Assembly: GCA_017429505.1 (NCBI GenBank)
Contig: JAFROW010000008.1
Location: forward strand, 161,549 to 225,548
DNA from: Clostridia bacterium
Lineage (GTDB): Bacteria > Bacillota > Clostridia > TANB77 > CAG-508
Length of the DNA: 64,000 nt
Direction: 5' to 3'
Shown: positions 1 to 64,000 of the stretch, piece by piece
Numbering within the stretch: the first letter of the stretch is position 1
How the letters are laid out: the number at the start of each line of letters is the position of its first letter
Position numbers and translations under genes: made by a program
The notes under the pieces: generated by a model
The model's database searches: none
What the model saw: the letters and a program-made list of their open reading frames with translations, nothing else
Told to the model about the DNA's origin: nothing

Positions 1-11790: not shown

Positions 11791-11987
11791 AAAAAATTTG
11801 TATAGCATTTTTTAGACTAAATCAGTTGTTTGAAACAGGCATAAATTATACTTATATTATGCGTGAAAACAAAAAATAAGCTTTTTTATTTGCTTTTCTC
11901 TTTTCTTTTGGCTAAAACTATCGTAAAAATGCATTACAGTAAGTCCTCATGTTACTATCAAAAATAGGGGTGTATAGAAATTTTTTT
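11791..11987 (+). repeat. MITE-like intergenic repeat, copy 1 (~197 bp), with imperfect terminal inverted repeats AAAAATTTGTATAGCA ... GGGGTGTATAGAAATTTTT
   Basis: Its ends and length match the elements at 32899-33095 and 58850-59047 in the opposite orientation, and the shorter copy at ~52120-52245. The element separates the T-box leader from the downstream operon. Confidence 0.5.
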
Positions 11988-12074
11988 AAAAAATACTATT
12001 AACTATTTAGTAAAATAACCAACTTTTCAAATACTTATCAAATGTAAATTGTAATCTTTTTTTTGTTTGGATAA

Positions 12075-12385
12075 GACCAACATAATCTTTTTCAAAACAA
12101 AAACAAGCCATTCCTGTATTTAGGACGAAATGACTTGTTCCGCGGTACCACCTAAGTTAGTAACCTTTATATTATATAAAGCACATTTTGATTACTTACG
12201 TATCTACTTTCTCTTTATTTGTTACTCTCTTTACTATCTTTAACGCAGATATACGGCAAGGCTTACTTTTAAAAGGAAATAAAAATCACATCTATTTTCT
12301 GCCAAGCAACTATTAAGGTGATAAAAAATAATTTTTACTTACTTTGCTCTCAGCTTATGCAAAGCTCTCTGTTAGATATTGTATT
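12075..12385 (-). promoter_or_regulatory. T-box riboswitch leader (probably Ile-responsive, regulating the DUF1653-membrane protein-ileS operon)
   Basis: Minus strand reads ...aacuuaGGUGGUACCGCGGaacaagucauuucguccuaaauacaggaauggcuuguuuuuguuuu. The T-box core GGUGGUACCGCGG is followed by the terminator hairpin caagucauu/aauggcuug and a U-run. Upstream stem I has an AGAGAGC start. Confidence 0.75.
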
Positions 12386-12558
12386 ATTTTCCTTGTCCTT
12401 AATTTTGTTTTTTACTTGATATGTTGTATATAATAGCACAATTTTTTTACAATTTCAATAGTTTTAGAAAAAAATCTGTAAAAATAGCTACAATCTTGTT
12501 CCATCTTTATTGAGAACAAACAAATATAAATTCTATATAATAATAGATTATTCTTATC

Positions 12559-13665
12559 TTATTCTTGTTCTTCTTGTACTATGTTCCACCCACTACCTCT
12601 TGGTGGTCTTCCTTTTTTACTATTTCTATTTGGTCTTTGTTGCCATGATGTGTCCTTTTCCTCGCCTGCTTCCGCTATAACTTCCCTCGTTGATATATCA
12701 TTGACTATTATTGTTGTTGGTTGTTGAGACTCTGGTATTTTCATTTCTTCTCGATATAAACTTGATCTTGAGATACTCTCTTTTTTCTCATCACCACTTG
12801 GTTGCATATCAATTAGCTTTTGTTCCGCAGCACCTTTTACTTCTTGATATGTAACATCAGCATAAACATCTTGGTTCTCTTTATTGCCAAAAAGTTGTAA
12901 TATTCTTCTTATAACAGGTAACTGGCTTATCCACTTTATAAACCTATCTTTTGATGTTTCTCTTTCAGGAATCATTATTTCAGTAGATGTAGCTGCAGGT
13001 ATAACTGGAGTTTTACTTACACCACTTTGGGGCATAACTTCTCCATAAGTAGGCTCTATCCTATTACTAATACCTTCGTTAGGAGATTGTTCTATTTCAG
13101 GCTTTCTTTTTTCCAAAGTATAATTCTTCTCCTCTAGTTCAATACCAAATACATTGATAATCCTTTCTATAATCGGTTCAACCTCTTGTAAAAAACAAAC
13201 TTTATCACCTTCTAGCGTTTCCATCAAATCATATCTTATTGAATCTGCTTTATTCATTGTGCCAAATTTAAGAATTATTGCAGAACTTGTCTTCTCTTTT
13301 GACTCCCTAGCGCGATCTAAATCTCCATTTCTAACAGCTTTTTTTAATTCATCTATCTTCTGTCTCATTGTTTTTGCAGAATTTAGTAAGTACATAAAAG
13401 CATCTTTATCTTCGTATAAATCTTGAACTTCATTTATTTCTAATAGTGAAATAACAGTATTTAAGTAATTCTCTACATTACTATCATCTTTTTCTTTCCA
13501 ATCGTAATAATCACTAGGTAACTTTTCTCTATATTTTTTCTCGTTTTTTACTAAATACGTTATTTTTTCAAAAAATTCAATTACATCTCCATCTATTATA
13601 CCTAGTTCTTTTAAGCGCATCTCAATAATTAATTGTCCTATAGTCAACGAACGTTTTTTCTTCAT
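12559..13665 (-). CDS. Hypothetical protein with a Pro/Arg/Gly-rich C-terminus
   Basis: 368-aa ORF with no recognisable catalytic motifs. C-terminus is QQRPNRNSKKGRPPRGSGW. Confidence 0.6.
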   Translation of the reverse strand: MKKKRSLTIGQLIIEMRLKELGIIDGDVIEFFEKITYLVKNEKKYREKLPSDYYDWKEKDDSNVENYLNTVISLLEINEVQDLYEDKDAFMYLLNSAKTMRQKIDELKKAVRNGDLDRARESKEKTSSAIILKFGTMNKADSIRYDLMETLEGDKVCFLQEVEPIIERIINVFGIELEEKNYTLEKRKPEIEQSPNEGISNRIEPTYGEVMPQSGVSKTPVIPAATSTEIMIPERETSKDRFIKWISQLPVIRRILQLFGNKENQDVYADVTYQEVKGAAEQKLIDMQPSGDEKKESISRSSLYREEMKIPESQQPTTIIVNDISTREVIAEAGEEKDTSWQQRPNRNSKKGRPPRGSGWNIVQEEQE

Positions 13666-13754
13666 TTTTCTTCCTCCTTCGTATATATAAAAACATATAC
13701 ATATTATATTTTTTCATAATTATTGTCAATAACTTTTATAGTTTTTTATTCAAT

Positions 13755-14846
13755 CTAGTTATTCACACCATGTGCATACATTGGAGTATTTTTGTCTATT
13801 GCTTTAAATTTATATCCATTCTTTTTTGCATATTTTATAATTTTTGATAAAGCATTTAAAGTCTTTGTATTTCCTGCAAAATCATGACAAAGTACCATAT
13901 TTCCTCTTCTTTTACTTAGATTCTTTGTAACATTTTTGTATACATCATTTGAAGTTTTTGCTCCACCTGCATCTCCTGATGATACATTCCAATCAAAATA
14001 TCTAAATCCTCTTGACAACATTTCTTTTGTAAGTACGCTCATTATTCCTTTAGAATAGTGTCTACTAACTGTATTTGAGCTTCCTCCTGGGAATCTCATA
14101 AATTTTGTCCTAACCCCTGTTAACTTATATATTTTATCTTGTAATTTATAAACATTGTTTAAAAATGCTTTTTTAGATTTATATATTTTTGAATATTCGT
14201 GTGAATAGCCATGTATTCCTATTGTATGCCCTTCTTTTACAATTCTTTTTATTAATTTTTCGTTTGACTTGCTGTAATTCAAAACAAAAAATGTTGCTTT
14301 GACTTTTTCTTTTTTTAATATATCTAAAACTTTTGGAGTTATTGTGCTACTTGGTCCATCATCAAAAGTTAAGTATATTACTCCTTTTGTTGATTTATTA
14401 TCACTTGGTAGATTTTTAACCTTTATTGTGCATTTTAATTTTTTATCTCCAACTTTAACCTTTATCTCTGCTGTTCCTTTTTTCTTTGCAGTTACTTTTC
14501 CTTTTGAATTAACTATTGCAACTTTTGTGTTTGAGCTTTTCCACCATTTTGCTTTTTTGTTTGTTCCTTTTATTTTTAATGTGTATTTTTCTCCAACATA
14601 AAGTGTCTTTTTGGTTTTGTTAAGACTTATTTTGTCTTTTTTTGTTTCAGATTTTGTTGTTTCTGTTTCACTTTTGTTGTTTTGATTTGATTCAGTCTCT
14701 TTTGACTCTGTATGTATAATTTCTTCCTGTTGTGTTTCATTTTTATTTGTATTTTCTACCTCTGCTGCATGTGTTCTATATTGTGCTAAATTTAATATTC
14801 CTAATATTGTTATAAATATAATTACTACTTTTAATACTTTTTTCAT
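13755..14846 (-). CDS. Polysaccharide/peptidoglycan deacetylase (NodB family) with N-terminal signal peptide and Big_2-like Ig domain
   Basis: NodB motifs LTFDDGP, HGYSHE and LCHDF. Big_2-like segment YVGEKYTLKIKGTNKKAKWWKSSNTKVAIVNSKGKVTAKKKGTAEIKV. Paralog of 14947..16176. Confidence 0.85.
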   Translation of the reverse strand: MKKVLKVVIIFITILGILNLAQYRTHAAEVENTNKNETQQEEIIHTESKETESNQNNKSETETTKSETKKDKISLNKTKKTLYVGEKYTLKIKGTNKKAKWWKSSNTKVAIVNSKGKVTAKKKGTAEIKVKVGDKKLKCTIKVKNLPSDNKSTKGVIYLTFDDGPSSTITPKVLDILKKEKVKATFFVLNYSKSNEKLIKRIVKEGHTIGIHGYSHEYSKIYKSKKAFLNNVYKLQDKIYKLTGVRTKFMRFPGGSSNTVSRHYSKGIMSVLTKEMLSRGFRYFDWNVSSGDAGGAKTSNDVYKNVTKNLSKRRGNMVLCHDFAGNTKTLNALSKIIKYAKKNGYKFKAIDKNTPMYAHGVNN

Positions 14847-14946
14847 CTTTTATTACCCCTTTTATTTCATCTTTTATATTTTCTAATATTTTTTATGTGT
14901 CTCTATTTTATTTTTTTATTAGTCCAAAAATATTTATGTATAAAAT

Positions 14947-16176
14947 TTAGTTATTTACATGTTGTGCATACATTGGTGTATCGTCATCTATTCGTGCAAA
15001 TGTATAACCTTCTTTTTTTGCATATTTTATTATTTCTGGTAATGCTTCTAGTCCTTTTTTGTTTCCTCCAAAGTCATGCATTAAAACCATATTTCCTCTT
15101 TTTTTGCTCAAATTTTTTGTAACATTTTTGTAAACGTCTTTAGCATTTTTTGCTCCACCTGCATCTCCTGAAGAAATGTTCCAATCATAATATTTAAAGC
15201 CTTTTGCAAGCATTTCTTTTGTAAGTTCTGTCATAATTCCTTTACAATATTTTCTACTTACTGTATTTGAACTTCCTCCTGGAAATCTTGTATACATTGT
15301 TTTTACACCTGTTGACTTATATATTCTATCTTGTAATGTGTACACATTTTTCATAAATGTTTCTTTAGATTTATATATTTTTGAATATTCATGTGAATAT
15401 CCATGAATTCCAATTGTATGACCTTCTGCTACAATTCTTTTTAATAGATGTTCATTGTTATCGCTATAATTTATAACGAAAAATGTAGCTTTTACATTTT
15501 CCTTTTTTAATATGTCTAAAATTTTTGGTGTTATATTTGCGCTTGGCCCATCATCAAAAGTTAGCCAAATAACTCCTTCAGTTGATTTGTTCTTTTCAGT
15601 TGTAGCTGAGGTATTGACTGCATTTTGCTCGTTTACCTTAGGTTCGTTATTTGAATTTTGATTTGTTTGAGCTTGATCTCCATTAGTGTTTGCTTTTTGA
15701 TTTTCACCTGTCTGAGCATTATTTGCATTTGCTTTTTGATTTTCACCTGTCTGAACATTATTTGTGTTTGTTTCTTGATTTTCACCTGTTTGAGCATTTT
15801 TTTCGTTTACTTCTTGATTATTTTCTATTGTTTGAGCATTATTTGTATTTACCTCTTGGTTATTTTCTGTTGTTTGAACATTATTTGTATTTACCTCTTG
15901 GTTATTTTCTACCTGAATATTGTTTGTATTTGATTCTTGGTTATTATTTGCAGTAGCTTCTTTACTTGCATTTGTTGATTCATTCGTAGTTGTTTTCCAT
16001 ACATTTTCCTCAGTTGCAACCTGAGTTTGCGGATTCTCAGAAACAACTTCAGCAGCTTGTTTTTTACTTGTTAAAACCTTTGTTAAAACTGCAATTATTA
16101 TTACTAAAATTAAAGCTGATATTGCTGTTATTATTACTTTTGAAATATTAAGTTCTTTGTACTCCATTTTTCTCAA
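14947..16176 (-). CDS. Polysaccharide/peptidoglycan deacetylase (NodB family) with N-terminal TM anchor and an Asn/Gln/Thr-rich tandem-repeat linker
   Basis: NodB motifs LTFDDGP, HGYSHE and LMHDF. The catalytic domain is about 70% identical to 13755..14846. The linker repeats NNQEVNTNNVQT(T/G)E. Confidence 0.85.
   Translation of the reverse strand: MRKMEYKELNISKVIITAISALILVIIIAVLTKVLTSKKQAAEVVSENPQTQVATEENVWKTTTNESTNASKEATANNNQESNTNNIQVENNQEVNTNNVQTTENNQEVNTNNAQTIENNQEVNEKNAQTGENQETNTNNVQTGENQKANANNAQTGENQKANTNGDQAQTNQNSNNEPKVNEQNAVNTSATTEKNKSTEGVIWLTFDDGPSANITPKILDILKKENVKATFFVINYSDNNEHLLKRIVAEGHTIGIHGYSHEYSKIYKSKETFMKNVYTLQDRIYKSTGVKTMYTRFPGGSSNTVSRKYCKGIMTELTKEMLAKGFKYYDWNISSGDAGGAKNAKDVYKNVTKNLSKKRGNMVLMHDFGGNKKGLEALPEIIKYAKKEGYTFARIDDDTPMYAQHVNN
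15690..15960. repeat. Tandem ~39-bp (13-codon) coding repeat, about 7 copies, inside the deacetylase gene
   Basis: The direct repeat attttcacctgtctgagcattatttgcatttgctttttg and its variants are visible on the + strand. Confidence 0.8.
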
Positions 16177-16253
16177 TCTTCTTTCCTTTTATTTTTAAAA
16201 CAATATAAAATCTTGATTTCATATTTAATAATCTATATTAATACATATCTTTA

Positions 16254-16760
16254 TTATTTCTCATCAAAATAAAAACTTATTTCTTGCATATTTTCAAAAT
16301 TCTTCTGTCTCAATATTTCGTAAGCTATTACACAAACTGAATTTGATAAATTAAGTGACCTTAGTGTTGGTAACATTGGAATCCTAATAGTTTTTGTATC
16401 AAGGTATTTTTCTAAAAGCCATTCGGGAAGACCTTTTGTCTCCTTACCAAATAATACGAAAACTTCATCCATTTTAGAATAGTCAACATCAGAATATACA
16501 GATTTTCCTTTTGTTGTTGCAAAAAACATGTTATAATTTTCTGGTGGATATTTTTCTAAAAATTTCTCTAAAGATTCATGTTCCTCAATTTCCAACTTGT
16601 CCCAATAATCTAAACCCGCTCGTTTTACTGATTTTTCTGAAATATTGAATCCTAAAGGATGTACTAAATGTAATTTTGCTCCTGTAATAGCACAAGTCCT
16701 TGCAATATTTCCTGTGTTTTGTGGTATTTCAGGTTCCACCATAACAATATGTAATTTCAA
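16254..16760 (-). CDS. trmL: tRNA (cytidine(34)-2'-O)-methyltransferase (SpoU/TrmL family)
   Basis: MKLHIVMVEPEIPQNTGNIARTCAITGAKLHLVHPLGF plus a C-terminal SPOUT knot region (RIPM..RSLNLSNSVCVIAYE). 168 aa. Confidence 0.9.
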   Translation of the reverse strand: MKLHIVMVEPEIPQNTGNIARTCAITGAKLHLVHPLGFNISEKSVKRAGLDYWDKLEIEEHESLEKFLEKYPPENYNMFFATTKGKSVYSDVDYSKMDEVFVLFGKETKGLPEWLLEKYLDTKTIRIPMLPTLRSLNLSNSVCVIAYEILRQKNFENMQEISFYFDEK

Positions 16761-16851
16761 TTAAGTTCGCCTCCAAATTCTGCTTTCTCTCTCCACTTTA
16801 TATATTATCACAACATTTTACTTTTTTCAACACATTTTTATAAAATCTTAT

Positions 16852-17523
16852 TTATCTTTCGGGTATACCTTTTGTACTATATATTTTTCTTTTTTCTATC
16901 AAAGAATCTAAAATTTGCTTTAAAAGTAAATCTGCTTTATTCTTTAAATCTGCTTCATCTCCATCATTCTGTATATGTATGCTATCTCCTTCACCATATT
17001 TAACTACATCAAAATTTGAAAATATGCTAAAAAAATCAACATCTTTATCATCTTTTCCATCTCTTTTTTTCATTGCTTCTCTTCTATCTTCTTCATTTCT
17101 ATTAACCAAAACTCTATAGTCGAATTCTTTCCATATACTTGAAATATTTAATAAAGCATAATCTACAACAACAATTTTATCTCCTCTTTTTTCACAAATT
17201 TCTAATTGTCTTTTTATAGAATCTGAAACCGATTTAAAATATGCATTTGCTGCTATTTTAAAAACTATTGGTGTACGTATCTTTTTTTGTATTTTATCAT
17301 CTTCACTCTTTATTTTTCTTTTATATCTACCTTTACCTGATACTACCATTTTTGCAAAAATATTTACACATGTTAATATAGCATCTCTTAATCCATCTAG
17401 TCCCATTTCTTCCACAATTTTATCAACCTCTATACGTTCAACATATGGATATGTTTGTGTTAAGTATTTTGATAAAGTAGTTTTTCCAGAGGCTGGCTTT
17501 CCTTCAATTCCTATTGTAATCAT
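16852..17523 (-). CDS. P-loop nucleoside/nucleotide kinase-like protein (dephospho-CoA kinase / AAA-like family)
   Basis: Walker A IGIEGKPASGKTTLSKYL near the N-terminus. The likely start is MITIGIEG. Function uncertain. Confidence 0.5.
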   Translation of the reverse strand: MITIGIEGKPASGKTTLSKYLTQTYPYVERIEVDKIVEEMGLDGLRDAILTCVNIFAKMVVSGKGRYKRKIKSEDDKIQKKIRTPIVFKIAANAYFKSVSDSIKRQLEICEKRGDKIVVVDYALLNISSIWKEFDYRVLVNRNEEDRREAMKKRDGKDDKDVDFFSIFSNFDVVKYGEGDSIHIQNDGDEADLKNKADLLLKQILDSLIEKRKIYSTKGIPER

Positions 17524-17603
17524 AAAAAAAATCCTTTCCTTCAAATAGTTCTATTACATTTTTTACTATTTTACCACAAAAAATGCAAAAATTAAAGTAC
17601 CTT

Positions 17604-18197
17604 TTATGTGCTTTCTTTAATTCTTTTTAAATAATTTAATGGATTTACATATTCATTATTAACCCTCATTCCAAAATGCAAATGTGGACCCGTAGTTGCG
17701 CCATTTGTTGGGTTTCCGTTAGAATCGAAATATCTGTTTCCTACAACTCCATAAACATTTTTAGGTCCAACTTTTCCAATAACTTGACCTTTTACAACTT
17801 TTTGCCCAACAGAAACCATCAAATTTGGATCAGAATGACAATACGAATATTTAATTTCTCCATTTTCTTTATTCTCATCCGTTAGAGTGACTGTATAACC
17901 TCCACCGCCTAAAAAACCTGCAAAAGTTATTGTACCATTTGTTACAGCAACATATTCACTCCCCTGTGGTGCTGCAATGTCAACTCCTTTATGATAAGTC
18001 GATGCTCCTGATGTAGGTGCGTGTCTTTTTCCAAAATATGAATTTATTCCATAAAATCCTGGTGCAGGCCATAAAAGCTCACCTGTTTCTGCAAAATCTA
18101 TCACTTTTATATTTGAATTTAATGGGATAAAAAATATACTGATAAATATTGTAAAAATTGTAAGAACACAAACAAATTGATAAAAATATTTATGCAA
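17604..18197 (-). CDS. M23 family metallopeptidase (peptidoglycan endopeptidase) with N-terminal TM anchor
   Basis: M23 motifs YHKGVDIAAPQGSEYVAVTNGTI and GPHLHFGMRVNNEYVNP. Confidence 0.9.
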   Translation of the reverse strand: MHKYFYQFVCVLTIFTIFISIFFIPLNSNIKVIDFAETGELLWPAPGFYGINSYFGKRHAPTSGASTYHKGVDIAAPQGSEYVAVTNGTITFAGFLGGGGYTVTLTDENKENGEIKYSYCHSDPNLMVSVGQKVVKGQVIGKVGPKNVYGVVGNRYFDSNGNPTNGATTGPHLHFGMRVNNEYVNPLNYLKRIKEST

Positions 18198-18417
18198 AAA
18201 ACCAGTCCTTTCTTAAAATGTGTGTTTAAAAATAAAGCAATAATAAATCATATATTGCACATAAATATTACCATATATTTCCTTAAAAATCAAGAAAAAA
18301 TTTTCGACAAAATCCGACAAAACATGTTTTTCACTTATCTGCTTTGAATTGTAACATTAAAAATATGATACATTAAAATTCTACTATCAATCAAAATCAC
18401 GCAAAAATAAAAAAATT

Positions 18418-18445
18418 TTACATATTTTTATACTTATGGTATAAT
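18418..18445 (+). promoter_or_regulatory. Sigma-A-type promoter (TTTACA-16/17-TGGTATAAT, extended -10) for the amidase gene
   Basis: The sequence is ttttacatatttttatacttatggtataat, about 60 bp upstream of the ATG at 18506. Confidence 0.4.
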
Positions 18446-18505
18446 ACACTCAAGAAAAATTTCTACACATTTTTGTGTAAATATAAATCCATTCGGAGGC
18501 AATAT

Positions 18506-19828
18506 ATGAACAAAAATTTAAAAATAAAATTAGTTGTAGTATTTTTTATTATTCTAATGATGTTTTTAATATTTAACAAATTTCGTACAAATCATGAAAC
18601 AAATATCAACGTAGAACTAAAAACACAAGCAATTTTTGAAAATATAAATCAATTCAACACTGCTAAACTTAATAATTTTATAATTTATGGTAGTCACTTA
18701 AATCTTGAAGGAAATATTGAGTTACCAAAAATTTCTGATATATCAATATATTCTGTGCATGTTGTTGCAAAAAATATAGATGGAAAAGAAGAACCTATGG
18801 ATTGCACTTATACTTATAAAGATAATGTTCTAACCTTTTCTACACTAGATAAAATTAACAAAGGCTTATTATTAGAAGATCTTGAAAATACAAATTATTA
18901 TTTATTTTTAAAAGTAATTTTTTCTAATAGTGAAGAAAGATATTATACTTTTGAGAATGCTTCAAAATACAATAACACAACTTATTACACAATTAGTAAA
19001 AGAAATAAAATAGATATAAAATTTGACACATTTTCTGAAACAAAATTTTTAGGTTTATTTGTATCTAAAATAGATGAACTACCAAACAATATCTATGATA
19101 TAGCAATTGATGCATCACATGGTGGAAAAGACACAGGTGCAAAATACAAAAAATATACTGAAGCAGATTTAGTTTTAAAATATGCAAAAAATATAAAACA
19201 AAAGTTAGAAGATAAAGGATATAAAGTTTTTCTTTCTCGTGATGGGTCAGAAAGTCCAAATCAAGATTTATCTGATGTCTATGCTGAAAACGGAAGAATT
19301 AATACAATTCAAGAATCACATAGTAAGCTTTTACTTTCTTTAAGTCTTAATGGCACAAAATCTAAAACAGGTGGAGTAGAAATATATGCCCCAACTAAGT
19401 GTGATATAAAATTCGCAAAATCTTTAGCAGATAATATTGTAAAAAAAGCCAAAGCTTCGTATTCTTCTGTTAAACTATTTAAACAAGATGATGGAGTTTA
19501 TGTAAGAAATTTTAAAGATTATGATATTTTAAACTTTAAAGCAAGTGCAATTTTACACAAATATGAGCCTTATACAATTACTAAGCAAACTCCATATCAC
19601 TATATGATTCGCGAAATTGGAGGTATTGCAACAAATGCTTTTGTTGATGGAAGAAACACTTCTTATGGAAAAAATAAATATTTTGACTCTAATATTGGTA
19701 TTGAATCATACATACTTGAACTTGGATATATGAATGCCCAAAAAGATTTGAATAATATTGTAAAAAATGAAAATTTGTATGTTCAAGCAATTGTAGAAGC
19801 AATTGAAGATTATGTGACAGTAAAATAA
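18506..19828 (+). CDS. N-acetylmuramoyl-L-alanine amidase (Amidase_3 family) with N-terminal TM anchor
   Basis: The start MNKNLKIK is preceded by a GGAGG RBS. The Amidase_3 signature is IAIDASHGGKDTGAKY...EADLVLKYAKNIKQKLEDKGYKVFLSRDG. Confidence 0.9.
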   Translation: MNKNLKIKLVVVFFIILMMFLIFNKFRTNHETNINVELKTQAIFENINQFNTAKLNNFIIYGSHLNLEGNIELPKISDISIYSVHVVAKNIDGKEEPMDCTYTYKDNVLTFSTLDKINKGLLLEDLENTNYYLFLKVIFSNSEERYYTFENASKYNNTTYYTISKRNKIDIKFDTFSETKFLGLFVSKIDELPNNIYDIAIDASHGGKDTGAKYKKYTEADLVLKYAKNIKQKLEDKGYKVFLSRDGSESPNQDLSDVYAENGRINTIQESHSKLLLSLSLNGTKSKTGGVEIYAPTKCDIKFAKSLADNIVKKAKASYSSVKLFKQDDGVYVRNFKDYDILNFKASAILHKYEPYTITKQTPYHYMIREIGGIATNAFVDGRNTSYGKNKYFDSNIGIESYILELGYMNAQKDLNNIVKNENLYVQAIVEAIEDYVTVK

Positions 19829-20002
19829 CTTAATTATAATTAAAAGAAGTATAGATATTAAAATTTAAAAAGCATGCGTAAGCGACCAAACGAACGTAAG
19901 TAAGTGCGAAATGGAGCAATCTTCATACTAGTATTTTTTAATACGAAGATTGCGACACCAAATGCTTGTAAATTTTAATATCTATACTTTTAATATATTT
20001 AT

Positions 20003-20542
20003 CTAAACTTGTTCATTATTTAATAAATTAATTACCTGCGGATAAATTTTTTTGGCATTTCTTCTCCAATTATCTGAAATTTTTTTTGCTTGTTCGTTTG
20101 AGCCTGCAAAAGTGCGTATTTCAAATATAGTTTTGTTATTTTCTACTATTTTGCATTTAACAGTATAATCATTTTCACTTTCTGGTATAAATTCTGCAGA
20201 TATTGACTCTTCATCTGCAATAGTTAAAAGTTGTTGTTTAAATATATTATCAGCTTTTAGCTTAATTATTCCTGGTAGTATATCTATTGTAAGCTCAAGT
20301 GAATTTTTTCCTTCAGTTGTAATTTCATAAACATTTTGTTCTTCTTTAGTGTAAGTTCCTACTAGCTTGGATTCAACTAAATCTACTAATATGTCTCTAA
20401 AATAAAAGTAATTAATATTATTAATTGTAGAGATTATTTTAAATAAGTCTGTATCTGTTATTTCTCTATTTATTGTATTTAATGTGTATAATATTAATAC
20501 TTTATTTTCTGCCAAGCTATTACTATTATAATTTTCTTCCAT
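20003..20542 (-). CDS. Hypothetical protein (DUF4364-like), co-oriented with the adjacent beta-CASP nuclease
   Basis: 179-aa ORF. Family assignment is from memory of genomic context only. Confidence 0.45.
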   Translation of the reverse strand: MEENYNSNSLAENKVLILYTLNTINREITDTDLFKIISTINNINYFYFRDILVDLVESKLVGTYTKEEQNVYEITTEGKNSLELTIDILPGIIKLKADNIFKQQLLTIADEESISAEFIPESENDYTVKCKIVENNKTIFEIRTFAGSNEQAKKISDNWRRNAKKIYPQVINLLNNEQV

Positions 20543-20651
20543 AATAGCCTCCTTACATTAAATTTCAAAATCATTATATCACAAAATATCCACCTTGTAA
20601 ATATCTTGTCAAATTTCACTTATCTGCTCATTACTGATTAAAGGATTTTTG

Positions 20652-22295
20652 TTACCCTTCTATAATTCTTAAGATTTGATTTTCTAATTCTTTAACTTTT
20701 TCTTTAATTCTGAATATATCCTCGTCTCTAAGTTCTTTATTGTTCAAATCTTCTTTTACTGCTTCTTTCATATCTTGCATTTCTTCTTGTAATTTATTAA
20801 TTAATATCATTACTTCACTTCTTGGAGAAATAGGTCTTACTTTTATTTTGTCTACAATTGTTGGAACATCATCTAATTCATATACTTCTCCATATTCTGG
20901 AATTGAAACTGGAATTCCTATTTCTTCTTCTATTTTTTGTTTTAGAACTTCTTGAGAATCTTCTTCTCCATGTACTAAAAATATGTGTTTTGGTTTTTGA
21001 GTTCTAAATGAATATACAAAATTCATAAGCCATTCTTGGTCTGCATGTCCTGAATAACCTTCAATATATTCTATTTGAGCATTTACTGCTATTTCTTCTC
21101 CAAAAATTTTAACTCTTTTTGCCCCATTTACTATATTATAGCCTAATGTCCCTGGTGCTTGATATCCTACAAACAAAATTGTATTTTTTGAATCCCACAA
21201 ATTGTGTTTTAAATGATGTTTAATCCTTCCAACTTCACACATACCACTCGCAGAAATAATTATTGATGGCAATAAACTTTCATTTAATTCTTTTGACTCA
21301 TCTGCTGTCATAGTAAATTGAAGTCCTGGAAATTCTAGAGGATTGTCTCCTTGCGAAATTGCATGTTTTGTTTCGTCATCAAAAAGTTCCATATTATCTC
21401 TAAATACCTCTGTTGCAGAAATTGCAAGAGGACTATCTACATATACCGGTGATCTCATTAAAGTTCTATATCTTTTCTTGAATTCTTCATCATCTTTTGT
21501 TTCTTTTATTTTGTTTAATTCATACAAAATTTCTTGTGTTCTACCTACTGCAAATGACGGAATTACAACATTTCCACCTCTTTCTATTGTTTCTGAAACT
21601 GTTTTTAAGAATAATTCTGCTTTTTCGTCATTTCTCATATGCAGCCTACTTCCGTAAGTTGATTCCATAACTAAGAAATCTGCCGAATCAATCATAGTTG
21701 GAGAACTTAAAAGTGGAATGTCATTATTTCCAAGATCTCCTGTAAATACAGCCTTTGTCTCTTTTTCGCCTTCTTTAGCCCATATTTCTATTATACTGGA
21801 ACCTAACATATGCCCTGCATCATTTAATCTGATATGTATTTCAGGTGTTATTTCTACAATTTCATCATAAGCTAATGGTACAAAAAGTTCTAAAGAATGA
21901 GCTGCATCTTCTGCTGTATAAAGTGGTGGTAAAGGCTTTTCTCCTTTTCTTGCTCTTTTTTTATTTCTCCATTCTATTTCCATTTCTTGAATATGTCCAC
22001 TATCTGGTAACATTAAACTACATAGATCACATGTAGCCTTATGTGCAAATATTGGATGTCTATACCCTTCATTATATAATTTTGGAATCCTTCCAGAGTG
22101 ATCTATATGCGCATGTGTTAATAGCATAAAGTCTATTTCTTGTACATTAAATCCAAATGGAGCTTCATTTTCGTATTCTTCTTCAGCACTACCTTGATAC
22201 ATTCCACAATCAACTAAAAACTTTTTCCCTGCAGCTTCTACAAGAAAATTTGAACCTGTAACTGTTTTTGTAGCTCCTAAAAAAGTTATCTTCAT
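20652..22295 (-). CDS. MBL-fold beta-CASP family RNA-metabolising hydrolase (CPSF73/RNase J-like) with C-terminal coiled-coil
   Basis: MBL motif LLTHAHIDHSGRIP. The N-terminus MKITFLGATKTVTGSNFLVEAAGKKFLVDCGMYQG is typical of bacterial CPSF-like beta-CASP proteins. 547 aa. Confidence 0.75.
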   Translation of the reverse strand: MKITFLGATKTVTGSNFLVEAAGKKFLVDCGMYQGSAEEEYENEAPFGFNVQEIDFMLLTHAHIDHSGRIPKLYNEGYRHPIFAHKATCDLCSLMLPDSGHIQEMEIEWRNKKRARKGEKPLPPLYTAEDAAHSLELFVPLAYDEIVEITPEIHIRLNDAGHMLGSSIIEIWAKEGEKETKAVFTGDLGNNDIPLLSSPTMIDSADFLVMESTYGSRLHMRNDEKAELFLKTVSETIERGGNVVIPSFAVGRTQEILYELNKIKETKDDEEFKKRYRTLMRSPVYVDSPLAISATEVFRDNMELFDDETKHAISQGDNPLEFPGLQFTMTADESKELNESLLPSIIISASGMCEVGRIKHHLKHNLWDSKNTILFVGYQAPGTLGYNIVNGAKRVKIFGEEIAVNAQIEYIEGYSGHADQEWLMNFVYSFRTQKPKHIFLVHGEEDSQEVLKQKIEEEIGIPVSIPEYGEVYELDDVPTIVDKIKVRPISPRSEVMILINKLQEEMQDMKEAVKEDLNNKELRDEDIFRIKEKVKELENQILRIIEG

Positions 22296-22365
22296 TTCTT
22301 ATCAATCCTCTCTTTAGTTTTTAATTTTAGAAATAAATACTTATATATTCAATTATCTTAAAAGG

Positions 22366-23931
22366 TTAAAGATCAAAGACTTTCACCTTTTTATTAAACC
22401 TTATCTTAAGCTCACGCGACTCAATTTCAGTATCTATTTTAAATTTTTCATCTAAAACATTATCATCATAAAATTGCACAAAGATACTATCATCTTCTTT
22501 AATTAATTTAAATGCTGCATCTTCAAGTTTTATAATTTTTAAATTGAACATATATTTTAAAATATTTATATTTTTGGATTTGTCTTTAAATATATCTTTA
22601 AAATCCTTTAATTCATATGCTTTGAGGGTTGCAGCACTTTGAGTTGCTATAATCATTCTTTTTAGCTTAGATATATCGCAAATCTTTGTTTTTTCATCTA
22701 TTGGTATTAAATTAAAATATCTAATTTCATATATAATTTTAGTTATTTCATCTCTATTTGTTGCGTTTTTTATTTTAAATTTAATAGCCTGTAAAACTCT
22801 TTTTTGCAAAAACATTATGCTCTCAAATATTTCTTTTTCTATATCTTTAATCCCAACCAATTTTAAATATTGTGCTTCATATTCATATTCTTTTTTGTAT
22901 TTAGAAAAATTTTTAGAATTTATTTTATTATTACATTTTCTAAGTTCTAAAAGATATTTTTCTCTTTCATTTGCTAATATTTTTTTTAATACATTTTTAC
23001 TAAATATCTTTTCTTCTAATGGTAAGTCTTTATTTCTTTTTTCGTATTCTTTTGTTAATTTTTCTTTATTATTTAATGTTAAGTCTATCTTTTTGATATT
23101 TTTTTCTATTTTCTTTTTTAAATTTGATATTTCTTCCAAATATTTCACTTTATCTTGCATTGCTTCTAGTTCTTTTTCAACTTCTTTTTTCTTTTTAGTT
23201 AGTTCTTTTTTGTATGTTTTGTTTCTGTTCATCTCTAATAAAACTGATATTATTTTTAATAATTCTAAAATTTCATTTTGATATTTTTTTCCATATTTTT
23301 TTTCTAGTTCTTCATTAAATAATTCTAAGTAATCAACCATTTCATCATTTTTATTTACCCACTCATCTATAAGTTTGTTATTACCTAAAATTATTAAATC
23401 TTGGTAAATTAAATTATAATAAAAGTTTTCAATATCAGAAGCAGATACACTCCATGCAAATCCATTAAAGTCTCTTATAGGCTCTACTGCATTTATTACA
23501 TTTCCAAAATTTATCATATTGGTTAATGATAATTTTAGAAAATCAGGTTCTACTCTAATTATATCTTCAAATTTTTGAATTTTGTTTACGGCATATAATA
23601 GTTGTTTAGGATTTGGAAAACATACAATTTTCTTGTTTTCTTTATCGATAATATAATTTTCTTTTTGACCAAATTCTGGTCTTATTAATTCAATTTGGTC
23701 ACAGCTTGTTTTTACAGCATTTATAATATTTTGTATATATTCTTCTATTGAAATAACATTTTTCTTTACTATTTCATAATCTTTATATGCATTTTCTGTT
23801 TTGTATAAACTATCTTGAAGAAGATTTTTGACTTCTTCTGGAAAGCTTTTTTTTGCAAGTACTTCTTCTAAATCATTGTTGTAATCTTTTTTTACAAATT
23901 TATCTAGTAGTTTTTCTTTTTTTTTCGTCAA
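22366..23931 (-). CDS. Lys/Glu-rich coiled-coil hypothetical protein
   Basis: 521-aa ORF with a K/E-rich central region (KKELTKKKKEVEKELEAMQDKVKYLEEISNLKKKIEKNIKK) and no catalytic motifs. Confidence 0.6.
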   Translation of the reverse strand: MTKKKEKLLDKFVKKDYNNDLEEVLAKKSFPEEVKNLLQDSLYKTENAYKDYEIVKKNVISIEEYIQNIINAVKTSCDQIELIRPEFGQKENYIIDKENKKIVCFPNPKQLLYAVNKIQKFEDIIRVEPDFLKLSLTNMINFGNVINAVEPIRDFNGFAWSVSASDIENFYYNLIYQDLIILGNNKLIDEWVNKNDEMVDYLELFNEELEKKYGKKYQNEILELLKIISVLLEMNRNKTYKKELTKKKKEVEKELEAMQDKVKYLEEISNLKKKIEKNIKKIDLTLNNKEKLTKEYEKRNKDLPLEEKIFSKNVLKKILANEREKYLLELRKCNNKINSKNFSKYKKEYEYEAQYLKLVGIKDIEKEIFESIMFLQKRVLQAIKFKIKNATNRDEITKIIYEIRYFNLIPIDEKTKICDISKLKRMIIATQSAATLKAYELKDFKDIFKDKSKNINILKYMFNLKIIKLEDAAFKLIKEDDSIFVQFYDDNVLDEKFKIDTEIESRELKIRFNKKVKVFDL

Positions 23932-24094
23932 AGTTCTTCTCCTTCCTTAATTTTGAAATAATTGCCTTTTTACTGCGTTGGAATTCATTAAAAACGCAGT
24001 CACATACACAAAGTATGCTCCTTTGCCTTTTTAACAAATTCCGCCTTGTCAAAAAACAATTCTTTCAAAATTTTATTAATCGTAAATTATCTTT

Positions 24095-26632
24095 TTATTC
24101 TTCTTGTGTTGATTTAACTGCTCCTCCTGCCATATTTAATTCTGCCAGTTTTTCTAGTGTCCACAAAACTTCACGAGGTTTGCTTCCTTGATAACCAGAA
24201 ATAACTCCTCTTTCTTCCATTTGGTCTATTATTCTACCTGCTCTTGCATATCCTACTTTAAATCTTCTTTGTATAAATGATGTTGAAGCTTGTCCTGTTT
24301 CTACAACTGTGTTTATTGCTTCTTGTAGGAATGGATCAGCCTCATCATCTGCAGATTGTTCTGCTTCCAAAGCTTTTTCTTTATCTGTTTTATTGCTGTT
24401 TTCTATACTTTCTAGTATATCTTCACTATATGTAGCTGTTCCATTTGATTTGATAAATTCTACAATTGATTCTACTTCTTCATCAGATACAAAAGCCCCT
24501 TGAACTCTTACAGGTTTTGCTTCTCCTGCTGGGAAGAAAAGCATGTCTCCTTTTCCTAAAAGTTTTTCTGCTCCAACTTGGTCTAAAATTGTTCTTGAGT
24601 CAACTTGTGAAGATACTGCAAATGCTATTCTTGAAGGTACGTTTGCCTTAATAAGTCCTGTAATAACATCTACAGAAGGTCTTTGTGTTGCAATAACTAA
24701 GTGCATTCCTGCAGCTCTAGCTTTTTGTGCAAGACGACAAATTGATTCTTCTACCTCTTTTGCTGCAACCATCATTAAATCGGCAAGCTCGTCTATAATA
24801 ATAACTATTTGAGGAAGTTTTCCCATTTCTCCTTCTTTTTCTACTGCATGGTTATATCCTTTTAAGTCTCTTACACCTTTTTCTGCAAATAAATTATATC
24901 TATTATCCATTTCTTGAACAGCCCATGCCAAAGCTCCTGCAGCTTTTTTAGGATCTGTAACCACTGGAATAAGTAAATGAGGTATTCCATTATATACAGA
25001 AAGCTCAACTACTTTAGGGTCAACCATTACAAGTTTTACTTCACTTGGCTTTGCATTATATATAATACTTGTAATAATTGTGTTTATACATACAGATTTT
25101 CCTGAACCTGTAGATCCAGCAATAAGCACGTGAGGCATTTTTGCAATGTTTCCAATTGCAACATTTCCTGCTACGTCTTTTCCAAGTGCTATACTTAGTT
25201 TTGAATTATTATGTTGAAATTCATCACTTTCAATTACATCTCTTAAAGGTACCATTTCTTTTTCTTTATTTGGAACTTCTATTCCTACTGCTTGTTTACC
25301 AGGAATCGGTGCCTCAATTCTTATTGTTTCTGCAGCTAAATTTAGTGCAATATCATCTGCTAAATTTGCAATTTTGCTAACTCTTACACCTTCTGCAGGT
25401 TTAAGCTCATATCTTGTAATTGCAGGTCCTACAGAGACATTTTCCACTCTTGCTTGAACTCCAAAACTATGTAAAGTTCTTTGTAATTTTGCAGCTGTTT
25501 CTTGGAGAGCTTTTGTTCCACCTTTTATAGCTTTCTTTTCTGATTTTGAAAGTAAATTTATTGATGGAAAAACATAGTTATCTTCTTCTACAACAAGAGT
25601 ATGTTGCAACTGCAACACTTGTTTTGTCTTATCTTCTTTTTGTTCTTCTTGCCTAACAAATAGACTATCATCTTGCATGTCATCCACTTCAGCGTTTTGT
25701 GCTACATTTTTATTTTTAGTTACCGCTTTATTTGTAGATCCACTTGCCACTTTATTTGTCGCACCAATCGGGTCAATTGAATTTGCCATTTCTGCTACAC
25801 TTAAATGTGATTCTTCTTGTTTTTTCTTAGATTTATTTTTCAACCTTCCAAATAACCCACTTTGTTCTTCAGTTTCTTCTACAGCTCTACCATTTAAATT
25901 TATTTTTATTTGTTCCATATTTTGAGAAGAATGTCCAGTATCTATCTGATTTACATTCATTGCTTCTCTTTGCTTTCTAGCTTCTTTTCTATGCTCCATC
26001 ATTTCTATTCTTCTAGCTTCAATTTCTTCATATCTTTCTTGTTTTCTAGCTTCTCTTTCAGCTTTATTTTCTTCATGTCTTTCTAGCCAATTCTCTACAA
26101 TTGAACTAATAAATTGTGAAATATCTAGTCCAAATACAAATGCAAATAGCATTACAGCTGCACCAACACTTACAACAACTGCACCTAAATTCCCTAATAA
26201 TCTAACAAGTGGCACAGCAGCAAGAGTTCCTATAGCACCACCACCTACATTACTAGTTCCTAATGTATAAGCCTTTTTTAGTATTCGCGATAAATCTCCT
26301 GAAACCTCTAAATTTCCTTGTGAAATTTGGTATATGCTCATAACTATAGCTATACAAATTAATAAAATAGCATATTGTATTAATTTATGAGTTATGTATT
26401 CTTCTTCTATTTCGTTACAAGCTATCTTTATAGCTATTGCAAATGTACCTATTGGAAGGATGTATTTTATCCAACCCATCATACCACCAAGCACATCACT
26501 TAGCTTTGAGCCTAACTCTCCAGAATTTGCATATATTAATATAGCTAACAATATACTTCCAATTATTGTTCCTATTACCTTTAAATCTATACTATTATCT
26601 TTTTTTCTCTTTTTATATTTTCTTTTTGCCAT
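24095..26632 (-). CDS. ftsK: DNA translocase FtsK/SpoIIIE
   Basis: N-terminal TM segments, a K/E/R-rich linker, Walker [14 protein letters not shown], and a C-terminal gamma (winged-helix) domain [45 protein letters not shown]. Confidence 0.95.
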
Positions 26633-26851
26633 TTTTTATTACCTCTCTAAGACATACTTTTTTTTAAAAAGAGTAATTTAATCATTTTTTCCAATCTTAA
26701 AAAATTGTCTTTTACTCCAAAATTATTCTATCAAATTACGAAAAAAAATTCAATAAAAATTAAGAAAAAATTTTATTTTTTTGTGTTCAGATAGGGACTG
26801 GTTTTTATCAACACGTTTTGCCGAATTTTATATATTTTTATATCTACCTAT

Positions 26852-27148
26852 TCACCTACTTTTCTCCACAATTTCAACAATATCTGAAATATATTCTCCA
26901 ATAACCGGAATATTTAAAGTAACCAAATGTCTTAAAAAAAGCACAAGAATTGCAGTAATAATTGTAATTCCAATACCTATTCCTACACCTCGAAATATTC
27001 CTGCTAAAAAATTTCTAATTATTATTTGCTTCTTACTTCCCATAATATTTGTAAAATCTTCTAAATTGCTTTTTTCCAGCTTTTCAATTATTTGGTCAAT
27101 TTTTGATTCTATTTTTTTATTATTCTTAAAAAACATAAAAAGCACCAC
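26852..27148 (-). CDS. Small membrane protein (possible DUF5665-like)
   Basis: 98-aa ORF with GIFRGVGIGIGITIITAILVLFL. Chosen over the overlapping + strand ORF 26781..27161, which is low-complexity. Confidence 0.5.
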   Translation of the reverse strand: MVLFMFFKNNKKIESKIDQIIEKLEKSNLEDFTNIMGSKKQIIIRNFLAGIFRGVGIGIGITIITAILVLFLRHLVTLNIPVIGEYISDIVEIVEKSR

Positions 27149-27333
27149 ATTTCACTATTAGCTACATTTGATATTGAGGTTAATTTTTTTCTCTTTCCCA
27201 AAAAGGGATTTAGTTTTGCCCCTTTTCAAAAAGAGAACCTGGTTTTACTCGTCCCCAAATGCGCTTTAATAGTATTATGTTGTGCTTTTTGTTTGTTTTT
27301 ATTCAATTATATTTTTCTGTCCCTAATTTATCT

Positions 27334-30033
27334 TTAATGTTCCTTTTTTTCTCCGTCCCCAAAAGTCTCTTTCTGTTTTTCCATTTTATCAATTAGTTCT
27401 TGCAAAGTCTTTATATCTGAGCCAATTAGTTCCCAGTTTTTTGAATTCATCGAATTTGTAAGATTTTTATTTGCTTTTATAATTGCTTCTATGGTTCCAT
27501 CTAAATCTTCTGTTGTATTTGTTTCTATACTTGTTGCTTCTTGAGATACTATGTTTTCTAAAGCTTCGCTTAAATTATTTCCAATTGCAACTTTATTTCC
27601 TGATGAAACTATAACCTTTTTTAGAAGTGGTATTCCTGCTTCTTTCTCATTTGTTTTTGTTTGATAAATTTGTTCAATATATAGTAGAGTATTCTCAACT
27701 GGTACAACCATTATGCTTTTTGAAATTTTGGCACCTGTAACATTTAATTTTTCTATTTGATTTTTCATGTTTTCATCTTGAGAAATTTGGCTATCAAGTT
27801 GTGTTAATCCCAAAATACTTTCATTTGAAGATAGTCTATATATTTTTAGCTTATTTACTCCATTTTCATTTGTTCCAACTAAGTATGCAGTTAAATTTTG
27901 TTTATTATTTGGTGAATACATTTGTATTAACCCAATATTATTATCTTTAACCATTGTGTAATATGAGTCAAGTGTGTTTGTAATTGTTTTGTTGTTTTGA
28001 GTTGCTACATAAGAAGCCTTTTTCCAGCTGTCATCTCCTCTATACAATACTTCAGATTTTATATTATGATATTCTTCTATCATTGAAGATTGTACATCAT
28101 ACAAGAATTTTGGATATACAAAATATTTCGAAATATCTTCTGGTATTTTTGCATTTAATTCTTCAAATACATTTGGATAAATTTTTCTGTATGCCATTGC
28201 TATTGGATCTGTTTCGTCTATAATATAAAACTTCATTGTTCCATCATAACAATTTATAATTACCTTTATTGAATTTCTAATATAATTTATTGAATTTCTT
28301 TCGCCATTATATCTTACATTTGTGTATGTTGAATATGGATAATTACTTGAAACTGTATATCCATCTAGCACCCAATACATTTCTCCTGCTTCATTTACAG
28401 CAATATAAGGATTTTCATCAAATAAAACATCACTTAAAACCATTTTAGCTCTTTTTAAAATATTTCTATTTACTAATATTTTTGTATTTTTATCTATTTT
28501 GTTTGAAAATGCTAAATTTGGATTTTGAGATTTTATTCCTAAAATAAATCTGTCTAAAAATCCTAATTTAAGTCCTGAATTTCCTTCATAAGTGCTTGTA
28601 TGCTCTATTCCTTTACTATCTGTATAATCATATTCTTCTATATTTGTTTCTCCAACAGCAATTGCATTATCTGTTTTTAAGCCATAATATATTTGTGGTT
28701 TTGCTATAAAATCAGGATCAGAAATGCTATTTTTTACATATTCAATATCACCTTCTTCTGTTGCAGATACTGCTGAAGTTAAGATTACTCCATATCCGTG
28801 TGTATACTCAAAAGTCTTGCTATTGTATGTTCTTCTACTACTTGCTATTTCTCTTGGTGAAACATAAACTAATTTTATTTTGTTATCTTGAACGTATTTT
28901 GAAATTCCTGCAGTTTGATATGTGTAATATTTTTTTTCAGATTGCTCGTTATTTAGTTTATCTAAAGCTTGTTGTTTATTAATTATAACAGCATTATTTA
29001 ATAACTCTTTGTTATTTTTTATTTCACTTGTTGTAATTGTACCACTATATTCTATAGTTTCATCTTCTAGATTAATACCATAAGCTTCTTTTGTATATGA
29101 AATATTCCTTTCAATATATTGTTTTTCTTTGTCATACTTATTTGAATTTACAAATATAACATTAAATCCAAGCATTACTATAAACATACAAACCATATAT
29201 GCAGGAATGGCTAGTAAATTTTTTATTGTTCCAGATTTATTTTCTTTTTTAATATTTGCTGTAGCTAAAAAGATTGATACAACAATTACTATTGCCAAAA
29301 TTATATTTCCCCATAATTTTATAGTTACATCTGTAAGCCCTGCACCTGTAAGTTGCAATTTTGAATTTGTTGTTATAAATCCACTAAACACTATATCTAG
29401 TGTTCCAACTAATGTATATATAGCATACAAAATACTTAAAATTCTTACATTTTTTATAATATGTTTAATTAAAGAACTCTTTTTTAAAGTCTCTTTATCT
29501 ACCCCATCAAAAAATTTATTAAACACAAATATATGATATACAATTGCATATAGTATTAAAAATATAAAAATACCCATTAAATATGATATAGACATCTTTA
29601 TAAGTGGTTCAATAAACATATAAAACGAAATGTCTAAATTAAAAATTAAATCTGTTTTTTCAAAAGATACATTACTTGCACAAAGTATCAATTTAGGAGT
29701 AAATAGTATTCCTACAACAATACTTGAAATTGTAGCAATTACAAGAGAAACTGATTTATTCATAAGCTTTGGCATTTCCTTTTTTTCTTCATCAAAAAAA
29801 ACCTTCAAACTTTTTTTTATTCCTCTATTTGCAAAAAACATAATTATAAATGTAATTATAAAATTTATTCCCATAATTATGTATTTATAAACTGTGTTTA
29901 TTTTGAAATTCTCTAGATATTTTTCTCCTAATTCTTTATATTCCAAATATTCTCCTTTAGTTGATACATACATTGTTATTGAAAGTATTAGTACAAATAA
30001 AATTACTAGAATTTTTCTAATATTCTTTTTCAT
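27334..30033 (-). CDS. UPF0182 family membrane protein
   Basis: 899 aa with about 7 N-terminal TM helices and a large C-terminal domain. The N-terminus EYLEYKELGEKYLENF resembles the UPF0182 (WF)KELGY signature. Confidence 0.75.
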   Translation of the reverse strand: MKKNIRKILVILFVLILSITMYVSTKGEYLEYKELGEKYLENFKINTVYKYIIMGINFIITFIIMFFANRGIKKSLKVFFDEEKKEMPKLMNKSVSLVIATISSIVVGILFTPKLILCASNVSFEKTDLIFNLDISFYMFIEPLIKMSISYLMGIFIFLILYAIVYHIFVFNKFFDGVDKETLKKSSLIKHIIKNVRILSILYAIYTLVGTLDIVFSGFITTNSKLQLTGAGLTDVTIKLWGNIILAIVIVVSIFLATANIKKENKSGTIKNLLAIPAYMVCMFIVMLGFNVIFVNSNKYDKEKQYIERNISYTKEAYGINLEDETIEYSGTITTSEIKNNKELLNNAVIINKQQALDKLNNEQSEKKYYTYQTAGISKYVQDNKIKLVYVSPREIASSRRTYNSKTFEYTHGYGVILTSAVSATEEGDIEYVKNSISDPDFIAKPQIYYGLKTDNAIAVGETNIEEYDYTDSKGIEHTSTYEGNSGLKLGFLDRFILGIKSQNPNLAFSNKIDKNTKILVNRNILKRAKMVLSDVLFDENPYIAVNEAGEMYWVLDGYTVSSNYPYSTYTNVRYNGERNSINYIRNSIKVIINCYDGTMKFYIIDETDPIAMAYRKIYPNVFEELNAKIPEDISKYFVYPKFLYDVQSSMIEEYHNIKSEVLYRGDDSWKKASYVATQNNKTITNTLDSYYTMVKDNNIGLIQMYSPNNKQNLTAYLVGTNENGVNKLKIYRLSSNESILGLTQLDSQISQDENMKNQIEKLNVTGAKISKSIMVVPVENTLLYIEQIYQTKTNEKEAGIPLLKKVIVSSGNKVAIGNNLSEALENIVSQEATSIETNTTEDLDGTIEAIIKANKNLTNSMNSKNWELIGSDIKTLQELIDKMEKQKETFGDGEKKEH

Positions 30034-30161
30034 ACATTGCCTCCTATATTTATAATACTTATTTTTTAGTTACTATTATGATATCATATTTAATGCTATT
30101 TATCAAGTTCTCAAAGCATATTAAAAAGTAGAAATAAGTATTTCTTATCTCTACTTTTTAA

Positions 30162-30776
30162 TTACTCCTCATATGCTTCTACCTTAAAGTTTTTTGCTTC
30201 CTCTGGTATTTCAAATTTAGATTCATCTATATTATTTGAAATACTCTCTACATAGCAGTTGCCAAAATATGAACTTTTTATAAATTCTAATTTACCTTTT
30301 CTAAAATAAAATGCATCATTATCAAATTCTGTCCTACCTATATTATAATATATTTCAACATAATATAATTTACCATCTAAAATATCATGTCCTCTTTTAT
30401 CTAAAACTCTTCTTTGTAAAAATGAAGTTAAAGACTCTTCAATGTTTATGTATTCATCTGCTTTTTTCTTACTTATAGTTTTATTTGTATAATCTATATA
30501 ATAGCTCTCTCCTTCATTTACTATAATTGTTGATTTAGAACTTGTACTAGTAAGATTTAGCACATAATTCAAACCATCTTTGATTGTTAAATCAATTATT
30601 CTACTACCATCATCTTGATTTCGTAATACTATGTTGAACCTAGATAAATCAGTATTATTAATGACTTCATCTAATTTAGAACTACTTTGTTCAAAATTAT
30701 ACATCCATACCGTATATGATATTAATAAAATTGTAATTAATAATATTATACTTTGTAAAATTCTAATCTTATTCAT
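30162..30776 (-). CDS. Hypothetical membrane-anchored protein
   Basis: 204-aa ORF with a single N-terminal TM (ILQSIILLITILLISYTVWMY). Confidence 0.6.
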   Translation of the reverse strand: MNKIRILQSIILLITILLISYTVWMYNFEQSSSKLDEVINNTDLSRFNIVLRNQDDGSRIIDLTIKDGLNYVLNLTSTSSKSTIIVNEGESYYIDYTNKTISKKKADEYINIEESLTSFLQRRVLDKRGHDILDGKLYYVEIYYNIGRTEFDNDAFYFRKGKLEFIKSSYFGNCYVESISNNIDESKFEIPEEAKNFKVEAYEE

Positions 30777-30788
30777 ACTAATTCCCCC

Positions 30789-30998
30789 TTACTCATCAAA
30801 ATAAAATATTTCTTCAAATTTTTTGTCTAGAATTATGCATAAAATCAATGCTAATTTTGCAGTTGGACAAAACTGCCCTTTTTCAATTGCAATAATTGTT
30901 TGTCTAGATACTCCTGCAAGTTTGGCTAAAGCATCTTGTGATAAGTCTTTTTCAACTCTAGCTAATTTTAATTTATTTTTTAATTCTAATTTTTTCAT
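30789..30998 (-). CDS. XRE-family (Cro/C1-type) helix-turn-helix transcriptional regulator
   Basis: LSQDALAKLAGVSRQTIIAIEKGQFCPTAKLALIL is a classic HTH_3 motif. 69 aa. Confidence 0.85.
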   Translation of the reverse strand: MKKLELKNKLKLARVEKDLSQDALAKLAGVSRQTIIAIEKGQFCPTAKLALILCIILDKKFEEIFYFDE

Positions 30999-31013
30999 AA
31001 TAGCCTCCTATTT

Positions 31014-31358
31014 TTATGCATATGATATAGGATTTATTCCTGTACTATACTCCATAAAAGCTAAAATCATAAATATTGTATATACAATGCATAAAATTAA
31101 ATCTAATTTCTTTTTCGTCATTTTAAATTGATATAATTTTGAAAAAGCAAATTGTATAAATATTAATGAAACTAAATCGCTTATTTTTGTATCTGTTCTG
31201 TCTTTTATTGAAGAAATTATATTTATTATTATAAATACAATGCATAATAATTGTGTTAGAATTGTTGTATAAACAAAAGATTTTGCATATACATGCTCAT
31301 CTCTTTCATCTATTTGATTTGTGTCTTCTATTCTTGAAATTAATTCATCTTTATTCAT
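31014..31358 (-). CDS. Small multi-TM membrane protein paired with the XRE regulator
   Basis: 114-aa ORF with three hydrophobic helices. It is immediately upstream of, and co-oriented with, the HTH gene. Confidence 0.6.
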   Translation of the reverse strand: MNKDELISRIEDTNQIDERDEHVYAKSFVYTTILTQLLCIVFIIINIISSIKDRTDTKISDLVSLIFIQFAFSKLYQFKMTKKKLDLILCIVYTIFMILAFMEYSTGINPISYA

Positions 31359-31481
31359 GTTTATTCCCCCTTCATAATTATATTATACACTTTTCTTTAC
31401 ATTTTGTCAAGTTCTGTTTACAAAAAGTCAAAAAAAATAGACAATCTTCTTAATCTTCTTAAAGATTGTCTTTTACCTTTT

Positions 31482-32387
31482 TTAAATTATAGCCTTCACA
31501 AATTCTTCACTATTAAATATTTCCATATCTTCCATTTGTTCTCCTACTCCAATAAATTTAACAGGAATTTCATTTTCTTCTACTATTCCTAAAACAACTC
31601 CACCTTTTGCAGTTCCATCCATTTTTGTAAGAACTAAACCTGTTACATCTGTTTCTTCTTTAAATGCTTTTACTTGTGAAATTGCATTTTGCCCTGTTGT
31701 TCCATCTATTACAAGAAGAGTTTCTTGTGAACAACCTTCCATTTCTTTGTCTATAACTTTTTTTATTTTTCTAAGCTCGTCCATTAAATATTGCTTGTTA
31801 TGTAATCTTCCTGCTGTATCTACAATCAAAACATCTGCATCAATTTCTTTTGTCTTTTTTATTGCATCAAATACAACTGATGCAGGATCTCTTCCCTCAT
31901 CTCTTTTTACAATTTCTGCACCTGAACGTTTTGACCAAATTTCAAGTTGCTCTACTGCAGCTGCTCTAAATGTGTCTGCAGCTGCAACAACTACTTTTTT
32001 TCCTTCTCTTCTAAGCCTATTTGCAATTTTTCCTATTGAAGTTGTTTTTCCAACTCCATTTACTCCTACAACTAAAATTACAGATGGCTTTGTTTCTAAG
32101 TGCAAACTATTGTCAACTTCATCTAAAACATTTTGCATTTCTTTTCTTAAAGCATTTTTTACATCTTCTTCATCTTTTAAATTTTCTTTTTTTATTGTAC
32201 TTCTAAGTTTATCTACAATTTTTACAGATGTGTCCATTCCTATATCTGACATTATTAATATTTCTTCTAGCTCTTCTAAAAAATCTTCATCAACTTTTCT
32301 AAAAGTGCTAAATACATTATTTATTTTTTTATCAAATGATGTTTTTGTTTTTCCTAATCCTTGTTTTAATTTCTCAAAAAATCCCAT
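31482..32387 (-). CDS. ftsY: Signal recognition particle receptor FtsY
   Basis: SRP54-type GTPase motifs VVGVNGVGKTTSIGKIA, DTAGR and TKMDGTAKGG. Short N-terminal domain form (301 aa). Confidence 0.95.
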   Translation of the reverse strand: MGFFEKLKQGLGKTKTSFDKKINNVFSTFRKVDEDFLEELEEILIMSDIGMDTSVKIVDKLRSTIKKENLKDEEDVKNALRKEMQNVLDEVDNSLHLETKPSVILVVGVNGVGKTTSIGKIANRLRREGKKVVVAAADTFRAAAVEQLEIWSKRSGAEIVKRDEGRDPASVVFDAIKKTKEIDADVLIVDTAGRLHNKQYLMDELRKIKKVIDKEMEGCSQETLLVIDGTTGQNAISQVKAFKEETDVTGLVLTKMDGTAKGGVVLGIVEENEIPVKFIGVGEQMEDMEIFNSEEFVKAII

Positions 32388-32562
32388 TTTCTCAAATCCT
32401 TTCTTTTATTGCATATTAATTTTCGTTTTCAAAAAATCTTTAATTTGATATGTATAATTATATAAAAAAAATGTTAAAATATCAAGTGTTTTTGATTTAT
32501 ATTTTATGTATGCAATTTTTTTAAAAAACAAGTACTCGGTTAGTAAGTACTTGTTTAATAAA

Positions 32563-52312: not shown

Positions 52313-53689
52313 ATGAGAAAATATTTTGGAACTGATGGAATTAGAAGAATTGCAAATACTGAATTAACACCAAATTTAGTTTTTAAAGTTGCTAAAGCAG
52401 GAGCATATGTGCTTTCTAAGCACACAGATCATGCTCCAACTATACTAATTGGAAGAGATACACGTATTTCTGGCACACTTATTGAAAGTGCAATGGTTGC
52501 AGGTTTTTTAAGTTATGGTGCAAAAGTTAAGCTTCTTGGAGTAATGCCAACTCCCGCAGTTGCCTATTTAACAAGAAAATTAAATGCAGATGCAAGTGTT
52601 GTAATTTCTGCATCACATAATACATATGAATTTAATGGAATAAAATATTTTAGTAATAAAGGTACAAAGATTTCGGATAATTTAGAAGAAGAAATTGAAG
52701 AAATTATGGATTCAAATAAATTAGATGATTTAACCGCTGTTGGTGATAAAATTGGTGTATCTGAATATGCATTAGACTTAGTAAATGAATATGTATATTT
52801 CTTTAGAAAAAATTTTGACGATTTTTTTGAAAAATGCCATAATGACGAGTTTGTTGTTGGAATAGATACTGCAAATGGTGCAACATATGAAGTTGCAGAA
52901 AAAGTTTTTAAAGCTTTGGGTATTAATTATAAAATAATTAATAATTCACCAGATGGGATAAATATTAATCAAAATTGTGGTTCAACGCATTTAGAAGGTT
53001 TAAAAAAGTTTGTTGTAGAAAACAAATTAAATTTAGGAATTGCTTATGATGGTGATGGTGACAGATGTCTTGCGGTTGATGAAAATGGCGAAGAAATTGA
53101 CGGAGATAAATTAATGGCAATAATTTCTCAAAATTTAAGAAAACATGGACAGCTTAATAAAGATACTATTGTAGGAACAGTAATGAGTAATCTTGGGCTA
53201 AATAAATACTGCAGAGACAATGGTTTAGAATTTTTACAAACAAAAGTTGGAGACAGATATGTTTTAGAAGAAATGCAAAAAAGTGGATTTAATCTTGGCG
53301 GTGAACAATCTGGTCATATAATTTTACTTGACTATAACCCTACAGGAGATGGAATCTTAACATCTTTAATGCTTATAAAATCAATTTTTGAAGAAAACAA
53401 AAAAGCTTCTGAATTAGGTAGTTTGATTAAAAAATATCCTCAAATTTTGATTAATGCAAAAGTAAATTCAGAAAAAAAATTTGATTATGAAAAAGATGAA
53501 GAAATAAAAACAGAAATAGAAAAACTAGAAAAAGAATTCGCAGGAAATGGTAGAGTATTAATCAGACCTTCAGGTACAGAACCTCTTGTTAGAGTAATGA
53601 TAGAAGGAGAAAATCAAGAATATATTTCGAAAAAAGCAACAGAACTTGCGAATTTAATTGAACAGAAATTACGTTACTATTCAGACTAA
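52313..53689 (+). CDS. glmM: Phosphoglucosamine mutase
   Basis: MRKYFGTDGIRRIAN, SASHNTYEFNGIKYF (phosphoserine loop), and GEQSGHIIL. Confidence 0.95.
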   Translation: MRKYFGTDGIRRIANTELTPNLVFKVAKAGAYVLSKHTDHAPTILIGRDTRISGTLIESAMVAGFLSYGAKVKLLGVMPTPAVAYLTRKLNADASVVISASHNTYEFNGIKYFSNKGTKISDNLEEEIEEIMDSNKLDDLTAVGDKIGVSEYALDLVNEYVYFFRKNFDDFFEKCHNDEFVVGIDTANGATYEVAEKVFKALGINYKIINNSPDGININQNCGSTHLEGLKKFVVENKLNLGIAYDGDGDRCLAVDENGEEIDGDKLMAIISQNLRKHGQLNKDTIVGTVMSNLGLNKYCRDNGLEFLQTKVGDRYVLEEMQKSGFNLGGEQSGHIILLDYNPTGDGILTSLMLIKSIFEENKKASELGSLIKKYPQILINAKVNSEKKFDYEKDEEIKTEIEKLEKEFAGNGRVLIRPSGTEPLVRVMIEGENQEYISKKATELANLIEQKLRYYSD

Positions 53690-53710
53690 ATTCACTTAAA
53701 TCCCGCGCAA

Positions 53711-53791
53711 GTGATTAATATATAAATTATTTTAGGAGGTAACCGAGTGGGTATCACTTGGAGGTGCCTAAAAAATTTATATATTAATCAC
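53711..53791 (+). promoter_or_regulatory. Structured intergenic element: 19-bp perfect inverted repeat (GTGATTAATATATAAATT / AATTTATATATTAATCAC) enclosing two AGGAGGT-like sequences
   Basis: Read directly from the sequence. No U-run follows it, so it is not a simple terminator. It lies upstream of rpsT. Confidence 0.35.
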
Positions 53792-53931
53792 ATTATGCAG
53801 GGAAAACATATTTAAAATTCTGAATAGTAACGAAATTACAATAGATTTTTTCCAAAAAGTCTTGCCAAATAGTAAAATATGTGATAAAATAGTTGATGTT
53901 ATATTAAAGAGCAATAAAAGGAGGTGCAAAA

Positions 53932-54201
53932 ATGCCAAACATTAAATCAGCTAAAAAAAGAGTTAAAATAATAGAAAAGAAAACATTAAGAAACAACATG
54001 ATTAAATCAGCTTACAAAACATCTGTAAAAAAATTCGAATCTGCTATAGAAGCTGGAAATTTAGAAGAAGCTAAAACACTATTCTCAGAAGCTACAAAGA
54101 AAATAGATCAAGCTTGTTCAAAAGGTGTTATTGTTAAAAATACTGCAGCTAGAAAAAAATCAAATCTAGCAAAAAAATTAAATGCAGCAACTGTTGCTTA
54201 A
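53932..54201 (+). CDS. rpsT: 30S ribosomal protein S20
   Basis: [30 protein letters not shown]...[21 protein letters not shown] is canonical S20. Confidence 0.95.
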
Positions 54202-54255
54202 GGTTACAATATATTATTTAAAAAATTATGCATAGTTTTTTAAAATGGAATCCAA

Positions 54256-54290
54256 AAAAGCTTTTGACTTTGAATTGTCAAAAGCTTTTT
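54256..54290. terminator. Bidirectional intrinsic terminator between rpsT (+) and the GT2 gene (-)
   Basis: aaaaaagcttttgac-tttgaatt-gtcaaaagcttttt is a 12-bp stem flanked by A- and T-runs. Confidence 0.7.
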
Positions 54291-55075
54291 AAAATCCAAA
54301 ACCATACAAAATGTTTTAAAACATACATTTTCTTTTTTAACAAAACACCTTTTAACCCTTTTTGTAAAATTTCTTTAAAATATTTGTAATATCCATTTGG
54401 ACTCATTTTAAAAGTTTTCAAAATATTTTTGGTATATCCATCCTCATTGTAGTCCCCAGTTTCAATTACTTCATTAATGCATAAAATTTTATATTTTTCA
54501 TCCATTTTATGATACATTCTAGCTTCAGTTACAAACTTTTCATTTTTTTCTATTTCATGTCTAAATTTCTTTCTCACTCTTGCATTAAAAACAAGTATTT
54601 TTTCTCCCTCTATATCTTGCTTAAAATACAAATCAAACATTGTTGATTCCATAAAATTTGTTAAAAATTTTTTTCCACTTATATTTCCTGACAAATCTTG
54701 TTTCAAGAAACATAGTGCATATAATTGTTGATTTTTCAGTAGTTTCGAAGTATTTCGTTCTATCAATTTAAAGGCATTTTCTTTAAAAAAATCATCTGAA
54801 TCGCAATCAACAATTAAGTCTCCTGTGGCATACTCAACCGCTTTATTTATTGCAGTCATTTTTCCTAAATTTTGTTGATACACATATTTTATATTGATCT
54901 TTTTTTCTACTATAAATTGCTCTACAACTTTTTTTGTTTTATCTGTCGAACCATCATCAATTATAATCCACTCTGCTTCTAGCTGGCTAATTTCTTGATT
55001 TTCAACAATGCTTTTATAAATCTTTTCTAAGTAATTTGCCCTATTGTATGTCGCAGTTAATATTGATATTCTCAT
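54278..55075 (-). CDS. Family 2 glycosyltransferase
   Basis: Start MRISILTATYNRANYLEKIY...WIIIDDGSTDKT (GT2 DxD region). It overlaps the upstream GT by about 35 bp. Confidence 0.8.
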   Translation of the reverse strand: MRISILTATYNRANYLEKIYKSIVENQEISQLEAEWIIIDDGSTDKTKKVVEQFIVEKKINIKYVYQQNLGKMTAINKAVEYATGDLIVDCDSDDFFKENAFKLIERNTSKLLKNQQLYALCFLKQDLSGNISGKKFLTNFMESTMFDLYFKQDIEGEKILVFNARVRKKFRHEIEKNEKFVTEARMYHKMDEKYKILCINEVIETGDYNEDGYTKNILKTFKMSPNGYYKYFKEILQKGLKGVLLKKKMYVLKHFVWFWILKSF

Positions 55076-57116
55076 ACAAAATCCCCTTAATCTTTTCCAA
55101 CAAATACTTATTATCATAATTATAATCTTGAGTCTCTTCTTCTAAAAACTTACACTCACCTAATATAATTTTTTTCAAACTTTCAAAAATAGCTTCTTCA
55201 TTATTTTCTATAACTAGCTTTCTATCATAATTTTTTACTGCTTCAGCTGCTGCAGTATTTGTAACTAAAATCGGTTTGTTTAAAATTTTTGCCTCTTCTA
55301 ATACCATTCCATATCCTTCAAAATAAGAAAACAATCCAAAATAATCTGCCTTTTTTATATATGGATAAGGATTTTCAATTTGTCCCAAAAAAATAAATGA
55401 ATCATTTACATTTAACTCTTCTACTAAATTTAACAAATTTTCTTTTTCTTCTCCATCGCCTAAAACATAAATCTTATGTTTTAGTCCTTCATCTATTAAT
55501 CTTTTATGAACCCTAATTAGCCTATCTATCGCCTTTTGTTTTACTAATCTTGAAACTACAACAAAATTTTTTTCAAACTCATAATCTTTTTGCATTATTT
55601 CATTCACCATATTTTTATCTTCGCATTTTCTGTTTGCAAGCCTTATAACCCTATCTTTATTAATATAATTATAAATTATTTTTCTTTTAGAAACATCTCC
55701 ATAAACATTTTCAAAAACTTTTTTATTCTCTCTACTTACAAATATTATCTGGTCATATTTTTTATAAAACCATTTGTCTATCATTCTTTTAAACTCTGCT
55801 TTTTTGTTTTTTCCAAAAACTTTTGAAATATCATTATGAATCCACGCAATTTTTCTTTTATTCCCATTAAAGCTAAAAATCCTTGTTATTGGGCCTTCCA
55901 AAAAAGCAATATCTATATCAAATTTTTTTCTCAAATACCTATTATATATTTTTTTTCCACAAATTAGTACATAAATGGGGATGAATTTATTTTTTATCTC
56001 TCTATTAAATACACACATTGTTTTAATATTTGTATTTAACTCTTTTTCAAGCTCCCCTCCACCATAAATAGTAAAAATAGTGATATCATATTCGTTTGAT
56101 AGTACATTTGCAACATCTATCAAAACCCTTTCTGCTCCACCAATTCCAAGTTTTGTAATTCCAAAACAAATTTTTAATTTATTATTTTTTGTTGATACTA
56201 TGTTCTCAAAATTGGAATTATTTCCGTATTCTAACAAATAAACCATCGTTTTTAAAATCATTTTTGTTCTAATATGCAAATTTTCTATTTTTAAAATTCT
56301 TTTTAATGAGCTTCCAATCAAAATTCTCTTACTCATATATTTCAGTTCATTTTTGTAGTTATTGTATATATTTTTTTCTTTATAAAAAACTAAAATATTA
56401 TCTAAAATTTTAAAAATATCTCCTGTTTTTTCCGTTTGAGTATTGGAAATTGAATCATCTCTTTGAGTATAATGCACAAAGTACTTATTTATATAAGATA
56501 TTTTATTTAAATATGGAAGTAGCTTATAAAAAAACTCCAAATCTTCGTATATTAAACCTTCAGGGAATCTTGTTTTTGTTTTGTTTAATATATCTCTTTT
56601 ATAAATCTTGTTCCATGCAACAACTCTAGGCTTTTTCATCATTTTTTTCTTTACTATATCTATTGTTACTGAATCACTTTCATTTGTATTGTTACTTTTT
56701 TTTATTTTATAATTTCTTCTTTTATCAAATATCTTTTTTCCATATTTCCATTCCCAAATAAAATCACATTCTACCATATCTGCATTTTCTTTTTTTGCCA
56801 AATTGTACATTTCCTCATACATGTTTTTTTCAACATAATCATCAGAATCTAAAAAAGCCACATATTCCCCTGTTGCATACTCTAGGCCATAATTTCTAGC
56901 AGAAGATAGACCTCCATTTTTTTTCTCATAATATTTTACTTTTGAATAATATTTTGTTACATATTTTTCTGTAATATCAATGCTTTTGTCCTGCGTGCCA
57001 TCATTTACAATTATTATTTCTATATCTTGTAAAGTCTGATTTACCAAAGATTTTAAGCATTTGTCTATAAATTTTTCCACATTATATACAGGCACAATTA
57101 CACTTACTTTAGTCAT
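55041..57116 (-). CDS. Two-domain glycosyltransferase (N-terminal GT2 + C-terminal GT1/GT4-like)
   Basis: N-terminus MTKVSVIVPVYNVEKFIDKCLKSLVNQT..IIIVNDGTQD (GT2). The C-terminal half has a GT4-like E..E/K pattern (FLGQIENPYPYIKKADYFGLFSYFEGYGMVLEEA). Confidence 0.8.
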   Translation of the reverse strand: MTKVSVIVPVYNVEKFIDKCLKSLVNQTLQDIEIIIVNDGTQDKSIDITEKYVTKYYSKVKYYEKKNGGLSSARNYGLEYATGEYVAFLDSDDYVEKNMYEEMYNLAKKENADMVECDFIWEWKYGKKIFDKRRNYKIKKSNNTNESDSVTIDIVKKKMMKKPRVVAWNKIYKRDILNKTKTRFPEGLIYEDLEFFYKLLPYLNKISYINKYFVHYTQRDDSISNTQTEKTGDIFKILDNILVFYKEKNIYNNYKNELKYMSKRILIGSSLKRILKIENLHIRTKMILKTMVYLLEYGNNSNFENIVSTKNNKLKICFGITKLGIGGAERVLIDVANVLSNEYDITIFTIYGGGELEKELNTNIKTMCVFNREIKNKFIPIYVLICGKKIYNRYLRKKFDIDIAFLEGPITRIFSFNGNKRKIAWIHNDISKVFGKNKKAEFKRMIDKWFYKKYDQIIFVSRENKKVFENVYGDVSKRKIIYNYINKDRVIRLANRKCEDKNMVNEIMQKDYEFEKNFVVVSRLVKQKAIDRLIRVHKRLIDEGLKHKIYVLGDGEEKENLLNLVEELNVNDSFIFLGQIENPYPYIKKADYFGLFSYFEGYGMVLEEAKILNKPILVTNTAAAEAVKNYDRKLVIENNEEAIFESLKKIILGECKFLEEETQDYNYDNKYLLEKIKGILYENININCDIQ

Positions 57117-57171
57117 ATTTTTTAAGCTCCTTTTTTAGATTTTTATTTTTTGAAATAAATACACTTTATAA

Positions 57172-58077
57172 TTACAAGTATTTTAAATAAAATTTCTTTA
57201 ATGCTTGCTTTATATTTCTTACTCTTAAATTATCTAGCATTTTTTTCTCTCTAATTATGTGTTTATACATTACTTTATCTTTTTTCTTTAAGTCTTTAAT
57301 ACTTAAAATAATGCTATTTGTATAGTATTCTAAAATATTTTTGCAAGTATTTTGTTTTAAATTCATATCTACTATTTTTTGCCTCAAATTATCATAAAGA
57401 AAAAATTTATCATTTACTTTTTTTATTTGTTTTGAATAGTTTTCATTTCTCATAATACTGTTTTCTGATTGAAAATAATTATAGCCATAAATATTTGTTG
57501 ATACAATACTTTTACCATTTGCAACCAATAATGGGATTAATCCAAAATCTTCGTGATACACATTTTTTTCAAATTTTAAATCTATTCTTTCAAATAATTC
57601 TTTTTTTATTAAATACAAACAAGGTGAATCTAAATATTTATCTGTAAAGCACAACTTATTAAAACCATCTTCCCCATTTACTACATCAAAAACTGGACCG
57701 TCTGCATGAACCTCTTTTTTTCCAATTATTTTCATTTTATATTTAATCATCTCAACACCTTTATCCATGTACTTTTCCAAAGTTTTTATCAAATTATTAT
57801 CTATTGTATCATCAACATCAACAAACATTATGTATTTTCCATTTGCTTTTTCTATTCCTAAATTTCTTGCATTTCCAACACCTGTTGTTTCTTGACTTGT
57901 ATAAAAATATTTTGTGTTTTTATATTTCTTTGAGATTTCTTCTAAATTATCATTTGAAAAATCATCAATCAAGACAATTTCATAGCTGTCATAATTTATA
58001 CTTGTTAAACTATCTAAGCATTTTTTTAAATATTTCTTTCCATTATTGAACGGAATAATTATACTGAGCTTTGGCAT
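57172..58077 (-). CDS. Family 2 glycosyltransferase
   Basis: MPKLSIIIPFNNGKKYLKKCLDSL..EIVLIDDFSND; FVDVDD. Confidence 0.8.
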   Translation of the reverse strand: MPKLSIIIPFNNGKKYLKKCLDSLTSINYDSYEIVLIDDFSNDNLEEISKKYKNTKYFYTSQETTGVGNARNLGIEKANGKYIMFVDVDDTIDNNLIKTLEKYMDKGVEMIKYKMKIIGKKEVHADGPVFDVVNGEDGFNKLCFTDKYLDSPCLYLIKKELFERIDLKFEKNVYHEDFGLIPLLVANGKSIVSTNIYGYNYFQSENSIMRNENYSKQIKKVNDKFFLYDNLRQKIVDMNLKQNTCKNILEYYTNSIILSIKDLKKKDKVMYKHIIREKKMLDNLRVRNIKQALKKFYLKYL

Positions 58078-58454
58078 TCTTCCTCTTCCTTTTTAATCAC
58101 TTTTTTAATAAGAATTTTTATATTCTTTTATTTTTATTATACCCATTATACTATTATAATTTCAAATAATTTTCATAGCGTCTATTTTTTTGACCTCTTT
58201 TCAGATTGCTTTCTCTCGCTTTTTCCTCAAAAAATTGATTTCATTTTCATTTAACTTGTGCAAAATCGCTTTATTCTATTATTTCGTTTTAAATAGTAAT
58301 ATAATTTTATATATATAGATAGCACTACGTGGAACTTTCCAACTTTTTTATAAATTTTTTATTTAAAATTTATACACTTTCTGTTAGCTTGAACTTTCTT
58401 TTTTCTAACAAATATATTTTTCAAATTAGTCATTTATTATAAGGTTTTAATTAT

Positions 58455-58802
58455 TTGAATATTTTCTTTAAATCAACTAATAATAATAATGTAGAATTTT
58501 GTAAAAAAGGAGCTATAAATGTGTTGGTTACTATAAGTTTAAGAAGCAAAAAAGAAAACGAAATTAATAAATTTTTAAGTAGTTTTTATGAAACAGATAT
58601 GGGTATACCACAAGATTTGCTTTGGAAAAAAGAATATAAAAATCCAATTGAAGCTTCTGACATTATTGGAGCTTTTATTGATAACATAGATTCTTATAAT
58701 TTAAAAATGTGGCTTTGTCTTGATAAAAATGTTTATATACATGTTACAGAACATAATGGTAATGATATTATAAAATATTTATTTGAAAGATTTCCTTATT
58801 AA
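58455..58802 (+). CDS. Hypothetical protein (115 aa; start uncertain)
   Basis: ORF only, with no recognisable motifs. It is flanked downstream by a MITE-like repeat. Confidence 0.4.
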   Translation: MNIFFKSTNNNNVEFCKKGAINVLVTISLRSKKENEINKFLSSFYETDMGIPQDLLWKKEYKNPIEASDIIGAFIDNIDSYNLKMWLCLDKNVYIHVTEHNGNDIIKYLFERFPY

Positions 58803-58849
58803 ATTACGCTAACTTAAAATAATATTACAGCATAATATAATATTTTTTT

Positions 58850-59047
58850 AAAAAATTTCTACGCACCCCCTTTTTTGGCTATAACGTGAGGATTAACCAT
58901 AACTAATTTTTAGAGCATTTTTAGACTTAAATCTAGGATTTTTCTTTAAACAACTCTTATTTAAGAATTTCGAAAGAAATATAAGTATTATTTTAATACA
59001 CTTCGAAGCTCTTGTTTGGTTCAAAAATTGGCATAGAAATTTTTTTT
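58850..59047. repeat. MITE-like intergenic repeat, copy 4 (~197 bp), with terminal inverted repeats AAAAATTTCTACGCA / TGCCATAGAAATTTTT
   Basis: aaaaatttctacgcaccccctttttggctataacgtgaggattaacc...ttttagagcatttttagac...caaaaattggcatagaaattttttt is alignable with 32899-33095 along its length. Confidence 0.55.
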
Positions 59048-59159
59048 ATAAACTTTACTTTTAACCTGTTTCGTGTTAAAATTAAATTATATAAAACACA
59101 GGTATAATTAATTATTTTCATTAAATTATGTGACTTGAAGGAAAGGAATATAAATAAAA

Positions 59160-59624
59160 ATGGAAGGTAAAAAAATAATTTCAAAAAATCCAACAGCATA
59201 TCATAATTACACAATTGTAGATACAATTGAAACAGGTATTGTTTTAACTGGAACAGAAATAAAGTCAATTAGAGCTGGAAAAGTGAATTTAAAAGATAGT
59301 TATTCTAACATAAAAAACGGAGAATGTTTTGTTTATGGAATGCATATTAGTCCTTATGAATATGGAAATATTTACAACAAAGATCCTCTTCGTGATAGAA
59401 AATTGCTTTTAAAAAAACGTGAAATAAATAAACTTTTTGGAAAAATAAAACAAGATGGATATGCTTTAATTCCAATTTGTATATATTTTAAAGGAAGCTT
59501 GGTCAAAATGGAACTTGGAATTGGGAAAGGTAAAAAGCTTTATGATAAGCGCCAAGATATTGTAAAAAAAGATGCTGAAAGAAGAATGCAAAAGGCTATG
59601 AGAGCCAATGAAAGAGGAGAATAA
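59160..59624 (+). CDS. smpB: SsrA-binding protein SmpB
   Basis: KIISKNPTAYHNYTIVDTIETGIVLTGTEIKSIRAGKVNLKDSY...KLLLKKREINKL is canonical SmpB. Confidence 0.95.
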   Translation: MEGKKIISKNPTAYHNYTIVDTIETGIVLTGTEIKSIRAGKVNLKDSYSNIKNGECFVYGMHISPYEYGNIYNKDPLRDRKLLLKKREINKLFGKIKQDGYALIPICIYFKGSLVKMELGIGKGKKLYDKRQDIVKKDAERRMQKAMRANERGE

Positions 59625-59654
59625 TTCAAAAAAGTCGTATATTAATTTAGAAAA

Positions 59655-59760
59655 TCTTATTAAGCTGTATATTTTTGATTTTTCAATTTATGTCTTATGT
59701 CGTTTTACTCTAGCGCATAAATATTAAAATCAAAATATACAGCTTTTATATTATGCTTTA
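59655..59760. terminator. Large bidirectional stem-loop between smpB (+) and fba (-)
   Basis: aagctgtatatttttgatttt ... aaaatcaaaatatacagctttt is a ~20-bp inverted repeat with a ~50-nt loop that itself contains a secondary pairing. Confidence 0.6.
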
Positions 59761-60680
59761 TTACTTGAACCAAACACATCTCTTATTTTATGTTTTACAG
59801 TTTCTTTAATCAAATCTCTTGCAGGGGTTAAGTATTTACGTGGATCAAATGCTGAAGGTTCTTCTGCAAATACTTTTCTAATTGCTGCTGTCATTGCAAG
59901 TCTTAAGTCTGTATCTACATTTATTTTTGAAACTCCAGAAATTGAAGCTTCGTGAAGCATATCATCTGGAACACCTTTTGCTCCCGGAATATCTGCTCCA
60001 TATTTATTACATTGTGCAACAAGTTCAGGAATAACTGTTGAAGCTCCATGTAAAACTATTGGAGTATTTGGAATTCTTTCTTTAATTTTTGCTAAAATAT
60101 CAAATCTTAATTTTGCTTCTCCCTTAAATTTATATGCTCCATGGCTTGTTCCAATTGCTATTGCTAAAGAATCACATCCTGTTCTTATAACAAACTCTTC
60201 TGCTTGTGCTGGGTCTGTAAACATTGCGTCATCAGCTGAAACATTTACATCATCTTCTATTCCTGCTAATTTACCAAGTTCAGCCTCTACAACAACTCCT
60301 TTGCTATGTGCATAATCTACAACTTCTTTTGTAAGTCTTATATTTTCTTCAAAATCATATTTAGATCCATCAAACATAACAGATGTAAATCCTGCATCTA
60401 TACACATTTTGCAGGTTTCAAAATCAGGTCCATGATCTAAATGAATTGCAAATGGTATTTCTGGGTGCTCTTCTTCTGCTGCCTTTGCCATTTTCATTAA
60501 ATAATTTAGTCTTGCATATTTTATAGCACTTGAAGATGCTTGCATTATTACAGGTGCATGTTCTTCTGCAGCTGCATCCATTATTGCTTGTATAATTTCC
60601 ATATTGTTTACATTAAATGCACCAATCGCAAACCCCTCTTTCATAGATTTTTCAAACATTTCTTTAGTTGTTACTAACAT
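59751..60680 (-). CDS. fba: Fructose-bisphosphate aldolase, class II
   Basis: MLVTTKEMFEKSMKEGFAIGAFNVNNMEIIQAIMDAA..HLDHG...GASTVIPELV matches class II FBA. Confidence 0.93.
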   Translation of the reverse strand: MLVTTKEMFEKSMKEGFAIGAFNVNNMEIIQAIMDAAAEEHAPVIMQASSSAIKYARLNYLMKMAKAAEEEHPEIPFAIHLDHGPDFETCKMCIDAGFTSVMFDGSKYDFEENIRLTKEVVDYAHSKGVVVEAELGKLAGIEDDVNVSADDAMFTDPAQAEEFVIRTGCDSLAIAIGTSHGAYKFKGEAKLRFDILAKIKERIPNTPIVLHGASTVIPELVAQCNKYGADIPGAKGVPDDMLHEASISGVSKINVDTDLRLAMTAAIRKVFAEEPSAFDPRKYLTPARDLIKETVKHKIRDVFGSSNKA

Positions 60681-60803
60681 TTTCATCATCCTTTCTCTTT
60701 TTTATTATATTTTTTAAAATTTAAAATCAATTCAATAACTTACTGAAAATATAAATATTTTGAGAGATAATCTTATTTAACTGAATAGCTTAAAAATTCA
60801 AAC

Positions 60804-62057
60804 TTATTCTTCTCTTTGCTTTTCACTCTCATTCTCTTTATCCTTTTCAAATATTTTCTTTTTGCTACCTCCAATATATCCCATATTTGTTGTTATATCT
60901 GTAGTATTTTCCAAATGCTTCTTTGCTATTCTTTCTTTTTTTGAAAACGAAGGCATATCTTCTTTTTCTTCTAAATTAAATGGAATAGAAATTTTATTTC
61001 TAATTGTCATAAATAAAGGTTCTTTTTCTATTTTTTGAGCAATTTTTTTACTATTTAAATCTACTGCTAAATTTGCATATTTTATTGCTAACTCTTTGTT
61101 TCCTTTCATTATATTAATTTTTGCAAGTTCAAAATAACAATCTGCACTAAGTTCTTCTTCATTTAGAGCCTGAGTAAAATACATTTCAGCTTTTTCTAAA
61201 TCTTTGTAAATTAAAGCAATTTCTGCTAAGCAATATTTTGCATTATATGCTAAACTATTTAATTCTGCAGCCTTTTCATAACATAGCTTTGCATTATTAA
61301 AATCATTTAGCATTGTATAAACCATACCTAAATTGTAGTTTAAATCATAACTTATAGGATCATACTTTAAAGCCTCCATATATACCATTGCAGCATCTTT
61401 ATACAATTTTTCTTCTATAAGTAAATCTCCTAAAAGAATTGTTGCTTCAGTATATTCTGGCTTTTTGTCTAGCAAAGAATTAAGCATTTCAATTGCTTCT
61501 TTCTTTCTATCCATTTCTTGAAGTAAAATTGAAACTTTGTAATATGAATCATAGTCTTGATTATCTAAATCTATACATTGAACATATTCATCTATTGCTT
61601 TTCTAATTCCGCCTTCTTTTTCATAAATTAAAGCAAGTCTTTTATGCAAATCATAATTATCATTATCTTGCTCCAAAAACCCTAGCAACATTTCTTTTGC
61701 TTTTTTGTAATTTCCAAATGCCATATACATATCTATTATTGCCATTTTTAATTTTATCATTATATTTTTGTTATTTTTTTCTAATAAAATTAAAATAAAT
61801 GGTAATGCTACACTCATTAGGTAAATTAGAAATTTAACTACTATATTCATTTTACGATTTGAACTTAAGACTAAAAAATCTATTGTTATTCCTAATGCCT
61901 CGATTGCAAGTATTGGAACATAACTCGTATCATTTTTCTTTATCATTTTAAAGAAAATTATTACAAATAAAATTATTGATAGTATTATAAAAATCAACTG
62001 TTCTGCCATATATTTCCCCTTCTTGTTTAAATAATTTCTATCTTTAGTTTTATTCAT
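60804..62057 (-). CDS. Tetratricopeptide-repeat protein with N-terminal TM helices
   Basis: Two or three N-terminal TM segments, then repeated 34-aa TPR-like units (AIDEYVQCIDLDNQDYDSYYKVSILLQ...). Confidence 0.75.
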   Translation of the reverse strand: MNKTKDRNYLNKKGKYMAEQLIFIILSIILFVIIFFKMIKKNDTSYVPILAIEALGITIDFLVLSSNRKMNIVVKFLIYLMSVALPFILILLEKNNKNIMIKLKMAIIDMYMAFGNYKKAKEMLLGFLEQDNDNYDLHKRLALIYEKEGGIRKAIDEYVQCIDLDNQDYDSYYKVSILLQEMDRKKEAIEMLNSLLDKKPEYTEATILLGDLLIEEKLYKDAAMVYMEALKYDPISYDLNYNLGMVYTMLNDFNNAKLCYEKAAELNSLAYNAKYCLAEIALIYKDLEKAEMYFTQALNEEELSADCYFELAKINIMKGNKELAIKYANLAVDLNSKKIAQKIEKEPLFMTIRNKISIPFNLEEKEDMPSFSKKERIAKKHLENTTDITTNMGYIGGSKKKIFEKDKENESEKQREE

Positions 62058-62217
62058 TTTACTACATTTTTTTCAAAATATCAACAAATTTTAAAAAACC
62101 TGTTTATTTTTTTTTTACTTTATGATACAATGACTTTAAATTAAAAATTTATATTACTGAATTTACTTATTTATAATGTAAATTTGCAATTAATAGCAAT
62201 GAAATGGAGGATTAGTT

Positions 62218-62457
62218 ATGGAAGTTAAAAGATGTTCTCGTTGTGGAGCTTTTTATACAAATCAAGGATATGTATGTTCAAAATGTACTAGTAAAGATAA
62301 TTTAGAATTATCTCAATTTAAGAATTTCGTTGAAGAAAATTGTGTTGAAATCAGTTCTTTAAGCCAAATAGCAAGTGAAACAGGAATTTCTGAAAAGAAT
62401 TTAAATCGCTTTTTAGATTATGATGGGTTGGAAGGATATAAAAAATTGTTTAAGTAA
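62218..62457 (+). CDS. Zinc-ribbon protein with C-terminal HTH-like segment
   Basis: CSRCGAFYTNQGYVCSKC (C4 zinc ribbon), then ISSLSQIASETGISEKNLNRFL. 79 aa. Confidence 0.6.
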   Translation: MEVKRCSRCGAFYTNQGYVCSKCTSKDNLELSQFKNFVEENCVEISSLSQIASETGISEKNLNRFLDYDGLEGYKKLFK

Positions 62458-62482
62458 AAAAAAGAAACTAGCAATTGATTTG

Positions 62483-64000: not shown

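Follow-up and report, generated by a model that had tools for sequence, protein, structure and literature searches.

Four intergenic segments of the 64-kb window (the window being the whole 64,000-nucleotide stretch of DNA that was analyzed) are copies of a single dispersed repeat unit of ~230 nt, or ~250 nt when the outer part of its inverted repeats is counted. On a fairly probable reading of the sequence, these belong to an old, lineage-restricted, non-autonomous family of interspersed repeats of the MITE type, and the element is probably inactive nowadays. No published description of this repeat family was found in a limited literature search.

The repeat is recognized in the window by independent means. 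The composite motif AATTTCTA-N1-2-CACCC-N17-19-TGAGGA, made of the two blocks best shared by the four elements, occurs four times against 0.00 expected from 100 dinucleotide-preserving shuffles, and a general repeat finder independently paired the same regions (families D6, D9, I1 and I2). An nhmmer profile with 11 copies as input matches three of the regions over the full length of the element and the fourth in part, with no further significant match when the whole window was scanned. The four elements noticed in the first-pass annotation are thus genuine repeat copies. Their extents, strands and downstream genes, together with the sites of the composite motif, are as follows.

11771..12003, minus strand: copy 1, full length, profile positions 4-227 (profile match 12000-11774, 172 bits); gene start 118 nt on, same strand, of the DUF1653 / small membrane protein / ileS operon
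32884..33112, plus strand: copy 2, full length (profile match 32887-33109, 141 bits); gene start of spoVT 222 nt on, same strand
58833..59062, plus strand: copy 3, full length (profile match 58837-59059, 154 bits); gene start of smpB 97 nt on, same strand
52151..52259, minus strand: copy 4, truncated, left arm only (profile match 52254-52171, profile positions 6-90, 36 bits, E ~1e-10); gene start of the SASP gene ~100 nt on, same strand
11982 (minus), 32905 (plus), 52238 (minus) and 58854 (plus): composite motif sites, from the pattern search

All copies are intergenic, and the neighboring genes spoVT, SASP, glmM and smpB carry the Pfam labels expected from their earlier naming. Copy 2 sits between spoVT and the divergently oriented 65-aa ORF/ftsY, and copy 4 lies between the divergent glmM and the SASP gene. 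The G+C content of the element is 0.20-0.26 versus 0.268 for the window. Several details of the initial description require correction. The unit had been given a length of 197 nt and is ~35 nt longer than this; copy 1 with its outer inverted-repeat arms occupies 11761-12016. Copies 1 and 2 had been placed in one orientation and copies 3 and 4 in the other, whereas the actual pairs are copies 1 and 4 (minus strand) and copies 2 and 3 (plus strand). Copy 4 retains only the left ~85-110 nt of the element: sequence below ~52150 is common to the metagenome contig L031 and lies there outside that contig's own full copy, showing that the second end assigned to the short copy (52120-52137) is part of the host SASP-promoter region. 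A weak alternative right-end-like arm of copy 4 is found at 52143-52161 (19 nt, 89%).

The anatomy of the element is most easily described in orientation A, i.e. the strand reading 5'-AAATTTCTACGCACCCC...TGAGGA...-3'. The left inverted repeat has the consensus ..ATATT.ATTTTTAnAAAAAATTTCTAYRCA, then CACCCC. The conserved left arm runs from CACCCC into a TTTTTGAYA-17-TAnAAT-like sequence that overlaps ATGCATTTT and holds an invariant TGAGGA inside its 17-nt spacer. The conserved right arm (TTTGTTTGG..AAAAATGCTTTACAAATTTTT) has the consensus TTTGTTTGG..AAAAATGC(TTTACA or GTAGA)AATTTTT followed by an A/T-rich outer arm. The interior is asymmetric, with both arms conserved and a variable middle that is the least conserved part of the unit. 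Twelve distinct copies can nevertheless be aligned over their full length, the variable middle included, with a mean column identity of 74%, and this full-length alignability argues for common descent rather than a shared motif. The left-arm blocks of the window copies and two further motif features discussed below are located as follows.

11944..11982, minus strand: left-arm block of copy 1 (AATTTCTA..CACCCC..TTGATA-17-TGTAAT around TGAGGA, then ATG), from the pattern search
32905-32943 (plus), 58854-58892 (plus) and 52201-52238 (minus): left-arm blocks of the other copies, from the pattern search
18456..18469, plus strand: solo copy of the inner motif (AAAATTTCTACACA), exact match
11673-11684 / 12043-12054: outer inverted pair around copy 1 (TTACAATTCACA and its partner), from motif scans

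The same terminal inverted repeats are present in all 12 aligned copies. The 15-bp inverted ends proposed for the family are genuine in copy 2, where 32902-32916 pairs with 33080-33094 at 15/15 positions, but are weaker and longer in copy 1 (11761-11804 / 11973-12016, 44 nt, 73%) and copy 3 (58838-58864 / 59031-59057, 27 nt, 78%). Alignment of all ends with each other suggests imperfect inverted repeats of ~30-38 nt, reaching out to (G)CATAA.., of which the inner 14-15 nt (AAAAATTTCTAYRCA) are best kept. The exact 14-mer AAAATTTCTAYRCA occurs 5 times in the window versus 0.01 expected. The solo occurrence at 18456, which had been reported as a TIR-like motif, is indeed an exact 14-mer, but its surroundings have no likeness to the element (profile 2.2 bits); it lies ~10 nt downstream of an extended -10, before an Amidase_3 gene (Pfam), and could be either a relic or a shared protein-binding motif.

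A separate observation concerns the outer inverted pair around copy 1, which also flanks the copy-1 subfamily members of loci L020 and L119 when the subfamily is aligned with its flanks. This pair (GTTACAATTCA / TGAATTGTAAC) was weighed as the true ends of the element, or as part of another MITE that harbors the element as a nested insertion; motif scans found no stand-alone copy of it, and it could represent a nested or composite repeat.

Relatives of the element are confined to near relatives of the window's own host. When 185,579 species were pattern-scanned, each represented by one genome, true copies turned up in a single genome, the Clostridia MAG CAMMZC01, an uncultured member of the Clostridia with coding DNA ~83-92% identical to the window. 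This genome carries at least 8 copies, seven by the strict pattern and one more (L005) by the profile, and their loci are non-syntenic with the window, the ileS locus excepted. The metagenome pattern scan returned at least 120 loci, and among the matches listed five are true copies (L042, L089, L105, L119 and L139), three of them identical to MAG copies and two, L119 and L139, newly added. Look-ups of window proteins added L031, with a full copy upstream of its SASP gene, and then L174 and L177; an exact-protein look-up of the aldolase gene (shorter start) recovered the same strain only. Blastn of copy 1 against plasmids and phages gave no match, and neither did the pattern scan of viral contigs. 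Since copies are found only in close relatives, the family appears, within the collections searched, to be confined to a narrow clade of low-G+C gut Clostridia.

Some other pattern matches were considered and set aside. Those in three Fictibacillus genomes have conserved flanks in common, and their resemblance to the element ends at the pattern. Matches in the genome collection other than those of the MAG are likewise unlike the element beyond the pattern and were treated as chance and unrelated.

Divergence among the copies is considerable: paralogs are 50-78% identical, and the window's own paralogs 55-62%. A closer group is formed by the copy-1 subfamily (copy 1, its orthologue L020, L005 and L119), whose members are 84-88% identical; L005 and L020, both in one MAG, are 84% identical, and identities to copy 1 and L119 are 87-88%. 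This subfamily is found at three unrelated loci, those of ileS, ftsY/spoVT and, in L119, an M18-like aminopeptidase gene.

Related genomes also vary in which sites are occupied. At smpB the window has an element and the syntenic locus L165 (GCA_016295205.1; SmpB identity 92%) has none, the intergenic length being 357 nt in the former versus 99 nt, without a profile match, in the latter; the extra DNA of the window relative to this empty site is ~58803-59052. Among six aligned spoVT loci with identical SpoVT, the window has copy 2, the MAG has an element of the copy-1 type that is placed elsewhere in the region, is inverted relative to copy 2 and faces ftsY, and the remaining four strains have an unrelated ~440-590-nt segment "X" in place of the element. 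Segment "X" shows no relation to the element and no repetition among the sequences compared. At secA, L015, L174 and L177 have the element and L175 and L176 do not, the flanks of the locus being so diverged that no clean junction can be drawn. Short reads from the same strain yield assemblies that end inside the element. Together, the occupancy differences and the dispersed subfamily point to past movement or copying of the unit, whereas the diverged paralogs (50-78%) and modest copy number give no sign of recent activity.

The element ends are blurred by A/T richness and divergence, and no consistent target-site duplication was found in the alignment of all 24 ends, in the copy-1 subfamily aligned with its flanks, or in the comparison with the smpB empty site. 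At smpB the junctions are TTATTAAA|TTACGC... and ...TTATAAA|CTTTAC, while the empty site reads TTATTAAAATCTTTAC; TAAA or TA might have been duplicated there, although the empty site differs by 2 nt. At the right, copies 2 and 3 are missing the outer inverted-repeat part, and their junctions there fall at A/T microhomologies to host sequence. In copy 2 the microhomology is AAATTTTT before spoVT TGTATAAT, the host sequence being conserved in element-free strains; element-derived sequence stops at ~33094, and from 33087 on the sequence is common to element-free strains. In copy 3 it is the TTTACTT of the smpB -35-like hexamer, which is again conserved in element-free strains. Both right junctions resemble products of recombination or subsequent erosion more than clean transposition ends. 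Direct repeats flanking MITEs can fade with age (PMC10969869). The window, related loci, plasmids, phages, viral contigs and small parts of host genomes yielded no IS or transposase whose ends match those of the element, and a protein search with a 51-aa mini-ORF of the element gave no candidate for a parent transposase.

The interpretation of these elements as MITEs, put forward from the start, thus stands in part: they are shorter than 500 bp, AT-rich, intergenic, non-coding, bounded by inverted ends, multi-copy and variable in occupancy, but neither a target-site duplication nor a transposase partner was found. The history that would follow begins with spread of the unit to many intergenic sites in the lineage from which a small group of low-G+C gut Clostridia descends, most likely by a transposase acting in trans and recognizing the inverted ends. 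The left-arm promoter-like site, the Shine-Dalgarno-like TGAGGA and the ATG may be relics of the start of the transposase gene of a parent IS. Most copies would now be old and decaying, some having been truncated or replaced through recombination. The conservation of internal blocks among such old paralogs could, however, reflect selection for a host function rather than transposon history.

Two promoter-like signals are seen, both pointing in orientation A. The first is internal, TTGAYA/TTGGCA-17-TAnAAT/CAnAAT, with a 17-nt spacer that is fixed in a register table of 16 copies; four copies carry a G as the second base of the -10-like hexamer, and the invariant TGAGGA in the spacer is unexplained by a plain promoter. 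The second lies at the right end and is directed outward; in copy 1 it is found as follows.

11777..11804, minus strand: right-end outward promoter-like site of copy 1 (TATACA-16-TATAAT), from the promoter scan

Alignment of the right ends shows that the family mostly has TTTACA-15..17-TATAAT/TATATT at this position, the 15-nt spacers of several copies being suboptimal, and that in 11 of 16 copies the right inverted repeat breaks its symmetry toward TTTACA (TATACA in copy 1, TTTATA in L009). A same-strand gene start lies 97-364 nt beyond the right end at 9 of 11 independent loci (one-sided binomial P = 0.033). The promoter reading, taken from hexamer matches alone, may hold for these sites. 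With an outward -35/-10-like pair at the right end and a same-strand gene start beyond it, retained copies probably influence downstream transcription, either by supplying additional transcription of spoVT, smpB and the ileS operon or by modulating it, and the earlier suggestion that copies donate regulatory signals is in this sense plausible. CodY-box, Spo0A-box and sporulation-sigma readings of the conserved blocks were also tried and, judged by eye, rejected as too weak.

At the ileS locus a T-box leader lies just upstream of copy 1.

12118..12414, minus strand: T-box leader upstream of copy 1 (Rfam RF00230, 66.7 bits, E 4.6e-14, a score below the Rfam gathering score of 93)

Copy 1 lies directly past the T-box terminator and therefore inside the leader of an operon that the T-box should control. 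The related species has an orthologue of copy 1 at the MAG locus L020, with the same layout and 86% identity including the flanks; the ileS-locus copy is older than the split of the two species. Were the right-end promoter active, copy 1 would give ileS expression independent of the T-box, an instance of a mobile element rewiring a riboswitch-controlled operon.

The main rival account of the family is a shared cis-regulatory cassette (a "mobile promoter" or domesticated repeat). In it the conserved blocks, namely AAAATTTCTAYRCA at both ends, CACCCC-N17-TGAGGA and the TTTACA-type right end, would be promoters and binding sites for a lineage-specific regulator, and copies would have been spread by recombination or kept by selection for their control of downstream genes. 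This account is possible, if rather doubtful. It would accommodate the conservation of blocks while the middle decays among paralogs of 50-78% identity, the co-orientation with the downstream gene at 9 of 11 loci, and the TTTACA-type right end of 11 of 16 copies, which makes a better -35 than the symmetric repeat would; the recombinational look of the right junctions of copies 2 and 3 and the exact solo 14-mer just downstream of a strong promoter-like site at 18456 would fit as well, and repeated promoter-bearing segments upstream of unrelated genes have already been described (PMC3488235). However, the copies of L009 and L013 sit between convergent gene ends, facing no gene start and having no gene to drive; close relatives do without the element at smpB, spoVT and secA; the host promoter-like sequences at the smpB and SASP loci fall outside the element; the downstream genes have no obvious common theme (sporulation, translation, secretion, peptidase); and the inverted-repeat architecture is left unexplained. 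In a more elaborate and distinctly improbable form of domestication, the left-arm block CACCCC-N17-TGAGGA and AAAATTTCTAYRCA, the latter also found alone just past the amidase promoter at 18456, would be operators for a lineage-specific regulator and the right end a portable promoter, with spoVT, SASP, smpB, secA, ftsY and the ileS operon drawn into one circuit and ileS escaping T-box control.

It is very unlikely that the family consists of small non-coding RNA genes equipped with individual promoters and terminators, in which the conserved ends would be transcription signals. This possibility, raised in the first-pass annotation, could draw on the internal promoter-like site with its fixed 17-nt spacer in most copies, on a weak terminator-like hairpin in copy 2, and on folds of single copies whose stability mildly exceeds that of shuffled sequences (z = -1.5 to -2.0). 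This stability, however, stems from pairing of the inverted ends, no terminator-like site is present in copies 1 and 3, and the middle of the element, as noted above, is its least conserved part. RNAalifold gives 0 pairs in orientation A and, on the other strand, 4 invariant pairs with no covariation. Rfam at the gathering score finds nothing in the whole window, and at E <= 1 around copy 1 finds the neighboring T-box only; a tRNA/tmRNA scan also found nothing. A structured small-RNA family is unlikely given the lack of conserved pairs, a mild fold stability that comes from end pairing, and the missing terminators of copies 1 and 3. Most remote of all is a small-protein or leader-peptide family (e.g. 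a type I toxin or regulatory leader) encoded by a TGAGGA-N9-ATG CAT TTT mini-ORF, since against the Shine-Dalgarno-like TGAGGA 9 nt ahead of an ATG in 10 of 15 scored copies, and first ~8 codons that are alike between subfamilies, stand the loss of the ATG in 5 of the 15, a reading frame (MHFYDSF...) of 3 to 51 codons whose stop varies between codons 4 and 52, also among members of the 84-88% subfamily, and which is unconserved at its longest (51 codons, the longest ORF in any copy), a peptide that is not hydrophobic, unlike known type I toxins, and no homologue among 5.8 billion proteins searched.

If the preferred reading as a MITE-type family is right, the element adds one more lineage-specific MITE-like family, in uncultured low-G+C gut Clostridia, and its practical value is modest: such repeats break short-read assemblies and mark hypervariable intergenic sites, and they could serve as strain markers. 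The regulatory angle comes from copies directly upstream of spoVT, smpB, secA and ftsY and from the one between T-box and ileS operon that has been kept in two species, the last being the feature most worthy of follow-up.

Prokaryotic MITEs are described as AT-rich, intergenic elements of <500 bp with terminal inverted repeats (PMC10969869; review PMC3184786). The present family is like them in being short, with inverted ends, AT-rich sites, no transposase gene, multiple copies and an occupancy that varies between related genomes; it is unlike them in that no target-site duplication or cognate IS was found and in its low copy number and very old copies. Its inverted repeats fall among the longest of those usual for MITEs, the inner 14-15 nt alone being well kept. 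Putative mobile promoters are segments of 50-100 nt with at least 80% identity that lie upstream of non-homologous genes within or between genomes (PMC3488235); here the 80% threshold is reached by the copy-1 subfamily only, and promoter activity is predicted. In the Neisseria REP2 repeat the ATG of the repeat opens the downstream gene (PMC3488235), whereas the present ATG opens a short unconserved ORF and the gene begins 97-364 nt further on.

Among intergenic repeats of the Firmicutes, bcr1 of the Bacillus cereus group and RUP of Streptococcus pneumoniae are ~100-155 bp long and differ in distribution between related strains, and bcr1, a transcribed repeat that lies between 5-bp direct repeats, has compensatory changes that preserve its RNA structure (PMC3184786). 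The present family resembles both as a MITE-like intergenic repeat of Firmicutes, with a longer unit (~230-250 bp) and, unlike bcr1, with neither direct repeats nor covariation found. Correia elements have TA duplications. These elements (CREE/nemis, of Neisseria) are 104-157 bp in length, number hundreds per genome and contain an IHF site, and outward promoters near their ends have been shown experimentally and can drive neighboring DNA (PMC3184786). They belong to another phylum and no sequence relation is claimed, and promoter activity was measured there and is deduced from sequence here; however, as small, inverted-repeat-bounded units often found 5' of genes, they provide the best analogy for how the present family might work. 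Compared with Correia, bcr1 and RUP, the present family is longer, rarer and older.

Copy-1-type elements, a subfamily whose members are 84-88% identical, are flanked by an outer inverted pair of short motifs at about -52 to -67 and +307 to +323. Motif scans located both members of the pair at the following places:

Window, 11673-11684 and 12043-12054: outer inverted pair TTACAATTCACA / TGTGAATTGTAA, around copy 1
L020 (copy-1 ortholog in MAG CAMMZC01), 7399/7766: the same pair
L119 (a further copy-1-type element), 896/1280: the same pair

The right member likewise occurs downstream of the secA-locus copies (L015, L174, L177), and no instance of the pair standing alone without an element was found in the motif scans. 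The outer inverted pair together with the copy-1-type element may be a composite or nested repeat. At one related locus (L010 6427-6500) the outer sequence of the element's right end (ATATTATTTACTTATG.GAAAT) is present as a tandem duplicate downstream of that locus's own copy.

Motifs of both kinds are also found in the region upstream of the Amidase_3 gene:

18343-18354, + strand: outer motif with one mismatch (TTTGAATTGTAA)
18456-18469, + strand: exact copy of the inner inverted-repeat 14-mer, ~110 nt past the outer-motif copy

The 14-mer begins a short way past TTTACA-17-TATAAT, whose -10 is of the extended type, and the two motifs could be the scrambled relic of an element.

Copy 1 itself is preceded by a leader:

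12118-12414, - strand: T-box leader with terminator (Rfam, 66.7 bits, E 4.6e-14)

Because this score lies under the Rfam gathering score of 93 for the T-box, a default Rfam scan misses the leader. Next after it comes copy 1 and then the DUF1653 / 85-aa membrane protein / ileS operon, so ordered that ileS does not immediately adjoin the leader.

The region upstream of spoVT is hypervariable among strains with identical SpoVT, and in some of these loci the place of the element is taken by other sequence:

L001/L003/L004/L006, about 2230-2820: unrelated non-coding segment of ~440-590 nt

In L004 this segment carries a 305-nt internal deletion. Short-read assemblies made independently from the same strain are interrupted within the element, L023 and L026 beginning in copy 3 and L038 and L039 in copy 1. 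Such breaks fit a repeat that misleads assembly software.

In related genomes, small modules of the mobile or addiction type are present at the element's neighbourhoods, and element-like ends are absent from all three of them:

L165 (GCA_016295205.1), 948-1437: RelB/YafQ, adjoining the smpB locus
L175, 1781-2377: HicA/HicB, adjoining the secA locus
L036, 560-1012: IS200-type Y1 transposase, adjoining a SASP gene

The window also contains two sets of repeated genes:

13755-16176, - strand: a paralogous pair of polysaccharide deacetylase genes, 77% across 300 nt
~39000-42730, - strand: six tandem small genes with a common ~98-nt 5' end (repeat family D1)

The second deacetylase gene contains 39/42-nt tandem repeats (15643-15973) that encode a repetitive linker. 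The common 5' end of the six small genes, two of which have no Pfam match, encodes a hydrophobic N-terminus (MENASKALI...), and the six could form an array of paralogs for pilin-like or secreted proteins.
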